Positions 1 through 64,000 of a stretch of DNA of 64,000 bases are shown in pieces. A model generated the notes under the pieces. That model saw only the letters and a list, made by a program, of their open reading frames with translations, searched no databases and was not told where the DNA came from. The translations under genes were made by a program, and so were the position numbers. Location of the stretch: contig OZ220727.1 of the NCBI GenBank assembly GCA_965116865.1, forward strand, positions 1,156,798 to 1,220,797, written 5' to 3'. The stretch comes from Acidimicrobiales bacterium (lineage in GTDB: Bacteria; Actinomycetota; Acidimicrobiia; Acidimicrobiales; Aldehydirespiratoraceae). Numbering within the stretch: position 1 is the first letter of the stretch; each line of letters opens with the position of its first letter.

Positions 1-304
1 CAGCGGCGGCGTTGGCGGTGCTAGTTGCGGTGGCGTCCGGCGTGGTGTTGCTTGAGCAACTACTGACCTGTCTAGCCGGTAGAGATCTGCCGGTGCAGAT
101 GCGCTTCGACGGTCCGATGGACCGCTAGGCGACGGCTTGTGCGGCTCGGTCGGCGCAGTCGAGCAGGTACCGGTAGAGGTTGCGGTTCGTGACCCGGTGC
201 CAGCGAAGTCTGACGTGCGGGCATTGGTTCGATGATTCTTGGCGTGGCGGCGATACCGGCCGGCGGACAGCGCACGGGAAGCCACAGATCGCTGACGCGC
301 GCTG

Positions 305-754
305 TCAGCGGCCGGTCGCCAGCGCCTGCTCGAGTCGAGGACCGAGCTCGACCCGGTACGGGTTCGACAGCGCTGTCCCGATGGAGACCTCGTCGACGTC
401 GATGCCGTGCATGCGGCGCAGACGCTCGCTCACCCATTCGGGCGCTGTCGGGCGATCCTGTTCGTACTGTCTGAAGCACTCGCGCACGGCGTGGGCGAAG
501 TTCTTGCACGTGTGGTTGTGCAGACTGGTGTTGAGCCCGCGGTCGCTGCGCACGACGTAGCGGCTGCCGTCGCTGAGTTCGAGGAACTCTACGAAGCCGA
601 TACTGACATCGTTGCGGCGCCACCGGGGCCGTCGGCGTCTGAGGGACCTTCCGGTTCCGTCGGGGCGGTTGTGCAATTCGCACGTCACGCCAAGAGCGGC
701 TGCGGTCACCATGAACGGTGTCAGCCCAGGTTGTGGGGTCGGCAGTTGAGCCAC
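305..754 (-). CDS. hypothetical protein
   Basis: 149-aa ORF with coding-like composition. Its start overlaps the 3' end of the upstream secreted-protein gene. Its stop lies in a GCTGAC/GTCAGC hairpin (about 291-309). No recognisable motif. Confidence 0.4.
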   Translation of the reverse strand: MAQLPTPQPGLTPFMVTAAALGVTCELHNRPDGTGRSLRRRRPRWRRNDVSIGFVEFLELSDGSRYVVRSDRGLNTSLHNHTCKNFAHAVRECFRQYEQDRPTAPEWVSERLRRMHGIDVDEVSIGTALSNPYRVELGPRLEQALATGR

Positions 755-1295
755 TTCTCGTCAGAAGTCTTGTTGGCATGCTTGTCGAACCACCAACTGA
801 TCGGGACCCGGACGACCGTGTATGTCCACCACTTTCCCGGTTCTGTGAGGTCGCACGGGACGTGCAGCGGCACTTGGTCTCTGGAGCGCACATGGCGTGT
901 CCTCGAAGACTGCGTGTGCCAGTGGCAGGTGTACGGGAACACCTGCAGGCATCCGTACGCCTGCAGGTGCACCGTCACATAGGCCCGGTCCGGGCACCGG
1001 CTTGCGGGGTTCGACGTGTTCACCCAGTTGCCGTGCCCCGACGCGTCGTTGCCGGAGCGGTGTGGCCAGTGGGCCGCGGCACGAAACTTGCATCTGCGTC
1101 CGGGCCATCGAGCCTGGCTTGCCTCGTCGCTGTCTTGTGCGTCAGGGGTGTCGAATTCTGTCTGGTCGGAGGTGCCGGGCTTCGGTGAGCTGGCTTCGGT
1201 GAGCTGGCTTCGGCGGGCGCCGCCAGCGCGGCGATCAGCAGTCCGGCGGCGGCTACAACCAACAAAGACCGCGCGGGCGACAGCTTCTTGAACAC
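721..1295 (-). pseudogene. secreted Cys/Trp/His-rich protein gene, reading frame broken by a 14-bp tandem duplication
   Basis: GTG at 1295 is preceded by GGGAGG (1303-1308). The frame of ORF 1020..1388 gives the signal peptide VFKKLSPARSLLVVAAAGLLIAALAAPAEA. The frame of ORF 721..1332 gives the mature part ending at 721. Both frames read EASSPKP across the duplication and fuse in frame if one 14-bp unit is removed. Confidence 0.55.
1181..1213. repeat. 14-bp tandem duplication (ttcggtgagctggc x2.4)
   Basis: Units at 1181-1194 and 1195-1208, plus a partial ttcgg at 1209-1213, read directly. Confidence 0.9.
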
Positions 1296-1506
1296 GGTTC
1301 GACCTCCCTGTGTCAGGATGCAGGCCGCGCATCCTACGGGCCGGTGTCGTATCGTGTCAAGACCGTTGCGCGGAGCTTGCCGGTACATCTGATCGCGGCC
1401 CAGCGGGAGTCGCCGCGCCGAGTGTCGGCGGCCATGAGATCCTGCCTACTGGCGGCCATCGGTTCTGCCCAGCGGTGGCCAACAGGGTTAACCCAGATTT
1501 TTTCAG

Positions 1507-1647
1507 TAAGAGCGTCCGCGAATAGGTGAGAGCCGATTGTGTCGCAGCGGTGTCATTCCCGCTCTTGTTCGCTGCGCTCACGGGCCGCTCGGGCCACGGC
1601 CTCGCCCGTATGATCCGGACTGGCCCGCCTATTCGCTCGGCCTCTAA
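1507..1647 (+). repeat. structured dispersed repeat (MITE/REP-like), copy 1
   Basis: About 140 bp. The core gtgtcgcagcggtgtcattcccgctcttgttcgctgcgctcacgggccgctcgggccacggcctcgcccgt is shared with the copies at 10244 and 13473. Imperfect terminal inverted repeats contain GCGAATAGG and CCTATTCGC. The ends are TAAGAG and CTCTAAG. Confidence 0.75.
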
Positions 1648-1649
1648 GG

Positions 1650-2302
1650 GGTTCGGTCATGGGCTAGCCGCCAAGCGGCTCCGCTGGCGATACGACATCA
1701 AGCGAACACTCAGCGACGGATCCCTCGAGCAAACATGTCCGTTCCACGCGGGCAAGCTCTACAACCCCCGCTTCGGGATCCCCAACAGACGCAAGTCCGC
1801 GCTGTTCGTCCCCGACGAGGACATCCCGAAAGGCGCCACGCGATGCTGCAACGGCAACGTGGTCGCCACCCCCGAGCAGCTCACCCGGTTCGAGTTCCAG
1901 AAGCCCACCTTCGGCACCGTCGCCCACCAGCAGTTGATGGGCTACCGCAACCCAGTCGAGGGCACCAACGCCGACGCCAAGCGCCGTCACGGCCTCCGGC
2001 ACGACACATGCCTCGCCCCCGGCCTCATCCCCCACGCCCTCGCCGCGGCCATCAGCGCCGCGGTACGCAACCTGCAGTTGACGCTCAACGCCGAATTCAA
2101 GCGGAGGCGAGAGCACCAACGACGCAAGACGACGAGAAGCGCTCGACGCAAGACCCGGCACCGTCACCAAGCCCCCCACGACGGCCGCCCTTCACCCACC
2201 GGGCACGCCTCCCCCCAAACCCCTGAGGCATCCGACCAGGAGCCCGCCGGCGCCACCAGCGCCGGCTCCGGCACGCTCACCCCGCTCCGAGCGCCCCCGT
2301 AA
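1650..2302 (+). pseudogene. DDE transposase C-terminal remnant (family uncertain)
   Basis: ORF 1526..2302 first reads through the dispersed repeat. The stretch GYRNPVEGTNADAKRRHGLRHDTCLAPGLIPHALAAAISAAVRNLQL then resembles the C-terminal end of IS4/IS5/IS1182-type transposases. There is no N-terminal catalytic part and no plausible start. The tail is Arg/His-rich. Confidence 0.35.
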
Positions 2303-2508
2303 CGATCCTCGGCAACGAGGTTTGAGGCTGGCGGTCCCGCACCGTCAGCCTCGCCGCGCCCATCGGCAGGCTCACAGACAGCCCCGCATCCCGAGACCCC
2401 GCAATCTGCCGCTGGATGCCTCCAAGACGGCCCGGGAACACCCTCCAAGGCTCCTACAGCAGATTGGTGTTAGGTGTCTGGGCCGCTAGGTGTTAGCGAA
2501 CCCGCCCG

Positions 2509-2582
2509 CACCCCCGACAGGACTCGAACCCGCAACCTGAGGGGTAGAAACCCTCCGCTCTATCCAGTTGAGCTACGGGGGC
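2509..2582 (-). tRNA. tRNA-Arg (anticodon TCT)
   Basis: Manual cloverleaf. Acceptor GCCCCCG/CGGGGGT, D-arm GCTC-AACTGGATA-GAGC, anticodon stem GAGGG/CCCTC, loop TTTCTAC, T-arm GCGGG-TTCGAGT-CCTGT. No encoded CCA. Confidence 0.85.
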
Positions 2583-2601
2583 GCCCCGAGGCTAGCGGAC
2601 G

Positions 2602-2707
2602 CCGTCCGAGTATCGACGATCGGCCCGCACCCGGCAGCGACCGCTGCCCCGAACCCGGCAATGACCGCGAACACCGCCCGAGTATCGACGATCGGCCCAC
2701 GCCCGGC
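2602..2707. repeat. X-Y-X junction repeat, period 72 bp
   Basis: The segment ccg(t/c)ccgagtatcgacgatcggccc.c.cccggc occurs at 2602-2635 and 2674-2707, between tRNA-Arg and tRNA-His. Confidence 0.85.
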
Positions 2708-2753
2708 TTCCGGCGGCTGCGGTACACTGTGCATCGCCCGCTTCGGCGGTCGT

Positions 2754-2828
2754 GGTGGCCGTAGCTCAGTCGGTTAGAGCGCCGGGTTGTGGTCCCGGAG
2801 GTCGGGGGTTCGACTCCCCTCGGTCACC
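2754..2828 (+). tRNA. tRNA-His (anticodon GTG) with encoded G-1
   Basis: Acceptor GTGGCCG/CGGTCAC, with G-1 (2754) opposite C73. D-arm GCTC-AGTCGGTTA-GAGC, anticodon loop TTGTGGT, T-arm GGGGG-TTCGACT-CCCCT. Confidence 0.9.
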
Positions 2829-3026
2829 CGCCCCCTCCCCTGTGCGGAGTCGTCGGTGCCGCCGCGGTCGAAGTCGACGGGTCCCGCCGTGGTCGGGAGA
2901 TGGGCCTTGGGAAGCGTCGCGGCTGCGGCCGGGCGACGCTGCAACCATCGGCAGCGCATGGGCCGACAACACCGCACCTACCGAGCCACGCGACTGGAGT
3001 ATCCGGGCTAGCCTGGAAGCTTGCAA

Positions 3027-3100
3027 GCGCCTCTAGCTCAATCAGGCAGAGCAACGGACTCTTAATCCGCAGGTTCTGGGTTCGAGTCCCAGGGGGCGTA
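3027..3100 (+). tRNA. tRNA-Lys (anticodon CTT)
   Basis: Acceptor GCGCCTC/GGGGCGT, with G1-T72 and T6-G67 wobbles. D-arm GCTC-AATCAGGCA-GAGC, anticodon loop CTCTTAA, T-arm CTGGG-TTCGAGT-CCCAG. Confidence 0.8.
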
Positions 3101-3233
3101 CTTACGCAAATGCAGGGACCATCGCAGGCAGGGGAAGCCGTCGGCACCAGGCTAGGCTGTAAGCGCCGGTCGGGCTCCGCCCGGTGGTGCAGGTCTGGAT
3201 GGACCTCGTGCAGGCGCGAAGGGTGACGCCGAC

Positions 3234-4130
3234 ATGGACCGCTACGCGATATTCGTAGACGCCGAGTTCCTCTACCGAGAGGGCGGCGTGCTGTGCTGCA
3301 ACAGCCCGGACCGGCAAGAGATCCTCCTCTACGCCCTAGGCGCCAACGACTTCCTCGTCGGTCTCGCGACTGAGGTCTGCGATCTCCGGCCGCTTCGCAC
3401 CTATTGGTACGACACCTCGAGCGACGGGGCGCCGACCCCGGCCCAGCAGATGGTGGCGACGCTTCCCGACATGAAGCTGCGACTCCAGACCGGCGCCGGC
3501 CAGGACTCGCAATCGTCGCTGGGCGCGGCGATCCGGCGCGACCTGTCCACGCTGGCCCGCGAGCGGGCCATCTGCGACGCCTTCCTGCTGACGGACGACG
3601 AGGATCTGCTCGACTGCGTCCTCGAGGTCCAGGACCAGGGACTGCGGGTGACCCTGATCGACATCGCGTCGCATGGGGAGAGCGGGGAGGGGCCGGCCAG
3701 ACTGGCCAACGAATCGGACGAGGTCATCAAATTGACCAAGGACGATCTGTCGAGGTTCATCAGACGCCGACGCACTCCCGACGACGCTTCTGCCGACACC
3801 TACGACCCGGTCGACTCGGTCGCCGCAGCAGCGGCAGCCTTCGCCGAGAACTGGCTCTGCCAGGCCAGCGACGACGAGTTCTACGCCATGCTCGGCCATC
3901 GCCCCCGCATACCCGAATCGCTGGACGGCGACCTGCTCTACGCTGTCGAGAACGTGATCGGTGGAAGCCTGCGAGGCCAGGACCGCCTCAGGATCGCTGT
4001 GCGCCAGGCCTTCTGGAACAGGATCGAACAGGAGATCGAAGGACTGGCCCCTGAACCGGTGCGGTCTGCGGCACGGGAGGCGGGACCGCCGAACCGCACA
4101 CGGATGAATCAGTCCGCGGGACCGCGGTAG
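3234..4130 (+). CDS. NYN (LabA/DUF88-like, PIN-fold) domain protein with uncharacterised C-terminal half
   Basis: N-terminus MDRYAIFVDAEFL and the later segment AFLLTDDEDLLDCVLEVQDQGLRVTLI match the acidic-residue pattern of NYN ribonuclease-like domains. 298-aa ORF. Confidence 0.65.
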   Translation: MDRYAIFVDAEFLYREGGVLCCNSPDRQEILLYALGANDFLVGLATEVCDLRPLRTYWYDTSSDGAPTPAQQMVATLPDMKLRLQTGAGQDSQSSLGAAIRRDLSTLARERAICDAFLLTDDEDLLDCVLEVQDQGLRVTLIDIASHGESGEGPARLANESDEVIKLTKDDLSRFIRRRRTPDDASADTYDPVDSVAAAAAAFAENWLCQASDDEFYAMLGHRPRIPESLDGDLLYAVENVIGGSLRGQDRLRIAVRQAFWNRIEQEIEGLAPEPVRSAAREAGPPNRTRMNQSAGPR

Positions 4131-4163
4131 CGGCCTCGGTTCTGAACGCCCGCCGCCGTCCGC

Positions 4164-5123
4164 TCAGCCGTCGGCCGCCGGAGCAGGTGCCGGCCCGCGC
4201 CGCGCTCCGAGAGCACGCAGCAACGCCCTCCGCCCAAGTGGCGGCATCTCCGCCGCCTGACCGGGCCCGCGCCGCGCTCCGAGAGCACGCAGCAACGTCT
4301 GCACCGTGAGCACGGCCAAGAACACGACGACGGTGGCGAGGGCCATGGTGGCTCCGGCTGCGGTGTCGTAGTGATAGCTGGCCAGCAGGCCGACCACCAC
4401 GGAGCCGATCCCGACCGCGGCTGCGACGACCATGATGCGCGGCACCCGCCGCACGAGCAGCACGGCAGTGGCCGGAGGAGCGATGAGGAAGGCGAACACC
4501 AGCAGGTTCCCCACGGCCTCGAACGATGCGATGATCGAGACGGCCAGCAGCACCAGCAGCACACCGTGGGCGAGACGGGGACGGAGGCCGAGGACCTGGG
4601 CCTGGGCGTGGTCGAACGTCATGACCAGGAACGCCCGATAGAAAACGACGACCCCGCCCACCGAGAGGACCGCCGCGACAGCCTGGCGGCGGAGGTCGCC
4701 CGCGTCCACTCCGGTGACGGACCCGAACAGGAAGCGGTTCAGGTCCCCGACGTAAGCTCCCGACGAACTGGACATGATGGCCACGGCTAGGGCCAGGAAA
4801 CCGACGAACAGCACCCCGATGGACGTGTCCTCCGGCAGCGGTGAGCAGCTGCGGATCATGTTGATGCCGCACACCATGGCGATGGCCGCCACGAAGGCGC
4901 CGATGGTGGTGTCGACCCCGATGATGAACGCCAGCGCGATCCCGGGAAGCACGCCGTGGGCCAGCGCGTCCCCTAGGAAGCTCATGCCCCGCAGCACTAC
5001 CCATGTGCCCACGACCGACGTGGTGAGGACCGCGAGCAGGCCCGCATAGAGAGCCCGGCGCATGAAGATGTTGGATGTGAACGGGTCGACCCACCACGAC
5101 ATGGGGTCGGTCAGGAACTCCAC
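4164..5123 (-). CDS. znuB: metal (zinc-type) ABC transporter permease, ABC-3 family
   Basis: 319-aa polytopic ORF typical of ZnuB/MntB/TroC permeases, directly downstream of the binding-protein gene. The C-terminus is extended in frame by the 72-bp repeat (LLRALGARRGP appears twice). Confidence 0.8.
   Translation of the reverse strand: MEFLTDPMSWWVDPFTSNIFMRRALYAGLLAVLTTSVVGTWVVLRGMSFLGDALAHGVLPGIALAFIIGVDTTIGAFVAAIAMVCGINMIRSCSPLPEDTSIGVLFVGFLALAVAIMSSSSGAYVGDLNRFLFGSVTGVDAGDLRRQAVAAVLSVGGVVVFYRAFLVMTFDHAQAQVLGLRPRLAHGVLLVLLAVSIIASFEAVGNLLVFAFLIAPPATAVLLVRRVPRIMVVAAAVGIGSVVVGLLASYHYDTAAGATMALATVVVFLAVLTVQTLLRALGARRGPGQAAEMPPLGRRALLRALGARRGPAPAPAADG
4190..4297. repeat. X-Y-X junction repeat, period 72 bp, inside the 3' end of znuB
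   Basis: The segment ggcccgcgccgcgctccgagagcacgcagcaacg occurs at 4192-4225 and 4264-4297. Confidence 0.9.
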
Positions 5124-5180
5124 AGCCGGATGTTCTAGTCCGGTTCAGCCGAAGACGCACGACCCGCTGGCGGCGCCGGC

Positions 5181-6332
5181 TCAGCCGAGAGCGTCGACAA
5201 TGAGGTCGGCGTTGGTACGCACGAAGTCGACGTAGGTCTCGGCGCCGCTGCCGGCGGGACCGAGGCTGCCGGTGTAGAGCGTGACCACGTCGACGTCGCC
5301 GACCCGGTCGGCCAGCGCCTCGACGTCGTCGACGGAGTGCAGGGTCTCGGCGAAGATGGCCTTGATCCCCTCGTGCTCGATGATCTCGGCCAGCTCCTCG
5401 AGCCCGGCGGGGCTGGCCTGCGCCATGCTCGCCGGCGTCGGGATGACCGTGCCGATGAGCTCGAACCCGTAGCGGTCGGCGAAGTACCCGAGCGCCTCGT
5501 GGTTGGTGACCAGCTTGCGGCTCTCGGCGGGGAGTCGCTCGACCTTGGCGGCGACCTCGGCGTCCACCGCCTCCAGCTCGGCCAGGTAGCTGTCCAGGCA
5601 GGCTTCGATCGCGGCGGAGTCGAGACCGACCTCGCTCGTCAGCACCCGGGCGAGGCTCGACAGCGCACCCGACACCCGCTGAGGATCGAACCACACGTGG
5701 GGATCGCCTCCGCTGCCGTGGCCCTCTTCCTCGTGGCCCTCTTCTTCTTCCTCGTGGCCCTCTTCTTCCTCGTGGCCCTCTTCTTCCTCGTGGCCCTCTT
5801 CTTCCTCGTGACCCTCTTCTTCCTCGTGACCCTCTTCTTCCTCGTGTCCTTCGTCTTCTCCACCCTCGCCGTGGTGGTGAGCGCCCTCGAACGAGAACGG
5901 GATGGTCTCCATCCCGTCTGCGAACTCGAACACCGGCGTGCCCGACTCTGCGACTGCTTCGAGCGTGTCTTCGAGGGCCTCCTCCAGCTCCAGGCCGTTG
6001 GCCACCACCAGCGCGGCGTTCTCCATGAGGGCCCGGTCCTGAAGGGAGGGCTCGTAGCTGTGGGGATCGCCGCCGACTGGGATGATCGTCTCGATGTCGG
6101 CCAGCCCGCCGCAGGCCACGTTCGAGACGATGTCGGCCCAGATGCCCGTGGTTACCAGGATTGCCGGAGTCTCAGCGGCAGCCTCGGGCTCGGCCTCTGA
6201 GTCAGTGCCGTCCCCGCTGCACGCTGCGGCTGTCAGGGCCATGACGGCAACAGCCGCGGACATGGCCGTCAGTATCGATGGTCGGGCGCGGGCGGCTGCA
6301 ATGGCGGTGCCGGGGCTTGCTGAACGGATCAC
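5181..6332 (-). CDS. znuA: metal ABC transporter substrate-binding lipoprotein (ZnuA/TroA family) with His/Glu-rich loop
   Basis: Cluster-9 binding-protein-like sequence with lipobox LTAAAC. Loop HHHGEGGEDEGHEEEEGHEEEEGH... The preferred start is GTG 6332, with AAGGAG (6340-6345) 7 nt upstream. The track ORF extends to TTG 6368. Confidence 0.8.
   Translation of the reverse strand: MIRSASPGTAIAAARARPSILTAMSAAVAVMALTAAACSGDGTDSEAEPEAAAETPAILVTTGIWADIVSNVACGGLADIETIIPVGGDPHSYEPSLQDRALMENAALVVANGLELEEALEDTLEAVAESGTPVFEFADGMETIPFSFEGAHHHGEGGEDEGHEEEEGHEEEEGHEEEEGHEEEEGHEEEEGHEEEEEGHEEEGHGSGGDPHVWFDPQRVSGALSSLARVLTSEVGLDSAAIEACLDSYLAELEAVDAEVAAKVERLPAESRKLVTNHEALGYFADRYGFELIGTVIPTPASMAQASPAGLEELAEIIEHEGIKAIFAETLHSVDDVEALADRVGDVDVVTLYTGSLGPAGSGAETYVDFVRTNADLIVDALG
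5717..5852. repeat. coding 18-bp repeat encoding (GHEEEE)n
   Basis: About 7-8 tandem copies of ctcttcttcctcgtggcc-like units on the plus strand. Confidence 0.85.
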
Positions 6333-6383
6333 GCATAGACTCCTTGTGGCAGGTGGGGCGGATGTCAACCGACCATCCTATAA

Positions 6384-6398
6384 TGGGAATAGTTCTCA
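6384..6398. promoter_or_regulatory. candidate Zur/Fur-family operator
   Basis: TGGGAATAGTTCTCA is an AT-rich imperfect palindrome (5 of 7 arm positions pair). It lies in the 78-bp divergent znuA-zur intergenic region. Confidence 0.45.
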
Positions 6399-6410
6399 AC
6401 AACGACCTGG

Positions 6411-6947
6411 ATGCCTGTGCCAAGCAATCGACCAGATCCTGACCTGTCGCCCGCCCTTCGAGATCTGCACGCCATGGTGCGTGCCCTCCTGGCCCGGCAC
6501 GATTCCCGCTACACCCCCGGTCGGCGGCGGTTGGTCGAGGCGCTGGTGGGCGCGGGACGCCCGGTGACGCTGACCGAGATCGCCTCGTCCGCCCCCGATC
6601 TGCCCGTCAGCTCGACTTACCGCAACCTCAGCGTGCTTGAACGCTCGGGCGTGGTCAACCGGATCTCGATCCGAAGCGATCGTGCCTATTTCGAGCTGGC
6701 TGAACCACTGCTGTCGCATCACCACCATCTCGTGTGCGTTGTCTGCGGCGCGATCACCGACGTACACTTGGACGACGAGTTGGAGGAGATGATCGACCAC
6801 CGTCTCGCCGAGGCGGCTTGTCGGGTCAATTTCACGCCCCTTCGTCACATGCTCGACCTGCACGGCCATTGCTCGCGCTGCGTTCATTTCGTCGAAGACT
6901 TGGCATCGGGAGATGGCGCTACTAATATGAGGAAGTCCCCGGCGTGA
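6411..6947 (+). CDS. zur: Fur-family metalloregulator, probably Zur
   Basis: Winged-helix part TLTEIASSAPDLPVSSTYRNLSVLERSGVV, then HHHH, then CVVCG ... CSRC metal sites. It is divergent from znuA. Confidence 0.75.
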   Translation: MPVPSNRPDPDLSPALRDLHAMVRALLARHDSRYTPGRRRLVEALVGAGRPVTLTEIASSAPDLPVSSTYRNLSVLERSGVVNRISIRSDRAYFELAEPLLSHHHHLVCVVCGAITDVHLDDELEEMIDHRLAEAACRVNFTPLRHMLDLHGHCSRCVHFVEDLASGDGATNMRKSPA

Positions 6948-7225
6948 CCGTCATCCACGACGTGCATGCCTGGACGGTGACCTCCGGGTACGTGTCGCTC
7001 ACCGCCCACGTGCTGGCCGACCCTGAGCATGCGGGCGACTTGGACGACATGCTTAGGGAGTTGCGGCGCATCGCCAACGAAGAGCACGGCATCGCTCACA
7101 GCACCATCCAGTTGGAGACCTCGGTCAGAGGATGCACCTCCGATGACCACCATGTGGACCATCTGCTGGAGCGCCAGATGGCCCGCAAGAAGAAGAAGCT
7201 CGCTTTCTTCGGCCACCATCACTGA
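6944..7225 (+). CDS. stand-alone cation-diffusion-facilitator C-terminal (ZT_dimer-like) domain protein with His tail
   Basis: VIHDVHAWTVTSGYVSLTAHV ... HGIAHSTIQLE matches the cytoplasmic C-terminal domain of CzcD/ZitB-type CDF proteins. There is no transmembrane part. GTG 6944 overlaps the zur TGA (GTGA). The protein ends FFGHHH. Confidence 0.55.
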   Translation: MTVIHDVHAWTVTSGYVSLTAHVLADPEHAGDLDDMLRELRRIANEEHGIAHSTIQLETSVRGCTSDDHHVDHLLERQMARKKKKLAFFGHHH

Positions 7226-7325
7226 GCGCATCCCCGCCTGCAACCCCGAATCGGGAACGCATGCCGGGAGCAGGCGCCGGAAGTTGTCAGCCCTCCTCGA
7301 CTAGGCCGGCAGCGGGTCCGGCCCG

Positions 7326-9830
7326 CTAGCCGCCTTCGTCCATCAAGGTGGCCGCTGCGACGGGCACCTCGATCTCGCTGCTGCGGTACCAGACGCCCAC
7401 ACGGGCGTCGGCCGGCAGGAAGGCGATGTCAGGCGTGATCGCTTCGCCGTCGGTGCCGATGAAGCCCACCTGGGAACGGCCGCCGGCGACGCGTCTCGCC
7501 CGGATCTTCCCGATGGCGTTCCCGTCCACCTCGACGTCGCCGCTCACCCGCCAGATGCCGACAGTGGCGTCGGCGGGCAAGAATCGGGCCGGTGGCAGGA
7601 CCCGCTCACCGCCGGCCAGTCTGACGCCGTGCTCCAGCCGACCGTCGTCCCCCAGCCGGACGACGACGCGCAGCCGGTGAGGTTCGGGTGCCGGTGTGGT
7701 GACCGGCGGCGTCAGCCTGAGCATCTCGGCGCTGCCGTCGAGCGAGAGGCCCCGGAGGAACCGCGAGAGCGCCGCGTCTGCGGCCTCGGCCGCGCACAGC
7801 GTCCGGTCGACAGCCAAGCCGTGGACTGGCCGTTCCAGCCGCATCCCGGCGTCCAACGCGAGCAGCTCGTCGACGTTGTCGATGCCGGCAGACTCGAGCG
7901 CTCGACGCAGCGCGTTCCCTCCCGGACGGCAGCCCGACTGCTCGGCCATCATCCTACGGACCTCGGGATCGTCCCATCCATCGTCGGCGCTGCGGGCCGC
8001 CGCGACGATGTCGCCGGCGACGACTGCGGACGCCACGATGCTCTCGGCATAGGCGATCTGGGAATGGACGGCGCGTGCATCCCAGTACGTGAGTTCCGGT
8101 TCACCTTCGGTCTGGTCCAGAAGCGATCGCCAGCCGGCGGCCATCGACGCGTAGTGGGAGGATGCGGCGCCGGCCGCGGCGAGCCACAGGTCCTCTACGG
8201 CGACCGGATCGATGACTTCTCGGGCGAGCCACCCGCCGATCAGTCCCGATGCGCTCAACGAAGCAGCGTACTGCTGCCCGAAAGTCCTGAGAAGAGTGCC
8301 CGAGGAAGGGTTCGCCACATCGATCCGTTGAGGGTCCGACTCCTCGGACAGGTCCGCGAGCGCGGGCCGCTCGAAGAAGCCGTCCAGAAGCTGGGTCAGC
8401 ACGCCCGCCGTGTAGACGGCCTGGATTCGAACCTGCGGGTCGACCGCCGCGTCCGGGTCGGAGACACGGGTCACCTCGACAGTCACCCGTCCCTCGTCGT
8501 CGGCCTCCGCAGCCACCGTGTAGTCGTTGAAGCCGACGGTGACATCAACGGGCCCGAAGACAGGGCCGCTCAACACCATCAGATTGTGCCAGAGCCCGTG
8601 GAATCCGATCTCGTTGCCGTAGGCGTCCTCCGTGACCACGCCGACGAACAGCCACGACGGGCCGTGACCGCCGATGGTCGCCTCGAACGGCGTCACTTCG
8701 TCGTTCGCGGAACTCGACGCACTGGCGGTCGCATCGCCGGTGTGGTAGGCGACACCGGCGTCCCAGATGCCCGAGACGGGGCCCAGCAGGTCGAATATCC
8801 GCCGCGGCGCCAAGTAGATGAGGGCGTGGCTGCCGTCGTCGGGAAGTTCGCCGCCGCCGATGTTGCCGACCCGGAAGTGGACGGAGAACGGGTCGCCCGC
8901 GACGACCTCCTCCGGAGTCCGGACTTCCTCGATCTTCAGCCGGGGCGCCTGCCGGCGGGCCGCCTCATCCACGCGGTGGACGGTGAGGGTGAAGTCGGCC
9001 TGCAGCGGCTGCAAGTCGCGCTCCAGGTAGGTCGTCGCCTCGATGAGGTAGACGCCAGGCAGCAGGTATTGCTCGATACGAGCGTTGCCGAACTCGCCGC
9101 CGTCGTCGTTGGCGCCGATGATGCCGTGCTCGAGCGACGCCAGCGACAGCACTGGGTCGCCGTTCTCGGACTGCAGGTCGATGCGCACTCGGGCGGCCTC
9201 GGTCATGATGAAGGAGTAGGAATGGGCGGGGTGCGCCGAAACGAATCGGGAGCCGCACGTCTCCAGCGACCAGGTTCCCGATGCGGTCAGGTCGGCGCCC
9301 GCTTCCAACGTGCCGAGATGAGCGAAGTCGCAGCCTTCGACCCGGCTCACGGTAAGCGTGAAGTCGGCCGGTCCCCGTCCGCGGCCGCCGACGGTGGTGG
9401 CCTCTGCCAAGTAAGTTCCGGGTACGAGGTCGCGCTCGACGCGGGCGTCGAGGCCCGCCCCGCTGTCGTCGTTGTCAGCGATGCGTTCGCCGTGCTCGGT
9501 GAGCAGGTAGAGGTAGGAGTCGGCCTCAGCGGATGTCAGGCCGATCCTGACCCTGCCCGCCTCGGCGACGCGGAACCGGTAGGTGTGGGCGTCGCTGGCC
9601 TCCCCGAAACGCGAGTCGCAGTCCTCGGTCGTCCAGCGGCCCTCCGCCTCCAGCACGCTGCCGGCCTCAGCACCCAGCGTCCCCAGGTCCGTGATTTCGC
9701 AGTCAGCGGCTTCTTGGCCCAGCGCGATGCTCGACCCGCCGACGGGCAGCACGCCGGCCAACATCGCAACGGCGACACAAGCACGCGCCAGCCGCCGCAC
9801 TCGAGAGCCGTCCCCAGTTCCCCTATTCAT
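7326..9830 (-). CDS. large secreted protein with two pre-peptidase C-terminal (PPC)-like domains
   Basis: ATG 9830 with GGGAGG upstream, and signal peptide RRLARACVAVAMLAGVLPVGG. There are two modules of about 110 aa of the type D.H.Y.F.V.EA.RV.I.L ... NDD ... L.PG.YL.EATT ... ADFTLTV. Confidence 0.7.
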   Translation of the reverse strand: MNRGTGDGSRVRRLARACVAVAMLAGVLPVGGSSIALGQEAADCEITDLGTLGAEAGSVLEAEGRWTTEDCDSRFGEASDAHTYRFRVAEAGRVRIGLTSAEADSYLYLLTEHGERIADNDDSGAGLDARVERDLVPGTYLAEATTVGGRGRGPADFTLTVSRVEGCDFAHLGTLEAGADLTASGTWSLETCGSRFVSAHPAHSYSFIMTEAARVRIDLQSENGDPVLSLASLEHGIIGANDDGGEFGNARIEQYLLPGVYLIEATTYLERDLQPLQADFTLTVHRVDEAARRQAPRLKIEEVRTPEEVVAGDPFSVHFRVGNIGGGELPDDGSHALIYLAPRRIFDLLGPVSGIWDAGVAYHTGDATASASSSANDEVTPFEATIGGHGPSWLFVGVVTEDAYGNEIGFHGLWHNLMVLSGPVFGPVDVTVGFNDYTVAAEADDEGRVTVEVTRVSDPDAAVDPQVRIQAVYTAGVLTQLLDGFFERPALADLSEESDPQRIDVANPSSGTLLRTFGQQYAASLSASGLIGGWLAREVIDPVAVEDLWLAAAGAASSHYASMAAGWRSLLDQTEGEPELTYWDARAVHSQIAYAESIVASAVVAGDIVAAARSADDGWDDPEVRRMMAEQSGCRPGGNALRRALESAGIDNVDELLALDAGMRLERPVHGLAVDRTLCAAEAADAALSRFLRGLSLDGSAEMLRLTPPVTTPAPEPHRLRVVVRLGDDGRLEHGVRLAGGERVLPPARFLPADATVGIWRVSGDVEVDGNAIGKIRARRVAGGRSQVGFIGTDGEAITPDIAFLPADARVGVWYRSSEIEVPVAAATLMDEGG

Positions 9831-9922
9831 ACAGACCTCCCTTGGTGGCCGATCCCAACGGCGCGGCATCGGCTGATCCATGCGTGAGCGCCTAGATCGG
9901 CGGCAGAGAACCTAGCGCCAGA

Positions 9923-10264
9923 CCTGGAACGGACCTCAGAGCAAACGCAGACAGGCGAGAGTCCCAGCCCCATTCGCCGGTCACGCGCACCCTGCCCGCT
10001 GGAACGGACCTCAGAGCAAACGCAGACAGGCGAGAGTCCCAGCCCCATTCGCCGGTCACGCGCACCCTGCCCGCTGGAACGGACCTCAGAGCAAACGCAG
10101 ACAGGCGAGAGTCCCAGCCCCATTCGCCGGTCACGCGCACCCTGCCCGCTGGAACGGACCTCAGAGCAAACGCAGACAGGCGAGAGTCCCAGCCCCATTC
10201 GCCGGTCACGCGCACCCTGCCCGCTGGAACGGACCTCAGAGCAAACGCAGACAGGCGAGAGTCC
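9923..10264. repeat. 75-bp tandem array, 4.5 copies
   Basis: The segment ggaacggacctcagagc starts at 9926, 10001, 10076, 10151 and 10226. The last unit runs directly into dispersed-repeat copy 2. Confidence 0.95.
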
Positions 10265-10378
10265 GTGGTGTCGCAGCGGTGTCATTCCCGCTCTTGTTAG
10301 CTGCGACCTGAGGGCCGCTCGGGCCACGGCCTCGCCTGTTGGTGGCGGATTCGCTCGCCTATTTGCTCGGCCTCTCAG
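10244..10378 (+). repeat. structured dispersed repeat (MITE/REP-like), copy 2
   Basis: The core gtgtcgcagcggtgtcattcccgctcttgttagctgcgacctgagggccgctcgggccacggcctcgcc and the right end cgcctatttgctcggcctctcag. Confidence 0.75.
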
Positions 10379-10460
10379 CCCATCTGGCCGCGCGCCGTCA
10401 TCGACGAACAGCCCGAGCCAGGCCCTCGGAGGTCGCGGCGCCACGCTAACGTGTGGACCT

Positions 10461-10886
10461 ATGCCGCCCAAAGTCCTCACCACGGCCCAGATGCAGGCCC
10501 GGACCCTCAAACGCGGCCAACGGATCCGACTCGTCTCGGAGTTGCCCGGAGTTCCCGCTGGAACCGAAGGCAAGGTGGCCATGGCCAACGGGTTCACCTG
10601 GAACCGCTACTGGGTGAGGCTGGTCGACGGCCGGGTGGTGGGCCATGTCGATCACGGCGACCTGGTGCGCGCCAAGGACTACGATCGGTACCTGGTCGCC
10701 CGCGACCGCGAGGCCGAGTTGGCCGCTCTGGCGGCCGCTGAGGCCGCGGAGGCAGACCCGCAGGACGCTCCGGCCGGCGGCGCCGGCGCGGACGGCGGCT
10801 CGGGTGACGCCGTCGTCAACGGCGTCACCGTGCCCGCCTACTTGCTGCAACGCTCGGCCGACGCCAGGGCCAGACTCGGCGCCTGA
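10461..10886 (+). CDS. hypothetical protein
   Basis: 141-aa ORF with coding-like composition. No motif recognised. Confidence 0.5.
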   Translation: MPPKVLTTAQMQARTLKRGQRIRLVSELPGVPAGTEGKVAMANGFTWNRYWVRLVDGRVVGHVDHGDLVRAKDYDRYLVARDREAELAALAAAEAAEADPQDAPAGGAGADGGSGDAVVNGVTVPAYLLQRSADARARLGA

Positions 10887-11024
10887 GCCGAGCTGCAGTC
10901 GACATTGGCGAACCGGAGCCGCCAGCCTGGCTCAGTGATCAAGCGAGGCTCTCGGATGAGGCTCTCAGACCGACAACCCCAGCCAGCCCAAGGATATATC
11001 GACGAATCCTGCAGGCTGCGGCGC

Positions 11025-11052
11025 GTCGCCCACGGTCCTCACCGTGGGCGAC
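11025..11052. terminator. perfect 11-bp-stem hairpin between convergent genes
   Basis: GTCGCCCACGG-tcctca-CCGTGGGCGAC. No T tract follows. Confidence 0.4.
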
Positions 11053-11104
11053 ACCCAGCGGTGGCGCCGAGGCGCCCCGAGCGGTTGCAGAGTGCGAGGA
11101 GCGG

Positions 11105-11722
11105 CTAGAGGGCTGCGCCCTCGTTGGCCAAGAGCTCGGCCTTGAGGCCGGGGCCGTAGCCGTAGTTGCCCACTCCCCCGCTGCTGGGCACCACCCGGTG
11201 GCAGGGAACCAGCAGCGGCACCGGGTTGCGGGCTACAGCCGTGCCGACCGCCCTGGCCGCCTTGGGCCGGCCCACGCTGACGGCCAGTTCCCTGTAGGTG
11301 CGAACCTCCCCGCGGGGGATGCGGGCGGTAGCCCTCAGGACCTCTTGATGGAACGGCGAGCGAGACGACAAGTCGACCGGCACGTCCGTGCGCCCGGTGG
11401 CGAGGGCCTCACTGACACCGGCCACGAGCCCGGGGTCGGGGTCGGGGTCGGGCTCCACGTCTTTGCCCACCTCGTCACGCATATAGTCGACGAACCGTCC
11501 GGGATCGGGCTCGCGGCCGTCACACGTGAGCATGAGACCGGACACCCACCCGTTCGAGTGGGCCACCAGCACCGGCCCCGCGGGACTATCGGCAATGAAC
11601 CACCGGTCGGCCCGGGCTGCCCGCTCGGTGCTGGCGTCGGGTGTGCAGTCGCCCTCGATTGTCGGGCTGTCGTGGGTTGCGATCATGGGTCGAGTCTCCG
11701 TTCTCGAATACTCGAACGACAT
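11105..11722 (-). CDS. ogt: methylated-DNA--protein-cysteine methyltransferase
   Basis: C-terminal active-site motif LLVPCHRVV, followed by GYGPGLKAELLANEG. Confidence 0.85.
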   Translation of the reverse strand: MSFEYSRTETRPMIATHDSPTIEGDCTPDASTERAARADRWFIADSPAGPVLVAHSNGWVSGLMLTCDGREPDPGRFVDYMRDEVGKDVEPDPDPDPGLVAGVSEALATGRTDVPVDLSSRSPFHQEVLRATARIPRGEVRTYRELAVSVGRPKAARAVGTAVARNPVPLLVPCHRVVPSSGGVGNYGYGPGLKAELLANEGAAL

Positions 11723-11780
11723 CGGTCAAGATTCGACCCGGACGGTAACCCCGGCACCCGCACTGTGCAAGTGCCTGCCG

Positions 11781-12464
11781 CTAGCCCAACTCCGGGATCG
11801 CCCAGTCCACGGGCTCACGCCCGGCAGCGGCGAGGGCCTCGTTGGCCCGGCTGAAGGGCCGGCTGCCGAAGAAACCGCCCGACGCCGACAACGGCGACGG
11901 GTGGGCCGACTCGATCACGGTGTGGCGGCCGGTGTCCACCAGCGTCCTCTTGCGGCGGGCCGAGCCGCCCCACAAGATGAACACCACCCGCTCATCCTTG
12001 GCGTCGACGACCCGGATCACCTCGTCGGTGAAGGTCTCCCAGCCCCTGCCCCGGTGGCTGGCCGCCTGCCGGGCCCGAACCGTGAGGGTGGCGTTGAGCA
12101 GCAGCACCCCCTGGCGAGCCCAGTGCTCCAGCGAGCCGTGGCCGGGAACGGGTGCTCCGATGTCTTCGTGCAGTTCGTTGAGGATGTTCACCAGCGAAGG
12201 CGGCTTGGCCACCCCGGGACGCACCGAGAAGCAGAGCCCGTGGGCCTGCCGGGGTGCGTGGTAGGGGTCCTGGCCCATGACCAGGACCTTGACCGACGCG
12301 TGGGGCGTCAAGCGCAGCGCGGCGAACACCTCGTCGTGGGGCGGGAACACCTCGTACCGGGCCCGCTCGCTCCGCACGAAGTCCTGCAGTTCACGCCAGT
12401 AGGGCCGGTCGAACTCACTCCGCAGCAGCGGGTTCCAGTCAGTCTTGGGCGCCATCGGCACCAC
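11781..12464 (-). CDS. ung: uracil-DNA glycosylase, family 1
   Basis: Motifs GQDPYH, HGLCFSV, LLLNATLTV and SAHPSPLSA. Confidence 0.9.
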   Translation of the reverse strand: MVPMAPKTDWNPLLRSEFDRPYWRELQDFVRSERARYEVFPPHDEVFAALRLTPHASVKVLVMGQDPYHAPRQAHGLCFSVRPGVAKPPSLVNILNELHEDIGAPVPGHGSLEHWARQGVLLLNATLTVRARQAASHRGRGWETFTDEVIRVVDAKDERVVFILWGGSARRKRTLVDTGRHTVIESAHPSPLSASGGFFGSRPFSRANEALAAAGREPVDWAIPELG

Positions 12465-12597
12465 AGTAGATCAGATCGAGCGGGACGGACGTCCACGATG
12501 CCGGCCCGCGCGATATATCCGGGCGTCCGGGCATCAGTCGCCGGCCACGGTTGTCGGGGTGGTGGCGGACGGCATGGTGCGAATATACGGTTGCAGC

Positions 12598-13476
12598 ATG
12601 GTCAACGCCGTAGAGGTCTCAGACCTCACCGTCAAGTTCGACCACGTCACCGCTCTCGACGGGGTGACCCACATCTTCGAGCCGGGCACGTCCACCGCGG
12701 TGATGGGGGTCAACGGTTCGGGCAAGACCACCATGCTGGAATGCCTGGCCGGGCTGCAGAAGCCCACCGCGGGCAGCGTCCGGGGGGTGACGTCGAACCT
12801 CGCCTACGTGTGCCAGCACCTGCCCGCCTGCTGGATGCCCATCACAGCCGGCGAGGTTTTGGCCATGGGCCGCTACGGCAAGCGGGGACTGCTCGGGCGG
12901 CTGGGGGACGAGGACCGGGCCGCCATGCGGGACGCGGGAACCAAGCTCGATGTGAACCAGCTCGCGAAGAGGAGTTTCGGCGACCTCAGCGGAGGCCAGC
13001 AGCAGAGGGTGCGGATCGCGCAGGTGCTGGCAGGCGAGCCGGACGTCCTCATGCTCGACGAGCCCGTCACCGGCTTGGACATTCCCAGCCAGGAACGGAT
13101 CCTCGAAGTGATCGACGACTGCTCGAGCCGGGGTGCCGTCGTGATCATCACCACCCACCATCTCGACGAGGCCCGGCATTGCGACTCGGTGATGTTGATG
13201 GCCAACCGGCTGATCGCCGCGGGCACGCCCGCGGAGATCCTCACCGAGGAGCGGTTGAGGGAAGCGTTCGCGGATCGGCTGCTCGGGGGCCACGCAGGCC
13301 ACGATCACGACCATGAGCTCATCGTGCTCGACGACCACGGCCACGGGCACGTCCACGGGCACGTCCGTGATGGCCATGACCATCACGGAACCGGTCACAG
13401 TCACGGACACAGCCACGACCACGACCACAGACACCGGGAGCACGGCCATCAGGACCACGGACCCCACGCCCATTAG
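12598..13476 (+). CDS. metal ABC transporter ATP-binding protein (ZnuC-like) with about 60-aa His-rich tail
   Basis: Walker A GVNGSGKTT, signature LSGGQQQR and Walker B LMLDEP. Tail HAGHDHDHELIVLDDHGHGHVHGHVRDGHDHHGTGHSHGHSHDHDHRHREHGHQDHGPHAH. The start could be 12598 or 12574. Confidence 0.8.
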   Translation: MVNAVEVSDLTVKFDHVTALDGVTHIFEPGTSTAVMGVNGSGKTTMLECLAGLQKPTAGSVRGVTSNLAYVCQHLPACWMPITAGEVLAMGRYGKRGLLGRLGDEDRAAMRDAGTKLDVNQLAKRSFGDLSGGQQQRVRIAQVLAGEPDVLMLDEPVTGLDIPSQERILEVIDDCSSRGAVVIITTHHLDEARHCDSVMLMANRLIAAGTPAEILTEERLREAFADRLLGGHAGHDHDHELIVLDDHGHGHVHGHVRDGHDHHGTGHSHGHSHDHDHRHREHGHQDHGPHAH

Positions 13477-13615
13477 AGCGAGCGCGAATAGGCGAGGAAC
13501 CATCGTGCCGCAGCGGTGCCGATCCCGCTCTTGTTCGCTTCGCTCACGGGCCGTTCGGGCCACGGCCTCACCCGTATGCGCCTGATCGCTCACCTCTCCG
13601 CTCGGCCTCTGAGAG
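13473..13615 (+). repeat. structured dispersed repeat (MITE/REP-like), copy 3
   Basis: The left end ttagagcgagcgcgaataggcgagg contains the ATPase stop TAG (13474-13476). The core gtgccgcagcggtgccgatcccgctcttgttcgcttcgctcacgggccgttcgggccacggcctcacccgt is conserved. The right end is cggcctctgagag. Confidence 0.75.
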
Positions 13616-13628
13616 ACAGCGCGGCGCG

Positions 13629-14861
13629 ATGAGAGCGGTTCGGCGGGATGTGGCCGTCATCGGTGCCGGTCCGGCCGGGGCGGCGGCCGCCATCCGGGCC
13701 GCTCGGGGCGGCGCCCGGGTGACGGTCTTCGAGAAAGGGTCTCCCGGTCGGGACAAGGTGTGCGGAGACGGCCTCACTCCCAGGGCGGTGGCGGCCCTCG
13801 ATGAGCTCGGCGTCACCCTCGACGGAGCGCACCGCATCGACGGACTGCGGATGATCGCGGGCAGCACGCGGCGTGAGCTGCTGTGGCCCTCGAACAACCG
13901 GTTCGGCCCCCACGGAGCTGTGTGGCCCCGCCGAGCGCTGGACAAGCACCTCGTCGAGGCGGCCGGGGAGGCCGGTGCCGAGATCCTATGGAACACCGAG
14001 GTCATGCCCACCCTGGCGGACGACGGCACGGTCGTCGGCGTGGAGAGCGCCGACGACGGGGGGCGCTGGCCGGCCGACCTGGTCGTGCTGGCCGCCGGCG
14101 CCCCCGGCGCAGCCGCCCGCGCTCTCGGGGCCGAACGTGTCGAGTCGGAGCCCTTCGGTCTTGCCATCCGCACCTATGCCCCCAGCCCCCGCCACTCCGA
14201 CCGCCACCTCGAGGCATGCCTCACTCTGCGAGGAGCCGGGGGCGGATGGGTTCCCGGCTACGGCTGGATGTTCCCGGCCGGCGACGGCACGGTGAACATC
14301 GGCGCGGGCTCCATGTCCACCATGAAGGGCTTCCGAAAGCTCAACCTCAACCGCTTGTTGAGCGACTACCGGGATCTGGTGGCAGAAGAGTGGGAGCTCG
14401 GCGACTTCCTGGAACGGCCCCGGGCCTGGAGGCTGCCCATGAGCGTCGGCCGTCGCCACGGCCCCGGATGGGCCGCAGTGGGCGACGCGGCCGGACTGAT
14501 CAATCCGATGAACGGCGAGGGCATCGACTACGGGTTGGAGTCGGGGATGCTTCTGGCCGATCTGTTCCTGGCCGGCCCGGCGGCTGCTCCCGACGCCTAC
14601 GACCGCATCATCGGCGAGCGCTTCGACGGGTTCCTGCGCACCGGGCGGCGCTTCAGCTTCCTCATCGGCCACCCTTGGATCCTGCGCAACGGCCTGCGCT
14701 TGGCCGTCGGAACGCAGGCGGTAGCCGACATCACCCTGCAGGTGATGGGCAACCTCGTCGACGGCGACACGCCGGGGCTCGCGCCGCGCGTCCTGGACGT
14801 AGTCGACCGGGGCCTGAAGCTCGCCGATCCGCTGCTGCGCCGCACCCGAGCGGCCGCCTAG
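13629..14861 (+). CDS. geranylgeranyl reductase family FAD-dependent oxidoreductase
   Basis: N-terminal dinucleotide-binding fold DVAVIGAGPAGAAAA, plus KVCGDGLTPRAV, typical of this family. Confidence 0.8.
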   Translation: MRAVRRDVAVIGAGPAGAAAAIRAARGGARVTVFEKGSPGRDKVCGDGLTPRAVAALDELGVTLDGAHRIDGLRMIAGSTRRELLWPSNNRFGPHGAVWPRRALDKHLVEAAGEAGAEILWNTEVMPTLADDGTVVGVESADDGGRWPADLVVLAAGAPGAAARALGAERVESEPFGLAIRTYAPSPRHSDRHLEACLTLRGAGGGWVPGYGWMFPAGDGTVNIGAGSMSTMKGFRKLNLNRLLSDYRDLVAEEWELGDFLERPRAWRLPMSVGRRHGPGWAAVGDAAGLINPMNGEGIDYGLESGMLLADLFLAGPAAAPDAYDRIIGERFDGFLRTGRRFSFLIGHPWILRNGLRLAVGTQAVADITLQVMGNLVDGDTPGLAPRVLDVVDRGLKLADPLLRRTRAAA

Positions 14862-14884
14862 AGGCCGAGCGGGTAGGCAGCACC

Positions 14885-17722
14885 GTGGAAACGGGGCCCC
14901 GGGCCCGAGCGGCCCGCGAACGCACCGAAGAACAGCGGGAAACCCAACCCCGAGCGGCCCGCGAACGCACCGCAGAACAGCGGGAAACCCGGCTCGACGG
15001 GCCGCTGGGAGAGCTCGACTCCGCGTTGCGCGGCGACATCCGGCGTATCGGCGCCCAGCTCGGCGACACGCTGGTCCGCCAGCACGGACCCGGGCTGCTC
15101 GAACGGGTGGAGCAGGTGCGCCGCTTGGCCCGGGGTCTGCGTCGCAGCTACGAGGACAGCACAGAGCTGGCCGAGTTCCTGGCCGATGTGGGCGTGGCCG
15201 AGGCCGGCCTGCTCGCCCGGGCCTTCACCGTGTACTTCCATCTCGCCAACACCGCCGAGCAGGTACACCGCATCGACGACCTCACCGAGAAACGGGCGGC
15301 CGGCTCCAACCGCTTCGGCGAGATGGTCGGCCGGCTGCGCGAGATGGGCTACGCCGACGACGAGATAGTCGCCACCGTCAACTCGGCCGAACTGCGGCCC
15401 GTGTTCACCGCCCATCCCACTGAGGCGTCGCGCCGGTCGATCCTGGACAAGCTGGCCGAGATCTCCAGCCTGATCGAGCAGCGGGCCCACGCGGGCGCCG
15501 ACGAGACGGCCCGCCGCCGAGTGGACCGCAGAGTGGACGAGTTGATCGACGCCATCTGGCAGACGGACGAGTTGCGCCGACAGCGTCCCGACCCGGTGGA
15601 CGAGGCCCGGTCGATCCTCTACTTCCTCACCGAGATCGCGGTGGAGGGTACGCCCGAACTGTTCGACGACATCGACTCCGTACTCGAGTCTGTGGGAGGG
15701 GAACTCGATCCCGACCGGTCGCCCGTCCGCTTCGGGTCGTGGGTGGGCGGCGACCGGGACGGCAACCCCAACGTCACCCCGGCCACCACTGTGGAGGTGC
15801 TCGAGTTTCAGCGTCACAGGGCTCTGCGCTTGCTGATCGAGGAGATCGAGGGGCTGTCGTCGGAGTTGAGCGTGGGTCTGGCGGTTCGCGGGGTCTCCGA
15901 GGAGCTGGCCGAGCGGCTGGAGGCCGACCGCGAGCAGTTCCGAGAAGTCACGGCCCGGTTCGACACGCTCAGCGCGGGCGAGCCCTACCGCCAGAGGCTG
16001 GCGGTCGTGCACCGGCGCCTGCTCGAGACGGACCAGCCGGCGCCCGGAGCTCGCGCCTACCGCTCGGCGGACGAGTTGGCCCGCGACCTGGCCGTGATCG
16101 CTCGGTCGCTGGAGGCCAACCAGGGCCGCCTGCTGGCCCGCGGGCGGCTGGCCCGGGTGCGGCGCATCGTGGCAATGATCGGGTTCGACCTCGCCACTCT
16201 CGACATCCGCGAGCACTCCGAGCGCCACCACTTGGCGCTGGCCCGCCTGTTCGCGCCGCTTGGAATCGACTACCCCCGGCTGCCGGCAGAGGAACGGGCG
16301 GCGCTGCTCGCCGGTGAGCTGGCCGGCCCCCGGCCGCTGGCGCCGCGCGGGCGGCCCCTGCCGGACGGCGCCGAGGACGTGCTGGAGCTGTTCCGGGTGC
16401 TGCGCCGTCAGATGGACGCGCGCGGCGACCAGATCGTGCGCAGCTACATCGTGTCCATGACCCGCGGTGTCGACGACGTGCTGGCGCCGGCAGTCCTGGC
16501 GCGGGAGGCCGGGCTCGTAGACCTGACCGCGGGAGTGGCCCGGCTGGGGTTCGTGCCCCTGTTCGAGACCATCGACGACCTGCGCTCGGTCGGGCCGGTG
16601 CTGAGGGATCTGCTCGCAGTGGAGCCCTACCGGCGCCTCGTCGAGTTGCGGGGCGGCGTCCAGGAGGTGATGGTCGGCTACTCCGACTCCAACAAGGACG
16701 GCGGGATCACGACGTCGCAATGGGAGATCCACAAGGCGCTGAGAGCTATCGCGGAGGTCTCGGACGCCACCGGGGTTCAGACGACGGTGTTCCACGGCCG
16801 GGGAGGCACCGTCGGGCGGGGCGGAGGACCCACCCACGCCTCCATCCTGGGCCAGCCGCCCGGCGCGGTGCGCGGCTCGGTCAAAATCACCGAGCAGGGA
16901 GAGGTGATAGCCGACAAGTACGGACTGCCACGGCTGGCTCATCGCAACCTTGACCTGGCTTTCGCAGCCGTGGTCGAGGCGTCGATGGCCCACCGGTCGC
17001 CCCGCCACGACCCCGCCGTGACCCGGAGGTGGAACCAGGTGATGGAGACGGCCTCCGGCGCGGCCTACGGCGCCTACCGGGCCTTCCTGCAGGCCCCCGG
17101 CCTGGTCGAGTACTTCCAATCGTCCACTCCGGTGGAGGAGCTGACCAAGATGAACATCGGCTCCCGTCCGTCACGGCGCAGCCGCGCCGACGAGGGAATC
17201 GAGGGTCTGCGGGCCATCCCCTGGGTGTTCGGCTGGACCCAGTCCCGCCAAATCGTGCCGGGATGGTTCGGGGTCGGCACGGGACTGGCGGCGGCTCGAG
17301 CGGCCGGCATGGGTTCGGACCTGGGCGAGATGCACGAGGGGTGGCAGTTCTTCCGCACGTTCGTCTCCAACGTGGAGATGACCCTGTTCAAGACCGACCT
17401 GGCCATCGCCCACCACTACGTGTCGACGCTGGTAGATCCGGCTCTGCACTGCCACTTCGACGCGGTGTGTGCCGAGTACGACCGCACCGTCACCCAAGTG
17501 ACCGAGCTCACCGGCAGGGGCCTGCTCGAGGACTTGCCGATCCTGCGCCGCACCCTGGCGGTGCGCGACGCCTACCTCGACCCGATCAACGTGCTGCAGG
17601 CCGACCTCCTGGCCCGGCACAGGGCCGGACGGGCCGGAGTCTCAGCCGAGGACGAGTTTCTGCTCCGCACGCTGCTGCTCACTGTCAACGGTGTGGCCGC
17701 CGGCATGCGCAACACCGGCTGA
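14885..17722 (+). CDS. ppc: phosphoenolpyruvate carboxylase
   Basis: Motifs TAHPTE and GYSDSNKDGG, and the C-terminal GMRNTG. The start is uncertain. GTG 14885 would translate the 45-bp repeat. TTG 15026 gives MRGDIRRIGAQLG. The upstream part of track ORF 13883.. overlaps the reductase gene and is not coding. Confidence 0.9.
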   Translation: METGPRARAARERTEEQRETQPRAARERTAEQRETRLDGPLGELDSALRGDIRRIGAQLGDTLVRQHGPGLLERVEQVRRLARGLRRSYEDSTELAEFLADVGVAEAGLLARAFTVYFHLANTAEQVHRIDDLTEKRAAGSNRFGEMVGRLREMGYADDEIVATVNSAELRPVFTAHPTEASRRSILDKLAEISSLIEQRAHAGADETARRRVDRRVDELIDAIWQTDELRRQRPDPVDEARSILYFLTEIAVEGTPELFDDIDSVLESVGGELDPDRSPVRFGSWVGGDRDGNPNVTPATTVEVLEFQRHRALRLLIEEIEGLSSELSVGLAVRGVSEELAERLEADREQFREVTARFDTLSAGEPYRQRLAVVHRRLLETDQPAPGARAYRSADELARDLAVIARSLEANQGRLLARGRLARVRRIVAMIGFDLATLDIREHSERHHLALARLFAPLGIDYPRLPAEERAALLAGELAGPRPLAPRGRPLPDGAEDVLELFRVLRRQMDARGDQIVRSYIVSMTRGVDDVLAPAVLAREAGLVDLTAGVARLGFVPLFETIDDLRSVGPVLRDLLAVEPYRRLVELRGGVQEVMVGYSDSNKDGGITTSQWEIHKALRAIAEVSDATGVQTTVFHGRGGTVGRGGGPTHASILGQPPGAVRGSVKITEQGEVIADKYGLPRLAHRNLDLAFAAVVEASMAHRSPRHDPAVTRRWNQVMETASGAAYGAYRAFLQAPGLVEYFQSSTPVEELTKMNIGSRPSRRSRADEGIEGLRAIPWVFGWTQSRQIVPGWFGVGTGLAAARAAGMGSDLGEMHEGWQFFRTFVSNVEMTLFKTDLAIAHHYVSTLVDPALHCHFDAVCAEYDRTVTQVTELTGRGLLEDLPILRRTLAVRDAYLDPINVLQADLLARHRAGRAGVSAEDEFLLRTLLLTVNGVAAGMRNTG
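14887..14990. repeat. 45-bp tandem repeat (2.3 copies) at the 5' end of ppc
   Basis: The segment cccgagcggcccgcgaacgcaccg.agaacagcgggaaaccc occurs at 14904 and 14949. Confidence 0.85.
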
Positions 17723-17873
17723 GCAACTGGCTACGGCCGGGCAATCAGCTGCCACAGCCTGCGCTATCGCAGCGAAAGGCAACCCATACGCGAAGGCGCT
17801 CCGGTCGTCGCGGTCGGTCCTCTCGACTGCGCTGCTCAGAAGCCTGGACCTCGCAACGAGACGTCCACTCCGG

Positions 17874-19061
17874 TCATGGCGACTCTGAACGGGATCTGAG
17901 CCCTTCAAGCACCTCGGCGGTGTCGGCGCCCAGCGCAGGGGGTGCCAGGCGGTGCGAGGCCGGCGTGCGCGAGAAGCTGATGGGGTTGGCGACGGTGGCA
18001 GCCGACTGGCCGTCGCCGCTCGACAAACGGCGCACCGGGTCGAGTCCGAGCTCAGCAGCCAACCGGAACGCGTCCTCGATCGTGTTGACCGGACTGCAGG
18101 GCACCCCATGAGCAGTCAAGCGCTCCACCCACTGACCACAGGGCCGGTGCCGCAGGATGGACTCCAGTTCGGCCCTCACGGCCTCCCGGTGCTCAACACG
18201 AGCGGGATTGGACGACAAGCGACGGTCGGAAGCCAGGTGGGGCGCGTCCAGCGCCTCGCACAGAGCCGAGAACTGGCGATCGTTGGTGGCGGCGACGGCA
18301 ATGGGTTCCGTGGCCGTCGAGAACGTCTGGTACGGGGTGATGCTCGGATGGAGGTTCCCGATCCGGCCCGGCACCACCCCGCCGCTGACGAATGACGACG
18401 CCTGATTGACCAGCGCCGCCAGCGCCGACGACAGCAGGTTGACCTCGATGAACTGGCCCAGACCACTGGACTGTCGCTCGACCAGCGCGGCGACGACGCC
18501 GATCGTTGCATACAGCCCGGTCACCACATCGACTATGGCCACTCCGGTTCTGGCGGGCGTCCCTTCGGCCTCTCCGGTGATGCTCATCAGGCCGCTGGCC
18601 GCCTGCACGATGAAGTCGTAGCCCGTCAAGTCACGCCCGCCGGCGGGCCCGTAGGCGCTCACCCGGCAGTAGACCAGGCCCGGGTTGCCGGCCTGCAGCG
18701 ACTCGTAGTCGAGACCGAAGCGCTCCGCGGTGCCGGCGCGAAAGTTCTCCACCACCACGTCGGCGGAGCGGGCCAGGGCCCGGGCCTGGGCGAGCTGCTC
18801 GGGGTCGGCGAGGTCGAGGGTCGCGCTGCGCTTGTTGCGGTTCGCCGACAGGTAATAGGTGGCCGAGCCGTCATCGGCGAATGGCGGGCCCCACGAGCGG
18901 GTGTCGTCACCGAGGCCTGGCCGCTCGATCTTGATCACATCGGCACCGAGATCGCCCAGCATCATGGCGGCCAAGGGGCCGGCCAGGATGCGCGAGAAGT
19001 CGACAACCACGACACCGTCCAGCGGCCCTCCAGCCGAGACCTCAGCACCGGACATTGACAT
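17874..19061 (-). CDS. CaiB/BaiF family (class III) CoA-transferase
   Basis: The N-terminal segment VVVVDFSRILAGPLAAMMLGDLGADVIKIE is typical of family III CoA-transferases. Confidence 0.8.
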   Translation of the reverse strand: MSMSGAEVSAGGPLDGVVVVDFSRILAGPLAAMMLGDLGADVIKIERPGLGDDTRSWGPPFADDGSATYYLSANRNKRSATLDLADPEQLAQARALARSADVVVENFRAGTAERFGLDYESLQAGNPGLVYCRVSAYGPAGGRDLTGYDFIVQAASGLMSITGEAEGTPARTGVAIVDVVTGLYATIGVVAALVERQSSGLGQFIEVNLLSSALAALVNQASSFVSGGVVPGRIGNLHPSITPYQTFSTATEPIAVAATNDRQFSALCEALDAPHLASDRRLSSNPARVEHREAVRAELESILRHRPCGQWVERLTAHGVPCSPVNTIEDAFRLAAELGLDPVRRLSSGDGQSAATVANPISFSRTPASHRLAPPALGADTAEVLEGLRSRSESP

Positions 19062-19153
19062 TCACCCCGCCACTCTACGGCCACGGCGCGAGCTGGTTGC
19101 GACGCTGGTCCGCAGAGCCGCAGCTACGGTTCAGCTCCGCCTCTGGCGTTGTC

Positions 19154-20110
19154 TCAGCGTTCCTCGCGGTGGTAGGGCAGGCAGAGTTCGGCCGGTGCGG
19201 GAGACGGCCGGTTGCGGGCCCGCCAACTCACCAGCACCAACACAAGGACCGTGAGGACGAATGGCAGGATCCCGAGCAGCGCGGGCGAGATCGAGTTGAG
19301 ATGGACCCCCAGCACCGACACGTCGAAGGTCTGCAGGCGAGGCTGCAACGCCAGCGTGAAGCCGAACAACAGCGCGCCCGCGGCCAGCCGGCCGGGCCGC
19401 CACGCCCCGAAAATCACCAGAGCGACCGCTATCCAGCCGCGCCCGGCGACCATTCCCTCGGTCCATCCGGCCGCCATGTAGAGCGACAGGAAGGCGCCCG
19501 CGGCACCCGCGAAGGCGCCCCCCACAAGCACAGCCCCCGCACGGAGGCCCACCACCGAGTGCCCAGCGCCGTCCGTCGTCGCGGCGGACTCACCCACCGC
19601 CCGCAGGGCCAGGCCCAGCCGGGTGCGGTTCAGCACGAACCACGTCGCCGCTCCGAGCAGACCGGCCAGGTACACCACCGGCGGATGGTCGAACAGGACG
19701 GGGCCGATCCACGGTATGTCCGCCAACCCGACGATCCCCAAGTCGGTGAACACCGACTCCGGCCGGCGGATCACCCAGTCGCGGCCCACATAGGCCGACA
19801 GCCCCACTCCGCCGATGGTGATCGCCAGGCCCGACACGACCTGCCCGGCGCCGGCGGCCACGCTGACCACAGCATGCACCGCGGCCACGAGCATGCCCAC
19901 CACCGCCGCCGCGACGAAGCCGGCCCACGGGCTTCGGGTGCCCAGCGCCACGATGAATCCCGACACCGCCCCCATCGACATCATCCCCTCGACGCCGAGG
20001 TTCAGCACCCCGGCCCGCTCTGCGATGAGCTCGCCGAGAGCGGCCAGGTATATGAGGGTCCCGAACTGCACGCTCGCCACCAGCAGGCCGACGACGGCGT
20101 CTTCAGACAC
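19154..20110 (-). CDS. ABC transporter permease (BMP/nucleoside-type system)
   Basis: Polytopic 318-aa ORF that overlaps the upstream permease stop by 8 nt. Confidence 0.8.
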   Translation of the reverse strand: MSEDAVVGLLVASVQFGTLIYLAALGELIAERAGVLNLGVEGMMSMGAVSGFIVALGTRSPWAGFVAAAVVGMLVAAVHAVVSVAAGAGQVVSGLAITIGGVGLSAYVGRDWVIRRPESVFTDLGIVGLADIPWIGPVLFDHPPVVYLAGLLGAATWFVLNRTRLGLALRAVGESAATTDGAGHSVVGLRAGAVLVGGAFAGAAGAFLSLYMAAGWTEGMVAGRGWIAVALVIFGAWRPGRLAAGALLFGFTLALQPRLQTFDVSVLGVHLNSISPALLGILPFVLTVLVLVLVSWRARNRPSPAPAELCLPYHREER

Positions 20111-21209
20111 GCTCGGCCGTCCCGCGGTCGCCGGCGCCGGCTACGGTGCGGCGCTCGCCGATCTCCCACCGGATCCGATAGTTGAGGAGCACGGCCACCG
20201 CCAGCGCTGCGAGAAGGATCAACGCCTGCAGGATCACCGAGATCGACGACTCCACACCGAGCGTCTGGATCGACTGGCCGCCGACCTGCACAGCGCCGAA
20301 CACGCAGGCCACCACGGCCACGCCGGAGGGCCGCATCAGCGCGAGCGCGGCCACGATGATTCCCGCGTATCCGTAGCCGTTCGACAGGCCGGGAGACAGA
20401 CGGCTGGCCGTCCCGGTCAACTCCACCGCCCCGGCCAGTCCGGCGATGGCTCCGGACAGCAGCAGAGAGACCAAGATCTTGCGCTCCAAGGAGATCCCCG
20501 CATAGCGCGCCGTCGCCGCCGACGATCCAGCGACCCGGAGCTCGTACCCCCAGGCGGTGCGCGCCACCGCCAGCCAGAACACGATCAGCAGCCCCGCCGC
20601 CATCAGCACACCGACATGCGCCCGACCGAACAGCACCGGCAAGGACGACTGGTCGGGCAGTTCGGCGATGACCGCGAACCCGAACGAGTCGGGATCCTTC
20701 CAAGGCCCCACCTCGAGCCATTCGACGATCCGGATCGACACCTCCACCAGCATCAGGGTGGTGATGATCTCGTTCACGTTCAGGTACGCACGGGCCAGCG
20801 CCGGCCCGACGGCGAGAACCAGTCCCCCCAGCGCGCCGGCGGCGACCATCACCACGATCAGCGGCGGCCCGGCGAGGTCCTCAGCCACTAGGGCGACGGC
20901 GGTGGCCAGCGTGGCGCCGGCCATCATCTGACCCTCCGCTCCGATGTTCCAGAGCCCCATCGACCCCGCCACCGCCACCGCCAGCCCGGTCAACGCCAGC
21001 GGGGTGGCCCTCACCAGGGTGCGCGACAGCGAGTCGGTCCCGCCGAGAGAGGAGTCCAGCATCCGCTCGTACACGGTGATCGGGGAATGGCCCGAAGCCG
21101 CCAGCAGGACCGCGCCCACCACGAGGGCCGCTCCGATCCCGACCAGGAAGGCGACGCCCTGCGCAGCCGGCACCACGCGCTCGCGCCGCTGGAGCACCGG
21201 AAGGATCAT
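20103..21209 (-). CDS. ABC transporter permease (BMP/nucleoside-type system)
   Basis: Polytopic ORF. The likely start is ATG 21209 (MILPVLQRRERVV). The upstream 53 codons of the track ORF are repeat read-through. Confidence 0.8.
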   Translation of the reverse strand: MILPVLQRRERVVPAAQGVAFLVGIGAALVVGAVLLAASGHSPITVYERMLDSSLGGTDSLSRTLVRATPLALTGLAVAVAGSMGLWNIGAEGQMMAGATLATAVALVAEDLAGPPLIVVMVAAGALGGLVLAVGPALARAYLNVNEIITTLMLVEVSIRIVEWLEVGPWKDPDSFGFAVIAELPDQSSLPVLFGRAHVGVLMAAGLLIVFWLAVARTAWGYELRVAGSSAATARYAGISLERKILVSLLLSGAIAGLAGAVELTGTASRLSPGLSNGYGYAGIIVAALALMRPSGVAVVACVFGAVQVGGQSIQTLGVESSISVILQALILLAALAVAVLLNYRIRWEIGERRTVAGAGDRGTAERV

Positions 21210-21368
21210 GGCCCCACCCGCACGGCGGCCCCGCGGCCGCGGAATGGTCCCGCAACTGCCAATGGGATCATGAGACGCACCCGCACGGCGGCCCCGCGGC
21301 CGCGGAATGGTCCCGCAACTGCCAATGGGATCATGAGACGCACCCGCACGGCGGCCCCGCGGCCGCAT
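21201..21368. repeat. 63-bp tandem array (2.4 copies) between the ATPase stop and the permease start
   Basis: Units start with acccgcacgg at 21216, 21279 and 21342. Each unit ends gggatcatgagacgc, mimicking the permease start region ggaaggatcatg. Confidence 0.9.
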
Positions 21369-21420
21369 GCCCTGCGCCGGCAGCCCGTCCCCAGCCGCTC
21401 GGCGACCCCGGCCGGGCCGG

Positions 21421-23022
21421 TCACACCGCCTCCGACACCCGGCCGGCCATGGCCGCGCCGACCTCGGCGCGGCTGGTCCTCGTCGGGTCGAGGACGGCCA
21501 CCACCTCGCCGTCGAACATCACCGCGAGCCGGTCCGACAGCGCCATCAGCTCGTCGAGGTCCTCCGAGATGAGGAGAACGCCCACCCCGCGGCCTCGCTG
21601 GGAGACGATCTGATCCTGGACCGCAGCGATCCCCTGCACGTCCAAGCCGCGGGTCGGCTGCGCTGCCAGCAGCACGCTGGGCTCTCCGCTCAGCTCGCGG
21701 CCCAGCAGGAGCCGCTGCAGGTTCCCGCCCGACAGGGTCGCAGCCGGATCCTGGACCCGGCCCACGCTCACGCCGAACCGCTCCACCAGCCGCATGCAGA
21801 AGTCCAGGCACCGGCGCAGGCTCAGCACCGGACCGTCACGGTGCGACTTGTACGAGCGGATCACGGCGTTGTCGACCACCGACATGTTGCGGGCCAGACC
21901 CACACCCATCCGGTCCTCCGGGACATAGGCGAGGCCCCGCTGGAACCGGTTCCGCGGCGAGGCCGAAGTGACGTCCGCACCGGCGAGCACTACCCGTCCT
22001 GCGGACGCGGCACGCAGCCCGCTGATGGCCTCGGCCAGTTCCTTCTGACCGTTGCCTGACACCCCGGCGATGCCGACGATCTCGCCGGAACGCACTTCGA
22101 GCGACACGTTCCTGAGCGCCGGCAACCCACGGTCGCTGAGAGCGCCCAGTCCCTCCAGCACCAAGACCGGATCACCGGTCATGGCCGGCGGCGGACGCGG
22201 GATGTGCCCGCCCTCGGAGGATCCGACCATCAACTCGGCGAGCGTCGCGGGATCGACCGACGCGAGATCGTCGACGACGGCGGTGGTGCGGCCCCTGCGC
22301 AGCACCGTGGCCTCGTCGCAGCAGGCGATCACCTCGTCAAGCTTGTGGCTGATGTAGATCACCGAGCGGCCGGAGTCGGCCATGGCTCGGATGGTTCTGG
22401 CGAGTTCCTCAGCCTCCGCGGGGGTGAGCACCGCGGTAGGTTCGTCCAAGATCAGGATGTCCGCGTCCCGCCACAAGGCCTTCAAGATCTCCACCCGCTG
22501 ACGCTCCCCCATGGAGAGCTGCCAAACCGGACGGGATGGGTCGACCGCCAGCGAATAGGTGTCGGCCAGCTGCGCCACTCGCTGCTCAATGTCGTGGGTG
22601 TCCATCAGGCGCGGCGCCAATCCGAGCACGATGTTCTCGGCCACGGTGAGCGTCGGCACCAGACGGAACTCCTGATGGACCATCCCGACGCCAGCGGCGA
22701 TCGCGTCTGCGGGCGAGCGGAACCGACGGCGCCGGCCGGAGACGAACACCTCGCCGTGGTCGGGCAGGTACACGCCCGCCAGGACGCTCACCAGCGACGT
22801 CTTCCCAGCGCCGTTCTCGCCGATCAGTGCATGCACCGTGCCGGGCCTGACTGTCAGGTTGGCGCCGTCGCAGGCCACCACCCCCGGGAACTGCTTGCGT
22901 ATCCCGTTGAGCCGCACCGCGTCCGACGGCGCGCCGGAGCCGCCCTCACAGCCGGAGCCGGCCCGGCCGTGAGGGTCTGGACGCTCACCGCCCGCGGGCG
23001 CGGGCAAACCCGGCGCGGTCAC
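21421..23022 (-). CDS. ABC transporter ATP-binding protein with two ATPase domains
   Basis: Two Walker A motifs (GENGAGKTS and GVSGNGQKE) and the signatures LSMGERQR and LSGGNLQR. Confidence 0.9.
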   Translation of the reverse strand: MTAPGLPAPAGGERPDPHGRAGSGCEGGSGAPSDAVRLNGIRKQFPGVVACDGANLTVRPGTVHALIGENGAGKTSLVSVLAGVYLPDHGEVFVSGRRRRFRSPADAIAAGVGMVHQEFRLVPTLTVAENIVLGLAPRLMDTHDIEQRVAQLADTYSLAVDPSRPVWQLSMGERQRVEILKALWRDADILILDEPTAVLTPAEAEELARTIRAMADSGRSVIYISHKLDEVIACCDEATVLRRGRTTAVVDDLASVDPATLAELMVGSSEGGHIPRPPPAMTGDPVLVLEGLGALSDRGLPALRNVSLEVRSGEIVGIAGVSGNGQKELAEAISGLRAASAGRVVLAGADVTSASPRNRFQRGLAYVPEDRMGVGLARNMSVVDNAVIRSYKSHRDGPVLSLRRCLDFCMRLVERFGVSVGRVQDPAATLSGGNLQRLLLGRELSGEPSVLLAAQPTRGLDVQGIAAVQDQIVSQRGRGVGVLLISEDLDELMALSDRLAVMFDGEVVAVLDPTRTSRAEVGAAMAGRVSEAV

Positions 23023-23084
23023 CGCTCAGAGCGACCGCGCCGGGCGCGCCGCGACACGTACGGCGGGTGTTGCCGACGGTTCGA

Positions 23085-24497
23085 TCAGGGTGCGGCGTTC
23101 CCCACGACGCCCTCGACGAACCAGCTCATGCCCAGCATCGAGCCGTCGTCCATCGTCTCGCCGGCGGCGACCATCTCTTTGCCGTCCTGGTCGTTGATCG
23201 GGCCGGTGAACACGTCCCACGATCCGCTGACGATCTCCTCCGTTCTCGACGCGATGAGGTCGGCCGTGGCGCTGGGAACATCGTCCGCCAAAGGCGCCAG
23301 GCCGACTATGCCGTCGTCCATGCCGCCCCAGTATGCGCCGGACTTGTAGCTGCCGTCGGCCACAGCTTCGATAGTGGCCGCATAGCGGGGACCCCAGTTC
23401 CAGACGGGGGCGGTGATCCATGCTTCGGGGGCGAACAGGCTCATGTCGGAGTTGTAGGCCACCCAGCGGGCGCCCGCGTCCTGCGCTGCCGTCCCTGCCG
23501 CGGTGGAGTCCTGGTGCATAGCGATCACGTCGGCACCCGCCTCGAGGAGCGCCTTGGCTGTGTCGCCCTCGATCGTGGGATCGAACCAGGTGAAAGTCCA
23601 GTTGACATGGACCTGAGCGTCCGGGTTGGTGTCGCGAACGCCCAGCGTGAACGCGTTGATGCCCCTGATCACCTCAGGGATCGGGAACGCGGCCACGTAG
23701 CCGATGTTGCCCGTCTGGGTCATGGCGCCGGCCGCCAGACCCGAGAGGTAGCGGGGCTGGTACATGCGTCCGAAGTAGTTGCCGAAGTTGGTGTCGTTCA
23801 TCTTGTACCCGCTGGCGTGCTCGAACACGACTCCGGGGTACTCGCCGGCCAGTTCCTCCATCGCGTCCATGTAGCCGAACGACGTGCCGAAGATCACGTC
23901 GGCGCCGTCGTTGTCGATGAAGTCGATGGCGAACGCCTTGAAGTCCTCGGCGTTCTCCGGGACGCTCTCCACGAACAGGGTGGCGGCGCCGGTGTGCTCC
24001 TCGGCGTACTGCCGGCCCTGGTCGTGAGCCCAGTTCCAGCCTGCGTCTCCGACCGGCCCGACGAGCACGAAGGCCGCCGTGATGTCCGAGGCGTCGTCCA
24101 TAGAACCGTCGTCCATGGAACCGTCGTCCATGGAACCGTCGTCCATAGAACCGTCGTCCATAGACCCGTCGTCCATAGACCCGTCGTCCATAGAACCGTC
24201 GTCCATAGACCCGTCGTCCATGGAACCGTCGTCCATGGAACCGTCGTCCATGGAACCGTCGTCCATGGAACCGTCGTCCATGGAACCGTCGTCAGACCCG
24301 TCGTCCATGGAACCGTCGTCGGCGTCGGCCGTCTGCTCGTCGACCGTCGACTCCTCGTCTGTGGCAGGATCAACGGCGTCGTCGTCGCCGCCGCAGGCCG
24401 CGGCGAACAGAGCGAGCGCGGCCAGCGCGGCTACGAGCGTCCAGATCGTCCGGCCACCGCTGGACCGTGATCTACGGCATCGATTGAATTTAAGCAT
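23085..24497 (-). CDS. BMP-family (Med/PnrA-like) ABC substrate-binding lipoprotein with (DDGSM)n linker
   Basis: Lipobox LFAAACGG. The mature domain ITAAFVLVGPVGDAGWNWAHDQG is typical of the basic membrane protein family. Confidence 0.8.
   Translation of the reverse strand: MLKFNRCRRSRSSGGRTIWTLVAALAALALFAAACGGDDDAVDPATDEESTVDEQTADADDGSMDDGSDDGSMDDGSMDDGSMDDGSMDDGSMDDGSMDDGSMDDGSMDDGSMDDGSMDDGSMDDGSMDDGSMDDASDITAAFVLVGPVGDAGWNWAHDQGRQYAEEHTGAATLFVESVPENAEDFKAFAIDFIDNDGADVIFGTSFGYMDAMEELAGEYPGVVFEHASGYKMNDTNFGNYFGRMYQPRYLSGLAAGAMTQTGNIGYVAAFPIPEVIRGINAFTLGVRDTNPDAQVHVNWTFTWFDPTIEGDTAKALLEAGADVIAMHQDSTAAGTAAQDAGARWVAYNSDMSLFAPEAWITAPVWNWGPRYAATIEAVADGSYKSGAYWGGMDDGIVGLAPLADDVPSATADLIASRTEEIVSGSWDVFTGPINDQDGKEMVAAGETMDDGSMLGMSWFVEGVVGNAAP
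24093..24318. repeat. coding 15-bp repeat encoding (DDGSM)n, about 14 copies
   Basis: Units of the form gtcgtccat(g/a)ga(a/c)cc are repeated in tandem. Confidence 0.9.
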
Positions 24498-24769
24498 CTT
24501 GATCCCTCCAAGAAACGCGGATTCTCCGTTGGCACGCCCAGAACCGGCCCGTGCCGGAAGTGAACTCTAGTACGAAGCGCTCGCCAGCGCCACGCCCCGA
24601 GCAGCCGGGCGAGCCGCGGCGCGGGCGCTGATGCCCTCCCACCGATCCGGAACCGACGCTCAGAACGGGGCGCCGAGGCGCGGACGCCGGGCTCGGAGGC
24701 TGATCCGAATCGTGGAACACGGCCCGGCAGGCATGGATCCAAGGCTCGGGATCGCTACACTTCCGCCGC

Positions 24770-25399
24770 ATGATCTCCTCAACCGTCCCACCTTCCTGCT
24801 CGAGTTCCGGTGCCCTGACCGTGGCCCTGACCATGGACGGCGTCATCGCGAACTGGGTGAAGGGTCTGAGGGCGCATGTCGCCGCCCGGCACGCGATCGC
24901 GGACAGGCAACTGGCGCTGAACGTCTCCTGGGACCTCTCCGAATGGGGCGTGGACGACCCGGCGGGCATGATCCGCGACTTCCTGCTGTCACCGATGTCT
25001 GGGCGGCTCAAGCTCGTCGAAGGAGCGCAGGCTGGGATATCCAGGCTTCAGTCGGCCGGCTTCAGGGTCGTGGCTGTGACCCGACGCGACCACCTAGTCG
25101 GCGACGATCCCGACGACCAGGACAAGACCCGCGGCATCGCCCGCCAGTGGTTCGCCGGTCAGCCGCATCTGTGCATAGGCGACAATGACATCGTGTTCAC
25201 CGACGACCCGGTCGCTGTGGACGCCGATTTGTGGGTGGACGACGCGCCTCGGCGAGTGAAGCGCCTGGTCGAGGCCGAGAAGCCGGTGTGGGTGCTGCCG
25301 CAGCCGTGGAACCGCTCAGTAGTGCAGCATCCAGGCGTGCATGTGCTGTTCGACGGCTGGGAATCGGTCGACGATCTCATAGCAGCCCACGCCTCCTGA
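24770..25399 (+). CDS. NT5C-like 5'(3')-deoxyribonucleotidase/HAD-superfamily protein, motif I atypical
   Basis: VALTMDGVIANW aligns with the DMDGVLADF motif I, but the first Asp is replaced by Thr. The C-terminal DLWVDD is motif-IV-like. The start is uncertain (24770, GTG 24821 or ATG 24833). Confidence 0.5.
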   Translation: MISSTVPPSCSSSGALTVALTMDGVIANWVKGLRAHVAARHAIADRQLALNVSWDLSEWGVDDPAGMIRDFLLSPMSGRLKLVEGAQAGISRLQSAGFRVVAVTRRDHLVGDDPDDQDKTRGIARQWFAGQPHLCIGDNDIVFTDDPVAVDADLWVDDAPRRVKRLVEAEKPVWVLPQPWNRSVVQHPGVHVLFDGWESVDDLIAAHAS

Positions 25400-25549
25400 T
25401 CCCAGTCCGATGATGTCGGCGAGCCAGCGGCCTCAGGACAGCAGGCACCCGCTCCGTGCATCGCATCGACCCCGCCCGTGGTGCGGACGAACCCCGGACG
25501 GCGGCGGTTGCCGCGATTCGAGCGGCGCGGGAACCGGCCCCGGCGGGGG

Positions 25550-25555
25550 TATAAT
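25550..25555 (+). promoter_or_regulatory. candidate -10 box for a leaderless carD mRNA
   Basis: TATAAT lies 7 nt upstream of the carD GTG (25563), with no Shine-Dalgarno sequence between them. Confidence 0.35.
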
Positions 25556-25562
25556 CGGTTGA

Positions 25563-26042
25563 GTGAGCTTCAAGGTCGGAGATCGGGTGGTGTACCCGCA
25601 TCACGGTGCCGCTGAGATAGTGAGGCTGGAGAAACGCACAGACTTCGGCAAGGAGCAGGACTATCTCGTGCTGCGCATGACCCACGGCGACATGATCGTG
25701 GCCGTGCCCGCCGAGAAGGCAGAGGACGTCGGGATGCGCTGGCCCATCAGCACCGAGGACGTGGACGACCTCTTCGAGGTGCTGGCGCGCCGCGACGTGC
25801 GCGAGCCCGCCAACTGGTCGCGACGCTACAAGAACCATCAGGAGAAGCTCAAGTCGGGCGACGTGTACCAGGTGGCCGAGGTGGTGCGCAACCTGGCCCT
25901 GCGGGAGCGGGCCAAAGGACTCTCAGCAGGCGAGAAGACGCTCTACAACACCGCTCGCAGCGTGCTGGTCTCGGAGCTGTCGTTCGCGCTCGAAGTGAGC
26001 GAGGACGATGCGTCGCGCCGCGTCGACAACGCCCTGAACTGA
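25563..26042 (+). CDS. carD: CarD family RNA-polymerase-binding transcription regulator
   Basis: MSFKVGDRVVYPHHGAAEIVRLEKRTDFGKEQDYLVLRM is the typical CarD N-terminal Tudor-like domain. 159 aa. Confidence 0.9.
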   Translation: MSFKVGDRVVYPHHGAAEIVRLEKRTDFGKEQDYLVLRMTHGDMIVAVPAEKAEDVGMRWPISTEDVDDLFEVLARRDVREPANWSRRYKNHQEKLKSGDVYQVAEVVRNLALRERAKGLSAGEKTLYNTARSVLVSELSFALEVSEDDASRRVDNALN

Positions 26043-26118
26043 CTCCCGCGGGGCCGGCCGACGCCGCCGGCCGCGAACGATGCGAGCGTCCATCGCCGCT
26101 GGTGCTTCCCTTGCTGCC

Positions 26119-27468
26119 TCAATCGGCAGTCAACGAGACCACGATGGATTCCGCTACTCTCCGTGCTACCTCGCTCGGCTTCAACCTGGCCACGCGCCCG
26201 TCGGGCAGACGCACTGTCCACTTGTCGGCATTCGGCAGCTCCAGTGTCAACTCCTCAACCCCTGGGGAATGCGAGCAGGCGCGCCTCCACCTTCGGGCGC
26301 CCGCGAGATCAGGGACCGACCAGAAGACAGCCGGTCCGTCACCCGCCTTGAGCCAGTCCTTCATATCGTTGCTGCGAAATCCACACCACGCCAGGTAGCG
26401 ATTGTGATCCAGCCCCGGAACGTCCACGTCGATGCGGAACAGCCACGCGTTGCCCGCCGAGTCGCCCTCGCACAAGGCCGCATAGTCGCCTGCCGACATC
26501 TCTGACTCATACCACCGCGTGGTGACACGGCCCGTGTCGCCGACCGCGGACTCGATGGCGTCCGTCACGAGAGAGAACAGCAGGCTCGCCGCGTCGTTCC
26601 AGATGGCGACGCGCCGGGCCTGCGCCTTGCGGAGCATCTCCTGAGCCGCGTCGTAGCCCTCGTGCCGCTTGGCTGCGCGCTCCAAGTCGCGGAGTGCGTC
26701 CTCGGCTCTGGCCAGGATCAGTTCCGATATGGGCTCGAGATCTCCGCCCATGTCCGACTCGGCGAGCGCGTCGTAGTACCTCAGCCGGTCCTTGCGGCGA
26801 ATGATGACGCTCGGAAGACCGGCCCTGATCAGCTCCAGGTTCATGACTGCTCTCGCCGTGCGGCCGTTGCCGTCGGCGAAAGGGTGGATGTGCGTGAGCC
26901 ACGCGTGCAGGACGATCGCACGCAGCAGCGGAAGGGTGCCGGCCTGATCGGCGGACCAGCGCTCCCAGTCCTCCATGCTCGACATGACCTGGCCCCAGGT
27001 TGCGGGAGGGGTGTGAGGCGCTCCGGAGATGCGCACGGGATTCGAGCGGAACAGGCCGGCGGCCGGCCCCCCACCGAGAATCAGGCTGTGGAGCTCCTTC
27101 GCCTGACGACAGTCCGACGGCGACGGATCCTTCGCCAGCTCGACCATGTGCGCGAGCGCTCGCGACAAGTTGACGGCGTCAGCCGAGTATGCGGGGTCGT
27201 GGCCTGTGATCGTCACACCCTTCTCGACCGCCAGTTCTGTCTCCCCGACGCTCAGCGTGCTGCCCTCGATGGCGTTCGACTCTGCGATCTGCTCGTAGCG
27301 CTTGTCGCCGAAGTACGCCCGCAACGTCGCGTCGGTCAGGCTTCCCCGCGCCCTGAGAAGGTCGGCGCGCTCCTGGAGCTTCGCTGCATCTTCGAGCACG
27401 TGCCGGCCGGTGGCGGCGATCGTGTAGGGGCTGCCGTCGAGGCTGATCGCAGTGGGCTGCCCTGGCAT
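26119..27468 (-). CDS. Fic/DOC family protein
   Basis: Fic motif HPFADGNGRTARAV in a 449-aa ORF. Confidence 0.85.
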   Translation of the reverse strand: MPGQPTAISLDGSPYTIAATGRHVLEDAAKLQERADLLRARGSLTDATLRAYFGDKRYEQIAESNAIEGSTLSVGETELAVEKGVTITGHDPAYSADAVNLSRALAHMVELAKDPSPSDCRQAKELHSLILGGGPAAGLFRSNPVRISGAPHTPPATWGQVMSSMEDWERWSADQAGTLPLLRAIVLHAWLTHIHPFADGNGRTARAVMNLELIRAGLPSVIIRRKDRLRYYDALAESDMGGDLEPISELILARAEDALRDLERAAKRHEGYDAAQEMLRKAQARRVAIWNDAASLLFSLVTDAIESAVGDTGRVTTRWYESEMSAGDYAALCEGDSAGNAWLFRIDVDVPGLDHNRYLAWCGFRSNDMKDWLKAGDGPAVFWSVPDLAGARRWRRACSHSPGVEELTLELPNADKWTVRLPDGRVARLKPSEVARRVAESIVVSLTAD

Positions 27469-27566
27469 CCGTTAGAACCTACAGGCCGAGCACAGACCGG
27501 CAAGCGGATACCACGCGGTGGTCGAGACAGGCGAAGCGGACCCTGCATCCCGACGACCAGCAAGCC

Positions 27567-27673
27567 GTCGCCGGGGTCTTCGGCGGACTGATTCGAGTTC
27601 GTGCGCGCGGCGCGCCGAAAATCGTCCAGCCCCTCGAGTCGCCGGGGTCTTCGGCGGACTGATTCGAGTTCGT
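27567..27673. repeat. X-Y-X junction repeat, period 71 bp
   Basis: The segment gtcgccggggtcttcggcggactgattcgagttcgt occurs at 27567-27602 and 27638-27673, between the Fic start and tRNA-Pro. Confidence 0.9.
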
Positions 27674-27771
27674 CTCACACCGAGTCCCGGCAGACTCGGC
27701 AGCGGGCCACGCAGACCGAGACTCATCGCGCTTGGGGGCATGATCGTGCATCGGTAGCCTGACGAGTCGCT

Positions 27772-27845
27772 CGGGACGTGGCGCAGCCAGGTAGCGCACC
27801 TGCTTTGGGAGCAGGGGGTCGCCGGTTCGAATCCGGCCGTCCCGA
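27772..27845 (+). tRNA. tRNA-Pro (anticodon TGG)
   Basis: Acceptor CGGGACG/CGTCCCG, D-arm GCGC-AGCCAGGTA-GCGC, anticodon stem CCTGC/GCAGG, loop TTTGGGA, T-arm GCCGG-TTCGAAT-CCGGC. Confidence 0.9.
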
Positions 27846-27853
27846 CCCTTGTC

Positions 27854-29560
27854 ATGAGCCCACTTCACGAAGCCCAGCGCAGGGCCGACGCGATCAAGCG
27901 ATATCTAGCGCCCGAGTCGTTGGAAGACGCTCTGGACGTGCTCGCGACGCGCGGCCCCTCGGCACGGGCCATCGCCGGCGGCACCGACCTGCTGTTGGAA
28001 CTCAGCCGCGGCGCGCGGACCGGCATCGACACCCTCGTCGATCTGAGCGTGCTCGACGGGCTCGACACCATAACCGAGCACCGTGAGCGGGTCGAGCTGG
28101 GGCCCCTCGTCACCCACGCCGATGTCGTCGGGTACGAGAGGATGCCGTCGGTGGGACTGCCGCTCGCGCAGGCCTGCCTGGAAGTCGGAGGACCGCAGCT
28201 CCGCAACCGGGCCACGGTCGCCGGCAACATCGTCACAGCCAGTCCCGCCAACGACACTGTCTCCGCTCTGTACGCGCTCGGCGCCGACGTGACCGTCTCA
28301 TCAGCCGGAGGCGGCAACCGGACCATGCCGATCTCGGACTTCCTCACCGGTTTCCGCACCACCGCGCTGCAACCGGGCGAACTGGTGACCAGGATCGCCT
28401 TCGACGTCTTGGGAGGCCCCCGGCGGGGGATCTTCGTGAAGCTCGGGCTGAGGAGGGCGCAGGCCATCTCGGTGGTCCACGCCGCCGCGGTCGTCACCGA
28501 AGACAGCGACGGCGCCGTGGCCGACCTGGTGGTGGCTCTCGGAAGCGTCGGCCCGACCATCGAACTGGTGGACGCAGCCGTCGGCATAGCCAGGGGCCGG
28601 CGCCTCGCCGCCGCCGCCGCCGACGTAGCGGCCGCGTCACGGGCTGCGGTCACACCCATCGACGACCTGCGCGCCACAGCCGAGTACCGCAGCCGCACGG
28701 TCGAGGCAGTGGTGGAACGAGCGCTGCGCTCGCTGGCGGCCGGCACCGAGGCCGCCACCTGGCCGTATCGGCCTCCGCGCCTCGCGGCGGCCGCCCGCCC
28801 CGCAGCAGCGCCCGCGCCAGCGACCGACGGCGCCTCGCGGCGGGAGGACGCCGACGACAGCGCCGCCACCCGCGACGTGCTCACGGGCAGCGCCGTCGCC
28901 ACGGGCTCGCAGCGGGAGATCACCGACGGCAACACCATCACGGCGACCCACACCCCCGGCTGGCAGCTCCACCGGCCAGACGTTCGGGAGATCACCGACG
29001 GCAACACCATCACGGCGACGGTCAACGGCGTCGAGCGCCGCGCTGCCAACGCCGCGGGGCGCACGCTGCTCGACTGGCTGCGACTCGACCTCGGACTGAC
29101 CGGCACCAAGGAGGGCTGCGCCGAGGGCGAGTGCGGCGCCTGCACCGTCCATCTCGACGGCCGAGCCGTGCTGGCGTGTCTGGTGCCGGCCGCCCGGGCC
29201 GCCGCCGCCAGCGTCACCACGGTCGAGGGTCTGGCCTCGCCGGACGGAGCGCTGCATCCGGTCCAGCAGGCCCTGGCGGACTGCGGGGGCGTCCAGTGCG
29301 GCTTCTGCACCCCCGGGTTCGTGATGAGCGCCGCCATGCTGGCCGAGGAGGAGCCCCACCCGAGCCGGGCACAGGTGGAGCACGGTCTGGCCGGGAACCT
29401 GTGCCGCTGCACGGGGTACTACTCGATCATCAACTCCCTCACCGACAGCGACGCGTCCCCCGCCGCCGACACCACACCGCGAACCGGCAGCCACAAGCCC
29501 TCGAACGGGACTCCCCCGCCGCCGACTCCCACCGACGCGTCCGGAGCGGCCGGGCTGTGA
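27854..29560 (+). CDS. fused FAD-binding (CoxM/XdhB-like) and [2Fe-2S] (CoxS/XdhC-small-like) subunit of a molybdenum hydroxylase
   Basis: The N-terminal half has AIAGGTDLLLEL and other FAD-binding features. The C-terminal part has GCAEGECGACTV, QCGFCTPG and NLCRCTGY. An Ala/Pro-rich linker contains a 72-bp duplication. Confidence 0.85.
   Translation: MSPLHEAQRRADAIKRYLAPESLEDALDVLATRGPSARAIAGGTDLLLELSRGARTGIDTLVDLSVLDGLDTITEHRERVELGPLVTHADVVGYERMPSVGLPLAQACLEVGGPQLRNRATVAGNIVTASPANDTVSALYALGADVTVSSAGGGNRTMPISDFLTGFRTTALQPGELVTRIAFDVLGGPRRGIFVKLGLRRAQAISVVHAAAVVTEDSDGAVADLVVALGSVGPTIELVDAAVGIARGRRLAAAAADVAAASRAAVTPIDDLRATAEYRSRTVEAVVERALRSLAAGTEAATWPYRPPRLAAAARPAAAPAPATDGASRREDADDSAATRDVLTGSAVATGSQREITDGNTITATHTPGWQLHRPDVREITDGNTITATVNGVERRAANAAGRTLLDWLRLDLGLTGTKEGCAEGECGACTVHLDGRAVLACLVPAARAAAASVTTVEGLASPDGALHPVQQALADCGGVQCGFCTPGFVMSAAMLAEEEPHPSRAQVEHGLAGNLCRCTGYYSIINSLTDSDASPAADTTPRTGSHKPSNGTPPPPTPTDASGAAGL
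28914..29019. repeat. X-Y-X repeat, period 72 bp, in frame inside the CoxM-CoxS linker
   Basis: The segment gggagatcaccgacggcaacaccatcacggcgac occurs at 28914-28947 and 28986-29019. The protein reads REITDGNTITAT twice. Confidence 0.9.
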
Positions 29561-31800
29561 GCATCGGCGCCTCCCCGGTCCGCATCGATGCGTCGGCCAA
29601 GCTGACCGGCGCGGCCGAGTACCCGAGCGACAGGATCCCGCCCGACGCGCTGTGGGCCATGGCGGTGTTCACCGACCAGCCCCACGCCCGCCTGACCGGA
29701 CTCGACTTCTCCGCCGCGGAGGCCGTCGACGGAGTGGTGGCGGTGTTCGGCTCGGTCAACGTGCCCGTGAACGAGTTCGGTCTCACGATGGCAGACCATC
29801 CCGTGTTCGTCGGCCTGGAGCACACCGGCCGCAGTCCGCTGCCCTGCGACGTGTCCCGCTGGGAGGCGGACCGTCTGGCGCTGGTGGTGGCCGAGACCCC
29901 CGAGGCGGCCCGGGCGGGGGCAGCCGCCATCGAGGCTCGGTGGGCGCCGCTGCCGGTGCTGGCCGACATCGACCAGGCGCTGGCCTCCGAGACGCTGGTC
30001 CATCCCGAGAACGGCGAGCCCTCCAACGCCTACTACTCGCTGCGCATCCGCAAGGGGAACATGGATCAGGGCTGGGCCGACGCCGACGTGGTGGTCGAGT
30101 CGACCTACGAGTTCCCCTACCAGGAGCACGCCTACCTGCAGCCCGAGGCGGGCATGGCCTACTTCGACCGAGAGGGCCGGGTGACGGTGAAGGTGGCGGG
30201 CCAGTGGACCCACGAGGACCGGGAGCAGATCGCCCATGCCCTCGACCTTCCCGTCGAGCGGGTGCGGGTGGTCTATCCGGCCATAGGCGGCGCGTTCGGC
30301 GGCCGTGAGGACATATCGGTCCAGATCGTGCTGGCCCTGGCCGCGATGAGGCTCCGCGAGCGGGGCATCGACCGTCCAGTGGCCACCGTGTGGTCGCGCG
30401 AGGAGTCGATCGTCGGGCACGGCAAGCGGCACCGGGGCCGGATCACCGCCCGCTGGGGCGCCCGCCGCGACGGCCGCATCACTGCGGTGAGCAGCACGGC
30501 CTGGCTCGATGCGGGGGCCTACAACTTCACCTCCAACAAGGTGCTGGGCAACTGCCACCTGCACCAGGCCGGCCCCTACGAGGTTCCCAACGCCGAGATC
30601 GACAGCTTCGCGGTGTACACCAACGCCACTCCGGCGGGAGCGTTCCGGGGCTTCGGCGCCCCTCAGGCTGCCTTCGCGGCCGAGAGCCAGATCAACAAGC
30701 TGGCCGCCGCGCTGGGCATGGACCCGGTGGAGATCCGCCGCATCAACGCGCTGCGCGAGGGCAGCATCGGCGTCACCCAGACAGCCATGCCCGAAGGCGT
30801 GACGATGGGTGAGGTGATCGACCGCTGCGCCGAGGCCGCGGCGGAGCCCGCCTCCAACGGCGACGGCGCGGCCTTCAGCCCGTTCCTGTCGCTGCCGCCG
30901 GAGCCGTCGGCGCTGCGCCGGGGCCGGGGTTTCGCCTGCTCATTCAAGAACGTCGGGTTCTCCTTCGGCTTCCCGGAGCGCTGCGAGGCCGAGATAGTGC
31001 TCCACGGAGGCCAGGACTCCGACGTGCCCGAGCGGGCCGAGCTGTACCACGCCGGCGCCGAGGTGGGCCAGGGCGCCCACACCGCGCTGGTGCAGATGGC
31101 CGCCGAAGCCACCGGGCTGCCCGCGGACCGCATCGAGCACCGCTTCTCCGACACGGCCACCTCAGGCGACGCGGGCTCGGCGTCGGCGTCGAGGCTCACA
31201 TGGATGTCGGGCAACGCCATCCTGGGCGCTGCCGAGGAGGCCGAGAAGGCCTGGCGCGACGGCCGGCGCCCGGCCGCGGGCCGTTTCCGCTTCGTGCCTC
31301 CGCCCACCGAGACGCTCGACCCCGTCGACGGACGCGGTATGCCCAACTTCAGCTACGGCTACGTGGCCCAGTACGTCGAGCTCACGGTGGACACCGGCAC
31401 CGGCCACATACGTGTCGACCGGGTAGTCAGCGCCCACGACGTGGGGCGGGCCATCAACCCGGACCTGGTGGTGGGCCAGATCGAGGGCGCGGTCGTCCAG
31501 GCCCACGGCTACGCGCTGAGCGAGAACCTCCGATCGGACGGCGGCCGCCTGCAGAACATGCGGCTCAGCACCTACCTGATGCCCGGCGTCGGCGACATAC
31601 CCACCACCGTCGACAGCGTGGTGCTGGAGCTGGCCGACCCGCTCGGCCCGTGGGGCGCCCGCGGCATGGCCGAGATGGGCATGATCCCCTACGCCCCCGC
31701 GGTGACAGCCGCCCTCCACGACGCCACCGGCGTCTGGTTCGACAGCTTCCCCCTCACCCCCGACCGGGTCCTGACCGACCTCCGGCGGGCGCTCGGCTAG
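29557..31800 (+). CDS. molybdopterin-binding large subunit of the xanthine dehydrogenase/CO dehydrogenase family
   Basis: GTG 29557 overlaps the upstream TGA (GTGA). Family-typical segments include AIGGAFGGRE and GFGAPQ. About 747 aa. Confidence 0.85.
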   Translation: MSIGASPVRIDASAKLTGAAEYPSDRIPPDALWAMAVFTDQPHARLTGLDFSAAEAVDGVVAVFGSVNVPVNEFGLTMADHPVFVGLEHTGRSPLPCDVSRWEADRLALVVAETPEAARAGAAAIEARWAPLPVLADIDQALASETLVHPENGEPSNAYYSLRIRKGNMDQGWADADVVVESTYEFPYQEHAYLQPEAGMAYFDREGRVTVKVAGQWTHEDREQIAHALDLPVERVRVVYPAIGGAFGGREDISVQIVLALAAMRLRERGIDRPVATVWSREESIVGHGKRHRGRITARWGARRDGRITAVSSTAWLDAGAYNFTSNKVLGNCHLHQAGPYEVPNAEIDSFAVYTNATPAGAFRGFGAPQAAFAAESQINKLAAALGMDPVEIRRINALREGSIGVTQTAMPEGVTMGEVIDRCAEAAAEPASNGDGAAFSPFLSLPPEPSALRRGRGFACSFKNVGFSFGFPERCEAEIVLHGGQDSDVPERAELYHAGAEVGQGAHTALVQMAAEATGLPADRIEHRFSDTATSGDAGSASASRLTWMSGNAILGAAEEAEKAWRDGRRPAAGRFRFVPPPTETLDPVDGRGMPNFSYGYVAQYVELTVDTGTGHIRVDRVVSAHDVGRAINPDLVVGQIEGAVVQAHGYALSENLRSDGGRLQNMRLSTYLMPGVGDIPTTVDSVVLELADPLGPWGARGMAEMGMIPYAPAVTAALHDATGVWFDSFPLTPDRVLTDLRRALG

Positions 31801-32136
31801 TGTCCCGAGTGGCTAGTTCCTCGCGGTTGTGTCTTTGCGGTGGTCGGCGTTTCTGGCGGCACGCCGGTCGGTGAACAGCGGCCGACTGGCGAGCACTCTC
31901 ATGTCACCGTCTCGCGCCCCCTGACCGTTCTTGATGCAGTTGACCGTCCATGAGACGCACAACTGCATCAAGAACGGCCGGGCACCCCACAGGCGCCGCA
32001 GACCCCGCGGCTGGACCGACAATTGGATCGACAACCGCAACGAGCATCCGCACCCCTCCGTGTGGCGCATGACCGCCGACGAGAACCCGAGACCATCGCA
32101 GCATATCTGCAACGCATTCCCCACTCGGGACACTAG
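31797..32136. mobile_element. 340-bp element bounded by perfect 16-bp inverted repeats (MITE-like)
   Basis: CTAGTGTCCCGAGTGG at 31797-31812 and CCACTCGGGACACTAG at 32121-32136. An internal perfect 18-bp-stem hairpin lies at 31925-31977. There is no convincing ORF. The left repeat contains the coxL stop TAG. Confidence 0.6.
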
Positions 32137-32154
32137 CGCGCTGTTGGCTGAGGT

Positions 32155-34188
32155 TCAGGCGACTGCGAAGAGCCGGTTCCCGGCGGCGGGTCGGTGGTGT
32201 CCGCTTGTCGGCGGCGGCGCCGGCGGCGGGTCGGGTGCGTGTGCTGGTCCGTGGCGGGTCTGTTCGGGTGGGTGCAGGGTGTGGTTGCCGTCGGGGTTTT
32301 TGCGGATGCGCCAGTTGTGGTGGTGGATCTTCTGGTGGCAGTCCCAGCAGACGGGGGTCATGTTGTCGAGTTTGGTGGATCCGCCCTGAGCGACGGGTTT
32401 GATGTGGTGGATCTGGCACAGCGCGGGGTGCGCCGCGCAGTGGAAGCATCCGCCGTGGCGGGCCAGCAAGATCTGGCGCTGGGACTCGGTGGCGGTGCGG
32501 ACCGAGTGCGTCCGCCAGATCGGCTTGCCGTCGCGGTCGTACACCAGGCCGGTCAGTCTGGCGTTGCACGAGAGCTCCTCCAGCACAGCCCGCGGCAGCC
32601 GGGTGCCGTCGGGCAACTCCGCGACGAGCCTGCCAGTGGCACCGTCGACATGGGCGACCACACAGATGTCCGCTATCGGCCGGCCACCACCCCCGACACT
32701 GCGGCCGGAGCCGTCTGCTCGGCTGTTGCCGGGACCGTCTGCTCGGCCGCTGGTGTCGTTGTTGCGGGAGCCGCCTGCTCGGCCGCTGTCGTTGTTGCGG
32801 GAGCCGCTGTCGTTGTTGCGGGAGCCGCCTGCTCGGCCGCTGTCGTTGTTGCGGGAGCCGCTGTCGTTGTTGCGGGAGCCGCCTGCTCGGCCGCTGGTGT
32901 CGTTGTTGCGGGAGCCGCCTGCTCGGCCGCTGTCGTTGTTGCGGGAGCCGCTGTCGTTGTTGCGGGAGCCGCCTGCTCGGCCGCTGGTGTCGTTGTTGCG
33001 GGAGCCGCTGTCGTTGTTGCGGGAGCCGCCTGCTCGGCCGCTGTCGTTGTTGCGGGAGCCGCTGTCGTTGTTGCGGGAGCCGCCTGCTCGGCCGCTGGTG
33101 TCGTTGTTGCGGGAGCCGCCTGCTCGGCCGCTGTCGTTGTTGCGGGAGCCGCTGTCGTTGTTGCGGGAGCCGCCTGCTCGGCCGCTGGTGTCGTTGTTGC
33201 GGGAGCCGCCTGCTCGGCCGCTGTCGTTGTTGCGGGAGCCGCTGTCGTTGTTGCGGGAGCCGCCTGCTCGGCCGCTGGTGTCGTTGTTGCGGGAGCCGCT
33301 GTCGTTGTTGCGGGAGCCGCCTGCTCGGCCGCTGGTGTCGTTGTTGCGGGAGCCGCCTGCTCGGCCGCTGGTGTCGTTGTTGCGGGAGCCGCTGTCGTTG
33401 TTGCGGGAGCCGTTGTTGTGGGGTTTGTCTGTTGGGGTGTTGGTGGTGGTGAGGGCGTCGAGGGCGTCGGCCATGCATTGACCGAAATTGCGGCGGCCGG
33501 TTCCGTCGGCGGGGGCTTTCTTGTCGGCGCTGTGCATGCGAGCGGCTTGCGAGCGCAGCCGGTTGGCGACGCGTCTGCCGGTCACCGGGTCGAGCTCGCC
33601 GCGGAGATGGACCATCCCGTCGTCGCCGTCCCAGACACGAACACAGCGCCGCGCCCGCGAACGGCGATGCTGGGACTCCCCGTCGTCGCCGTCGCGGTCG
33701 ACCACCCACCGGCGAGCCTCTCGGGCGAACTGCTCGGGACGCATCGACACAGCCTTCGCCAACAGCTCCCCGTCGCCGTCGACAGCGCTGGCGCCGGCCG
33801 TCTCGGAAGCTTCGGCCAGCCGCCGCGCGTTCGCCGCGGACACCCGCCCCGACTCGACCGCATCACGCGCCGCGGGCGCCTCCCGCAACGCCTCGGCCGT
33901 CTTTAGGTGGCTGCGGGCCTCGCGCCGCGACAACCCGGCCGAACCCGCCAGCACCTCAGCGCCGCCGTCGCCGTGACGCTCACGGCCCGCCACCGCCGCC
34001 GCAGCCGACACCTGCGCAGCCGACAGCGCCGCCATCGCCGACCTCGACACCGCCAGCATCTCACGCAACTCCGAACACGACGCCGCGCCCGCGCCCACCA
34101 GCTCCAGCATCTCGGAGGCAGCGGCCTCGGCCCGACGAGCAGCTTCGATCAACATGCACACAGCATCCCACAGGGCTATGACATCCAC
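32155..34188 (-). CDS. DUF222/HNH endonuclease (REP13E12-type) with about 230-aa internal tandem-repeat expansion
   Basis: The N-terminal region resembles the mycobacterial 13E12 repeat family. The C-terminal HNH segment is CFHCAAHPALCQIHHIKPVAQGGSTKLDNMTPVCWDCHQKIHH. The middle is (GSRNNDSGSRNNDTSGRAGG)n. Confidence 0.8.
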   Translation of the reverse strand: MDVIALWDAVCMLIEAARRAEAAASEMLELVGAGAASCSELREMLAVSRSAMAALSAAQVSAAAAVAGRERHGDGGAEVLAGSAGLSRREARSHLKTAEALREAPAARDAVESGRVSAANARRLAEASETAGASAVDGDGELLAKAVSMRPEQFAREARRWVVDRDGDDGESQHRRSRARRCVRVWDGDDGMVHLRGELDPVTGRRVANRLRSQAARMHSADKKAPADGTGRRNFGQCMADALDALTTTNTPTDKPHNNGSRNNDSGSRNNDTSGRAGGSRNNDTSGRAGGSRNNDSGSRNNDTSGRAGGSRNNDSGSRNNDSGRAGGSRNNDTSGRAGGSRNNDSGSRNNDSGRAGGSRNNDTSGRAGGSRNNDSGSRNNDSGRAGGSRNNDSGSRNNDTSGRAGGSRNNDSGSRNNDSGRAGGSRNNDTSGRAGGSRNNDSGSRNNDSGRAGGSRNNDSGSRNNDSGRAGGSRNNDTSGRADGPGNSRADGSGRSVGGGGRPIADICVVAHVDGATGRLVAELPDGTRLPRAVLEELSCNARLTGLVYDRDGKPIWRTHSVRTATESQRQILLARHGGCFHCAAHPALCQIHHIKPVAQGGSTKLDNMTPVCWDCHQKIHHHNWRIRKNPDGNHTLHPPEQTRHGPAHAPDPPPAPPPTSGHHRPAAGNRLFAVA
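32710..33412. repeat. coding compound tandem repeat (21- and 39-bp sub-units)
   Basis: Alternating gccgctgtcgttgttgcgggagcc and gcctgctcggccgctggtgtcgttgttgcgggagcc blocks span about 700 bp. Confidence 0.9.
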
Positions 34189-34595
34189 CCCCCACAGCCC
34201 CCATCCTCACGCATTTCTCGATACTCCTCCACGCGAAAACTCCCACCAACCACACGATCCCGCGGATCCAGCGCCGCCGTCGCCGTGACGCTCACGGCCC
34301 GCCACCGCCGCCGCAGCCGACACCTGCGCAGCCGACAGCGCCGCCATCGCCGACCTCGACACCACCAACATCTCACGCAACTCCGAACACGACGCCGCGC
34401 CCGCGCCCACCAGCTCCAGCATCTCGGAGGCAGCGGCCTCGGCCCGACGAGCGGCTTCGATCAACATGCACACAGCATCCCACAGGGGTATGACATCCAC
34501 CCCCCACAGCCCCCATCCTCACGCATTTCTCGATACTCCTCCACGCGGAACTCCCACCAACCACGCGATCCCGCGGATCTAGCGCCGCCGTCGGT
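33957..34595. repeat. 311/312-bp tandem duplication covering the 5' end and upstream region of the HNH gene
   Basis: The segment cagcgccgccgtcgccgtgacgctcacgg starts at 33957 and 34269, with a third partial start at 34580. By eye the copies are about 97% identical. Confidence 0.9.
34207..34500 (-). pseudogene. duplicated N-terminal fragment of the DUF222/HNH gene
   Basis: MDVIPLWDAVCMLIEAARRAEAAASEMLELVGAGAASCSELREMLVVSRSAMAALSAAQVSAAAAVAGRERHGDGG is nearly identical to residues 1-76 of the 32155..34188 product. It then diverges and stops. Confidence 0.8.
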
Positions 34596-34662
34596 TGTCG
34601 TGGTCATCTTCGACGACCTCGTCGAGGCCATCCATGCGGTTCCGCGGATCTAGCGCCGCCGC
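34571..34662. repeat. X-Y-X junction repeat, period 71 bp
   Basis: The segment ccgcggatctagcgccgccg occurs at 34571 and 34642. Confidence 0.75.
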
Positions 34663-34719
34663 CGTTGCCGTGTCCGTCGGTTCGGGGCCCCGGGCTGTTG
34701 CCGCGCGCCGACCGGTTGG

Positions 34720-35121
34720 ATGGACGTGACCCGCTTCGGGCGCTGCGCGGCTGCGCCGAACTGCTCTGCTGTCATCGACCCGGCGCCGCGCGGATGGATC
34801 GTCGCGCTGGTGTCGGCCGAGGAGACCGCCGCCCAGACAGCGTTCTGCGACGCCTTCGAAGCCGAGGACCTCGTCGGCGCCGTCGAGGGCCGCCCCGGCG
34901 CCGGCGAACTTCCCGGCAGCGACGAGATCCCCGTCTTGTCGGCGGTCTCCGACAACGGCGCGCCCGCGACCGTCGACGCCGCCGAGGCGTTCATGGCGCT
35001 GTGCTCGACCGTGCAGCACCCCGACCGGCCCGACACTCCCACCGACCAGGTGCCGCAGCGGCGCGTGCAGAGAACGTTGGACGCCCCAACGCCGGGAATG
35101 GCCGGTGCTTCGCACTCATAG
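34720..35121 (+). pseudogene. integrase-core (rve) transposase fragment
   Basis: SAVIDPAPRGWIVALVSAEETAAQTAFCDAFEAE ... VLSAVSDNGAPATVDAAEAFMALCSTVQHPDRPDTPTDQ follows the rve-domain pattern (viD..sR.ivgw ... hSDNG ... P.dN). It lacks both N- and C-terminal parts. Confidence 0.5.
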
Positions 35122-35742
35122 TGTTGGTGGTGTCTTCGATGGGTGCGGGTCTGACTCGGTGCTTCGCTGGCTTCGTGTCTTGCAAACGATCTGTCGGCTG
35201 GTGCCCGTCGGGGACGCGCGCCAGCCGGTCGGAGGGAATGTGACCTGATAGGAGCCTCGGTTCGAGCGCCTTGAGTGTATTGTCGGTTGTTCCGGCCGGT
35301 GGTGCCCAGCCAGCTGGAAGTGGTCCAAAGGAAGGGCAGACCGATTGTGCCAGATGTACAACGAATCGTCATGGGTGGGGTGGACACCCACCGTGACGAG
35401 CGCACGGTAGGTGTCCATCGATTTGGCGGGGCGGCTGCTGGGCACGGCCTCGTTCGCGGTGACACGGGAAGGCTATGGGCAGCTACTGGGGTGGTTGCGC
35501 AGTCTCGGCGGGGTGGAGTGTGTCGGAGCAGAGGGCACCAGCAGCTACGGCGCGGGCCTGGCGCGTCGTCTCGCAGCGGAGGGCGTGAGCGTGGTCGAGG
35601 TGCTGCGCCCCAAGCGCGGGGCGCGCCGCGGGGACAAGTCGGATCCCGCGGATACCGAGGCGGCCGCGCGGGCTGTGCTGTCAGGAGAGGCCACAGCCCG
35701 CCCGAAGTCCGCTGACGGCCCGGTGGAGGCGATCCGGGTGCT

Positions 35743-35850
35743 GCGCGCCGCGCGGCGCTCCGCGGTCAAGGCCCGCACCCGAATCGCTGCTGCCTGCCTC
35801 GCTCACGGCTCACGCGCGCCGCGCGGCGCTCCGCGGTCAAGGCCCGCACC
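35743..35850. repeat. X-Y-X repeat, period 71 bp, disrupting the IS110 transposase frame
   Basis: The segment gcgcgccgcgcggcgctccgcggtcaaggcccgcacc occurs at 35743-35779 and 35814-35850. Confidence 0.9.
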
Positions 35851-36218
35851 GCCGCCGTCAACCAGATCAAAGCGCTGTTGGTGACCGCCCCCGAGCAGAT
35901 CGCCGCCCCGCTGCGGGGCCTTCGCACCGCCGCTTTGGTCGGTGCCTGTGCTCGACTGCGGCCCGATACCGCCGGCGGCGAGGCTGCCGGCGCGGCGAAG
36001 AGGACCATGCGCGGCCTGGCGCGACGGCACCGGGCGCTCAGCGGCGAGATAGACGAGCTCGACGCTGAGATCGCCCGCCTGTGCATGCAGGCGAATCCCG
36101 CTTTGATGGCCGCGCCCGGCGTCGGCGCGCAGACTGCCGCCGCGCTGCTCGTCGCCGCTGGCGACAACCCGCGGCGCCTGCACAGCGAGGCGTCCCTCGC
36201 GGCGCTCTGCGGAGCCGG

Positions 36219-36306
36219 CCCCATCGAGGCGTCCTCGGGGCGCACAATGGCTGTCCTCGTGGGCCGCGACAGCCAGTCGCCCCATCGAGGCGTCCTCGGG
36301 GCGCAC
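36219..36306. repeat. X-Y-X repeat, period 61 bp, disrupting the IS110 transposase frame
   Basis: The segment ccccatcgaggcgtcctcggggcgcac occurs at 36219-36245 and 36280-36306. Confidence 0.9.
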
Positions 36307-36454
36307 CGTGCGCCACCGCCTCAACCGCGGCGGCGACCGAGCAGCCAAACTCAGGACATTAGAGACCGAGCGCTTTGCGCAGTACCTCGTCGATGGCGCG
36401 GCGGCGTCGCAGCCGCCGGACCTGGCCCCTGATCCGCACCGATAGACCGTCTCG

Positions 36455-36703
36455 ATGTCCAAGGGCGCCTGCTGCGAGGCCGACGGACCACCGCCAGAGA
36501 ACGAGATACCGGTAGCCGACTACTTCCTGCAGTGCGCTGTCGAGGACGGCGAGAGCGAACAGCACATCGCCGAGCGCGTCGCGGCCGCCCTCTCGAACGG
36601 CACATCATGGAAGCGAGTCGCCGAGATCCTCGGGGTGTCAGTCGGCGAGGCCGAACGGCGCTTCGCTCACCTCCGGGCCAGCACATCGCCCGAACAGTCG
36701 TAG
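36455..36703 (+). CDS. small hypothetical protein with possible helix-turn-helix
   Basis: 82-aa ORF. SWKRVAEILGVSVGEAERRF looks HTH-like. No Shine-Dalgarno sequence was seen. Confidence 0.3.
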   Translation: MSKGACCEADGPPPENEIPVADYFLQCAVEDGESEQHIAERVAAALSNGTSWKRVAEILGVSVGEAERRFAHLRASTSPEQS

Positions 36704-36765
36704 AAGCTCCAACAGCGGGCGAGAGTCGCCGTCGGCGGACCACCACTGCCGCAGTTCACGAACAG

Positions 36766-37026
36766 TACCGGCCGAGGCTAGTCAGGGGACCTCCGTCGAC
36801 AGCGTCGTGGTGTTCCCATACGGTGCCGAGTTCGAGGCACCGGCCGAAGCTGGTCAGAGGACCTCCGTCGACAGCGTCGTGGTGTTCCCATACGGTGCCG
36901 AGTTCGAGGCACCGGCCGAAGCTGGTCAGAGGACCTCCGTCGACAGCGTCGTGGTGTTCCCATACGGTGCCGAGTTCGAGGCACCGGCCGAAGCTGGTCA
37001 GGGGACCTCCGTCGACAGCGTCGTGC
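36766..37026. repeat. 72-bp tandem array (3.6 copies)
   Basis: The segment gacctccgtcgacagcgtcgtg starts at 36788, 36860, 36932 and 37004. Confidence 0.95.
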
Positions 37027-38392
37027 TGGAGCTGGCCGACCCGCTCGGCCCGTGGGGCACCCGCCGGGCGGTCAATTGGCGGGCGGCACCCGGCTGGTAG
37101 CGTTCGCTGCGGGGACGGGCGTTGTAGTTCTCCATCCATTCCTGCACGTCGGCGTCGTTGTCGAAGTCGACGCCGTCGGCGATCATGTCGGTGACGATGT
37201 TGGTGGTGGCCGACCTCTTGGCCGGGTCCGCCGCGTTGGCCCTCATATCGCCGAACGCCCCTCGGGCCGCCTCGAGGTTCTCCTGCAACCGGTCCTGCGC
37301 GAGGCCCCGTTGCTGCGCCGCGAAGCGCAGCCATTGCGGGAACACCGACTCGACGACGTCGTGCCACCCCTCGTCGCACACCGACTTGGCCGGTATCCAC
37401 ACACTCACGAACTCCACAACCCTTCGCGGGCTCCAGCACAGCACATCACCGTCCCACCATGCTTCAGAGAACCGGCAGGCCGCCGCGAGCACCGTGTCGG
37501 CGTCGGAGGCGTCCCGCTCGTCGACCACGGCGCGGAACTCCCCGCGGAGGTCGTCGATCTCCTCGTCGGTCAGCCATCGGGGCCCGTGCTCCTCACCACA
37601 TGCCGGCAGCAGCCCGATCCGATGCTCCAACAGCGCCCTCAGCTTCTCGTCCATCATTTCGTCGTCACCGCCGTTGTCGCCGCCGTTGTCGCCGCCATGG
37701 CGGAGCGCCGCTGCGACGTCCTGCACCTCCAGAGCGGCCTCGACGATCACCCGAGCGTCACCCAGGCTGATCTCCTCCACTACCGCGTCGGGCCACTGCT
37801 TGAATTCTGCGGCCACCGTCTCAACCGCCGGGCCGTAGGCGAGACTGCTCGCGCCCTTGCCTGCCGTCGCGTGGACTGCGACGCCCATCCCCCGCACCGC
37901 GCCGTCGGGGCGCTGGAAGTCGATCCACACCGCTCGCTCGTCTCCCCATGGGTCGGTGAGCAGCACCGAGCGGCGCGGCACGACATCGCCGAGCGCCGCA
38001 GCCCAGCCAGGCGGCGGCTCACCGTCACCGGCCAACTGCTCCAACAGGTCATGCGCCTGGGCCCGGCATCCGGGCGGCCCGTACACCCCCATCGCCGCGG
38101 CCACCGCCCCGGCCGCGGCACGGTCGTCGCAGACCTCCGCCGCGGCCAGCACCCTCGGCGCAGCCATCGCGGGATCGCACGCGTAGACGAAGGGACGGAA
38201 CAGCGCCTGTATCGACGACGCCCAATACTCCGCCACGTCGAGGTCGGTGAGGACTGCGGCGTCGGCGGCGTCCGTCAACAGCACCTGTTCCAGCTGCGGT
38301 TCCGGGCCCGCAGCCGCCCTGAGGCGATCGCCGGGCCTGGTCCCTTTCGGCGTGACGCGACCGCCCCCGCAGCGGCGCTTCGGTCGTGGCAT
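36998..38392 (-). CDS. hypothetical protein (Arg/Lys-rich N-terminus MPRPKRRCGGGRVTPKGTRPG)
   Basis: Long ORF with coding-like composition. The preferred start is ATG 38392. The last roughly 20 codons are antisense read-through of the coxL-like fragment and repeat. Confidence 0.6.
   Translation of the reverse strand: MPRPKRRCGGGRVTPKGTRPGDRLRAAAGPEPQLEQVLLTDAADAAVLTDLDVAEYWASSIQALFRPFVYACDPAMAAPRVLAAAEVCDDRAAAGAVAAAMGVYGPPGCRAQAHDLLEQLAGDGEPPPGWAAALGDVVPRRSVLLTDPWGDERAVWIDFQRPDGAVRGMGVAVHATAGKGASSLAYGPAVETVAAEFKQWPDAVVEEISLGDARVIVEAALEVQDVAAALRHGGDNGGDNGGDDEMMDEKLRALLEHRIGLLPACGEEHGPRWLTDEEIDDLRGEFRAVVDERDASDADTVLAAACRFSEAWWDGDVLCWSPRRVVEFVSVWIPAKSVCDEGWHDVVESVFPQWLRFAAQQRGLAQDRLQENLEAARGAFGDMRANAADPAKRSATTNIVTDMIADGVDFDNDADVQEWMENYNARPRSERYQPGAARQLTARRVPHGPSGSASSSTTLSTEVP
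37007..37068 (+). other. 62-bp ectopic copy of an internal coxL segment
   Basis: This segment matches coxL 31604-31665 at about 58 of 62 positions in the same orientation. The matching peptide is TVDSVVLELADPLGPWGARG. Confidence 0.85.
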
Positions 38393-38467
38393 GTGCGGCC
38401 CCCTTGTTCTCTCCGGCACGGAACCGATCTGGGCATCGTCGCGCACCGACCGGATCCGTCTCTTCTA

Positions 38468-38819
38468 GCCGCGGCCGACGCACAACTGGGCGATCCCCCG
38501 CCGACCCAGCGTCGAGGCACCGACCACCCTCGGAATCCTCCTCAAGCCGCGGCCGACACACAACTGGGCGATCCCCCGCCGACCCAGCGTCGAGGCACCG
38601 ACCACCCTCGGAATCCTCCTCAAGCCGCGGCCGACACACAACTGGGCGATCCCCCGCCGACCCAGCGTCGAGGCACCGACCACCCTCGGAATCCTCCTCA
38701 AGCCGCGGCCGACACACAACTGGGCGATCCCCCGCCGACCCAGCGTCGAGGCACCGACCACCCTCGGAATCCTCCTCAAGCCGCGGCCGACACACAACTG
38801 GGCGATCCCCCGCCGACCC
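38468..38819. repeat. 78-bp tandem array (4.5 copies) in a divergent intergenic region
   Basis: The segment gccgcggccgac starts at 38468, 38546, 38624, 38702 and 38780. Confidence 0.95.
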
Positions 38820-38981
38820 GGCAGTCAGCCGAGGTTCTGACCGTCGATGAGAACTGTCGGGCGTCGAGGGTGCAGTGATCATTCCCGCTCACCCCCGACC
38901 AGGCCATGGCCGGTTCCAGGGCCGTCTACCGGCGGCACGGCGCCTGAGAATTCGAGCCGTGAAGTAGATTCGAGACGGCAA

Positions 38982-39404
38982 GTGAGACTCAACACCGATT
39001 TCTTGAACCGCTGCGTGCGGACGCTGGCCGCGGCTCTCGACCGCCTCGATGACGTCGAGACCGGCGACGACGACTACGACATCTTCAGGGCGGCCTGCGT
39101 CAAGGAGTTCGAGATCATCCTGGAACAGTGCGGCAGCCTTCTCAGGAAACGCCTCCGGCCCTACTTCTCATCGAACCGCGAGGCCGACTCGCTCGCCTTC
39201 AAGGCCACGTTCCGCGAGGCCGCCCGGCACGGCCTGATCGCAGTGGAGGCGTGCGAGCGGTGGCTGGAGTACCGCGACTGCCGCAACGACACGTCCCACA
39301 AGCACGGCGAGGCGTTCGCGGAGGCCACGCTGGCGGTGCTTCCGGCGTTCGTGGCCGACGCCCGCCGGATCGCCGCCGTCGTCGGGGAACCCTTCGATGA
39401 CTGA
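38982..39404 (+). CDS. HEPN-type nucleotidyltransferase substrate-binding protein (HI0074 family; HepT-like toxin)
   Basis: FRAACVKEFEIILEQCGSLLRK ... WLEYRDCRNDTSHKHGE carries the R-x4-H HEPN motif. The GTG 38982 start is in frame. Confidence 0.75.
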   Translation: MRLNTDFLNRCVRTLAAALDRLDDVETGDDDYDIFRAACVKEFEIILEQCGSLLRKRLRPYFSSNREADSLAFKATFREAARHGLIAVEACERWLEYRDCRNDTSHKHGEAFAEATLAVLPAFVADARRIAAVVGEPFDD

Positions 39405-39741
39405 CCGGCTGGATCTTCGCTGCCGCCACCGCCGACGGGTCGAGGCGCTGCTCGCGGCCCATGTGCCCGACACCGAAGTGTGGGCCTACGGCAGCCGTGT
39501 CAACGGCGGAGGCCACGAGGCAAGCGACTTGGACCTCGTGCTGCGCGGCCCTAACCTCGGCCCGATCCCCCGCGGGCGCATGGCCCGGCTCGATACCGCT
39601 CTCGAACAGTCCAACATTCCCATCGTGGTGCAGACCCTCGACTGGGCAAGGCTGCCGCAGAGCTTCCGCGACGAGATCGAGAAGCAGTACGTGGTCCTAC
39701 GCGCGGCGCCTCAGCCCAGCCCCGACCGACAGGCAGAATGA
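39397..39741 (+). CDS. minimal nucleotidyltransferase (MNT/HI0073-like antitoxin)
   Basis: AYGSRVNGGGHEASDLDLVL matches the GS..G..DxD motif. Its ATG overlaps the upstream stop. Confidence 0.8.
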   Translation: MTDRLDLRCRHRRRVEALLAAHVPDTEVWAYGSRVNGGGHEASDLDLVLRGPNLGPIPRGRMARLDTALEQSNIPIVVQTLDWARLPQSFRDEIEKQYVVLRAAPQPSPDRQAE

Positions 39742-40400
39742 GCCGCGGCGGCGAACTGCACCGCCAGAGGCTCGACACCGGAGCCTGCGACGTCGGCGAG
39801 CCGTCCGGGACCGACTATGCGGCCTTGACAACGCACCGCCAGAGGCTCACACCGGAGCCTGCGACGTCATCTGACAGCGTCGACGAGCAGCACCTCAGGA
39901 GTTCCCTCGCCGTCTGGCTCGTGCGCGTCCGCGACGGCGCCGACCCCGACCCGGTCGCCGCCACACGCTTCGCGGACGTGTCCGCCGACCATCCCCACGC
40001 CGCGTTCATAGAACGCTTCGCTCAACTCGAAGTCACCGAAGGCTGCCGCGACGGCACCCGCTACTGCCCCGACGACACCGTCACCCGTGCCCAGATGGCG
40101 AGCTTCCTGCACCGTGCCCGGACCCTGAAACTCCTCGAGCTCGACGACGCGCCCGCGCTGGAGGTGCTCCGAGCCGACCCGCACCTGGTGGGCACCTACC
40201 CGCCGCCGGTGGTCATAATGGCAGCGCCTCCCCGCGGTGTTCGACGCCGTGAGACGGGCCGTGGACGACGACCGCTCCCCGGGGCGGTTCCTCATCACCG
40301 GCTCAACCTCGCCCAAGCGGCCTCCGACCACCACTCTTCACGGCTGAGCCGATGCACGGCTTCGGCCACGACATCGAGCATGGTCGTGCCCCGCTGCTGA
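39738..40400 (+). pseudogene. composite remnant: SLH-like domain fragment followed by a fragment of a DUF4143-type AAA ATPase
   Basis: FADVSADHPHAAFIERFAQLEVTEGCRDGTRYCPDDTVTRAQMASFLHRA is SLH-like. In another frame at about 40240-40350, AVFDAVRRAVDDDRSPGRFLITGSTSP parallels residues of the 41708..43000 ATPase (GRPGQFILTGSAVP). Confidence 0.35.
39759..39868. repeat. X-Y-X repeat, period about 75 bp
   Basis: The segment caccgccagaggctcgacaccggagcctgcgacgtc occurs at 39759. The second copy at 39834 has a 1-nt deletion. Confidence 0.85.
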
Positions 40401-40468
40401 GCCAAGCGAGAAATCTCGTCCCTCAACTCGACGGGGACCCGCAACGCAGTAGTCTCAGAAAGCGCCAT
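40295..40468 (-). CDS. orphan ribbon-helix-helix (CopG/Arc-like) protein
   Basis: MALSETTALRVPVELRDEISRLAQQRGTTMLDVVAEAVHRLS has the typical RHH beta-alpha-alpha pattern, starting at ATG 40468. No partner toxin is adjacent. Confidence 0.5.
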   Translation of the reverse strand: MALSETTALRVPVELRDEISRLAQQRGTTMLDVVAEAVHRLSREEWWSEAAWARLSR

Positions 40469-40613
40469 ATTTGTAGCCCAACAAAGCAACTCCATGCACC
40501 CTAGTGCTGTGTCGTCGAAATGGCTAGGGCAGCGCAGCAGGACCGAGACCCTGCTTGGGAGCGCTCCGGACACCCCGATTATTTCAGCGACGGACCCCTA
40601 GCTGGTAGCAATT

Positions 40614-40640
40614 CTACTGCTACTATAGTAGTATTATAAT
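40614..40640. promoter_or_regulatory. AT-rich operator/promoter of mazEF
   Basis: CTACTG CTACTATAGTAG contains a perfect 12-bp palindrome at 40620-40631. TAGTAT and TATAAT hexamers lie just upstream of ATG 40642. There is no Shine-Dalgarno sequence. Confidence 0.5.
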
Positions 40641-40641
40641 T

Positions 40642-40866
40642 ATGAAAATCAGTGTGAGCATTCCTGAGGGCGATGTCGAGTTCCTGGACGACTACGCCGC
40701 GACCCATGGCATGGCGTCCCGGTCGGCAGCACTGCAACGGGCGATACGGCTGCTACGGGCCAACGAACTGTCGCGGCACTACGCGGCAGCCTTCGCCGAA
40801 TGGGCTGACGACGCCGACAGCCGCGTGTGGGATGACGCCGTCGCCGACGGGCTGAGTGGAGACTGA
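40642..40866 (+). CDS. mazE: RHH antitoxin (MazE/CopG-like)
   Basis: MKISVSIPEGDVEFLDDYAATHGMASRSAALQRAIRLL is an RHH fold. Its stop overlaps the toxin ATG by 1 nt. Confidence 0.7.
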   Translation: MKISVSIPEGDVEFLDDYAATHGMASRSAALQRAIRLLRANELSRHYAAAFAEWADDADSRVWDDAVADGLSGD

Positions 40867-41213
40867 TGCGACGGGGCGAGATCCGCATCGTCGGGCTGGA
40901 CCCGGTGGTGGGCACCGAGTCGGCCCGGACCCGTCCCGCGGTGGTCGTCAGCAACGACGGCGCCAACACGATCGCGGCTCTGCTGGGGCAGGGCGTCGTG
41001 ACGGTCGTCCCGGTGACTTCCAACACCGAGGTGATCCACCCCTTCCAAGTGATGCTGGCCGCGTCCAGCACCGGCCTCAGGCTCGACTCGAAGGCCCAGG
41101 TCGAGCAGATCAGATCTGTAGACGTGAAGCGGATCGGCGACACGGTCGGCCTGGTGCCGCTCGATCTCATGGCGCAAATCGAAGACGCCATGCGACTGCA
41201 TCTGGAACTCTGA
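40866..41213 (+). CDS. mazF: MazF/PemK family endoribonuclease toxin
   Basis: MRRGEIRIVGLDPVVGTESARTRPAVVVSND ... VVPVTSN ... AQVEQIRSVDVKRI is the typical PemK pattern. Confidence 0.85.
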   Translation: MRRGEIRIVGLDPVVGTESARTRPAVVVSNDGANTIAALLGQGVVTVVPVTSNTEVIHPFQVMLAASSTGLRLDSKAQVEQIRSVDVKRIGDTVGLVPLDLMAQIEDAMRLHLEL

Positions 41214-41707
41214 CATCCGGCCCGGCAGCCGGCCGGAGCGCGAAGTGTCTGAGTTCGCCGCGGCCCGCCGTTCGATGACGACTCGCCGGGCGCCGACAAC
41301 GAGCACCGCGAGCCAGCACCGTTCCGAACTCACAAACCCCGCAACACAAAAACACCGCCCCCCGACGCCGAACACGCGCTACTCCGGCCCAGCTGGAAGC
41401 TGCTCGACACCCTCACCCCGACCTGAACGCGGAAAGCCTGTAATCGTCGATGAACTCGCCCAGTGACCGAGCCTCCACGCCGACCAAGCGCTCACAGCGA
41501 CGCCACGGCTCCAGAAGACTCTGCCACATTTTTCCTTTCTAAAAGGAGAAAATATCAGTGAATTGTCCTTTTCAAGAGGAGAAGTTTCTGCCATGGTGCG
41601 GTCCGGCAGCAGAGCGGATGCTTCGGATGGGACGTGTTGACTTGTAGCGAATTGCATTCGATCGCCGGCTTGAGGCAGCGCGCCGCTGCCCCGTGACGAC
41701 AGTCGTC

Positions 41708-43000
41708 TCAGGGTGCCAGGGCGGTGATGGGGGCCACTGCCACGCCGTCGGGGCGCTCGTAGGCGTATCCGCCGGCGGTGACGACGAGCAGTTTGGCCGG
41801 CTCGCCCGCCTTGTCGAGGTTCACCTTGTTGCGCAGCCGCAGAAGCGCGGCCGCGGCGTCATCGGGGCCGCGGCCGCCGCCGAGCTTGATCTCCGCGGCG
41901 ATCCACCGCCCGTCGGAGCGTTCGAGGACGGCGTCCACCTCCAGTCCGGTGTTGTCGCGGTAGTAGTGGATGCTCGCGTCGTTGGCCTCGGCGTACACCC
42001 GCAGGTCGCGCACCGCCAAGGCTTCGAACAGTGCGCCGAACCCCCTCGGGTCGGCCATGAGCCGGGCCCGGTTGGACCGCAGGGCCGCCACCGCCAGCGA
42101 CGGGTCCACCAGGTAGCGCTTCGGTGTGGCCGCGATGTGAGCCCGGGACCGCAGATCGGCGGGCCACGGGGTGAGATGCTCCAGGACGAACAGCTGCTCC
42201 AGGGCCGACAGGTAGGCGGCCACCGTCCTCGGGTCCGCGGGGCGGACCGTGTCCATGTCGGCCGCGAGGACCCTTCGTGAGGCGCTGGTGGCGATGTTGC
42301 GGGCCAGCGACTCCAGCAGCCGAGCCACGCCCGCAGGGTCGCGGCGGGCCCGGTCGACGTACTCGATGTCGGCCTTGCACAGGTCGGCCAGATAGTCGCG
42401 CAGCACCTGCTGGGCCCCGGCGCCGTCGGCAGTCACCAGCGCGGGCCAGCCGCCCCGGCACACCAGCTCGTAGACGTCGGGCTCGTCGCCGATCGCGGGC
42501 GCCGACACCTCCCCGGAGCCGAACAGGGCGCCCAGCGACACGGCCCCGGACGACTCGCCGGACTCGAACAGCGTCATGGGCCGCATCCGCACCCTGCGCA
42601 CCCGCCCCGCCCCGGTGTGGCGGGTGTGGCTGTCGGGCGGCACCGCCGAGCCGGTGAGGATGAACTGCCCCGGCCGTCCGATCTCGTCGCAGGCCCGCCG
42701 CATCGGGTTCCAGATGCCCGGCGACAGGTGGTACTCGTCGATGAGCCGGGGCCGCTCGCCCTCTAGCAGCAGCCTCCTGGCCATTGCCGAGGTGAGAGCT
42801 GCCGACTCCTCGGCGTCGATCAGCACGGCGCTGCGGGCCGCGTTGCCTCCCGTCCAGGTCTTGCCGCAGGCCCGCGGGCCCTCGACGAGCACCGCCGGGG
42901 CAGCCCCGAGGGCCTGAGCGAGAAGTGCGTCCGCGATCCGGGGCCGGTACCGCCCGCGGATCGTCATCAAGAGAGGATGCTCGCCCATCGCGCTGTCCAC
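41708..43000 (-). CDS. AAA ATPase with DUF4143-type C-terminal domain
   Basis: Walker A-like GPRACGKT and Walker B-like LIDEYH. The C-terminal restriction-endonuclease-like part contains YYRDNTGLEVDAVLE. 430 aa. The start could be GTG 43000 or ATG 42988. Confidence 0.75.
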   Translation of the reverse strand: MDSAMGEHPLLMTIRGRYRPRIADALLAQALGAAPAVLVEGPRACGKTWTGGNAARSAVLIDAEESAALTSAMARRLLLEGERPRLIDEYHLSPGIWNPMRRACDEIGRPGQFILTGSAVPPDSHTRHTGAGRVRRVRMRPMTLFESGESSGAVSLGALFGSGEVSAPAIGDEPDVYELVCRGGWPALVTADGAGAQQVLRDYLADLCKADIEYVDRARRDPAGVARLLESLARNIATSASRRVLAADMDTVRPADPRTVAAYLSALEQLFVLEHLTPWPADLRSRAHIAATPKRYLVDPSLAVAALRSNRARLMADPRGFGALFEALAVRDLRVYAEANDASIHYYRDNTGLEVDAVLERSDGRWIAAEIKLGGGRGPDDAAAALLRLRNKVNLDKAGEPAKLLVVTAGGYAYERPDGVAVAPITALAP

Positions 43001-43252
43001 AAAATCAATGTATCAAATTTGAGCTGTACAATGCACTAATATCAAATGCCGCAATGCATGAATGCTCGCCCGTGAGATTCTGCTCGAGAAGGACGGCCCG
43101 GCTGGAATTGTCTCTTGCGGAACGGAGACCGCGCAGGAGGCGAGCGGGCCCGCCGTGCGCGGCCGGCGCCGCAGGACACCATTGATCGCGGGCCGCGCAG
43201 GCGACGGAGCCGCCCGCCTGAACCGGAACCGCTCGCCTGTGCGCTCGGCCGA

Positions 43253-43678
43253 TCAGAGCGGGTTGCGCCAGCGCAGCCCCGGGAAGCGAGCGAAGTCGCT
43301 GTCGTTGGAGTGGACTTCGGCTTGGTGCTCGACGGCCAGCGCGGCGATGTGAGTGTCCGTGACGAGGTTGCCCCCCACGCCGGCGGCAGTCAGCATGCTT
43401 CGGAAGACAGCGATGTGCTGCGTGCCCGGGTTCAGCGGTGTGACGCCGGGCGACCGGAACCATTCGGCCACGAGGTCGACGGCGTGCTCCGGAGCCGCCG
43501 GCGCGTCCATGACACTGGGATGGGTGAGCAGCCGCACGAACCCGGCAGCCACGAGCCACGGAACCCCCACTCGCTCAGTTCCGTTCACCGCGTCCTCCCA
43601 CCACCGGCGCGCCGGTCCGTGCAACCGCGCACCGGTGCTGTGTGCGTAGACGAGCAAGTTCAGGTCTGGGACGATCAA
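43253..43678 (-). CDS. vapC: PIN-domain toxin
   Basis: TTG 43678 gives (M)IVPDLNLLVYAH... with VTDTHIAALAVEH and SNDSDFARF. A 4-nt TTGA overlap links it to the antitoxin stop. Confidence 0.8.
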   Translation of the reverse strand: MIVPDLNLLVYAHSTGARLHGPARRWWEDAVNGTERVGVPWLVAAGFVRLLTHPSVMDAPAAPEHAVDLVAEWFRSPGVTPLNPGTQHIAVFRSMLTAAGVGGNLVTDTHIAALAVEHQAEVHSNDSDFARFPGLRWRNPL

Positions 43679-43932
43679 TGTGGCGGCGAGCCCGTGAAGC
43701 CGGCAGCCTCGAGCGAGTCGTTGACCTGGTTCAGCCGCAACGGATCGACGCCGGGCCTGAAACCGCTGTCGTGGCACCTGACCACATAGTCGGGCCTCGG
43801 CTCTGCCGGCACAGGGGACAGACCCCGCCGCAGAGTGTCGTTGACGACCTTCTTGAACGGCTCCCCCGCCAGTTGGGCCTGCTCCTTCAGAGCCGCGGCC
43901 AAGTCGTCGTCGAGAGTCAACGTTGTACGCAT
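43675..43932 (-). CDS. vapB: VapB-type antitoxin
   Basis: MRTTLTLDDDLAAALKEQAQLAGEPFKKVVNDTLRRGL from ATG 43932. The upstream part of the track ORF is repeat read-through. Confidence 0.75.
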   Translation of the reverse strand: MRTTLTLDDDLAAALKEQAQLAGEPFKKVVNDTLRRGLSPVPAEPRPDYVVRCHDSGFRPGVDPLRLNQVNDSLEAAGFTGSPPH

Positions 43933-44004
43933 CAAGACATCGTAGCACCTTCTTTGAATGATGCCTTGACGCTCCGCCTCGATCGCAGCAGGCCCTCGAT
44001 GCTC

Positions 44005-44550
44005 GGAAGACCCCCGCGTGGGCGGCGCCTCAGACGGTCCACCTCCTCGCAGACCCGGCGCTTGGGGAAGACCCCCGCGTGGGCGGCGCCTCACCCCCGG
44101 ATCCGTCGCAGCGCCTCTGTCGCGTTCATCGGCAAAGCGGTCCGCACCCGCGTGGGCGGCCCTTCACCCCCGGATCCGTCGCAGCGCCTCTGTCGCGTTC
44201 ATCGGCAAAGCGGTCCGCACCCGCGTGGGCGGCCCTTCACCCCCGGATCCGTCGCAGCGCCTCTGTCGCGTTCATCGGCAAAGCGGTCCGCACCCGCGTG
44301 GGCGGCCCTTCACCCCCGGATCCGTCGCAGCGCCTCTGTCGCGTTCATCGGCAAAGCGGTCCGCACCCGCGTGGGCGGCCCTTCACCCCCGGATCCGTCG
44401 CAGCGCCTCTGTCGCGTTCATCGGCAAAGCGGTCCGCACCCGCGTGGGCGGCGCCTCACTCCCGGATCCGTCGCAGCGCCTCTGTCGCGTTCATCGGCAA
44501 AGCGGTCCGTACCCGCGTGGGCGGCCCTTCACCCCCGGATCCGTCGCAGC
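44005..44550. repeat. tandem array, 8 X copies (first interval 61, then 75, then 72 bp x5), seeded on the HIT gene stop
   Basis: The segment acccccgcgtgggcgg / acccgcgtgggcgg starts at 44010, 44071, 44146, 44218, 44290, 44362, 44434 and 44506. The unit contains ccttcacccccggatccgtcgcagc, which is the last 6 codons plus the TGA of the HIT gene. Confidence 0.95.
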
Positions 44551-45134
44551 TGGCCAGCCGCCGCCTGGCTCGGCCATGCGGCGGTCAGGCGCTCCCAGCA
44601 GTCCTGGAGGCTCCGGGGCAGGACCCTCACGTCGGCGATGGCGGTCATGAAGTTGGTGTCGGAACGCCAACGGGGCAGCACGTGAATATGGACATGGTCG
44701 AAGACGCTGGGGCCGGCGCCCTCTCCGAGATTGGCGCCGATGTTCACCCCGTCGGGCGAGAACGCGGCCTTCACCGCGGCCACAGCGTCGTGGACGGTGT
44801 CCCAGAGCTCGCGGCGCTCGCCGGAGTCCAGGCCCTCCAGGTCTCCAACAGCCCGATAGGGCAGGATCAGCAGGTGGCCCGTGGAGTACGGGTAGCGGTT
44901 CAGGATGGCGAAGACCAGTTCGCCCCGATGCACGATGTGGGTCTTGTCGTCGGGCAGGCCCGAGCTGAGGATGGCCTCGAACAGGCTCTTGCCCTCCCCG
45001 ACGCCCGGGCCGGTCCCGGCGCCGGGGACCGTGCCCGGGATGGTGCCGGAAGAGTTCACGATCCCGGCGGCGGCCGCCTCCCGGCCCTCCATCATGGCAG
45101 GGATCCGCCACCCGGCCCAGAGGCGCTCCACCAT
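44529..45134 (-). CDS. HIT-family nucleotide hydrolase/transferase (Ap4A phosphorylase-like)
   Basis: Histidine triad HVHIHVLPR, plus NRYPYSTGHLLILPYR. Confidence 0.8.
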   Translation of the reverse strand: MVERLWAGWRIPAMMEGREAAAAGIVNSSGTIPGTVPGAGTGPGVGEGKSLFEAILSSGLPDDKTHIVHRGELVFAILNRYPYSTGHLLILPYRAVGDLEGLDSGERRELWDTVHDAVAAVKAAFSPDGVNIGANLGEGAGPSVFDHVHIHVLPRWRSDTNFMTAIADVRVLPRSLQDCWERLTAAWPSQAAAGQLRRIRG

Positions 45135-45135
45135 G

Positions 45136-47124
45136 TCAGCCCCGAGCCTCCACCTCGGCCGCCAAACGGGCCGCGAAGGACTCCAGCGGGACGTCGCGCT
45201 CGGGGCTCTTGGCGCCCCGGGCGTTGACCCCGACCGTGCCGCCGGCCATATCGTCGTCGCCCACCACCAGCACGTACGGGACCTTGGCCACCTTGGCGTT
45301 GCGGACCCGCTTCCCCAGGGGATCTTCCGCCAGACTCACCTCAGTGCGGAAGCCTCGGCGCCGCAGCACGGCGGCCACCTCGGCGGCGTAGTCGGCGTGG
45401 GCCGCCGCCACCGGCAGAACCTCGGCCTGCACTGGCGCCAGCCAGGCCGGGAAGGCGCCTGCGTAATGCTCGATCAACACCCCGAAGAAGCGCTCGACCG
45501 ACCCGAACAGAGCGCGGTGGATCATCACCGGGCGAGGACGGGAACCGTCCGACGCCACATATTCCAGCCCGAAGCGCTCGGGCAGGTTGAAGTCCACCTG
45601 GATGGTGGAGAGCTGCCACGACCGTCCGATGGCGTCGCGCACGTCGACGTCGATCTTGGGGCCGTAGAAGGCGCCGCCGCCCTCGTCGGTCTCGTAGTCG
45701 AGCCCGGCCGACTCCAGCGCAGCCCGCAGACCGGCGGTGGCGTCGTCCCACAGCGCCTCCTCGCCCACGTACTTCTCTGCGGGCCGGGTGGACAGCTTGG
45801 CTTGGAACTCGGTGAAGCCGAAAGCCTCGAGCACGCTCAGCACGAACTCCAGCAGCGAGGCCAACTCGGCTCCGACATGCTCGCGGACGCAGAAGATATG
45901 GGCGTCGTCCTGGGTGAAGCCCCGGCTGCGAAGCAGACCGTGCACCGCGCCCGACAGCTCGTAGCGGTACACCGCGCCGAGCTCGAACAACCGCATGGGC
46001 AGTTCCCGGTAGCTGCGCTGCGACGACCGGTAGACCATCACATGGAACGGACAGTTCATCGGCTTCGGGTAGTAGTCGGCGCCGTCCATCTCCATGGGCG
46101 GGTACATGCTCTCGGCGTAGAAGTCGAGATGTCCGGAGGTCTCCCACAGCACCGACTTGGCGATGTGGGGCGAGAACACGAGCTCGTACCCGCCGTCTGC
46201 GTGGCGCCTGCGCGAGTAGTCCTCCATCAGCGTGCGCACCAGCGCTCCCTTGGGATGCCATACCGCCAGGCCGGGACCCAGCTCGGTCGGCCACGACACC
46301 AGGTCGAGCTCCGCTGCCAGGCGCCGGTGGTCGCGCCGCTCGGCCTCGGCAAGGCGGTACAGGTGGGCCTTGAGCTCCTTGCGGGCAGCCCAGGCCGTGC
46401 CGTAGATGCGCTGCAGCATCGGGTTGCTCTCACTGCCCCGCCAGTAGGCCCCGCTGACCCGCTGCAGCGCGAAATGCCCCAGCCGCCCGGTGGACGGCAC
46501 ATGGGGGCCGAGGCACAGGTCCACGAACCCGTCGGAGTCGCCGTTGCCGTCATCGTTGCGGTAGCAGCTGACGTTGCCGCCCTCGGACGCCTCCGAGACC
46601 AGGTCGCGGCCGGCGTCCGCGCCCATGGCCACCGCCTCGATGATGGCCCGCTTGTAGGGATGCTCAGCGAACAGCTCCAGAGCGTCCGCGGCGGCCATCT
46701 CGACCCGCCGGAACGGCTGGTCGGCCTCGATGATCTCCCGCATGCGGGCCTCGATGCGATCCAGGTCGGCGTCGGAGAATGTGCCGCCTTCGGGAAGCTC
46801 GAAGTCGTAGTAGAAGCCGTGCTCTATGGGCGGCCCGATGGCGAAAGTGGCCCCCGGAAAGAGGTCCAGCACCGCTTGGGCCAGCACATGCGCGGTGGAG
46901 TGGCGCAGAGTGTGCAATCCCCGGTCCGACGATGCGGCGACGATCTCCACCGACGCGCCGTCGGGCAGTGGCGCAACCAGGTCCCTCTCGTGGCCATCGA
47001 CCACCGCGACCACCGCATCGGCAGCCAGTCGGGGGCCGATGGCGGCAGCCAGATCGGCCGCGCTGGACCCCTCGGGCAGCTCACGAGCGGAGCCGTCAGG
47101 CAGCGAGACCGAGACCACGGACAT
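45136..47124 (-). CDS. thrS: threonine--tRNA ligase
   Basis: TGS-domain start MSVVSVSLPDGSARELPEGSSAADLA, editing-domain HSTAHVLAQAV, and class II motifs. The likely start is ATG 47124. Confidence 0.9.
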   Translation of the reverse strand: MSVVSVSLPDGSARELPEGSSAADLAAAIGPRLAADAVVAVVDGHERDLVAPLPDGASVEIVAASSDRGLHTLRHSTAHVLAQAVLDLFPGATFAIGPPIEHGFYYDFELPEGGTFSDADLDRIEARMREIIEADQPFRRVEMAAADALELFAEHPYKRAIIEAVAMGADAGRDLVSEASEGGNVSCYRNDDGNGDSDGFVDLCLGPHVPSTGRLGHFALQRVSGAYWRGSESNPMLQRIYGTAWAARKELKAHLYRLAEAERRDHRRLAAELDLVSWPTELGPGLAVWHPKGALVRTLMEDYSRRRHADGGYELVFSPHIAKSVLWETSGHLDFYAESMYPPMEMDGADYYPKPMNCPFHVMVYRSSQRSYRELPMRLFELGAVYRYELSGAVHGLLRSRGFTQDDAHIFCVREHVGAELASLLEFVLSVLEAFGFTEFQAKLSTRPAEKYVGEEALWDDATAGLRAALESAGLDYETDEGGGAFYGPKIDVDVRDAIGRSWQLSTIQVDFNLPERFGLEYVASDGSRPRPVMIHRALFGSVERFFGVLIEHYAGAFPAWLAPVQAEVLPVAAAHADYAAEVAAVLRRRGFRTEVSLAEDPLGKRVRNAKVAKVPYVLVVGDDDMAGGTVGVNARGAKSPERDVPLESFAARLAAEVEARG

Positions 47125-47188
47125 CGCCTGCGAGGCTACCGCTGCCCCTGAGGGCGCGGCTCCGCTCGAACGGCGGTCCACGGCGTCC

Positions 47189-47464
47189 GAGCCGCTCCAA
47201 GGGGGCCGAGCCGCCCCAAGGAGGTCTCGTGCGGACGACTCCCTGCAGCCGCCGACGCCGGAGCCTCACCGTGCGCATCGCCCGCAACCGGAGAGGTCTC
47301 GTGCGGACGACTCCCTGCAGCCGCCGACGCCGAGATCTGGCAGCGGCGGCGCTGGTGCCCCAAGGAGGTCCCGTGCGGACGACTCCCTGCAGCCGCCGAC
47401 GCCGAGAGCTGGCAGCGGCGGCGCTGGTGCCCCAAGGAGGTCTCGTGCGGACGACTCCCTGCAG
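47189..47464. repeat. repeat-spacer-like array, period 72 bp (X 40 bp, Y 32 bp), in the thrS/fabI divergent region
   Basis: X (gaggtctcgtgcggacgactccctgcagccgccgacgccg) occurs at 47221, 47293 and 47365, with a partial copy at 47437. Y1 at 47261-47292 differs from Y2 and Y3 (47333, 47405), which differ from each other by 1 nt. Confidence 0.9.
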
Positions 47465-47582
47465 TGCTGTCCGGGGCTGATCCGTGGCCGGCGTGCTCCC
47501 TGATCGTCGCGACGCCCGAGAAGACCCCCGCGCCCCGGGCCGCGTCGTGGAACGGCACGTTCTCAAGGTACCGTTGGCGGCT

Positions 47583-48350
47583 GTGGGCATCCTCGACGGC
47601 AAGCGCATCGTCGTCACCGGAGTCCTGACCGATGCCTCGCTCGCCTACGGCGCGGCCGCGCTGGCACTGGCCGAGGGCGCCGAGATCGTTTTGACCGGAG
47701 CCGGCCGGGCCATGCGCCTCACCCAGCGCACCGCCCGCAAGCTCGGCGACGGCATCGACGTGGTGGAGTTCGACGCTACCGAGCCGTCCCACGCCGACGC
47801 CCTGCGCGAGCACCTCGCCGGCAGCTGGGGGCAGGTGGACGGCGCGCTCCACGCCATCGGGTTCGCTCCCGAGGTGTGCCTGGGCGGCACGTTCATGGAA
47901 GCCAGCTGGGAAGACGTCAAGGTGGCGCTGGAGATCTCCACCTACTCGCTGAAGATGCTCGCCGACGCGGTCGCTCCTCTGATGCCGGCCGGCGGCTCGA
48001 TCCTGGGCCTGGACTTCGACGCCACCCGTGCCTGGCCGGGCTACGACTGGATGGGCGTGGCCAAGGCCGGCCTCGAGTCCACCTGCCGGTACCTGGCCCG
48101 CTACCTCGGACCGAAGGGGATCCGGGTGAACCTGGTCTCCGCCGGTCCGATGAGGACCATGGCCGCACGCTCCATCCCCGGCTTCTCCGACTTCGAGGAC
48201 GCCTGGGCGATGCGGGCGCCGCTCGGTTGGAGCGTCACCGACCCGACCGGCGTGTCGCGCACGATCGTGGCCATGCTGAGCGACTGGCTGCCGGCCACCA
48301 CCGGATCGGTCGTGCATGCGGACGGCGGCTACCACGCCGTCGGCGCCTGA
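47583..48350 (+). CDS. fabI: enoyl-[acyl-carrier-protein] reductase (NADH), FabI/InhA type
   Basis: GTG 47583 gives (M)GILDGKRIVVTGVLTDASLAYG. Later segments include GYDWMGVAKAGLES and VNLVSAGPMRT. Confidence 0.85.
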   Translation: MGILDGKRIVVTGVLTDASLAYGAAALALAEGAEIVLTGAGRAMRLTQRTARKLGDGIDVVEFDATEPSHADALREHLAGSWGQVDGALHAIGFAPEVCLGGTFMEASWEDVKVALEISTYSLKMLADAVAPLMPAGGSILGLDFDATRAWPGYDWMGVAKAGLESTCRYLARYLGPKGIRVNLVSAGPMRTMAARSIPGFSDFEDAWAMRAPLGWSVTDPTGVSRTIVAMLSDWLPATTGSVVHADGGYHAVGA

Positions 48351-48353
48351 GCA

Positions 48354-48546
48354 TCCCGAGCACCGGATCCGCCGAGCGTCGGACAATCTCGGCTTGCCGC
48401 CTCCGGCTCGCCCCATGGTGCGAACTCGGCAACGGAGCGGGCTCCAGAGCGTCCCGAGCACCGGATCCGCCGCGCGTCGGACAATCTCGGCTTGCCGCCT
48501 CCGGCTCGCCCCATGGTGCGAACTCGGCAACGGAGCGGGCTCCAGG
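48354..48546. repeat. 98-bp tandem duplication (about 2 copies) between convergent genes
   Basis: The segment tcccgagcaccggatccgcc occurs at 48354 and 48452. Confidence 0.9.
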
Positions 48547-48595
48547 CCGCACCGTGTCGCCGGGCCGGAGACCGGCTGAGAAACCGTTGCAACCC

Positions 48596-49654
48596 TCACG
48601 GGCCGCTGTCGTCGGTCTCGTCGAAGATGTCGCCCACCAGGCCCTCGAGGATGTCCTCCAGGGTGACCACGCCCAGCATGCGCCCGGTGTCGCTTCGCAC
48701 CAGAGCCATGTGAACTCGCGACCGCCGCATGTCGAGCAGGAGGTCGCGACCGGCCATATCAGGGCCCACCACCCGCATGCGGCGCACCAACTCCAACGGC
48801 AGCGGATCGTCGCAGGCCTCCTCCGGCATGCGGATCAGGTCCTTGGCGTGGACGAACCCCAGCACGTCGTCGGGTTCCGACCCCCACATCGGGATCCGGG
48901 TGTGTCCGGTGGCGGCCACCACATCCTCGAGTCGGGCCGCGGACGCCCCCCGGGGCACGGACACCAGCCGGTCGGCGGGCACCATCACCGATCCGACCGA
49001 CTGGGCACGGAACTCCAGCGCGCCCGACAGCAACTCGTGCTCGGTGGGCTCGATCACGCCCTCCTCGCGGGCGCCCGCGAGCAGCGTCCGGAACTCGTTG
49101 ATGGTGAGCGCGGTGTTGATCTCGTCCACCGGATTGATGCCCATCAGGCGCACGATGCGGTTCCCCACGAAGTTGAGGGACGCGATGACCGGTCTGAACA
49201 CTGCACCGTAGATGCGCATGGCCGGCGCCAGCAGCCGTGCCGACGCCTCCGGCTCGGCAATGGCCATGTTCTTGGGGACCATCTCGCCCACCACCACATG
49301 CAGCGTCGTCACCACGAACAGCGCCACCGCGAAGGAGATCGTGTGCAGGACGCCGGACGGAACCTCCACGACCCTCTCGATGACCGGCTCGATGAGGTGG
49401 GCGATGGCCGGCTCGGCCACATAGCCCAGCACCAGCGAGGCCATGGTGATGCCGAACTGGGCTCCAGCGAGCTGGGTCTGCAGGTCGCGCACCGCTGCCA
49501 GGGCGATGCCGCTGCGCCTGTCGCCGTCGGACGCGGCCGCCTCCAAGCGAACAGCACGGGCCGCGACCAGCGCGAACTCGGCCGCCACGAAAAAGGCGTT
49601 GGCCCCGAGCATCACCACCGCCACAACCAAGGCTACGACCGTCGCCGTGCTCAC
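48596..49654 (-). CDS. CNNM/CorC/TlyC family protein (DUF21 + CBS pair)
   Basis: GTG 49654 gives VSTATVVALVVAVVMLGANAFFVAAEFALV (DUF21), followed by CBS-pair-like regions. The track ORF start at 49849 lies inside the repeat. Confidence 0.8.
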   Translation of the reverse strand: MSTATVVALVVAVVMLGANAFFVAAEFALVAARAVRLEAAASDGDRRSGIALAAVRDLQTQLAGAQFGITMASLVLGYVAEPAIAHLIEPVIERVVEVPSGVLHTISFAVALFVVTTLHVVVGEMVPKNMAIAEPEASARLLAPAMRIYGAVFRPVIASLNFVGNRIVRLMGINPVDEINTALTINEFRTLLAGAREEGVIEPTEHELLSGALEFRAQSVGSVMVPADRLVSVPRGASAARLEDVVAATGHTRIPMWGSEPDDVLGFVHAKDLIRMPEEACDDPLPLELVRRMRVVGPDMAGRDLLLDMRRSRVHMALVRSDTGRMLGVVTLEDILEGLVGDIFDETDDSGP

Positions 49655-49876
49655 CGCGACACCCCCGAACCGACCAAGCACCGACCCCGCCGAAAAAAAC
49701 AGCCCACAACCGTCGCCGCGCTCACCGCGACACCCCCGAACCGACCAAGCACCGACCCCGCCGAAAAAACAGCCCACGACCGTCGCCGTGCTCACCGCGA
49801 CACCCCCGAACCGACCAAGCACCGACCCCGCCGAAAAAACAGCCCGCAACCGTCGCCGTGCTCACCGCGACACCCC
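49636..49876. repeat. 70/71-bp tandem array (3.4 copies) seeded on a GTGA stop/start junction
   Basis: The segment g(t/c)gctcaccgcgacaccccc occurs at 49647, 49718, 49788 and 49858. The A7 tract at 49693-49699 contrasts with A6 tracts in the other units. Confidence 0.95.
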
Positions 49877-51235
49877 CGGTGCTGCCGGGCCGCACCCGTC
49901 CCTTCGCCCCAGCGCGGGCGCGGCTACGGATACGACAGGCGCCGCCACCCGGACAGCGGCGATCCTCAAACGGTCGACAGCCACCACCTCGAGGCGCCAG
50001 CCGTCCACGGTGACGACCTCGCCGGGCACCGGTATGTGGCCCAGCCTGTCCAGCACCAGCCCGGCCAGCGTCTCGTAGCCGCCTTCGGGCATGGCGAAGC
50101 CGGTAGCGTCGAACACCTCGTCGGTGTGCAGCGACGCGGACAGCACCGTCGAGCCCCGGGACTCGGACCGGGTGCGCTCAGGGGTGGACGAGTCGTGCTC
50201 GTCGTCGATCTCACCGACGATCTCCTCAAGCACGTCCTCGAGGGTGATGATCCCCGCCGTGCCGCCGTGCTCGTCGACCACCACGGCCAGCAGACCCGCG
50301 CCGGCGCGCAGGTCGTGCAGGATGTCGTTGAGATCGCGGGACTCGGGCACGGCAAGCACCGGCTGCATCAACTGCGACACCGGCGTGGAATGCCGTTGCG
50401 GCCCGGGCACGGCGAACAGCGATTTCACATGGACCACGCCGGCCACGTTGTCGAGATGGCCCGCCGTGACCGGAAACCGGGAATGGCCGGTGCCGACGGC
50501 CAGTTCGGCGAGGTAAGCCACCGAGGCGTCGGCCTCGATGGCGACCACCTCCACCCTGGGCACCATGGCGTCGTCGGCCTGCTTGTCGGCCAGGCGGATC
50601 GACCGGGTGAGCAGCCACACCTCGTCCTCGTCGAGCATCCCCCCCTGCCCCGATGAAACGAAGAGGTGTTCGAGTTCGTCGCGATCAGGCACCGTGTCTA
50701 TCTCCTCGCGCGGCTCCATGCCGAGTCGGCGCACCATCCAGTTGGCCGCGCCGTTGAGGAAAGCCACCACAGGCCGGGCCAGCACGCCGTACACGGTGGT
50801 CGGAACGGCCACCGCCACCGCTGTCCCGAAGGGCTTCGTGGTGGCCACCGCCTTGGGGACGAGCTCGCCCATCATCATCTGCACGATCGTGGCCAGCATC
50901 AGCGCGACCGCGACGGACACGCCCGAGGGCGTGTTGCCCCCGAACAGCGCCTCGACTCCGGGCGCAATCATCGGCGCCAGGGCCGGTTCGACCATGAAGC
51001 CGAGAAGCAACGACGAGACCGTGATGCCGATCTGCGCGCCCGACAGGTGAAACGACAGCCGGGCCACCAAGCGCTGGACCATCCGGGCCCGGCGGTCTCC
51101 GGCCCCTGCCCGTTCGTCCACTCGGGTGCGGTCCACCGCCACCAGCGCGAACTCCATGGCGACGAAGAAGGCGTTGGCTGCCATCAGCGCGAGAGCGGCC
51201 AAGAGCCACAGCGCGGTCTCTATCGGTCCTCCCAA
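49862..51235 (-). CDS. CNNM/CorC/TlyC family protein (DUF21 + CBS pair + CorC_HlyC)
   Basis: N-terminus LLAALALMAANAFFVAMEFALVAVDR, then CBS-like segments and the C-terminal transporter-associated domain. 457 aa. Confidence 0.85.
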   Translation of the reverse strand: MGGPIETALWLLAALALMAANAFFVAMEFALVAVDRTRVDERAGAGDRRARMVQRLVARLSFHLSGAQIGITVSSLLLGFMVEPALAPMIAPGVEALFGGNTPSGVSVAVALMLATIVQMMMGELVPKAVATTKPFGTAVAVAVPTTVYGVLARPVVAFLNGAANWMVRRLGMEPREEIDTVPDRDELEHLFVSSGQGGMLDEDEVWLLTRSIRLADKQADDAMVPRVEVVAIEADASVAYLAELAVGTGHSRFPVTAGHLDNVAGVVHVKSLFAVPGPQRHSTPVSQLMQPVLAVPESRDLNDILHDLRAGAGLLAVVVDEHGGTAGIITLEDVLEEIVGEIDDEHDSSTPERTRSESRGSTVLSASLHTDEVFDATGFAMPEGGYETLAGLVLDRLGHIPVPGEVVTVDGWRLEVVAVDRLRIAAVRVAAPVVSVAAPALGRRDGCGPAAPGVSR

Positions 51236-51280
51236 GAATCTCCGGGCCCTTCGGGACCCGAATCTATCCGGCCGGCCCTC

Positions 51281-51320
51281 TCATGCCCGCTCCTGTTCGA
51301 TGCGACCTGAGGGCCGTGTC
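51281..51320 (+). repeat. partial fourth copy of the structured dispersed repeat
   Basis: By eye, tcatgcccgctcctgttcgatgcgacctgagggccgtgtc is about 80% identical to copy 2 (tcattcccgctcttgttagctgcgacctgagggccgctc). Confidence 0.5.
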
Positions 51321-51339
51321 GAGCTGGGACGGTTCCTGT

Positions 51340-51650
51340 GGCCCCACCGATACGGCTCGTGGTGGCATTCCTGCTGGTGGGCGGCGAGACCGTCGAGCTG
51401 CAGCTCGGACCGCTGTTCACCCAGATCGGGGTTGACGACGGCATCACGGCCCGCGACACGCGCCGCCGCCGCGGTGACCATCGCCCATCGCCTCACCACC
51501 GCCCGGCGGGCGGATCGCATCGCGGTGGTCGATGCTGGTCGTATCGTCGAGATCGGGACCCACCGCGAGCTGGTGGATCTGGGCGGGCGCTATGCGACGA
51601 TGTGCGAGATGTGGGAGAGCCACGACGAAAAGATCCCCGTCCGCGCAGAG
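51340..51650 (+). pseudogene. decayed 3' remnant of an ABC exporter-type ATPase
   Basis: VTIAHRLTTARRADRIAVVDAGRIVEIGTHRELVDLGGRYATMCEMW is the typical C-terminal end of MsbA/CydCD-type ATPases. Weaker signature and Walker B-like traces (LVGGETVELQLGPLF..IGVDDGIT) lie in a different frame upstream. Confidence 0.55.
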
Positions 51651-51772
51651 CCTCGACCGCGACGGTGCGACCCGGTGACCGCGCCGGACGCACAGGGGCC
51701 GCCCGGGGCTGCCGTGCCGGTGCCCGGAGGCCGAGCGGATGCACGACAATCTCACGAGAGCCCCGAGAGACC

Positions 51773-52696
51773 GTGAGCGAGGCCGAGGCCCGAGCGGCCC
51801 TTGGGCGCAGCAAGCAGGAGCGAGACGCGCAACGCTGCACAGCCAAGCGGCTCCACCTGCCCGTTCTGGCTCTGCGGGGTGTTCAGCGCACGATCGACGG
51901 AGCCTGCCTGCTGCGGGACGTCGACTGGGAGGTGCGACCAGGCCAGAGGTGGGTGGTGCTCGGTCCGAACGGCTCGGGCAAGACCACGCTCATGCGTATC
52001 GCCACGATGTGGGACCACCCCTCCGCAGGCGCCGTCGAGCTGCTCGGCGAGCGGCTGGGGAGCACCGATGTGCGAAAGCTGCGAGCCAGGGTCGGGTTCA
52101 CGAGCGCGGCGCTGGCCGCCATGCTGCAGCCGTCGTTGACCGTGGCCGAGGTGGTGATGACGGCCAGGCACGCTGCGCTGGCCCCGTGGTGGCATGCCTA
52201 CGAAGCCGACGATGCCGGCCGGGCTCGGGCCGCCCTGGCTCGAGTCGGTTGCGAGGACCGGGCCGACCGGCGCTTCGGGACGCTTTCCTCGGGTGAGCAG
52301 CAGCGGGTGCTGCTGGCTCGAGTGCTGTCACTGGAGCCAGCAGTGATCGTTCTCGACGAGCCCAACGCCGGGCTCGACCTGGCGGGACGCGAGCAGTTGA
52401 TGGTCACGTTGAGCGGCCTGGCTCACGATCCGCTGACCCCGCCGTTGGTGCTGGTGACCCACCACACCGAGGAGATACCGGACGGTTTCACCCACGCGCT
52501 GCTGCTCCGCGACGGAGCAGTGCTGGCGGCGGGACCGATCGACGAGACGCTGACGAGCACCGGCCTCTCGGAGTGCTTCGGGCTCGACCTGATGCTGGAA
52601 CGCCGACGCGGCCGCTGGACCGTCCGAGCGACCGGCCCCGAGACGCAAAGGCCAGGACGCCCGGCCGCCGACTCGCGGACCCCAGACTCGGCTTGA
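51773..52696 (+). CDS. ABC transporter ATP-binding protein (single domain, no adjacent permease)
   Basis: Walker A GPNGSGKTT, signature LSSGEQQR and Walker B VLDEPNAGLD. The start is uncertain. GTG 51773 is in frame. Confidence 0.75.
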   Translation: MSEAEARAALGRSKQERDAQRCTAKRLHLPVLALRGVQRTIDGACLLRDVDWEVRPGQRWVVLGPNGSGKTTLMRIATMWDHPSAGAVELLGERLGSTDVRKLRARVGFTSAALAAMLQPSLTVAEVVMTARHAALAPWWHAYEADDAGRARAALARVGCEDRADRRFGTLSSGEQQRVLLARVLSLEPAVIVLDEPNAGLDLAGREQLMVTLSGLAHDPLTPPLVLVTHHTEEIPDGFTHALLLRDGAVLAAGPIDETLTSTGLSECFGLDLMLERRRGRWTVRATGPETQRPGRPAADSRTPDSA

Positions 52697-52708
52697 CACA
52701 TACTGTGA

Positions 52709-53110
52709 TTGCATCTCGCTATTCTCAGTGCTAAGGTGGAGGATGTGCAGACGCTCTCATTCGCAGACCTGGCGCCCGTGCTCGCCGCCGTCCTCGGACC
52801 GATACTGCTGTTAGCGGTCACGATCATGCGCTACCAGCACGTCGACAGCACCAAGACCCGCGACCTCATCGACCGCAACCGCGAAGCCAGCGAACAAGCC
52901 CACAAAGAAACCCGCGACCTCATCGACCGCAACCGCGAAGCCAGCGAACAAGCCCACAAAGAAACCCGCGACCTCATCGACAAGAACTATCGGGAGATGG
53001 TCAGCGGCCTCGGACGCGCCGATGCGCGACTGAGCCGCATAGAGGGCACCCTGGGTATTCTGTCGGCGACTGCTCACAACGTGGACGACAGCGGCACCGA
53101 GGCAGCCTGA
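52709..53110 (+). CDS. small membrane-anchored protein with 18-aa tandem repeat
   Basis: One TM segment, LAPVLAAVLGPILLLAVTIM. TRDLIDRNREASEQAHKE occurs 2.3 times, encoded by a 54-bp repeat at 52856-52981. AAGGTGGAGG lies upstream of the alternative GTG starts at 52736 and 52745. Confidence 0.55.
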   Translation: MHLAILSAKVEDVQTLSFADLAPVLAAVLGPILLLAVTIMRYQHVDSTKTRDLIDRNREASEQAHKETRDLIDRNREASEQAHKETRDLIDKNYREMVSGLGRADARLSRIEGTLGILSATAHNVDDSGTEAA

Positions 53111-53147
53111 GCCACCCACTCGAGAACCCGACGCGGGCGCGCCGACG

Positions 53148-53325
53148 GTCGTTCCGGAGGACCGCGACCTGACGGCACCGCACCCCCGGGCTCCGGAACC
53201 TCACCGGCATGTTCCTCGCAGACCGTGACCTGACGGCACCGCACCCCCGGGCTCCGGACAAGCCCGCAGCCTCATGAGGCAAGTCGTTCTGGAGGACCGC
53301 GACCTGACAGCGCCGCGCCGGTGCC
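53148..53325. repeat. three-copy X-Y repeat (intervals 61 and 74 bp) between convergent genes
   Basis: The segment gaccg(c/t)gacctgac(g/a)gc(a/g)ccgc occurs around 53161, 53222 and 53296. Confidence 0.75.
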
Positions 53326-53365
53326 GACGTGACCGTGCCGGTGCGGGCTCTGCAGGCCCGCCGTG

Positions 53366-54028
53366 CTAGACCGCGGCCAGGCCGGGACCGCCGACCGCGC
53401 CGCAGGGGCGGATGGCCAGCAGCACGCCCTCGGCCACCTCCACCGTCGGCGGCGCGGCAACGATCACGTTGGAGGTGCCCCGTCCGGAAGTCGGGCTGAG
53501 CGCCTCCTCGACCAGCGGGAACAGCAGACCAGAGGTGGACGCGACCAGCGCGGGCCCGCCGACAGCCAGCAGCGACACGACCTCCCCCACCTCGCCGCGG
53601 AGACGACGCAGTCCCCGCACCACAGTCACATGGGCCTCCCCCACCGTGGCCGACACCTCCAGCGAGGACCAGCGAGGCGAGGCCAGAACCGCCAGGCTGG
53701 CCATCGCCTGGTCGAGCCGCCCTCCGGTGGGGAGCAGCACATGCACCGCCGAGACCTGCCGCAGCGCCAGCGCCATGGCCAGCTCGAGGTCGGTGGCGTC
53801 CTTGTCGACAGGATGCGCGTCGACGGTGCTGCCGCAGCGCTCGGCCCAATCCAGCGCGGCCTCGCCGGCGGAGTCCAGGTCGCCCACCACGGCATCGACG
53901 CGCAACCGCCAGCGGCGGGCCGCGTCAAGCCCGCCGTCAGCTGCGATCACGAGGTCGGGAGATCCCGTCGCGGGCGCCTCGCCGTGCTGGTCGCCCGCCA
54001 CCAGCAACGCCCACGATCGACGTCTCAC
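53366..54028 (-). CDS. thiamine pyrophosphokinase
   Basis: VIAADGGLD ... VVGDLDS ... DKDATDLELA and a C-terminal thiamine-binding-like domain. The start is GTG 54028. Confidence 0.8.
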   Translation of the reverse strand: MRRRSWALLVAGDQHGEAPATGSPDLVIAADGGLDAARRWRLRVDAVVGDLDSAGEAALDWAERCGSTVDAHPVDKDATDLELAMALALRQVSAVHVLLPTGGRLDQAMASLAVLASPRWSSLEVSATVGEAHVTVVRGLRRLRGEVGEVVSLLAVGGPALVASTSGLLFPLVEEALSPTSGRGTSNVIVAAPPTVEVAEGVLLAIRPCGAVGGPGLAAV

Positions 54029-54046
54029 GATCGACGTCTCACGATC
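54013..54046. repeat. 14-bp tandem duplication (acgatcgacgtctc x2.4) covering the thiamine pyrophosphokinase start codon
   Basis: Units at 54013-54026 and 54027-54040, with a partial unit at 54041-54046. Confidence 0.9.
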
Positions 54047-54070
54047 CTGCCGGCGCTGTGCAGTCGAACC

Positions 54071-55288
54071 TCACGGGAGGTACGGCGTGGGGTCCACGGC
54101 CCTGCCGTCGATGCGCATCTCGAAGTGCAGGTGGGGGCCGGTGGACCATCCGGTGGAGCCGATCGCACCGATGCGGTCCCCGCTCTGCACGTCCTGGCCC
54201 TCGGACACCTCGATACGGCTGAGATGGCCGTAGAGGGTGCTGTATCCGAAACCGTGGTAGATGACGACCACGTTGCCGAAACCGCCCCGCTGCCCGGCCA
54301 GGATCACTTCACCGGAGCGGGCCGCTCTGACCCGGTCGCCGGTGTCGCCGTCGAGGTCGATCCCGTTGTGCTGGCGCACCGACCCGAAGATGGGGTGGAC
54401 CCTCGGCCCGAAGCCCGACGTCGTCTCGCCGTCCGCGGGCCAGGCCACCAGCTCGAACGGGCCGTTCTCCGCCTCGTGGCGACGGCGCTCCTCCTCGATC
54501 GCGCGGCGGCGCTCCTCCTCCTCCTGGCGGCGGCGCTCCTCCTCCCTGCGGCGGATCTCGTCCTCGATGCGGAAGATCTCCCGCTCCATCTCCTCGTCCG
54601 CCTGCTCGATCTCGGCCGAGACGAGGTCCCATTCGCGGATGCGGGCCTGGATCTCCCGGCGCAGCTCCAGCGCAGCCGACCGGGCGTCCTCGAGGTCTGC
54701 GAGCCGCTGCTGCTGGGCTAAGCGCTCCTCGTCGGCGTCGGCGGCCCGGTCGAGGGCCCGCCGACGCACCACTTCGATCTGCGCCTCCGCGGTCCGCAGC
54801 TCGTCGGTGATCTCCAACTCGTTGCCGAGGGCGAGGTCGAGCAGGAACAGCTTCACAGCGCTCTGGTTGAGGCCCGTCGAGAACTGCTCGACGAGATTGG
54901 CCGGCGGCTGGACGTAAGCCTCCACAGCCCGTCGGCGCAGCCGTTCTCGGAGGGCCTCGATCTCGTCCACGAACCATTCGGCCTCGGCCCGGGCCGCGTC
55001 AGCCTCGGCCTCCGCAGCCGCGATGGCTGCCTCCGCCGCTTCGACCCGGGTGTGTTGGAGGTCGATGTAGTCGTCCAGCTGCTGGAGCGCATCGACGAGG
55101 GCCGCGTCGTCCGCGACGAGCGCATCGACCTGGACAGCGACGTCAGCGGCATCGCGGGCCAGCTGCACCCGCTGCCGACGGAGGCCGTCGAGGCGCTCGT
55201 CGTCCTGTGCCGGCGCGGCTGCCGCCATCAGCGCTGCCGCGGAAACGATCAGAAGTAGCGCTCCGCAGAGGCGTCGCAGCCTACGCAC
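54071..55288 (-). CDS. M23 family metallopeptidase with long N-terminal coiled coil
   Basis: C-terminal HNGIDLDG ... GHLSRI ... GSTGWSTGPHLHFE. The candidate start GTG 55288 gives the signal peptide RRLRRLCGALLLIVSAAALMAAAAPA. The track ORF extends to 55450. Confidence 0.85.
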   Translation of the reverse strand: MRRLRRLCGALLLIVSAAALMAAAAPAQDDERLDGLRRQRVQLARDAADVAVQVDALVADDAALVDALQQLDDYIDLQHTRVEAAEAAIAAAEAEADAARAEAEWFVDEIEALRERLRRRAVEAYVQPPANLVEQFSTGLNQSAVKLFLLDLALGNELEITDELRTAEAQIEVVRRRALDRAADADEERLAQQQRLADLEDARSAALELRREIQARIREWDLVSAEIEQADEEMEREIFRIEDEIRRREEERRRQEEEERRRAIEEERRRHEAENGPFELVAWPADGETTSGFGPRVHPIFGSVRQHNGIDLDGDTGDRVRAARSGEVILAGQRGGFGNVVVIYHGFGYSTLYGHLSRIEVSEGQDVQSGDRIGAIGSTGWSTGPHLHFEMRIDGRAVDPTPYLP

Positions 55289-55309
55289 GAAGATCAGCGT
55301 GACGGAACC

Positions 55310-55342
55310 GCAATATTTCCGCAATTTTAGTGCAATATTTCT
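55310..55342. promoter_or_regulatory. three helically phased 11-bp direct repeats upstream of the M23 peptidase gene
   Basis: The units gcaatatttcc, gcaattttagt and gcaatatttct lie at 55310, 55321 and 55332. The block is AT-rich in a GC-rich background and sits 22 nt upstream of the candidate start. Confidence 0.5.
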
Positions 55343-55380
55343 GGCGGTGCGCCCATGGCGGCCCGACCCGGTCCCTCCCG

Positions 55381-55492
55381 GCCCGCGCAACAGAGACAAC
55401 GCCTGTGGTTGTCGCACCTTGAAGATCTCGTCGGCGGTCATGCGCCGCACGGAGCCCGCGCAACATAGACAACGCCTGTGGTTGTCGCACCT
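55381..55492. repeat. X-Y-X junction repeat, period 73 bp, seeded on the stop of the 55491..56912 gene
   Basis: The segment gcccgcgcaaca(g/t)agacaacgcctgtggttgtcgcacct occurs at 55381-55419 and 55454-55492. Each X carries the hairpin gacaac-gcctgtg-gttgtc. Confidence 0.9.
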
Positions 55493-56912
55493 AGGCGCCG
55501 AGCAGCAGGAGCAGGCCGATGACGGTGTAGCAGACCATCACGGCCAGCATCGGGTACTGCGAGCGCATCGCCAACCTGTGAGGCCAGCGCTCCACCGCCC
55601 GGTCGTGGGACACCGCGACGGCCAGGACATGGCCCACTGCGATGGCCGCGGTCTGCGTCCAGGCGATTGTGTCGGTGGAGACGGCGGTGAAGTTCACCAG
55701 ATAGGAGGCAGTGCCGAAGAGGTCCCATCCCCGACCGAAGGGGTCGGAGACGTGCGCGATGATCTGCTGGCCCTCCAGCATCAGGTAGCTGAAATAGTGG
55801 GCGACTGTGTAGGCCGCCGCGATGGGCAGAAGCGAGGGCGCGAAGGCGTCGGCCAGTTCCCTCTCGCTGTCGCCGGTGACGGCGGCCATCCCGGCAATGG
55901 CCGCCCGGTACAGCACGAACACGACGAAGATCGCGAACACGAGCCCTACGGTGTTGACCGCGGTCAACTCCCAGCCGGTGCGTTGGGCGGCGACGTCGAG
56001 CCACACCGAACTGCGGGTGAAGCCGTCGTAGGTGGTGGAGCCGAGCACCACGAGGATGAACGCCACCGAGCCTCGCTTGACCGGCAGCACGGCCAGACCG
56101 GCCAGCGGCGCCCTCAGTCTCAGGGCGCCGCCCTCACGGTGCAGCGGCGCCATGGCAGACAGCTTGGTGAACAGCACGCCGAACCCCTCGGCGTCGTGCA
56201 GCCAGCCCCGACCGAACGCTGCCGCGCCCGCTAGCAACGCGACCGTGTAGGCAACCAGGCACATACCGAGCACCCGGATGTCGGTGTTGTCGTGGAAGGC
56301 GAGCTCGAACCAGACGAAGCCGAACACTGCGGCGGTGGCCCACCAGTGGTTTCCGGCGCCGCGGTCGGCGTCGGTTGCCGCCTGACCGCGGAGGCGGGCC
56401 CGCAGTCGGGCCGATCCGTCGGCGATGGTGGTGAACGGGCTGAGGTGCAGCCACACATCCCCCACCAGCACCGACACCACCTGGAGGCCCACCCAGAAGA
56501 TGACGTAGACCGCGACCGGGGCGATGTTCACCGACGGGTTGGTGTTGCCGGCCAGCCCTGCGTAGAGCAGCACGGCCAGCATGAACAGGCCGAGCGCTCT
56601 GAGCAGCGCCGCCAGGAACCGGCAGGCCTGCTGGAACAGCTCTGGGAGGATCCGTCCGGCTGCGGCCGCCCGGAACTTCGGCGTGTCCCAGAACATGCCC
56701 AGCGCCACGAACGAGGCAGCCACCGCGAACGACGCGGCCCATGCCAGTTGCCAGACGGGGACGGGCAGGTCGAGCCGTCCGCCCACGCCGTGCGCGGCCG
56801 CGTCGCCGGCCGACACCCACAGCACAGCGGCGGCCAGCGCCCCTGCGGCCAGGGTTCGGCAGACGGTGGGGCTCACGGCAGCAACGGCTCCTGGTCTATG
56901 GCGGTCCCGCAA
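55491..56912 (-). CDS. polytopic membrane protein, function unknown
   Basis: 473-aa ORF with more than 10 hydrophobic segments. The N-terminus contains AAAHGVGGRLDLPVPVWQLAW. Confidence 0.7.
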   Translation of the reverse strand: MRDRHRPGAVAAVSPTVCRTLAAGALAAAVLWVSAGDAAAHGVGGRLDLPVPVWQLAWAASFAVAASFVALGMFWDTPKFRAAAAGRILPELFQQACRFLAALLRALGLFMLAVLLYAGLAGNTNPSVNIAPVAVYVIFWVGLQVVSVLVGDVWLHLSPFTTIADGSARLRARLRGQAATDADRGAGNHWWATAAVFGFVWFELAFHDNTDIRVLGMCLVAYTVALLAGAAAFGRGWLHDAEGFGVLFTKLSAMAPLHREGGALRLRAPLAGLAVLPVKRGSVAFILVVLGSTTYDGFTRSSVWLDVAAQRTGWELTAVNTVGLVFAIFVVFVLYRAAIAGMAAVTGDSERELADAFAPSLLPIAAAYTVAHYFSYLMLEGQQIIAHVSDPFGRGWDLFGTASYLVNFTAVSTDTIAWTQTAAIAVGHVLAVAVSHDRAVERWPHRLAMRSQYPMLAVMVCYTVIGLLLLLGA

Positions 56913-56936
56913 GAGGTGGCGACGGATCTGAACCGG

Positions 56937-57010
56937 TGGGCGATACTGGACTCGAACCAGTGACCTCTGCCGTGTGAAAGCAGCACTCTAGCCATCTGAG
57001 CTAATCGCCC
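56937..57010 (-). tRNA. tRNA-Val (anticodon CAC)
   Basis: The reverse complement reads GGGCGAT-TA-GCTC-AGATGGCTA-GAGT-G-CTGCT-TTCACAC-GGCAG-AGGTC-ACTGG-TTCGAGT-CCAGT-ATCGCCC-A. Confidence 0.9.
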
Positions 57011-57103
57011 TGGTAACGGTCGAGGCTACCAGCGGCATGGGAGTTGAGAACGCCGGGTTGACGGCAAGGGGACCGCGCCGCCGGCTTCAGCCCCAAACCG
57101 AGA

Positions 57104-57194
57104 GTCCGGTCAGACCGCGTCGGGGGCGATGGTCCGACCGCATCGCCGTTGCCGCCGCCGGCGCCGTCCGGTCAGACCGCGTCGGGGGCGATGG
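57104..57194. repeat. X-Y-X junction repeat, period 62 bp, seeded on the amidase stop
   Basis: The segment gtccggtcagaccgcgtcgggggcgatgg occurs at 57104-57132 and 57166-57194. The second copy contains the amidase TGA (57172-57174). Confidence 0.9.
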
Positions 57195-58584
57195 GATCGA
57201 GGGCCAGAAGGTCCTCAATCACGGCGACGGTCTCAAGGACGGACAGATCGTCGAGCTGGTGGCCCACAACCTGCAAGCCGATGGGCACGCCCTCGGTGCT
57301 GAAGCCGCAGCACACCGTGCCGGCCGGGCGCCGGGCGAGGTTGGCCAGAGGCGTGAAACGGAACCAGTTGGGGGTCTCGACGCCGTTGATGGTGCCGTGC
57401 CCGGCCGGGGCCGGGGCCTGACCCGCCAGGGTGGGCGTCAGCAAGACATCGTAGCCGTCCATTAGTTCGGCCAGGCGGATGGACAGCTCACCGGCCTGCC
57501 GACGGGCGCCGTAGAGCGACTCCGGCGTGGCGCGCTGGTAGGCGTCCTCCAGCATGACTGCCAGCACGTCGGTGACGTCGTCCCACTCGTCGGTGCCGTA
57601 CAGCGGGCGGAGCGCGGGCCCGATCAAACCCCCCAGGAACAGCTGGAGGAACGCTCCGGGCACTGCGGTGATCACCGCGCCGGCCTCGACCACCGCCACA
57701 CCCTCGGCGGCCAGACGTTCGACCGCTGCTGTGCAGGCCGCCGCGATCTCGGCGTCTACCGGCTCTCCGTCGATCGCCGGCGCCCACAGCACCCGGGCCG
57801 GCGCCCGCGGGCTGTCGAGCGCGGCCCGCCAGGACGTGTCCGGCTTGGGCAGGCTGCGCAGGTCAGCCGGATGGGGGCCGACCACGGCGTCCAGGCACAG
57901 GGCCACGTCGCGGATGAGGCGGGCCATCGGACCCACGCACGACAGGTCGATCAGGCCCGACGGCGGCGGGCCGCTCGGCACCCGGCCCTGGCTTGTCTTG
58001 ATGCCCGACAAGCCGCACAGAGCCGACGGTATGCGGATCGAGCCGCCCCCGTCTGACCCGGTGCCTGCCGGGACCATCCCCGACGCGATGGCCGCGCCCG
58101 TGCCCCCCGAGGACCCGCCCGGCGAGCGCTCCAGGTTCCAGGGGTTGAGCGTGGGCCCGAACCGGGGGTTCCAGGTGTCGCCCATGCAGCCGTGCTCGGG
58201 AGTGTTGGTCTTGCCCACGATCACGCAGCCCGCAGCCCGCATCCGGGCGACCTCTGTGCTGTCGAAAGCGGCCTGCGGGTCGTCGCGGGTGTGCATCGCT
58301 CCCTTGGAGGTGCAGAACCCGGCCGCGTCCGCCAGGTCCTTCACGCCGATGGGGATCCCCGCCAGCGGACCGACGTCCTCGCCGGCTTCGATCCGGGCAT
58401 CGATCGCCTCTGCCTGGGATCGTGCGCCGTCGACATCCACGGACACGAAGGCGTTCAGCACCGGGTTGAGCGCCTCTATGCGCTCGAGCGCATGCTCGAC
58501 AACCGCGGCGGCGGTGAGGGCGCCGTCCCGCACCATGGTCGCGAGGGCCTCCACGGTCACCGTCCGGAAGTCGGGTACTTCCAT
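57172..58584 (-). CDS. amidase-signature family amidase
   Basis: GGSSGGTGAAIASG and GSDGGGSIRIPSALCG motifs. 470 aa. Confidence 0.85.
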   Translation of the reverse strand: MEVPDFRTVTVEALATMVRDGALTAAAVVEHALERIEALNPVLNAFVSVDVDGARSQAEAIDARIEAGEDVGPLAGIPIGVKDLADAAGFCTSKGAMHTRDDPQAAFDSTEVARMRAAGCVIVGKTNTPEHGCMGDTWNPRFGPTLNPWNLERSPGGSSGGTGAAIASGMVPAGTGSDGGGSIRIPSALCGLSGIKTSQGRVPSGPPPSGLIDLSCVGPMARLIRDVALCLDAVVGPHPADLRSLPKPDTSWRAALDSPRAPARVLWAPAIDGEPVDAEIAAACTAAVERLAAEGVAVVEAGAVITAVPGAFLQLFLGGLIGPALRPLYGTDEWDDVTDVLAVMLEDAYQRATPESLYGARRQAGELSIRLAELMDGYDVLLTPTLAGQAPAPAGHGTINGVETPNWFRFTPLANLARRPAGTVCCGFSTEGVPIGLQVVGHQLDDLSVLETVAVIEDLLALDPIAPDAV

Positions 58585-58679
58585 TGACTCAGCCCTCCCG
58601 TGTATGTCTCCCGCCGCCGGCCCGAGCAGCCAGTCCGAAGGGGCTCACCCACAACCTGCCGGCCGGGTGGGTGGGCATT

Positions 58680-59087
58680 TCACCACACCGTCGGCGCCGA
58701 GGGGGACCCGCGGTGCCGTCTCATGCGGTCGTCCTTGGCGACGAGGCTCCAGCCGTGCTCGACGGCAGTGGCGTAGATCAGACGGTCCGCGGGGTCGCCG
58801 GGGAACGTGTCGGGCAGAGACGCCGCGATGGACGCGACGGACGGGCTCGACACCGCTGCACGAACGGACTCGGCGAGCTGTCCGAGCCATCTGCCAATGG
58901 GCAGGCTCACACTGATCCGGCCCCGTCGGGCCAGCCAGCCGAGCTCATACCAGGTGATGGCGGCCACCGCTAGCTCGTCGGCTTCCTCCAGTGCGGTCCG
59001 CGCTGCGGCACTGACCCGTTCGGGCTCGGCAGACCACCAATGAAGAACATGAGTGTCGACAAGGAGCGCGCTCAATCGAAGTCCCAC
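58680..59087 (-). CDS. vapC: PIN-domain toxin
   Basis: LLVDTHVLHWW ... ITWYELGWL ... DPADRLIYATAVEH. The GTG 59087 start overlaps the antitoxin 3' end. Confidence 0.75.
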   Translation of the reverse strand: MGLRLSALLVDTHVLHWWSAEPERVSAAARTALEEADELAVAAITWYELGWLARRGRISVSLPIGRWLGQLAESVRAAVSSPSVASIAASLPDTFPGDPADRLIYATAVEHGWSLVAKDDRMRRHRGSPSAPTVW

Positions 59088-59299
59088 TCCGCGCCGGTAG
59101 TGAAGAGGGGCTCGCCATCGGTGACGCTTCGAGCCACGCCGATGAACCGGCCCCGCAGAGAGGCGGGTCCGGAGGCCGGTACGAGCCGGGCGACGGTGCG
59201 GCCGTGCTTGGTTATCTCGATCTCGTCTCCGGCTGCGACATCGTCCAGCAGAGCGAGGATGCCGGCCTTCGCCTGAGTTGCCGTCACTTGCCTGGCCAT
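59072..59299 (-). CDS. Phd/YefM-type antitoxin
   Basis: QVTATQAKAGILALLDDVAAGDEIEITKHGRTVARLVP is the typical Phd/YefM N-terminal fold pattern. Confidence 0.75.
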   Translation of the reverse strand: MARQVTATQAKAGILALLDDVAAGDEIEITKHGRTVARLVPASGPASLRGRFIGVARSVTDGEPLFTTGAEWDFD

Positions 59300-59318
59300 A
59301 TTGCCATTGTAATGGCCA

Positions 59319-60677
59319 TCACCGGTGTGCGCTGCCGCCAGAGAGATGCTCCACTAGCCGTTCCAGCCCGGCGACCCGCGATCCCTTCACCAGCACGGCC
59401 GATGAATCGTCCAAGGGACCGATGCCTGCCAGTGCGGCCAGGGCTCCGGCGATGCCCTCTGCCTCCACGGCTGCGGCTCCGCCCGACGAATAGAGCGGCG
59501 CGTCGACTGCGATCACCTTGATTCCGAGCTGTCCTGCCAACGAGCCGACGGCGGCATGCTCCGCGGCTTCGAACTCCCCGAGTTCCGCCATAGTGCCCAG
59601 CACGGCGATACGGCGCGAGGCTGGCAGCGCTGCCAAGGCGCGCAGGGCCGCCCGCATCGACAGCGGATTGGCGTTGTAGGTGTCGTTCAGGAGTCTGGCG
59701 CCCCCTGCAGTCCGCACGACCTCCATACGCAACGGCGACAGCGTCGGCTCCGCCAGCCCCGCCGCCACATCGTCCAGCGCCACCCCGAGTTCGATGCCGA
59801 CCGCGGCTGCGGCCAGGGCATTGTCGACCGAATGCAGGCCGCGGGCTCCCAGCTCGACCTCGATCTCCCCGGCCGGGCTCTGAAGCACGAAGCGGGGGGT
59901 GAGTTCGTCATCGAGGGTGAGGTTCCGTGCCCGCACCTCGCCGCCGGCGCCGAATGTGACCACCCGGACGTCCGCGGCCTTCGCCATGGCGGCCACCTCG
60001 GGCACGCCCGAGTTGAGGAAGGCCACTCCCCCGACGCCGGCAGCGGGGAGGCACTCGACCAGCTCCCGCTTGGCCGCCACCACCGCGGCGAGCGACCCCA
60101 GCTCGCTGGTGTGCGACAGCCCCACCGTGGTGACCACGCCCATGGTCGGACGGGCCACACGACACATTTCGGCGATGTGCCCGGCGCCCCTCGAACCCAT
60201 CTCGACCACCAGCGCTTCGACGTCGTCCGGGGCCGACAGCAGAGTGATCGGCACTCCGATCTCGTTGTTGAACGACCGGGTGCTGGCCCACACCCGTCTG
60301 TCCCGCCCGAGCACCGCTGCCAGCAGGTCCTTGGTGATGGTCTTGCCCACCGACCCGGTCACGCCCACCACCGGCGCCGACCCGAGCCGGCGCCGTGCAG
60401 CGCAGGCCAGGGCGGTCAACGCTGCCAGGGTGTCGTCCACCTCCACCGCGGCGGCGTCGACACCGACGGGCCCGCGGGCGGTCAGATAGGCGGACGCGCC
60501 TGCTGCGACCGCATCGGCGATGAAGTCGTGACCGTCGCGCTCGGCCACCAGCGGGACGAACAGCATGCCCGGCTGCACGTCTCGGCTGTCCTGGATGGCG
60601 CCGTCGATCGTGGCGGCACCGTCGCCGCGCAGGCAGCCCCCGGTGGCCGCCGCGACCTCATCGAGCGTCCAGCGCAT
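59319..60677 (-). CDS. murF: UDP-N-acetylmuramoyl-tripeptide--D-alanyl-D-alanine ligase
   Basis: ATG 60677 gives MRWTLDEVAAATGG...IQDSRDVQPGMLFVPL. P-loop VGVTGSVGKTITKD. The C-terminal end is Mur-ligase-like. The upstream 181 codons of the track ORF are repeat read-through. Confidence 0.85.
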   Translation of the reverse strand: MRWTLDEVAAATGGCLRGDGAATIDGAIQDSRDVQPGMLFVPLVAERDGHDFIADAVAAGASAYLTARGPVGVDAAAVEVDDTLAALTALACAARRRLGSAPVVGVTGSVGKTITKDLLAAVLGRDRRVWASTRSFNNEIGVPITLLSAPDDVEALVVEMGSRGAGHIAEMCRVARPTMGVVTTVGLSHTSELGSLAAVVAAKRELVECLPAAGVGGVAFLNSGVPEVAAMAKAADVRVVTFGAGGEVRARNLTLDDELTPRFVLQSPAGEIEVELGARGLHSVDNALAAAAVGIELGVALDDVAAGLAEPTLSPLRMEVVRTAGGARLLNDTYNANPLSMRAALRALAALPASRRIAVLGTMAELGEFEAAEHAAVGSLAGQLGIKVIAVDAPLYSSGGAAAVEAEGIAGALAALAGIGPLDDSSAVLVKGSRVAGLERLVEHLSGGSAHR

Positions 60678-60708
60678 GCCGCGAGTGTTGCACGCCCAGC
60701 CACGGCTG

Positions 60709-60885
60709 GCAGAACAAAGCACGCGCGCGCACGCCATGCACGACCGGTGCGCGTGTTTGGACCGAACACGCGCACCGGTGGCAGAACAAAGCGCGCGCAC
60801 GCCATGCACGACCCCGGTGGCCCGGCCCCGGTGGACGGCCCGCAGCCGCGCAGAACAAAGCACGCGCGCGCACGCCATGCACGAC
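60709..60885. repeat. repeat-spacer-like array (X 36/32/36 bp, two unrelated Y of 36 and 37 bp) in the murF/ddl divergent region
   Basis: X (gcagaacaaagc(ac)gcgcgc(gc)acgccatgcacgac) occurs at 60709, 60781 and 60850. Y1 (60745-60780) is a perfect 14-bp-stem hairpin. Y2 (60813-60849) is unrelated to Y1. Confidence 0.9.
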
Positions 60886-60935
60886 GCTGCCATTTCGGCG
60901 CCGGCGCTAGCGTCGTCGGCGTGGAGGACCGCAGG

Positions 60936-62048
60936 GTGAGGCTGGTCGTGCTGTTCGGAGGACGCTCCGCCGAACACGACGTGTCGTGCGTCTCGGCCCG
61001 TCATGTGGTGGCCGCCGCCGATCCCGCGAAGTACATCGTCGAGCCGGTGGGCATAACCCGGGAGGGCCGCTGGGTGCGGGCGACGGAAGCCCTCGGCGCC
61101 GGCTCCGACGCTCTGCCCGAGCGACTCAGCGCCGCCGGTCAGGAGATCGAGCCTCTGACGCTGGCCGCAGACCGCGGAGACGACCCGTCCCGACCGACGG
61201 TGGTGCTTCCGATCCTGCACGGTCCGATGGGCGAGGACGGAACGGTGCAGGGCTTGCTGGAGCTGGCCCGGGTCCCCTACGCCGGGGCCGGGGTGCTGGC
61301 CTCAGCGCTGTGCATGGACAAGACCGCGGCCGCGACGATGCTGACAGCGGCCGGCATCGCCCACACCCGCTGGCGCAGCATGACGCTCGACGACCCGGAC
61401 GCTAGCGACGCCGCGCTGGCACCGCAGGTCGAGGCCATCGTCGATGATCTCGGCCTGCCGGTGTTCGTGAAGCCGGCCGGCATGGGATCGTCGGTCGGCA
61501 TCTCCAGGGCGGCCACCCGCCGCGGCATAGCCGACGGACTGCGCCTGGCATGCCGCTACGACCGATCCGTCATCGTGGAGGAGGAGGCCCGTGCCCGCGA
61601 GATCGAGGTGGCCGTGCTCGGCAACGACGAGCCCGCAGCGAGCCTGCCCGGTGAGATAGTCCCCGGCGCGGACTTCTACGACTACGCAGACAAGTACGAC
61701 GACGGCGCCGATCTGCTGGTCCCGGCGCCCCTCGACGACGACGAGACCGACGCTTGCCGGAGCCTCGCCGTCGCCGCCTACCGGGCGCTGCGGGCGGAGG
61801 GCCTGGCCCGGGTGGACTTCCTGTACGAGGACGGGCGCGGCGGGCGCGGCGACCGGGGCTGGATGGTGAGCGAACTGAACACGATGCCGGGCTTCACTCC
61901 CATATCGATGTACCCGAAGCTCTGGGCCGCGACCGGGCTCACCTACCCCCGGCTCATCGACCGTCTCGTGGAGCTTGCCCTGGAACGCCACGCCCGCCGC
62001 GAGCACCACACCCGCACCGATCCCGACACCGCCCTTCGCTTCGACTGA
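60936..62048 (+). CDS. ddl: D-alanine--D-alanine ligase
   Basis: GTG 60936 with GGAGGA 7 nt upstream. VVLFGGRSAEHDVSCVSA, ILHGPMGEDGTVQGLLEL and ELNTMPGFT. Confidence 0.9.
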   Translation: MRLVVLFGGRSAEHDVSCVSARHVVAAADPAKYIVEPVGITREGRWVRATEALGAGSDALPERLSAAGQEIEPLTLAADRGDDPSRPTVVLPILHGPMGEDGTVQGLLELARVPYAGAGVLASALCMDKTAAATMLTAAGIAHTRWRSMTLDDPDASDAALAPQVEAIVDDLGLPVFVKPAGMGSSVGISRAATRRGIADGLRLACRYDRSVIVEEEARAREIEVAVLGNDEPAASLPGEIVPGADFYDYADKYDDGADLLVPAPLDDDETDACRSLAVAAYRALRAEGLARVDFLYEDGRGGRGDRGWMVSELNTMPGFTPISMYPKLWAATGLTYPRLIDRLVELALERHARREHHTRTDPDTALRFD

Positions 62049-62139
62049 CAGGCCGATCGGCGCGCCGTGCATGGCGAGCGGCCCGTGATGCCGGTGGATT
62101 CAGGCTCCATCAGAAGTCGGCCGCGCTCGGCAGCAGGCT

Positions 62140-62403
62140 TCATCGAGACCTGCAGACGTCGCGGCGATGGCCGACGCGGATCACATGGATCACCAGGCGC
62201 TCGCCGATGACCTCATACAAGATCCGATAGTCGCCGACGCTCACCCGATACACGGACTCCTCACCCGCGAGAGCGACACAGTTCGGAGGCCTCGGCTCGT
62301 CAGCCAGCAGGTCTATCGCGGCTCGAACACGGCGCTGTTCGTGACGGGGCGCGGTTGGAGTTGGTGTTACCGCGTTCATTCGTCGCAGCATCGCCGGGGT
62401 CAC
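62140..62403 (-). CDS. relE: RelE/ParE-family toxin, N-terminally atypical and without a cognate antitoxin gene
   Basis: C-terminal YRVSVGDYRILYEVIGERLVIHVIRVGHRRDV is the canonical RelE/ParE core. The N-terminal strand and helix are replaced by repeat-derived sequence. Confidence 0.6.
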   Translation of the reverse strand: MTPAMLRRMNAVTPTPTAPRHEQRRVRAAIDLLADEPRPPNCVALAGEESVYRVSVGDYRILYEVIGERLVIHVIRVGHRRDVCRSR

Positions 62404-62459
62404 GGCCTCGACGTCCAGTCAATAGTTGGAGTTGGTGCTACCGCGTTCATTCGTCACAG
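62354..62459. repeat. X-Y-X junction repeat, period 71 bp, at the relE 5' end
   Basis: The segment gttggagttggtg(t/c)taccgcgttcattcgtc(g/a)cag occurs at 62354-62388 and 62425-62459. X contains an ATGA stop/start junction on the minus strand. Confidence 0.9.
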
Positions 62460-62520
62460 TGTCTTGAGACCGGCTGAACTGGAGAGATTTCGTATGATGT
62501 TCCACCCTCGCCGAGGCCGC

Positions 62521-63279
62521 TCACCCAGCCTGACCCTCAGCCGCTCCGGGTTGGATGTCGAGGAGGGGGCCGAGCTCCCGGAGGCGGGCGCGTCGTATGC
62601 GGTAGTCGGGCACGGCCTGGGCGACCACAGCCCAGTATTCGGGCGTGTGGCCGCGGACGCGCAGGTGTGCGAGCTCGTGGGCGATCACGTAGTCGAGGAG
62701 GGCGGGCGGGGCCATGACGGCACGCCAGTTGAAGCGCAGCGTGCCGTCCGGGGCGCAGCTCGCCCAGCGGCGGCGCTGACCGCGGACGAGGACCGCTTTC
62801 GGCTGCGCGCCGAGGAGGCTCGCGATGCGCTCCACGCGCGGCGGGAGCTTCAGCGCGGCGCGGTCGCGGTACCACGCCTCGAATGCGGCCCGCACCTTCT
62901 CGAGCCGTTCCTCGCCTCGCAGAAAGCGGGGGACGCCGACGTCGAACTCCCAGTGGTGGAACCCGACCTCGACCCTGGCGCCGTCGATGGGATGCACGGT
63001 GAGGCGCACCGACCGGCCGAGATAGGGCAGGGACTCGCCGCTGACGAACCGGCGGGGCGGTGCGCACGCCGTGGCCGCGCCGTCGTGCCGGACGATCCAG
63101 CCGGCACGGCGACGCACAGTCTCCTCGACTTGCTCCGCAGGCGTGTCGACAGGCGCCGCCACCCTGACGACACCGGGCGCATCGACGGTGACCTCGATCG
63201 TCTTGCGCCGTCTCGGGCTGCGGACGACCTGGTACTCGATCCGGGCTTCGCCGAAGACGACCTCCCCGCGCTCTGTCAC
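62521..63279 (-). CDS. DUF45/YgjP-like (M48-type) zinc metallopeptidase
   Basis: The HELAHL zinc motif lies within LDYVIAHELAHLRVRGH. The real start is GTG 63279 (VTERGEVVFGEARIEYQVVRS). This gene type is a common companion of type I R-M systems. Confidence 0.8.
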   Translation of the reverse strand: MTERGEVVFGEARIEYQVVRSPRRRKTIEVTVDAPGVVRVAAPVDTPAEQVEETVRRRAGWIVRHDGAATACAPPRRFVSGESLPYLGRSVRLTVHPIDGARVEVGFHHWEFDVGVPRFLRGEERLEKVRAAFEAWYRDRAALKLPPRVERIASLLGAQPKAVLVRGQRRRWASCAPDGTLRFNWRAVMAPPALLDYVIAHELAHLRVRGHTPEYWAVVAQAVPDYRIRRARLRELGPLLDIQPGAAEGQAG

Positions 63280-63450
63280 ACGAGCCTCTTGCGGGCCATC
63301 TCCATGACCTTCGAGCACCGCGACGACGACGCCGTACAGGCCCGCGTCACACGAGCCTCTTGCGGGCCATCTCCATGACCTTCGAGCACCGCGACGACGA
63401 CGCCGTACAGGCCCGCGTCACACGAGCCTCTTGCGGGCCATCTCCATGAC
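63275..63450. repeat. 71-bp tandem array (X-Y-X-Y-X) seeded on the hsdR stop / DUF45 start GTGA junction
   Basis: X (gtcacacgagcctcttgcgggccatctccatgac) occurs at 63275, 63346 and 63417. Y (cttcgagcaccgcgacgacgacgccgtacaggcccgc) occurs twice. Confidence 0.95.
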
Positions 63451-64000
63451 TTGGCGGGCCAGCTCCTCGACCTCGCCCTCGTCGTAAGGGCCGGCACGCA
63501 GGCGGCGCTTAATGTCGCGCCGCACCTCGCGCTGGCTCTCGAGGTTCTCGTGCCAGTCGAGCAAGGACTGGAGGTTCCGAACGATCTCCTCGATGTCGAG
63601 GGCCGTCTCTTTGACCCTGGCGTCAAGGTCGGCGGGTTGGAGCTCCAGGTGCTCCGATGCTGCGGGTGAGGAGCCGCCGGGGTCGCCTGCCTCGGTGCGT
63701 TTGCGGCCCAGCAGGCCGTACACCGCGTACGCCATCGGCGTGAGGCCCTGGTCTGCGGCGAACATTTCCTCCTGAGTGACCTGCTCGCGCAGCGCGGCCA
63801 TGCGTTTGCAGCCCTCGGCCGCGTCGATCACCTTGCCCCGCAGCTCGCCGATGATGCGGGCGAGCGCCTCCGAGAGCCTCTCGTAGAGGGCGGGATTCTC
63901 TGCGACCCGCTCGTTGATCTGGGCCCGCAGCGCGTGCTCCATCAGCGAGGCCCGCGCCTCGTCGTGGGGCAGGCTCTCGATCTTCTGTTCGAAGTCGCGG
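63418..64000 (-). CDS. hsdR: type I restriction enzyme R subunit, C-terminal part (gene continues beyond the window)
   Basis: The frame is open to the window edge. FEQKIESLPHDEARASLMEHALRAQINERVAENPALYERLSEALARII resembles the HsdR C-terminal (DUF3387-like) region. It ends MEMARKRLV. Confidence 0.7.
   Translation of the reverse strand, partial: RDFEQKIESLPHDEARASLMEHALRAQINERVAENPALYERLSEALARIIGELRGKVIDAAEGCKRMAALREQVTQEEMFAADQGLTPMAYAVYGLLGRKRTEAGDPGGSSPAASEHLELQPADLDARVKETALDIEEIVRNLQSLLDWHENLESQREVRRDIKRRLRAGPYDEGEVEELARQVMEMARKRLV

What the first reader, a model, noticed from the sequence alone, without database searches (positions are those of the whole stretch)
31797..32136. A 340-bp element has perfect 16-bp terminal inverted repeats and an internal 18-bp-stem hairpin
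CTAGTGTCCCGAGTGG (31797-31812) and its exact reverse complement (32121-32136) bracket a segment with no convincing ORF. A perfect hairpin, ccgttcttgatgcagttg / caactgcatcaagaacgg, with a 17-nt loop lies at 31925-31977. The element sits between the convergent coxL and HNH genes and marks the left edge of the 31.8-44 kb accessory island. The coxL stop TAG lies inside the left repeat. It could be a non-autonomous transposon, a recombination site or a structured RNA locus.
Basis: seen in the sequence. Interest (0 to 1): 0.6.

Follow-up and report, generated by a model that had tools for sequence, protein, structure and literature searches.

The report
IS630-type MITE with captured host hairpin
The 340-bp segment is one of about 23 copies of a small non-coding jumping-DNA element (a MITE) derived from an IS630-family insertion sequence; it is an ordinary kind of element, except that its middle, hairpin included, can be traced to a piece of host DNA it picked up.

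Summary
The ends are perfect inverted repeats, 16 bp as reported and 17 bp in full, and there is a perfect 18-bp-stem hairpin.

The segment is a non-autonomous IS630/Tc1-mariner-type element (a MITE).
- **Copy number:** this 3.3-Mb genome has 23 near-full copies (83–98% alike) plus about 20 fragments.
- **Target:** nearly all copies are bounded by CTAG. Three have paralogous empty sites that show TA duplication inside CTAG.
- **Transposase link:** the 3' third is a decayed transposase C-terminus that runs through the right repeat.
- **Autonomous relatives:** 14 intact copies of an 1167-bp IS630-family IS lie in the same genome. An 1178-bp IS in a sister species is a closer match.
- **Core:** the hairpin and its surroundings are homologous to a single-copy host locus in five sister species, namely the intergenic hairpin and the first ~13 codons of a molybdopterin dehydrogenase gene downstream of cysS. 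The core is therefore captured host DNA.
- **Hairpin:** it belongs to a small genus-specific host hairpin family. Many copies of the element have damaged or lost it, so the element does not depend on it.

The ~12.8-kb island is real relative to about 15 sister species, but the site is a genus-wide insertion hotspot.

The complete element was found only in this genome.

Verdict: a new member of a known kind, of modest interest.

The parts
31797..31800 (+). Left CTAG. TA at 31798-31799 is one copy of the duplicated target dinucleotide. TAG at 31798-31800 is the coxL stop codon, rebuilt from the target TA plus the element's first base G.
   Evidence: Paralogous empty sites show C-TA-G becoming C-TA-[element]-TA-G.
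31800..31812 (+). Left terminal inverted repeat core, GTGTCCCGAGTGG.
   Evidence: Conserved at the ends of nearly all copies. Related to the IRL of the 1167-bp IS (GTGTCCTGAGTCT) and of the G041 IS (GTGTGCTGAGTGA).
31813..31865 (+). IS-derived left subterminal region (…TAGTTCCTCGCGGTTGTGT…TTGCGG…).
   Evidence: Shared with the left end of the intact IS630-type IS in sister species G041 (L038 370-…), with the deletion derivatives at G000 3169962 and 2173912, and with the solo remnant in L040.
31866..31982 (-). Host-derived core, read antisense. It holds the first ~13 codons (ATG = complement of 31900-31902) and 5' leader of a molybdopterin-dehydrogenase paralogue, plus the intergenic hairpin that follows cysS in sister species.
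   Evidence: 80-89% nucleotide identity over ~115 nt to single-copy loci in G033, G034, G037, G040 and G044. The flanking genes there are cysS and Ald_Xan_dh_C/MoCoBD_1. Boundaries are approximate to within about 6 nt.
31925..31977 (.). Hairpin: 18-bp arms (31925-31942 and 31960-31977) with a 17-nt loop. It is a member of a genus-specific host hairpin family, TTCTTGATGYAGTTG-N17-CAACTRCATCAAGAA.
31978..32008 (+). Junction segment (GGCCGGG..CCCCACAGGCGCCGCAGACCCCGCG) shared with IS630 deletion derivatives. The host fragment joins the IS-derived part at the microhomology CCGGGG(CC).
   Evidence: direct sequence comparison; the join mechanism is inferred.
32009..32136 (+). Remnant of the transposase C-terminus, running through the right repeat. 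The family consensus reads GWTDNWIDNRNEHPHPFVWRMTADEILETIAAYLQRIPHSGH*, with the stop TAG at 32134-32136. This copy carries a 1-nt deletion near 32088 that breaks the frame.
   Evidence: A copy with an intact frame aligns to the last 37 residues of the G041 IS630 transposase at 59% identity, E = 3e-15.
32121..32133 (-). Right terminal inverted repeat core (CCACTCGGGACAC on the + strand).
   Evidence: The last 14 nt including TA-G (ACTCGGGACACTAG) are identical to the IRR of 6 of the 14 resident 1167-bp IS copies.
32133..32136 (+). Right CTAG. TA at 32134-32135 is the second copy of the target dinucleotide.

Best explanation
The segment is a miniature, non-autonomous derivative (MITE) of an IS630/Tc1-mariner-family insertion sequence.

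Shown: it is a dispersed family with terminal inverted repeats. It inserts at the TA of 5'-CTAG-3' and duplicates that TA. Because the element starts with G and ends with C, CTAG is rebuilt at both junctions. An insertion at a C|TAG stop codon, as at coxL here, therefore leaves the stop intact.

Shown: its two ends derive from an IS630-type parent. The left ~65 bp are the IRL and leader. The right ~130 bp are the last ~42 codons of the transposase, which run through the IRR.

Shown: its ~115-bp core is homologous to a single-copy host locus in sister species, made of the cysS-downstream hairpin and the start of a molybdopterin dehydrogenase gene.

Inferred: the core was captured during formation of the deletion derivative, most likely by microhomology-mediated repair or template switching after excision. 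It joins the IS part at CCGGGG(CC).

Inferred: movement is by cut-and-paste, in trans, by an HTH+DDE_3 transposase. The original parent (the type seen intact in sister species G041) survives here only as fragments. The candidate present-day helper is the 1167-bp IS (14 copies, all with open 366-aa frames), whose IRR matches the element's ends over the terminal 14 nt.

Shown: the hairpin is a passenger and is not needed for propagation.

Inferred: part of the copy number comes from co-duplication with the DUF222-HNH repeats next to which the element often sits. The window copy itself probably arrived, or was homogenised, together with its HNH neighbour.
For: - Multi-copy family: 23 near-full copies plus about 20 fragments. 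Pairwise identity is 83-98.5%, median 91%.
- CTAG at both ends of most copies.
- Clean paralogous empty sites with TA duplication for the copies at G000 1850639 (10 empty paralogues, 96-97% across the junction), 2046670 (empty at 3118627-3118737) and 1025997 (empty at 1038059-1038201).
- Head-to-tail pairs sharing one CTAG (1303398/1303704 and 2091993/2092331).
- The consensus 3' part reads as an IS630 transposase C-terminus ending in the terminal TAG. Alignment to the G041 transposase gives E = 3e-15.
- The resident 1167-bp IS has ends CTAGTGTCCTGAGTC…GACTC(A/G)GGACACTAG and a transposase with HTH_32/HTH_29 + DDE_3 and NCBIfam NF033545 (IS630 family) at 235 bits against a cut-off of 100. The G041 IS scores 283 bits.
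- Intermediate deletion derivatives share the element's internal junction.
- The core matches single-copy cysS/dehydrogenase loci in five sister species that lack the element. G000 keeps cysS but has lost that neighbour.
- Hairpin decay across copies: 6 perfect, 7 with one mismatch, 1 with three, 5 lacking the left arm, 4 lacking both arms.
- IS630 family biology (TA duplication, cut-and-paste, preference for TA within CTAG): PMC2170065, and Tenzen & Ohtsubo 1991 as cited there.
Against: - No two copies are identical. The closest pair is 98.5% alike, and the window copy's nearest relative is 97.1%. There is therefore no sign of very recent movement, whereas the 1167-bp IS copies are 98-99% alike.
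- Several copies have CTGG instead of CTAG at one end.
- The sequence subfamilies track the neighbouring HNH-A or HNH-B repeat. Many 'copies' may therefore be segmental co-duplications rather than transpositions.
- The window copy has no empty-site comparator. Relatives lack the entire 12.8-kb island, not just the element.
- The left repeat of the resident IS differs from the element's at 3 of 13 positions, so cross-mobilisation is unproven.
- The direction of the host/element homology is inferred from copy number, synteny and protein-motif conservation. No capture event was observed.
Confidence: 0.88

Rival explanations
1. This particular copy did not transpose to the coxL stop by itself. It arrived as the outer end of a larger unit (element + DUF222-HNH repeat + further genes). 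That unit could be a composite IS630-type transposon, using the element's left repeat and a distal IS630 right repeat, or a segmental duplication or gene conversion.
For: - Similarity between the window and other loci runs without a break from the element's left repeat into the HNH repeat: 31797-32222 at 96% to G000 1104965-1104540, and 31797-34593 at 88% to 2180436-2177627.
- All seven copies next to HNH-A fall in one sequence cluster, and the HNH-B neighbours fall in another.
- Two loci, 3164893-3170732 and 2173386-2180436, have the layout [element – HNH-A – … – 5'-truncated IS630 derivative with an intact right repeat]. Their outer ends are CTAG…CTAG and their flanks differ.
- IS630-associated composite transposons are known (Tenzen & Ohtsubo 1991, cited in PMC2170065).
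Against: - The island's right edge in the window has no IS630-type repeat.
- Similarity to the composite loci ends at window 36048, inside an IS110-family transposase gene.
- Both composite loci are embedded in other repeats, so no empty site could be found.
- At least two copies next to HNH-A (2046670 and 1025997) are demonstrably independent insertions into a pre-existing CTAG at the HNH boundary.
Confidence: 0.35
2. The functionally relevant thing is the hairpin. The locus acts as a structured RNA or DNA signal between the convergent coxL and HNH genes, for example a bidirectional U-tract-less terminator, an RNase site or a protein-binding palindrome. The element is merely the vehicle that delivered it.
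For: - The window copy has a perfect 18-bp stem with a strongly negative folding energy on both strands.
- The hairpin belongs to a host family with invariant arms and a fixed 17-nt loop. That family sits right after stop codons or between convergent genes in sister species, which suggests a conserved host function.
- Two element copies, including this one, carry a compensatory C-G in place of the ancestral T-A.
Against: - Only 6 of 23 copies keep a perfect stem and 9 have lost one or both arms.
- No Rfam family matches; the only hits are spurious miRNA matches far below threshold.
- No T-tract terminator is predicted.
- The compensatory change can arise without selection, by template switching within quasi-palindromes (established mechanism, inference here).
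- The orientation of the loop relative to neighbouring genes is inconsistent among host loci.
Confidence: 0.1
3. The inverted repeats are a site-specific recombination (att-like) boundary of the 31.8-44.6 kb island.
For: The element is exactly at the island's left edge relative to about 15 sister species. Displaced coxL 3' fragments inside the island (window 37005-37063) and in relatives suggest that some site-specific integration has occurred at this gene's end.
Against: The same element occurs at more than 20 loci that have no islands. No copy of the repeat lies at the right edge. No recombinase is adjacent. The paralogous empty sites show simple TA duplication.
Confidence: 0.03

Closest known systems
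IS630 (Shigella sonnei) and ISY100 (Synechocystis): the IS630/Tc1-mariner family
   Same: Short terminal inverted repeats. Insertion at TA with TA duplication, and, as for IS630 itself, a preference for TA within 5'-CTAG-3'. The related autonomous elements encode one HTH + DDE transposase (Pfam DDE_3, NCBIfam NF033545). The transposase ORF ends in or at the right repeat.
   Different: This element is 340 bp and encodes no transposase. It keeps only the last ~42 codons, now decayed, and carries about 115 bp of host DNA. Its exact parent is no longer intact in this genome.
Stowaway-like MITEs derived from Tc1/mariner elements by microhomology-mediated miniaturisation (e.g. Aedes aegypti, PMC3814204)
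   Same: A non-autonomous TA-duplicating derivative that retains both ends of a Tc1/mariner/IS630-type parent. Internal junctions lie at short microhomologies. Intermediate deletion derivatives coexist with it in the genome.
   Different: This element is prokaryotic, with tens rather than thousands of copies. It has a strict CTAG context. Its core is foreign (host) DNA, not just a deletion.
Bacterial MITEs with cores unrelated to the parent IS, and mobile insertion cassettes (e.g. MITEAba12, PMC6382973; P. syringae MITEs, PMC3189936)
   Same: A small IS-derived element presumably mobilised in trans. It is intergenic and can lie at gene ends.
   Different: Here the origin of the core can be traced to a specific single-copy host locus in sister species. 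I found no bacterial example of this in the papers retrieved, though that search was not exhaustive.
Transduplicating plant elements (Pack-MULEs) and filler-DNA capture during gap repair
   Same: A gene fragment (5' leader plus first codons) from the host lies between transposon ends and is multiplied with the element.
   Different: A different superfamily and kingdom. The captured piece is tiny (~115 bp), antisense to the transposase remnant, and shows no sign of expression or function.
REP (repetitive extragenic palindromic) elements
   Same: The captured hairpin's host relatives are short palindromes with conserved arms and variable loops, placed after stop codons or between convergent genes.
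   Different: There are only 1-6 host copies per genome. The arms are AT-rich in a 68.5% G+C genome and the loop length is fixed. No RAYT association was tested.

Membership tests
MITE derived from the IS630 family | Small size (<~600 bp) and no functional transposase gene | tested here: met
   Copies are 275-343 bp. Only a decayed 42-codon C-terminal remnant is present. Copies differ by frame-breaking indels.
MITE derived from the IS630 family | Terminal inverted repeats | tested here: met
   The window copy has a perfect inverted repeat of 13 bp, or 17 bp counting the CTAG and one further flanking base. It is conserved across copies.
MITE derived from the IS630 family | TA target-site duplication (for IS630 proper, TA within CTAG) | tested here: met
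   Three filled/empty paralogue pairs show C-TA-G becoming C-TA-[element]-TA-G. Most copies have CTAG at both ends. Not shown for the window copy itself.
MITE derived from the IS630 family | Multiple dispersed copies in one genome | tested here: met
   23 near-full copies plus about 20 fragments across a 3.32-Mb chromosome. Caveat: some copies are co-duplicated with neighbouring HNH repeats.
MITE derived from the IS630 family | Ends homologous to an autonomous IS that encodes an IS630-family (HTH + DDE) transposase | tested here: met
   - Resident 1167-bp IS and G041 1178-bp IS: similar repeats and subterminal sequence.
- The C-terminal remnant aligns to the G041 transposase (E = 3e-15).
- Transposases match Pfam DDE_3 + HTH_32/29 and NCBIfam NF033545 at 235 and 283 bits against a cut-off of 100.
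- Read directly from the sequence, the second catalytic D and the E are separated by 35 residues (DNSSTHK…NLVERWF). The spacing was not compared with family references.
MITE derived from the IS630 family | Mobilisation in trans by the cognate transposase | not testable with these tools
   Needs a mobilisation or binding assay.
Known structured RNA family (Rfam) | Covariance-model match at or above the gathering score | tested here: not met
   Only two miRNA models matched, at 20-23 bits against gathering scores of 57-98.
Intrinsic (T-tract) terminator | G+C-rich stem followed by a T run | tested here: not met
   No terminator-like site in 31500-32400. The stem is AT-rich and no T run follows it.
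REP/RAYT system (for the hairpin's host family) | High-copy palindromes associated with a Y1 (RAYT) transposase | not tested
   There are only 1-6 host loci per genome, which is atypical for REP elements. RAYT genes were not searched.

The most novel reading that the evidence does not exclude
By capturing one member of a genus-specific, sequence-constrained host hairpin family and multiplying it from about 3 native loci to about 22 in this genome, the element may have spread a functional host signal to new gene ends. That signal could be a protein- or RNase-recognised hairpin or a U-tract-less bidirectional terminator. The new sites would include the gap between coxL and the HNH gene. This would be a bacterial case of a transposon rewiring transcript boundaries with a traceable captured host motif.
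Probability: 0.1. Interest if true: 0.6.

Novelty: new member of a known kind. Interest (0 to 1): 0.3.

Why it matters
As an IS630-derived MITE it is ordinary. It does explain the repeat structure at the edge of a variable region. It also shows how CTAG-targeting elements in a high-G+C genome land on TAG stop codons without destroying them. In about 6 of 21 loci the junction CTAG is the stop of a coding-like ORF.

What is less ordinary is that the whole history is readable. An autonomous relative, intermediate deletion derivatives and the miniature element are all present. The donor of the element's core is a single-copy host locus still present in sister species. Cases where the origin of a bacterial MITE's 'unrelated core' can be pinned to a specific host site appear to be rare.

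The captured hairpin also drew attention to a small, genus-specific family of invariant-arm hairpins of unknown function in Candidatus Aldehydirespirator genomes. That family may merit its own study.

Tried and rejected
- **Exact-pattern scans.** I scanned for the element's left end in 185,579 species genomes and for a conserved internal 33-mer in the metagenome contig collection. Neither gave a hit, so no extra-genomic copies were available.
- **Orthologous empty sites.** I searched joined flanks of the copies at 1049843 and 1655415 in 38 sister species. Only one flank is conserved in each case, because the intergenic DNA is too variable. These copies therefore have no spanning empty site. 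The searches do show that the conserved gene next to 1655415 ends exactly at the junction CTAG.
- **Empty sites for the two composite-looking units.** Their flanks are other repeats, so the test was inconclusive.
- **A closer intact parent in this genome.** Only fragments and deletion derivatives exist. The locus at 2087708 is the element's left 129 bp fused to a degenerate, different transposase.
- **Origin of the left hairpin arm.** I first thought it was a 20-nt insertion creating the hairpin. I rejected this once the host locus showed both arms. The ~320-bp subfamily has instead lost the arm by a deletion between TGACCGT direct repeats.
- **Rfam and terminator scans.** Both were negative.
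- **IS630-type repeat at the island's right edge.** None is present. The CTGG at 44565, where relatives have CTAG, is only a weak hint.
Full report
**1. Observation**

CTAGTGTCCCGAGTGG (31797-31812) is the exact reverse complement of 32121-32136, and the match extends one base further on each side to 17 bp. The hairpin has arms at 31925-31942 and 31960-31977, with an 18-bp perfect stem and a 17-nt loop. Its predicted folding energy is strongly negative on both strands.

Upstream lies a molybdopterin-dehydrogenase large-subunit gene (MoCoBD_1, MoCoBD_2, Ald_Xan_dh_C). Its TAG stop sits in the left CTAG. Downstream, convergent, lies a DUF222 + HNH gene. The 13-nt repeat core occurs in the window only at the two ends.

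**2. It is a repeat family**

Searching the window's own genome gave many hits. The genome is G000, one 3.32-Mb contig of 68.5% G+C, and the window is 1156798-1220797. The search found 23 near-full copies and about 20 fragments.
- 20 copies are 320-349 bp long.
- 3 copies are ~275 bp long and lack the hairpin region.

Pairwise identity is 83-98.5%, with a median of 91%. The window copy's nearest relative is 97.1% identical. Almost all copies begin with CTAG and end with CTAG, and some have CTGG at one end.

**3. Target site and proof of insertion**

I joined the flanks of each copy and searched the genome for matching uninterrupted sites. Three copies have clean paralogous empty sites.

| Filled copy (G000) | Empty paralogue(s) |
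|---|---|
| 1850639-1850981 | 10 empty paralogues, 96-97% across the junction |
| 2046670-2047009 | 3118627-3118737: …AACTTTCCTAGCGCATTG… against …AACTTTC-CTAG[element]CTAG-CGCATTG… |
| 1025997-1026272 | 1038059-1038201 |

All three fit duplication of the TA inside CTAG. Two head-to-tail pairs share a single CTAG. This is the signature of IS630: TA duplication, cut-and-paste movement and a preference for TA in 5'-CTAG-3' (PMC2170065, and Tenzen & Ohtsubo 1991 cited there).

Because the element begins with G and ends with C, CTAG is regenerated on both sides. A consequence is that an insertion at a C|TAG stop leaves the stop intact. In about 6 of 21 loci the junction CTAG terminates a long ORF with coding-like GC3, and coxL here is one of them. 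CTAG is four-fold under-represented in this genome, at 2415 observed against about 9674 expected.

**4. Transposase-bearing relatives**

About 18 hits at ~73% identity covered only the element's last 113 nt. They led to an 1167-bp IS with these features:
- 14 copies, 98-99% alike, every one with an open 366-aa frame.
- Ends CTAGTGTCCTGAGTC…GACTC(A/G)GGACACTAG.
- A transposase with HTH_32/HTH_29 + DDE_3, matching NCBIfam NF033545 (IS630 family) at 235 bits against a cut-off of 100.

In six of these copies the right end is identical to the element's ends over the last 14 nt.

The alignment of the element's copies shows that the consensus 3' part is in frame as GWTDNWIDNRNEHPHPFVWRMTADEILETIAAYLQRIPHSGH*, with the stop formed by the terminal TAG. 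The window copy has a 1-nt deletion that breaks this frame.

A closer autonomous relative is an intact 1178-bp IS in sister species G041 (L038 370-1547). Its left end is CTAGTGTGCTGAGTGATTAGTTCCTCGCG…, and its 375-aa transposase scores 283 bits on NF033545. Its last 37 residues align to a frame-intact element copy at 59% identity, E = 3e-15.

G000 holds only fragments of that type (80-90% amino-acid identity). It also holds two deletion derivatives, at 3169962-3170732 and 2173386-2173912. These keep the N-terminal HTH coding part and the C-terminal part, and they share the element's internal junction sequence. The series parent, deletion derivative and miniature element is therefore visible.

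**5. The core is host DNA**

Among 38 other species of the genus, none has the complete element. Five have a single-copy match of 75-84% to the window copy's positions 72-186; other G000 copies match that host locus at 80-89%. These matches lie in one syntenic place: cysS (tRNA-synt_1e, DALR_2, CysS_C), then an ~85-bp spacer with the hairpin, then the start of a molybdopterin dehydrogenase paralogue (Ald_Xan_dh_C, MoCoBD_1) beginning MSVLGNRVLRTEDPRML….

Read antisense, the element carries the hairpin, the leader and M-RVLASRPLFTD. G000 retains cysS at 2363828-2364957 but not the hairpin or the paralogue beside it.

Four things indicate that the host was the donor:
- The sequence is single-copy and syntenic in five species that lack the element.
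- The host version conforms to the family's conserved N-terminal motif.
- The element's version of that motif is decayed.
- The homology ends about 13 codons into the gene.

The 3' junction with the IS-derived part lies at a CCGGGG(CC) microhomology. This fits capture by microhomology-mediated repair, as described for Tc1/mariner-derived MITEs in eukaryotes (PMC3814204). That step is inference.

**6. The hairpin**

In the element family the hairpin is not maintained.

| State of the hairpin | Copies |
|---|---|
| Perfect stem | 6 |
| One mismatch | 7 |
| Three mismatches | 1 |
| Left arm lost (20-nt deletion between TGACCGT direct repeats) | 5 |
| Both arms lost | 4 |

The window copy and one other carry C-G where the ancestral state is T-A. 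Single-step intermediates are common among the other copies. No Rfam family matches and no T-tract terminator is predicted.

Unexpectedly, the arms define a host motif: TTCTTGATGYAGTTG-N17-CAACTRCATCAAGAA.
- It occurs at 1-6 loci in 11 of 38 sister genomes, with variable 17-nt loops.
- It was not found in 150 genomes from other genera of the order.
- These loci lie in short intergenic gaps, directly after stop codons, between convergent genes, or just before a start codon. Orthologous loci keep the arms while the loops drift.
- G000 has 22 such hairpins, 19 of them inside element copies or fragments.

The function of the host hairpin is unknown. The element has multiplied it roughly seven-fold in this genome.

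**7. Context**

Record titles of the relatives place the genome among MAGs named Candidatus Aldehydirespirator / Acidimicrobiales.

In about 15 species the coxL stop is 20-47 bp from the convergent downstream gene. That gene is orthologous to window ~44565 onward. G000 therefore carries about 12.8 kb extra, and the element is its first component.

The site is nevertheless a genus-wide hotspot:
- Other species carry 0.1-2.3 kb or more at the same place.
- Some carry the island's DUF4143/AAA ATPase gene (window 41708-43000) next to coxL.
- The closest relative (L040) has a solo 53-bp IS630 left-end remnant after coxL. It is joined directly to the homologue of window 37078-39703.
- Displaced coxL 3' fragments occur in the island (37005-37063) and in relatives.

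Only 31.8-35 kb and 44.0-44.5 kb of the island are repeated elsewhere in the genome. The island's right edge has no IS630 repeat.

**8. How this copy got here**

The sequence to the right of the element (32136 to ~34600) is a ~14-copy DUF222-HNH repeat, here called HNH-A. A second family, HNH-B, has about 16 copies. Fifteen element copies abut the 3' boundary of one or the other.

Element subfamilies track the neighbour type. The window's similarity to other loci runs through the element/HNH junction without a break. Much of the copy number, probably including this copy, may therefore reflect co-duplication or composite movement with the HNH repeat.

Two loci look like composite units bounded by the element's left repeat and a distal IS630 right repeat. 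No empty site could be found for them. Against this, two HNH-A-adjacent copies are proven independent insertions into a pre-existing boundary CTAG. Both processes evidently occur.

**9. Verdict**

The att-site reading is rejected. The structured-RNA reading is reduced to a possible side effect of a captured host hairpin. The element is a new member of a known kind, with a well-documented origin that includes host-fragment capture.

Noticed in passing
window 31925-31977; G000 441776-441822 and 3036613-3036659; L120-L132: A genus-specific host hairpin family, TTCTTGATGYAGTTG-N17-CAACTRCATCAAGAA. It has invariant AT-rich 15-nt arms and a fixed 17-nt variable loop. It occurs at 1-6 loci in 11 of 38 sister genomes and in none of 150 other genomes of the order. 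It sits after stop codons, between convergent genes, or just before a start codon. Its function is unknown.
   Followed up: partly
window 32136-~34600 (HNH-A); G000 e.g. 1097216, 2505972, 3118667 (HNH-A) and 1947075-1947570 (HNH-B tail): Two families of DUF222+HNH (REP13E12-like) repeats, of about 14 and about 16 copies. The CTAG at their 3' boundary has been hit repeatedly by the 340-bp element, the 1167-bp IS and a second IS630 type. What moves the HNH repeats themselves is not known.
   Followed up: partly
G000 3164893-3170732 (+) and 2173386-2180436 (-): Composite-looking units [340-bp element – HNH-A – further DNA – 5'-truncated IS630 deletion derivative with an intact right repeat]. They are bounded by CTAG…CTAG and have different flanks. 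They may be IS630-type composite transposons carrying an HNH gene. No empty site was found because the flanks are other repeats.
   Followed up: partly
window 37005-37063; L044 ~5595-5860; L053 ~5750-5870: Displaced copies of the coxL 3' end lie inside the variable region downstream of coxL, in this genome and in two sister species. The coxL 3' intergenic site carries different insertions in many species. This suggests some element integrates site-specifically into the end of coxL.
   Followed up: no
L040 4046-4098 (OZ220743.1): The closest relative has a solo 53-bp IS630 left-end remnant (87% to the element's left end) about 75 bp after its coxL. It is directly followed by the homologue of window 37078-39703.
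   Followed up: partly
window 44565-44568 and 44529-45134 (-): Where relatives have CTAG (the stop of the convergent downstream gene), this genome has CTGG. As a result, the minus-strand ORF appears to run 12 codons further into the island.
   Followed up: no
window 35411-36432: An IS110-family transposase (DEDD_Tnp_IS110 + Transposase_20) split over two frames. The two composite-like loci carry the same gene truncated by an IS630 derivative.
   Followed up: partly
window ~44380-44545: Tandem ~60-bp repeats (…CCCGGATCCGTCGCAGCGCCTCTGTCGCGTTCATCGGCAAAGCGGTCCG…) at the right edge of the island. About 6 related copies lie elsewhere in the genome.
   Followed up: no
G000 3170330-3170600: The IS630 deletion derivative at this locus has an expanded tandem array of a ~42-nt unit (CCGCGGCCGGGGCCTCCACAGGTGCCGCAGAGCT). 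This is the same sequence that forms the internal junction of the 340-bp element.
   Followed up: no
whole genome G000: CTAG is about four-fold under-represented (2415 observed against about 9674 expected from base composition). Many of the CTAG sites present are IS or MITE junctions.
   Followed up: no

What the first reader, a model, noticed from the sequence alone, without database searches (positions are those of the whole stretch)
34720..36440. Transposase graveyard: the IS110 gene is broken by a frameshift and by two X-Y-X insertions (71 and 61 bp)
An rve-domain fragment (34720-35121) is followed by an IS110-type gene starting at 35371. The reading frame shifts near 35405, between GVDTHRDERTV and SIDLAGRLLG.

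At 35743/35814 the segment encoding AARRSAVKART is duplicated, with 34 bp of unrelated sequence between the copies. At 36219/36280 the segment encoding PIEASSGRT is duplicated, with a 34-bp insert. Removing each Y plus one X restores the expected IS110 sequences (...VKARTAAVNQIKALLV... and ...SSGRTVRHRLNRGGDRAA...).

These are the clearest cases where the X-Y-X event is an insertion into a pre-existing ORF rather than a property of intergenic DNA. The 3' end of the gene is missing after about 36350. A tail-like peptide (VRRLRRRRAIDEVLRKAL) on the opposite strand at 36359-36430 may be an inverted remnant, but confidence in this is low.
Basis: partly seen in the sequence, partly recalled or inferred. 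Interest (0 to 1): 0.6.

Follow-up and report, generated by a model that had tools for sequence, protein, structure and literature searches.

The report
CRISPR-integrase scars in dead transposase
A decayed IS110 transposase gene carries two small insertions, each flanked by a duplicated stretch of the target, whose sizes match what two kinds of CRISPR spacer-inserting enzyme leave when they hit the wrong place; the locus is a clean natural record of these enzymes damaging genes.

Summary
The interpretation, insertions into a pre-existing ORF, is supported.

**The gene.** Window 35104-36348 is an IS110-family pseudogene with four lesions:
- a private +1 frameshift cluster at about 35407-35414;
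- a 71-bp repeat-insert-repeat scar (X-Y-X);
- a 61-bp X-Y-X scar;
- a 3' truncation at 36348/36349.

**Empty sites.** IS110 copies in sister genomes, and distant paralogues in this genome, have one X and no Y at both sites. A 98% paralogue is an empty site for scar 2.

**Scar 1.** It is shared by all three copies of this IS subfamily, and one copy has expanded to X-Y-X-Y-X. It is a 36-bp duplication plus a 35-bp insert. This matches the resident type I-G CRISPR (36-nt repeat, spacers 35-39). The insert is a 35/35 copy of the start of the mpa/arc-like ATPase gene 387 kb away, next to a TTG motif, which fits the known TTN PAM of type I-G.

**Scar 2.** It is a 28-bp duplication plus a 33-bp insert. 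This matches type I-E arrays found in 4 of 38 sister genomes but not in this genome. Its target resembles their repeat (16/28). No donor was found.

- The "tail peptide" is the last 15 codons of a PemK/MazF toxin gene, not an IS110 remnant.
- The rve call is only weakly supported.

This scan has reported the same kind of scar before, in this genome and in others.

The parts
34720..35121 (+). Degenerate ORF, possibly a decayed rve (integrase core) fragment, inside a multi-copy repeat element that abuts the IS110 left end
   Evidence: No Pfam hit at E<=10. tblastn of an in-genome rve transposase (aa 168-251) gives 31% identity, E=0.005, on 34771-35019. The region 34269-35113 has many 80-98% copies in the genome.
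35104..36348 (+). IS110-family element remnant, from its left end to the truncation point; the gene starts at ATG 35371
   Evidence: Homology to L008 begins at about 35104 and ends at 36348. Pfam DEDD_Tnp_IS110 and Transposase_20 hits. Aligns to the intact relatives L003 and L018.
35407..35414 (+). Private frameshift cluster (+1 base and three substitutions)
   Evidence: Window GGTAGGTGTCC against paralogues GGC-GGCGG(C/T)C.
35743..35778 (+). X1a, first copy of the 36-bp duplicated target (encodes ..ARRSAVKART)
   Evidence: There is a single copy in G004, G023 and L003.
35779..35813 (+). Y1, a 35-bp insert copied from the ribosome-binding-site/start-codon region of the mpa/arc-like ATPase gene (G000 805583-805617)
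   Evidence: 34/35 identical here and 35/35 in the L008 form. The donor is flanked by 5'-TTG. The donor gene is syntenic in three sister genomes.
35814..35849 (+). X1b, second copy of the 36-bp target
36218..36245 (+). X2a, first copy of the 28-bp duplicated target (encodes ..PIEASSGR)
   Evidence: There is a single copy in L008, G004, G023, G024 and L003. Its reverse complement matches the genus type I-E repeat at 16/28 positions and at 8 of the first 10.
36246..36278 (+). Y2, a 33-bp insert of unknown origin that contains an 8-bp hairpin
   Evidence: No match in the genome, in 38 sister genomes (up to 3 mismatches), in IMG/VR, in the metagenome collection or in GTDB contigs. Fold -9.0 kcal/mol, z -2.95.
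36279..36306 (+). X2b, second copy of the 28-bp target
36348..36349 (+). Truncation junction: the IS110 3' part (about 120 codons plus the right end) is missing
   Evidence: L008 continues with NNALWRIATVRLR...LAEIAA*, whereas the window diverges here.
36359..36405 (-). Remnant of the last 15 codons and stop of a PemK/MazF-type toxin gene (..RRAIDEVLRKALGL*)
   Evidence: 89% identical over 46 nt to the 3' end of a gene at G000 about 2832830. That gene's product hits PF02452 PemK_toxin at 1.7e-19.

Best explanation
The two X-Y-X structures are scars of CRISPR adaptation integrases (Cas1-Cas2) that inserted a spacer-sized DNA fragment outside a CRISPR array. The integrase joins the two ends of a prespacer to opposite strands of the target, one repeat-length apart. 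Gap repair then duplicates the target, which gives target-insert-target.

**Scar 1 (36 + 35 bp).** It was made by the resident type I-G Cas4/Cas1-Cas2. The prespacer was cut from the chromosome's own mpa/arc gene start, next to a TTG PAM. It landed in an ancestral copy of this IS110 and killed the gene by a frameshift. It was then inherited by all three copies. In one copy it expanded to X-Y-X-Y-X by recombination between the X repeats.

**Scar 2 (28 + 33 bp).** It was made later, in the window copy only, by a type I-E-style Cas1-Cas2. Sister genomes have that system; this assembly does not. The site resembles a type I-E repeat.

**Shown:** the geometry, the empty sites, the donor of Y1, the PAM-like flank, the cas genes and the array dimensions.

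**Inferred:** which enzymes did it, and the order of events.
For: **Insertions, not native sequence.**
- Both sites are empty in related IS110 copies.

**Scar 1 matches the resident system.**
- The genome has a complete type I-G locus: Cas7g/Csb1, Csb2, Cas3g, a Cas3-extension protein, a Cas4g/Cas1g fusion (753.8 bits) and Cas2.
- It lies next to a 145-repeat array with a 36-nt repeat and spacers of 35-39 nt, mode 36.
- Scar 1 is 36 + 35 bp.

**Donor and PAM.**
- Y1 equals a unique housekeeping-gene site at 35/35 positions, with 5'-TTG upstream.
- Published type I-G Cas4/1-Cas2 selects TTN PAMs and 36-bp spacers (PMC6547450).

**Genome-wide pattern.**
- Repeat-insert-repeat events form two tight classes: X = 36-37 nt at period 71-76, and X = 28-29 nt at period 61-62.
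- I counted 133 and 40 unique clean cases.
- Of 16 class-72 inserts with a unique donor, 5 have TTN where 4% is expected (p=4e-4). Eleven have T[T/A]N (a pattern chosen after seeing the data, p=2e-10).
- One genuine array spacer shares a protospacer and its PAM-side boundary with an ectopic insert.

**Scar 2 matches type I-E.**
- Type I-E arrays of sister genomes have a 28-nt repeat and period 61.
- The 28-bp-class targets resemble that repeat. None of 500 permuted references scored as well (z 3.7). X2 ranks third of 70.

**Precedent.**
- Off-target Cas1-Cas2 integration is an established laboratory phenomenon (Nivala et al. 2018, as cited in PMC11788318, PMC7054753 and bioRxiv 10.1101/148544).
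Against: - No enzyme activity was shown.
- This genome has no Cas1e and no type I-E repeat. Scar 2 therefore needs a lost, extrachromosomal or unassembled system.
- No donor, and so no PAM, could be found for Y2. The PAM signal for the 61-bp class is weak (AA-flank 4/25, p=0.02) and vanishes when events are oriented by repeat similarity.
- The 36-bp-class targets show no similarity to the type I-G repeat (z 0.9) and no common motif. What directs the type I-G integrase there is unknown.
- Only 5/16 donors have the canonical TTN. The T[T/A]N pattern was defined after looking at the data.
Confidence: 0.8

Rival explanations
1. Both scars, or at least the 61-bp class, were made by some other staggered-cut integrase or repair pathway unrelated to Cas1-Cas2. 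Alternatively, the resident type I-G integrase made the 61-bp class using a second, shorter ruler setting.
For: There is no type I-E adaptation gene or array in this assembly. The PAM evidence for the 61-bp class is inconclusive. The 61-bp inserts are mostly self-derived (23/40), unlike the 72-bp class (27/133), so the two classes behave differently.
Against: The 28 + 33 geometry matches the type I-E arrays of sister genomes exactly. The 28-bp targets resemble that type I-E repeat specifically and do not resemble the type I-G repeat. No other known integrase gives 28-bp or 36-bp duplications around unrelated inserts of 33-36 bp. Casposases, from established knowledge, give about 14-15 bp.
Confidence: 0.12
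2. The X-Y-X structures are partial tandem duplications of native sequence (replication slippage, MIRU/VNTR-like), so that Y is original IS110 sequence.
For: The genome is full of locus-specific tandem arrays with 61-78-bp periods. L008 shows a true tandem expansion of the X1-Y1 unit.
Against: Y1 and Y2 are absent from five and six related IS110 copies respectively, which read straight through with a single X. Y1 is a copy of an unrelated housekeeping gene start. Slippage explains the later step from X-Y-X to X-Y-X-Y-X, not the origin.
Confidence: 0.02
3. Y1 and Y2 are copies of a miniature mobile element that makes long target-site duplications, or the structures are assembly artefacts.
For: The target duplication looks like a transposon footprint. 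Reads could not be checked.
Against: Y1 and Y2 are unrelated to each other and to the roughly 170 other inserts. Many inserts are unique copies of ordinary chromosomal sequence. Scar 1 occurs at three loci with its own point mutations, which an assembly error would not produce.
Confidence: 0.03

Closest known systems
Off-target ('non-canonical') spacer integration by Cas1-Cas2, giving neo-CRISPR units (Nivala, Shipman & Church 2018, Nat Microbiol; paper not held, cited via PMC11788318, PMC7054753 and bioRxiv 10.1101/148544)
   Same: A spacer-sized fragment is inserted outside the array and a repeat-length stretch of the target is duplicated. The same site can be used again and can grow. For scar 2, the type I-E dimensions of 28 + 33 bp match.
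   Different: - It is natural, with no over-expression.
- There are about 170 clean events in one chromosome.
- Two size classes are present.
- A type I-G Cas4/Cas1 fusion system is implicated for the major class.
- Genes are broken by the events.
- The type I-E-sized class lies in a genome that has no type I-E system.
Type I-G (formerly I-U) adaptation by the Cas4/Cas1 fusion with Cas2, Geobacter sulfurreducens (Almendros et al. 2019, PMC6547450; also PMC10504553)
   Same: A Cas4g/Cas1g fusion plus Cas2 is present. Spacers are mainly 36 bp. There is a TTN PAM next to the donor of Y1 and next to 5/16 other donors. Most inserts are not of chromosomal origin (106/133).
   Different: Integration here is into non-repeat DNA with no detectable similarity to the repeat or leader. 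Many donors have TAN rather than TTN.
IS110-family insertion sequences (DEDD transposase: Pfam PF01548 + PF02371)
   Same: Both domains are detected above threshold. The gene is collinear with intact relatives. There is a long non-coding left end.
   Different: This copy is a pseudogene with four lesions. No intact copy of its subfamily remains in the genome.
MIRU/VNTR-type locus-specific minisatellites of actinobacteria
   Same: The period is 60-75 bp and the unit sequence is locus-specific. Copy number can expand, as in L008 (X-Y-X-Y-X).
   Different: The founding unit here is an insertion of foreign or distant DNA plus a target duplication, not a duplication of native sequence.

Membership tests
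IS110-family transposase gene | N-terminal DEDD_Tnp_IS110 domain (PF01548) | tested here: met
   42.6 bits against a cut-off of 29 on 35411-35779. The genome search also places a PF01548 hit here (L009).
IS110-family transposase gene | C-terminal Transposase_20 domain (PF02371) | tested here: met
   37.4 bits against a cut-off of 21.3 on 35851-36245, covering only profile positions 3-49 of 87 because of scar 2 and the truncation.
IS110-family transposase gene | One uninterrupted reading frame (a functional gene) | tested here: not met
   A frameshift at about 35408, 71-bp and 61-bp insertions (both shift the frame) and the loss of the 3' part after 36348.
Off-target Cas1-Cas2 integration scar (neo-CRISPR unit) | The duplicated target has the length of a CRISPR repeat of the system held responsible | tested here: met
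   Scar 1: 36 bp against the resident 36-nt repeat. Scar 2: 28 bp against the 28-nt type I-E repeat of sister genomes.
Off-target Cas1-Cas2 integration scar (neo-CRISPR unit) | The insert length lies within the spacer-length range of that system | tested here: met
   Y1 is 35 nt; array spacers are 35-39 nt. Y2 is 33 nt; type I-E arrays have period 61, that is 28 + 33.
Off-target Cas1-Cas2 integration scar (neo-CRISPR unit) | Homologous sites without the insert carry a single copy of the target (empty site) | tested here: met
Off-target Cas1-Cas2 integration scar (neo-CRISPR unit) | The insert is copied from elsewhere and its donor is flanked by the system's PAM | tested here: inconclusive
   Met for Y1: a 35/35 donor with 5'-TTG, where the type I-G PAM is TTN. 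Not testable for Y2, for which no donor was found.
Off-target Cas1-Cas2 integration scar (neo-CRISPR unit) | Adaptation genes of the matching subtype are present in the genome | tested here: inconclusive
   Type I-G Cas4/1 and Cas2 are present. Type I-E Cas1 and a type I-E repeat are absent from this assembly and present in 4 of 38 sister genomes.
Off-target Cas1-Cas2 integration scar (neo-CRISPR unit) | Integration shown to be catalysed by Cas1-Cas2 | not testable with these tools
   Needs an in vivo or in vitro integration assay.
Bona fide CRISPR array | A repeat shared with a cas-associated array, a leader, and several different spacers | tested here: not met
   X1 and X2 are coding sequence of the IS110 gene. 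X1 matches the type I-G repeat at 8/36 positions by my own position-by-position count. There are only two repeats and one insert at each site.
rve (retroviral-type integrase core) fragment at 34720-35121 | Match to Pfam PF00665 | tested here: not met
   No hit at E<=10. None of the 17 genome-wide rve hits lies here. There is only a weak pairwise match, E=0.005.
PemK/MazF toxin (remnant at 36359-36405, minus strand) | Homology to a PF02452 protein | tested here: met
   Only the last 15 codons remain. They are 89% identical at the DNA level to the 3' end of a paralogue whose product scores 70.4 bits on PemK_toxin.

The most novel reading that the evidence does not exclude
CRISPR adaptation integrases act in this lineage as a genome-wide mutator. 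They break genes; here they silenced a whole IS110 subfamily. They also seed locus-specific 61- and 72-bp minisatellites, as the step from X-Y-X to X-Y-X-Y-X in one paralogue shows. The 28+33-bp scars are a fossil record of a type I-E system that the lineage has since lost, so the history of lost CRISPR systems, and their unselected and mostly self-derived spacer intake, can be read from chromosomal scars.
Probability: 0.45. Interest if true: 0.75.

Novelty: new member of a known kind. Interest (0 to 1): 0.6.

Why it matters
Off-target spacer integration is known mainly from E. coli over-expressing Cas1-Cas2. Natural cases have been circumstantial.

**What this locus offers.** It gives unusually complete natural evidence in 1.2 kb:
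- filled and empty sites;
- an identified donor with a PAM;
- a resident type I-G system of matching dimensions;
- a second scar of type I-E dimensions in a genome without type I-E.

**What it shows.**
- The adaptation machinery has a real mutational cost, since it disrupts genes.
- The scars can expand into tandem repeats.
- Ectopic inserts sample what the integrase takes up before selection against self-targeting. None of the 144 genuine array spacers has a full match in the genome. By contrast, 58% of the 61-bp-class inserts and 20% of the 72-bp-class inserts match it.

**Practical use.** The empty and filled IS110 sites are ready-made substrates for testing the target choice of a type I-G Cas4/1-Cas2 integrase.

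Tried and rejected
- **Tandem duplication of native sequence.** Rejected by the empty sites.
- **Miniature mobile element.** Rejected because the inserts are unrelated and many are unique copies of ordinary genes.
- **Inverted IS110 tail at 36359-36430.** Rejected. tblastn with the true IS110 C-terminus gives nothing convincing. The peptide is a PemK/MazF C-terminus.
- **Source of Y2.** Searched in the genome, IMG/VR (exact 33-mer), metagenome and GTDB contigs (exact 24-mer core) and 38 sister genomes (up to 3 mismatches). Nothing was found.
- **Similarity of 36-bp targets to the type I-G repeat, or a shared motif after orienting by PAM.** None.
- **PAM for the 61-bp class.** Weak or inconclusive.
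- **Remnant type I-E array or cas1e in this genome.** None.
- **Self-matches of genuine array spacers, to derive the PAM directly.** There are no full matches; the only notable one is the partial match to an ectopic insert.
- **Nivala et al. 2018.** The paper is not held, so I cite it through papers that describe it.
Full report
**1. What is there**

The window is G000:C1:1156798-1220797 of a 3.32-Mb, 68.5% G+C single-contig genome.

Exact direct repeats lie at two places:
- 35743-35779 and 35814-35850 (37 nt, 71 apart);
- 36218-36245 and 36279-36306 (28 nt, 61 apart).

The pieces between and around them encode an IS110-family transposase:
- DEDD_Tnp_IS110, 42.6 bits, on 35411-35779;
- Transposase_20, 37.4 bits, on 35851-36245.

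The gene starts at ATG 35371 (MGGVDTHRDE...).

**2. Comparison with paralogues in the same genome**

The genome holds nine IS110-type hits. Two of them are 98% identical in DNA to the window copy:
- L007, at G000 2174866-2173922;
- L008, at G000 1987877-1986623 and beyond.

A three-way alignment shows four points.

- *Frameshift.* Near 35408 the window copy has one extra base and three substitutions. The paralogues read DERTAA(A/V)IDLAGR in a single frame. This lesion is private to the window copy.
- *Scar 1.* The 71-bp X1-Y1-X1 is present in all three copies. L008 has X-Y-X-Y-X.
- *Scar 2.* The 61-bp X2-Y2-X2 is present only in the window copy. L008 has one X2 followed directly by CGTGCGCCACC...
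- *Truncation.* Homology to L008 ends at 36348. L008 goes on to encode the complete C-terminus NNALWRIATVRLR...LAEIAA*. The window copy is therefore truncated at its 3' end.

No intact copy of this subfamily remains. L007 is itself truncated at the position that matches window 36048.

**3. Empty sites in more distant copies**

I searched 40 related genomes with the IS DNA. IS110 relatives at about 70-77% identity give alignments that overlap by exactly one X at both sites. An example is G004:C85, where subject positions 1504-1540 serve both X1 copies and 1907-1934 serve both X2 copies.

Translations and alignments show that four copies read straight through each site:
- G023 (L018), which has an intact 437-aa frame;
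- G004;
- G024, which covers site 2 only (at site 1 its sequence aligns only downstream of the insertion point);
- the distant in-genome paralogue L003.

At site 1 they read ...ARRSA(V/I)KART|(A/Q/V)A.NQI.... At site 2 they read ...P(I/V)EASSG..|(V/I)(T/R)RHRLN....

Both Y segments are therefore insertions, and both X segments are target duplications.

**4. Where Y1 came from**

Y1 has a perfect match at one other place in the genome, G000 805583-805617.

- In the L008 form the match is 35/35. The window and L007 copies share one later A-to-C change at the last base.
- The first donor base (C) is also the 37th base of the apparent repeat.
- The third X copy of L008 ends in T rather than C.
- The event is therefore best read as a 36-bp duplication plus a 35-bp insert.

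The donor is the ribosome-binding-site and start region, plus the first nine codons, of a 584-aa AAA ATPase. That protein ends in ...GQYL (mpa/arc-like). It lies in conserved synteny in three sister genomes at 83-88% identity over 0.6-1 kb. The direction of copying is therefore from gene to IS. Immediately 5' of the donor segment is TTG.

**5. The matching machinery**

The genome has one Cas1. It is a Cas4g/Cas1g fusion (NF049935, 753.8 bits) in a complete type I-G operon with Cas2, Cas3g, a Cas3-extension protein, Csb2 and Csb1/Cas7g.

Next to the operon lies an array of 145 repeats at G000 1358520-1369104, about 138 kb past the window end. Its features:
- repeat of 36 nt;
- spacer lengths 35 nt (9), 36 (66), 37 (31), 38 (29) and 39 (6).

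Scar 1, at 36 + 35 bp, fits this exactly.

For the Geobacter type I-G (formerly I-U) Cas4/1-Cas2, published work reports a TTN PAM, mainly 36-bp spacers and mostly non-chromosomal sources (PMC6547450).

**6. The genome-wide pattern**

Exact direct repeats of at least 20 nt at offsets of 20-300 nt show sharp excesses at 71-75 (peak 72) and at 61.

Once whole-unit tandem repeats and the true array are set aside, two classes remain:
- period 71-76, where the repeat length peaks at 36-37 nt;
- period 61-62, where it peaks at 28-29 nt.

I counted 133 and 40 unique clean events in the two classes. Many inserts have a single full-length match elsewhere in the chromosome:
- 27/133 in the 72-bp class;
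- 23/40 in the 61-bp class.

None of the 144 genuine array spacers has a full match in the chromosome. This is expected if self-targeting spacers are lethal in a working array but harmless elsewhere.

For 16 inserts of the 72-bp class with a unique donor:
- 5 have TTN next to the donor, where 4.2% is expected (p=4e-4);
- 11 have T[T/A]N (p=2e-10). I chose this pattern after seeing the data.

One genuine spacer, at 1361614, shares 29 nt (2 mismatches) and the same PAM-side boundary with the ectopic insert at 1107008/1107081. This ties the ectopic inserts to the same intake as the array.

**7. The 61-bp class and scar 2**

This genome has no Cas1e. It has no sequence within 6 mismatches of a type I-E repeat.

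Four of 38 other genomes of the genus do have Cas1e. In the three whose loci were examined, the adjacent arrays have a 28-nt repeat, GTGTTCCCCGCCC(A/G)TGCGGGGGTGAGCC, and a period of 61. That is 28 + 33, which is exactly the geometry of scar 2.

The 28-bp-class targets are more like this repeat than random genome segments are:
- mean 13.0 against 11.4 matches, Mann-Whitney p=5e-14;
- none of 500 permuted reference sequences does as well, z 3.7;
- the 36-bp class shows no such likeness to either repeat.

X2 read on the minus strand is GTGCGCCCCGAGGACGCCTCGATGGGGC. It matches at 16/28 positions and at 8 of the first 10, which ranks it third of 70. It can form a hairpin of about the same strength as the repeat (-7.6 against -7.9 kcal/mol).

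No donor was found for Y2. The PAM signal for this class is weak.

I conclude that scar 2 was most likely made by a type I-E Cas1-Cas2 that this lineage has lost or that is not in the assembly. I hold this with less confidence (about 0.6) than the type I-G assignment for scar 1 (about 0.85).

**8. Order of events (inferred)**

1. A type I-G-type integration placed the mpa-derived fragment into an IS110 copy.
2. The scarred element spread to a second locus, either mobilised in trans or by gene conversion.
3. A segmental duplication gave the window and L007 copies. These share the upstream repeat element back to about 34182 and the derived C at the end of Y1.
4. In L008 the X-Y unit was duplicated.
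5. In the window copy the frameshift cluster, the 61-bp integration and the 3' truncation followed.

With about 40 events of the 61-bp class in 3.3 Mb, the chance that a given 1.25-kb segment holds one is about 1.5%. Finding both classes in one pseudogene probably reflects tolerance, since nothing selects against hits in a dead gene.

**9. The rest of the finding**

- *rve fragment.* The ORF at 34720-35121 has no Pfam match. None of the 17 rve hits in the genome lies there. A pairwise tblastn with an in-genome rve transposase gives 31% identity over 86 aa (E=0.005), including ...SDNG... opposite ...TDNG.... It is a plausible but very decayed fragment. It sits in a multi-copy element.
- *Tail peptide.* The opposite-strand peptide at 36359-36430 is not an IS110 remnant. 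Its last 15 codons (RRAIDEVLRKALGL*) and 46 nt (89%) match the 3' end of a gene at G000 about 2832830. That gene's product is a PemK/MazF toxin (PF02452, 1.7e-19). The truncated IS thus abuts a truncated toxin gene, tail to tail, with 10 unassigned bases between them.

**10. Comparison with what is known**

The mechanism is that of off-target spacer integration, shown in E. coli over-expressing Cas1-Cas2, with only circumstantial natural cases (Nivala et al. 2018, as described in PMC11788318, PMC7054753 and bioRxiv 10.1101/148544). A literature search found no report of natural genome-wide scars or of type I-G off-target integration in the held library.

Earlier reports of this scan reached the same reading for other windows of this genome and for more than 50 other genomes. 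I had reached this reading before consulting them, and I tested it independently here.

What this locus adds:
- empty sites for both scars;
- a housekeeping-gene donor with a PAM;
- inheritance and tandem expansion of a scar across IS copies;
- a type I-E-type scar, with a repeat-like target, in a genome without type I-E.

**11. Limits**

- No enzyme activity is shown.
- The T[T/A]N pattern was defined after looking at the data.
- Relatives were sampled, not exhaustively searched.

Noticed in passing
G000 2184068-2185080 (outside the window): There are 17 copies of a 27-30-nt repeat at period 61-62 with only three different fillers, shuffled and amplified. It looks like a 28+33 scar that was hit three times and then expanded by recombination.
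   Followed up: partly
G000 1361614 (array spacer) and 1106972-1107153 (ectopic X-Y-X-Y-X): A genuine type I-G array spacer and an ectopic insert share 29 nt (2 mismatches) and the same PAM-side boundary, as if taken from variants of one invader.
   Followed up: partly
window 34549-34664: A diverged 71-bp repeat-insert-repeat (about 36-nt arms with about 5 mismatches) lies just upstream of the rve-like ORF, inside the multi-copy element. It is probably an older scar of the same kind.
   Followed up: no
window 36767-37028: A 72-bp unit repeated about 3.6 times lies 400 bp downstream of the truncated IS, near the 3' end of a 482-aa minus-strand ORF. It belongs to the genome's 72-bp tandem class.
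   Followed up: no
window 32155-34188 (minus strand) and 34000-34550: A DUF222/HNH-type ORF carries a long in-frame array of 21/33/36/54-nt units (GSRNNDSGSRNNDTSGRAGG...). Its 5' region is tandemly duplicated with a 312-bp period and has many 96-98% copies genome-wide.
   Followed up: no
G000 805590-807344 (outside the window): The donor of Y1 is the start of a 584-aa AAA ATPase that ends in GQYL, which looks like the proteasome-associated ATPase Mpa/ARC.
   Followed up: partly
L006 locus, G000 3166493-3169969: An intact IS110 of the other subfamily (416 aa) sits between pieces of the same multi-copy element that flanks the window's IS110. This suggests the element is a preferred IS110 target.
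   Followed up: no
genome-wide: 61-bp-class inserts are mostly self-derived (23/40) and 72-bp-class inserts mostly are not (27/133). This fits a Cas4-less type I-E integrase taking chromosomal DNA and a Cas4/1 type I-G integrase preferring non-chromosomal DNA.
   Followed up: partly

What the first reader, a model, noticed from the sequence alone, without database searches (positions are those of the whole stretch)
47189..47464. The thrS/fabI divergent region has a CRISPR-like layout: four 40-bp repeats with 32-bp spacers of two kinds
X (gaggtctcgtgcggacgactccctgcagccgccgacgccg) lies at 47221, 47293 and 47365, with a 28-bp partial copy at 47437. The period is exactly 72 bp. Spacer 1 (gagcctcaccgtgcgcatcgcccgcaaccgga) is unrelated to spacers 2 and 3 (aga(t/g)ctggcagcggcggcgctggtgccccaag). 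The 32 bp left of the first X end in the same gccccaag. Different inserts between identical repeats cannot arise from simple unit duplication alone. The array lies between the divergent essential genes thrS and fabI.
Basis: seen in the sequence. Interest (0 to 1): 0.6.

Follow-up and report, generated by a model that had tools for sequence, protein, structure and literature searches.

The report
Stray CRISPR spacer insertions between genes
The repeat array between thrS and fabI is most likely a scar left when this bacterium's own CRISPR spacer-inserting enzyme hit the wrong site at least twice, and it is one of several hundred such scars in a genome where that enzyme seems to have become a major maker of tandem repeats.

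Summary
A 40-nt repeat lies at 47221, 47293 and 47365, with 28 nt more at 47437. The period is exactly 72, and there are two unrelated "spacer" kinds.

The natural phase is 36+36. The array runs 47213-47464, which is 3.5 x 72 bp. It is four copies of a 36-nt target (X') around 36-nt inserts, and GAGCC sits directly in front.

The same genome has an intact type I-G CRISPR-Cas system (Cas4/Cas1 fusion, Cas2). Its 146-repeat array has 36-nt repeats, 35-39-nt spacers (modal unit 72) and a leader ending GAGCG.

Genome-wide evidence:
- About 220 clean private arrays and about 80 single X-Y-X units share this geometry.
- They show a leader-like AGC motif.
- Many inserts are exact copies of distant genome segments, with TTC/TAC beside the source.
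- Congeners show single-copy "empty" sites.

I conclude that the locus is an off-target spacer-integration product (a neo-CRISPR scar), not a working CRISPR array and not a MIRU-like minisatellite. The sources of its two inserts were not found, and no strain comparison was possible.

This scan has noted similar scars in other genomes. Earlier follow-ups on this genome read its arrays as MIRU-like.

The parts
47208..47212 (+). GAGCC, a leader-like motif directly 5' of the first 36-nt unit. AGC sits at -4..-2, as in the true CRISPR leader end GAGCG|repeat.
   Evidence: sequence. (true leader end ...GCAAGCGAGCG|GTCAGG on the - strand). AGC at -4..-2 on one side of 26/72 exact-36 loci against 3.8% expected.
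47213..47464 (+). The whole array: 252 bp = 3 x 72 + 36, in the form (X'Y)3X'.
   Evidence: Genome-wide, array length modulo period peaks at 36-39 for arrays of period 70-76.
47213..47248 (+). X'1, a 36-nt duplicated target (GCCCCAAGGAGGTCTCGTGCGGACGACTCCCTGCAG). It contains AAGGAGG (47218-47224) and GTG (47229-47231).
47261..47292 (+). S1, a 32-nt unique patch (GAGCCTCACCGTGCGCATCGCCCGCAACCGGA) flanked by identical 40-nt copies (47221-47260 and 47293-47332). It is read as a second captured fragment inserted at an offset phase. The true insert is probably 36 nt, with 4 boundary bases that cannot be assigned.
   Evidence: unrelated to S2; no other copy found; offset-phase second inserts at G000 1432440 and 1393507.
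47285..47320 (+). X'2. Its last 28 nt are identical to X'. Its first 8 nt (CAACCGGA) belong to the S1 patch.
47321..47356 (+). Y'2, a 36-nt insert (CCGCCGACGCCGAGATCTGGCAGCGGCGGCGCTGGT). The first 12 nt of the same insert also follow X'1 (47249-47260).
   Evidence: Its length equals the modal spacer of the true array.
47357..47392 (+). X'3, with a T>C change at 47371.
47393..47428 (+). Y'3, a duplicate of Y'2 with one difference (47408 G against 47336 T).
47429..47464 (+). X'4, the last 36-nt unit. The native right flank follows.
47465..47469 (-). TGCTG. Read on the - strand it is CAGCA|, a second leader-like motif (AGC at -4..-2) facing the array from the right, so the orientation of the first event is ambiguous.
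   Evidence: Motif statistics.
45136..47124 (-). thrS coding sequence (start ATG at 47124).
   Evidence: ORF; alignment with congeners fixes the start.
47583..48350 (+). fabI (enoyl-ACP reductase) coding sequence. The start is GTG at 47583 (MGILDGKR...).
   Evidence: congeners start ATGGGCCTACTTGACGGCAAA at the same place.
47170..47522 (.). A stretch with no counterpart in congeners. It replaces their ~1.1-kb MshC/CysS-like gene. The array lies inside it. Only the first ~12 codons of that gene survive (about 47523-47558, - strand).

Best explanation
The array is a product of off-target (ectopic) spacer integration by the genome's own type I-G CRISPR adaptation module, the Cas4/Cas1 fusion plus Cas2.

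The integrase mistook GAGCC followed by a 36-nt stretch (X', 47213-47248) for 'leader end + repeat'. It cut at both ends of X', joined in a 36-nt captured fragment (Y'), and gap repair duplicated X'. This gave X'-Y'-X' and added 72 bp. The Y'-X' unit was later copied once more, which I infer was by slippage or unequal exchange. A second captured fragment (S1, 32-nt unique core) was then integrated into the unit nearest GAGCC, at a phase offset by 8-12 nt, again adding exactly 72 bp.

The result only looks like a CRISPR array. Its repeat is unrelated to the resident repeat, so it should not yield crRNAs. It most likely persists because it lies in dispensable DNA left by loss of an MshC-like gene.

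Shown: the geometry, the motif, the resident system, and the class-wide properties. Inferred: the order of events, the slippage step, and neutrality.
For: Locus:
- Array length is 3 x 72 + 36, with four 36-nt units and 36-nt inserts.
- GAGCC lies at -5..-1.
- S1 is unrelated to S2.
- The 40-nt copies around S1 are identical, while the older Y'X' copies have two substitutions. This fits S1 being the newest unit, next to the leader-like end.

Resident system:
- The cas set is a full type I-G set: Cas2, Cas4g/Cas1g (754 bits, full length), Cas3g, Csb2, Csb1.
- It lies beside a 146-repeat array with 36-nt repeats.
- Its unit lengths are 72 (66), 73 (32), 74 (29), 71 (10), 75 (6).
- Its leader ends GAGCG.

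Class-wide properties:
- Private arrays have periods 72 (about 122), 73 (50), 74 (30), 71 (29), 75 (20).
- Length modulo period peaks at 36 (35) and 37 (31). Other period classes are flat.
- About 80 single X-Y-X units have X = 36-39.
- AGC sits at -4..-2 in 26/72 loci against 3.8% expected.
- Y has a second copy bounded exactly at both ends in 23/173 loci, against 15/3000 random 36-mers.
- TTC or TAC abuts the source in 9/23, against 2.9% expected. Type I-U/I-G Cas4/1 selects TTN (PMC6547450).
- In all 9 orthologous sites found in congeners, there is one X-sized segment and no Y.
- 15 loci have identical X with unrelated Y's, and two have offset-phase second inserts.
Against: - No source, and so no PAM, was found for Y' or S1 in the own genome, 38 congeners, or the viral, metagenome and genome collections.
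- No empty site is available for this locus, because the region is not conserved.
- The second insert is 32 nt between 40-nt copies, not 36/36. That needs 4 chance or microhomology matches (P about 0.03) or an aberrant duplication size.
- Congener G043 has a Cas4/Cas1g and a 36-nt-repeat array but no burst.
- A parallel 28+33 class has no cognate cas genes in this assembly.
- Identical Y-X units are amplified up to 18 times in private arrays, yet the true array has only one duplicated spacer. The amplification step is therefore not understood.
Confidence: 0.73

Rival explanations
1. An unknown insertion-plus-duplication process that adds about 72 nt (a short captured piece plus a compensating target duplication) and is not catalysed by Cas1-Cas2. 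The match with the resident CRISPR would then be coincidental or indirect.
For: The S1 event is 40 + 32, not 36 + 36, while the sum stays 72. Apparent X of 40-45 nt at lag 72 is commoner than chance extension predicts. G043 has a type I-G module without a burst. The 28+33 class exists without any I-E genes.
Against: The period spectrum of private arrays mirrors the true array's unit spectrum, 71-75 with mode 72. Where the source is known, the apparent excess of X belongs to the captured piece, giving true Y of 34-40 nt and X of about 36-37. The junction motif equals the true leader end. TTC/TAC beside the sources fits the known I-G/I-U PAM (PMC6547450). The 28-nt class targets resemble type I-E repeat stems.
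Confidence: 0.12
2. An ordinary locus-specific minisatellite (MIRU/VNTR-like). A 72-bp unit was duplicated by replication slippage, and one copy later had a 32-nt stretch replaced by gene conversion, template switching or a repair patch.
For: The units are head-to-tail with an exact 72-bp period, and Y'2/Y'3 are plain duplicates. Earlier follow-ups on this genome read its arrays as MIRU-like. 72 = 24 codons keeps frames open on both strands.
Against: Slippage gives whole-number copies, not n + 36 nt. S1 is unrelated to S2 and has no donor in the genome. X is unique, so this is not a dispersed family. The genes are divergent, so no translational coupling can be served. Class-wide, Y is imported from distant loci and absent from congeners' sites.
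Confidence: 0.1
3. A functional element: an orphan CRISPR array that gives guide RNAs, or a regulatory array (repeated ribosome-binding sites, promoters or a structured leader) that tunes thrS or fabI.
For: Each X' carries AAGGAGG plus GTG facing fabI. An 83-codon frame runs from 47229 to the TGA at 47478-47480. The array sits in a promoter-bearing gap.
Against: There is no Rfam family, including CRISPR-DR, T-box and leaders. No promoter- or terminator-like sites were found. RNA folding is no better than shuffles, z = 0.63. X' is unrelated to the resident repeat. The sequence is absent from 38 congeners and from the collections searched. The region is non-conserved filler.
Confidence: 0.03

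Closest known systems
Neo-CRISPR loci from non-canonical (off-target) spacer integration by Cas1-Cas2 (Nivala, Shipman & Church 2018, Nat Microbiol 3:310; not held here, cited as summarised in bioRxiv 10.1101/148544, PMC7054753 and PMC6698737)
   Same: A repeat-length target duplication surrounds a spacer-length captured fragment at a non-CRISPR site. The site resembles the leader-repeat junction. Repeated hits can build a small array.
   Different: That work used E. coli type I-E with overproduced Cas1-Cas2, and natural cases were only circumstantial (10.1101/148544). Here the system is a natural type I-G Cas4/Cas1 fusion. There are several hundred loci in one 3.3-Mb genome, many inserts are copied from the cell's own chromosome, and units are amplified to as many as 18 identical copies.
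Canonical type I-G (formerly I-U) CRISPR array and adaptation (Almendros et al. 2019, PMC6547450)
   Same: 36-nt duplication, 35-39-nt inserts, TTN-type motif beside the sources, and addition next to a leader-like end.
   Different: The repeat here is arbitrary local DNA with no similarity to the resident repeat. There is no leader and there are no adjacent cas genes. Two of the three inserts are duplicates, and crRNA production is not expected.
Isolated or mini CRISPR arrays thought to arise by off-target spacer acquisition (Shmakov et al. 2020, CRISPR J 3:535; not held, cited as summarised in PMC13142298)
   Same: Small arrays far from cas genes, attributed to stray integration.
   Different: As I recall, and not checked here, those arrays were recognised because their repeats resemble genuine CRISPR repeats. 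Here the duplicated targets are unrelated to the repeat and would be missed by CRISPR finders.
MIRU-VNTR loci of mycobacteria
   Same: Intergenic tandem units of some tens of bp with variable copy number in a high-GC Gram-positive type genome. Small ORFs run through the units.
   Different: MIRUs are a dispersed sequence family between co-directional genes. This unit is unique, lies between divergent genes, has n + 36-nt geometry, and holds two unrelated inserts.
Repeat-length 'ruler' of spacer integration (Wang et al. 2016, Haloarcula hispanica type I-B, PMC4872114)
   Same: Duplication starts at the leader-repeat junction and ends at a measured distance. Altered internal motifs give aberrant duplication sizes.
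   Different: That paper reports 29-33 bp instead of 30. Whether a 40-nt duplication with a 32-nt insert can arise this way in type I-G is untested.

Membership tests
Off-target Cas1-Cas2 integration product (neo-CRISPR unit) | Target duplication of the resident CRISPR's repeat length | tested here: met
   The resident repeat is 36 nt. The array is 252 bp = 3 x 72 + 36 with 36-nt X' units. The class-wide remainder peaks at 36-37.
Off-target Cas1-Cas2 integration product (neo-CRISPR unit) | Insert of the resident system's spacer length | tested here: inconclusive
   Y' is 36 nt, and true spacers are 35-39 with mode 36, so Y' meets it. S1 has only a 32-nt unique core between 40-nt copies. It fits only if 4 boundary bases match by chance or microhomology.
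Off-target Cas1-Cas2 integration product (neo-CRISPR unit) | An intact adaptation module (Cas1, Cas2) in the same genome | tested here: met
   Cas4g/Cas1g of 549 aa matches NF049935 at 753.8 bits over the full model. Cas2 matches TIGR01573. The rest of the type I-G set is also present.
Off-target Cas1-Cas2 integration product (neo-CRISPR unit) | The insert is captured DNA with an identifiable protospacer and PAM | tested here: inconclusive
   For this locus no source was found for Y' or S1. For the class, a bounded second copy exists for 23/173 Y against 0.5% of random 36-mers. TTC/TAC is present at 9/23 sources against 2.9% expected.
Off-target Cas1-Cas2 integration product (neo-CRISPR unit) | Relatives show the empty site (one copy of the target, no insert) | not testable with these tools
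   For this locus, 47170-47522 has no counterpart in congeners. For the class, all 9 informative sites in G018/G043 are empty.
Off-target Cas1-Cas2 integration product (neo-CRISPR unit) | The junction resembles the leader-repeat junction | tested here: met
   GAGCC|G lies at 47208-47213, against the true leader end GAGCG|G. The motif is enriched about 10-fold class-wide.
Working CRISPR array | Repeats of the family processed by the resident Cas6-type nuclease | tested here: not met
   X' against the resident repeat is no better than shuffles in either orientation (p = 0.32 and 0.10). No Rfam CRISPR-DR hit.
Working CRISPR array | Distinct spacers, a leader, and (usually) neighbouring cas genes | tested here: not met
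   Two of the three inserts are duplicates. The neighbours are thrS and fabI. The cas genes lie about 165 kb away.
MIRU/VNTR-type minisatellite | Unit belongs to a dispersed sequence family | tested here: not met
   No other copy of the unit is in the genome, in 38 congeners, or in the collections.
MIRU/VNTR-type minisatellite | All units derive from one unit by duplication | tested here: not met
   S1 is unrelated to S2/S3. The array length is n + 0.5 units.

The most novel reading that the evidence does not exclude
In this lineage the CRISPR adaptation machinery has acted as a genome-wide mutator. It has written several hundred repeat-spacer units into ordinary DNA. One class matches the resident type I-G geometry (36+36). 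A second class has 28+33 geometry and I-E-like targets, but its system is no longer in the assembly. Many of these units then grew into the 'private' minisatellites that fill the genome's intergenic gaps. The thrS/fabI locus, with two unrelated inserts and the newer one next to a leader-like motif, would be the de novo birth of a CRISPR-type array caught in the act.
Probability: 0.6. Interest if true: 0.85.

Novelty: new variant of a known kind. Interest (0 to 1): 0.75.

Why it matters
Off-target spacer integration is known mainly from E. coli cells that overproduce Cas1-Cas2. How often it happens in nature, what it costs, and whether it can seed new CRISPR arrays are open questions.

This locus and its several hundred siblings give a natural data set for a type I-G Cas4/Cas1 integrase. 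It offers:
- target-site rules (AGC at -4..-2 and a 36-nt ruler);
- self-derived inserts with their PAM;
- repeated hits at one site, including offset phases.

It also gives a concrete, testable origin for a genome full of about 72-bp minisatellites that otherwise look like MIRUs. CRISPR-finding software would miss such arrays, because their repeats are arbitrary local DNA.

Tried and rejected
- Source of the inserts. I searched with BLAST or pattern search for S1, Y' and X' in the own genome, in 38 congeners with up to 3 mismatches, in viral contigs, and in metagenome and genome contigs. Nothing was found.
- Strain comparison.
- Orthologous empty site for this locus. Congeners carry an MshC/CysS-like gene here and share no sequence with 47170-47522.
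- RNA element. No Rfam hit, and the fold is no better than shuffles.
- Promoters and terminators. No consensus sites.
- 'Y has a second copy in the genome' as plain evidence. I rejected this after a control showed that 13.7% of random 36-mers also have one. I replaced it with the bounded-copy test.
- PAM side against leader side. Only three confidently oriented cases (2:1), so this is inconclusive. An earlier 4/4 count with a looser orientation score is not relied on.
- Cognate system for the 28+33 class. No Cas1e, Cas2e or Cas7e and no I-E array in the genome. A congener's second Cas1 is I-C-like with 37-nt repeats.
- Association of the burst with cas1 presence among congeners. Both the Cas1-less G018 and the Cas4/Cas1g-bearing G043 lack the burst, so presence alone does not explain it.

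Full report
THE OBSERVATION

The gap between thrS (CDS 45136..47124, minus strand) and fabI (CDS 47583..48350, plus strand) holds the repeats as described. The 40-nt X lies at 47221, 47293 and 47365, the last with one T>C at 47371. Its first 28 nt recur at 47437. No such match occurs in 100 shuffles. TRF gives period 72, 3.5 copies, 47215-47464. Spacers 2 and 3 differ by one base. Spacer 1 is no more similar to them than shuffled sequence, with 7/32 identities and p = 0.6-0.8.

Aligning the four 72-nt rows shows that periodicity begins at 47213 and ends at 47464. That is 252 bp = 3 x 72 + 36. The array is best written X'-slot-X'-Y'-X'-Y'-X', where X' is GCCCCAAG plus 28 nt (36 nt in all) and Y' is 36 nt. 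The odd 32-nt patch (47261-47292) replaces the last 24 nt of the first slot and the first 8 nt of the second X'.

THE CONTEXT THAT EXPLAINS IT

The unit is unique in the genome, but its geometry is not.
- TRF on the whole 3.32-Mb, 68.5% GC, single-contig genome finds 797 non-overlapping arrays. Their periods peak sharply at 72 (123), 73 (50), 74 (30), 71 (29) and 75 (20).
- One of the 72-bp arrays is a true CRISPR at G000 1358520-1369103. It has 146 identical 36-nt repeats. Its unit lengths are 72 (66), 73 (32), 74 (29), 71 (10) and 75 (6), so spacers are 35-39 nt.
- Beside it lies a complete type I-G cas set: Cas2, a 549-aa Cas4g/Cas1g fusion (NF049935, 754 bits, full length), Cas3g with its extension, Csb2 and Csb1.
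- The repeat read on the minus strand ends ATTGAAGG. From my own knowledge this is the usual 3' end, so the leader is on the cas side and ends ...GCAAGCGAGCG|GTCAGG.

SIX CLASS-WIDE TESTS

1. Remainder. For 219 clean private arrays of period 70-76, total length modulo period peaks at 36 (35 arrays), 37 (31), 38 (14) and 39 (12). Other period classes are flat. The arrays are therefore (XY)nX with X equal to the CRISPR repeat length plus chance extension. They are not whole-number duplications.

2. Founders. About 80 isolated X-Y-X units have X = 36-39 and lags of 71-75 in the same proportions as the true array.

3. Junction motif. AGC lies at -4..-2 beside one end of 26/72 loci with X of exactly 36, against 3.8% expected. 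The oriented consensus (G/C)AGC(C/A)|G equals the true leader end GAGCG|G. The orientation step inflates the logo. The fixed-position count does not depend on it.

4. Y is imported.
   - 23 of 173 Y segments have a second copy elsewhere in the genome at 94% identity or more, with homology that stops at both Y boundaries.
   - The same is true of only 15 of 3000 random 36-mers.
   - The cruder measure 'has a second copy' is uninformative here, because 13.7% of random 36-mers also have one.
   - Fifteen Y are 100% identical over their full length to a distant site.
   - Where apparent X exceeds 36, the source match usually runs into it. This gives true inserts of 34-40 nt.

5. PAM. TTC or TAC abuts the source copy in 9/23 cases, against 2.9% expected. 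The Cas4/Cas1 fusion of Geobacter type I-U (now called I-G) selects TTN (PMC6547450).

6. Empty sites. I sampled 800 kb from two congeners with about 85-95% flank identity. All nine orthologous sites whose flanks align up to the array carry one X-sized segment (28-42 nt, recognisably homologous to X in most) and no Y.

These results are what Cas1-Cas2 integration predicts. The integrase makes staggered attacks at the two ends of a repeat-length target, joins in a spacer, and gap repair duplicates the target.

THE LOCUS AS A MEMBER OF THIS CLASS

GAGCC lies at 47208-47212, directly before X'. The right flank read on the other strand is CAGCA|, so both ends carry AGC at -4..-2. Only 2 of 72 class members do. 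Y' is 36 nt, the modal spacer length.

Two unrelated inserts between identical repeats are not unique to this locus. By strict criteria, 15 loci have three or more X copies with unrelated Y's. Examples are G000 780350, 1710034, 3247556 and 1008269, and 1432440 where two insert kinds alternate.

At 1432440 and 1393507 the second insert used a 36-nt target offset by 9-19 nt from the first, straddling an old insert and an old target. The thrS/fabI patch has the same layout.

My reconstruction, which is inferred, has four steps:
1. The ancestral sequence was GAGCC-X'-TGCTG.
2. The first integration gave X'-Y'-X'.
3. One further copy of Y'-X' was made by slippage or unequal exchange. Two substitutions have accumulated since (47371, and 47336/47408).
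4. A second integration put S1 into the GAGCC-proximal unit. The 40-nt copies around S1 are still identical, so this event is the younger. It lies at the leader-like end, as in true arrays.

WEAK POINTS

- Neither insert has a detectable source in the own genome, in 38 congeners, or in the viral, metagenome or genome collections. No PAM can therefore be read for this locus.
- No empty site exists for it. In congeners the gap holds a 387-aa MshC/CysS-like gene (HIGH and KMSKS motifs) on the minus strand. G000 has lost this gene, and 47170-47522 has no counterpart there.
- S1 is 32 nt between 40-nt copies, not 36/36. This requires four boundary matches by chance or microhomology (about 3%) or an aberrant duplication size. 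Aberrant sizes are reported for Haloarcula type I-B when repeat motifs are altered (PMC4872114).
- The burst is lineage-specific. G000 has 30 arrays of period 70-76 per 400 kb. The Cas1-less G018 has 1, and G043, which has a Cas4/Cas1g and a 36-nt-repeat array, also has 1. What unleashed the integrase is unknown.
- Identical units are amplified up to 18-fold in private arrays, but the true array has only one duplicated spacer. The amplification step is not understood.
- A second class of about 60 loci has X = 28 and Y = 32-34 (period 61). These also have bounded sources, and their targets have consensus nnnnnnCCCnnGCnCGnGCGG, which resembles type I-E repeat stems. They have no I-E genes or array in this assembly.

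WHAT IT IS NOT

- It is not a working CRISPR array. X' is unrelated to the resident repeat, there is no CRISPR-DR or other Rfam hit, and there are no cas neighbours.
- It shows no sign of being a regulatory RNA or a promoter array. There are no consensus promoter or terminator sites, and the fold is no better than shuffles (z = 0.63).
- The open frames that run through it are side effects of 72 = 24 codons. One is 83 codons on the plus strand from GTG 47229. The other is about 140 codons on the minus strand from the relic MshC start.
- It is not MIRU-like. The unit is private, the genes are divergent, and the units are not all copies of one another.

COMPARISON WITH WHAT IS KNOWN

Off-target integration that spawns neo-CRISPR arrays was shown in E. 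coli overproducing type I-E Cas1-Cas2, with only circumstantial natural cases. This is Nivala et al. 2018, as summarised in bioRxiv 10.1101/148544 and PMC7054753. Off-target acquisition is one proposed origin of isolated arrays (Shmakov et al. 2020, as summarised in PMC13142298).

I found no report of a natural genome with hundreds of such events, nor of their growth into minisatellites. A full-text search of a partial library cannot prove absence.

This scan has noted similar scars in other genomes. Its earlier follow-ups on this genome called the arrays MIRU-like. The tests above argue against that reading.

VERDICT

The CRISPR-like reading is right about the mechanism of origin, not about function. 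The locus itself is probably neutral. Its interest lies in being a clean two-insert example of a genome-wide process.

Noticed in passing
G000:C1 genome-wide (e.g. 1200802, 1444634, 1981200, 18348-19352); in the window e.g. 44005 (= G000 1200802): There is a second class of about 60 private X-Y-X units and arrays with X = 28 nt, Y = 32-34 nt and period 61. Twenty-seven of the 60 Y segments have a copy elsewhere in the genome. The oriented targets show CCC..GC.CG.GCGG, like a type I-E repeat stem. No Cas1e, Cas2e, Cas7e or I-E array is in the assembly.
   Followed up: partly
window 47170-47582: Congeners carry a 387-aa MshC/CysS-like gene (HIGH and KMSKS motifs) between thrS and fabI, on the minus strand. 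This genome has lost it here and keeps only about 12 codons of its start (about 47523-47558). Its nearest homologues in G000 are 56% and 42% identical, at about 2.365 Mb.
   Followed up: partly
G000:C1:1432440-1432963: A mini-array has 36-nt repeats (GTCGCACAACAACCATGCCCGCTCCGTCAACCGCCG) and two alternating insert kinds (37 and 36 nt). The repeat of the second event straddles the first event's insert and target, so this is a nested, offset-phase integration.
   Followed up: partly
G000:C1:1106966-1107150 and true array spacer at 1361614: The insert of a private 73-bp x 2.5 array shares 27 of 29 aligned nt with spacer 42 of the true CRISPR array. The remaining ~7 nt of each differ completely. 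Both may come from related copies of one element.
   Followed up: no
G000:C1:1427538-1427645: An X-Y-X unit has an X (GTCGGAATCGAACCGACGGCCTGC...) that looks like the T-arm end of a tRNA gene. The insertion appears to have duplicated part of a tRNA gene.
   Followed up: no
window 9924-10264, 36767-37025, 38460-38819, 44074-44550, 49638-49878, 63275-63450: Other private arrays in the same window have periods 70-78 and copy numbers of n + about 0.5. They have the same (XY)nX geometry as the thrS/fabI array.
   Followed up: partly
G000 whole genome: 13.7% of random 36-mers have a second near-identical copy elsewhere, so the genome is unusually repetitive. There are also 12 arrays or more of 339-363-bp units (probably giant repeat proteins) at 0.42, 0.83, 1.55, 2.0, 2.98 and 3.05-3.07 Mb.
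   Followed up: no
L067 (G008:C1:660466-660799): A congener whose Cas1 is type I-C-like, with 37-nt repeats (91 units), also has a 4.5-unit array. The repeat of that small array differs from the G000 type I-G repeat at two positions (CCTTCAATGGAGGGCCGGGCAGCTGCCCGGCCTGAC).
   Followed up: no
window 47229-47480 (+) and 47136-47558 (-): Because 72 is a multiple of 3, open frames run through the array on both strands. They have 83 and about 140 codons, with repeated peptides. They would mislead gene callers.
   Followed up: partly
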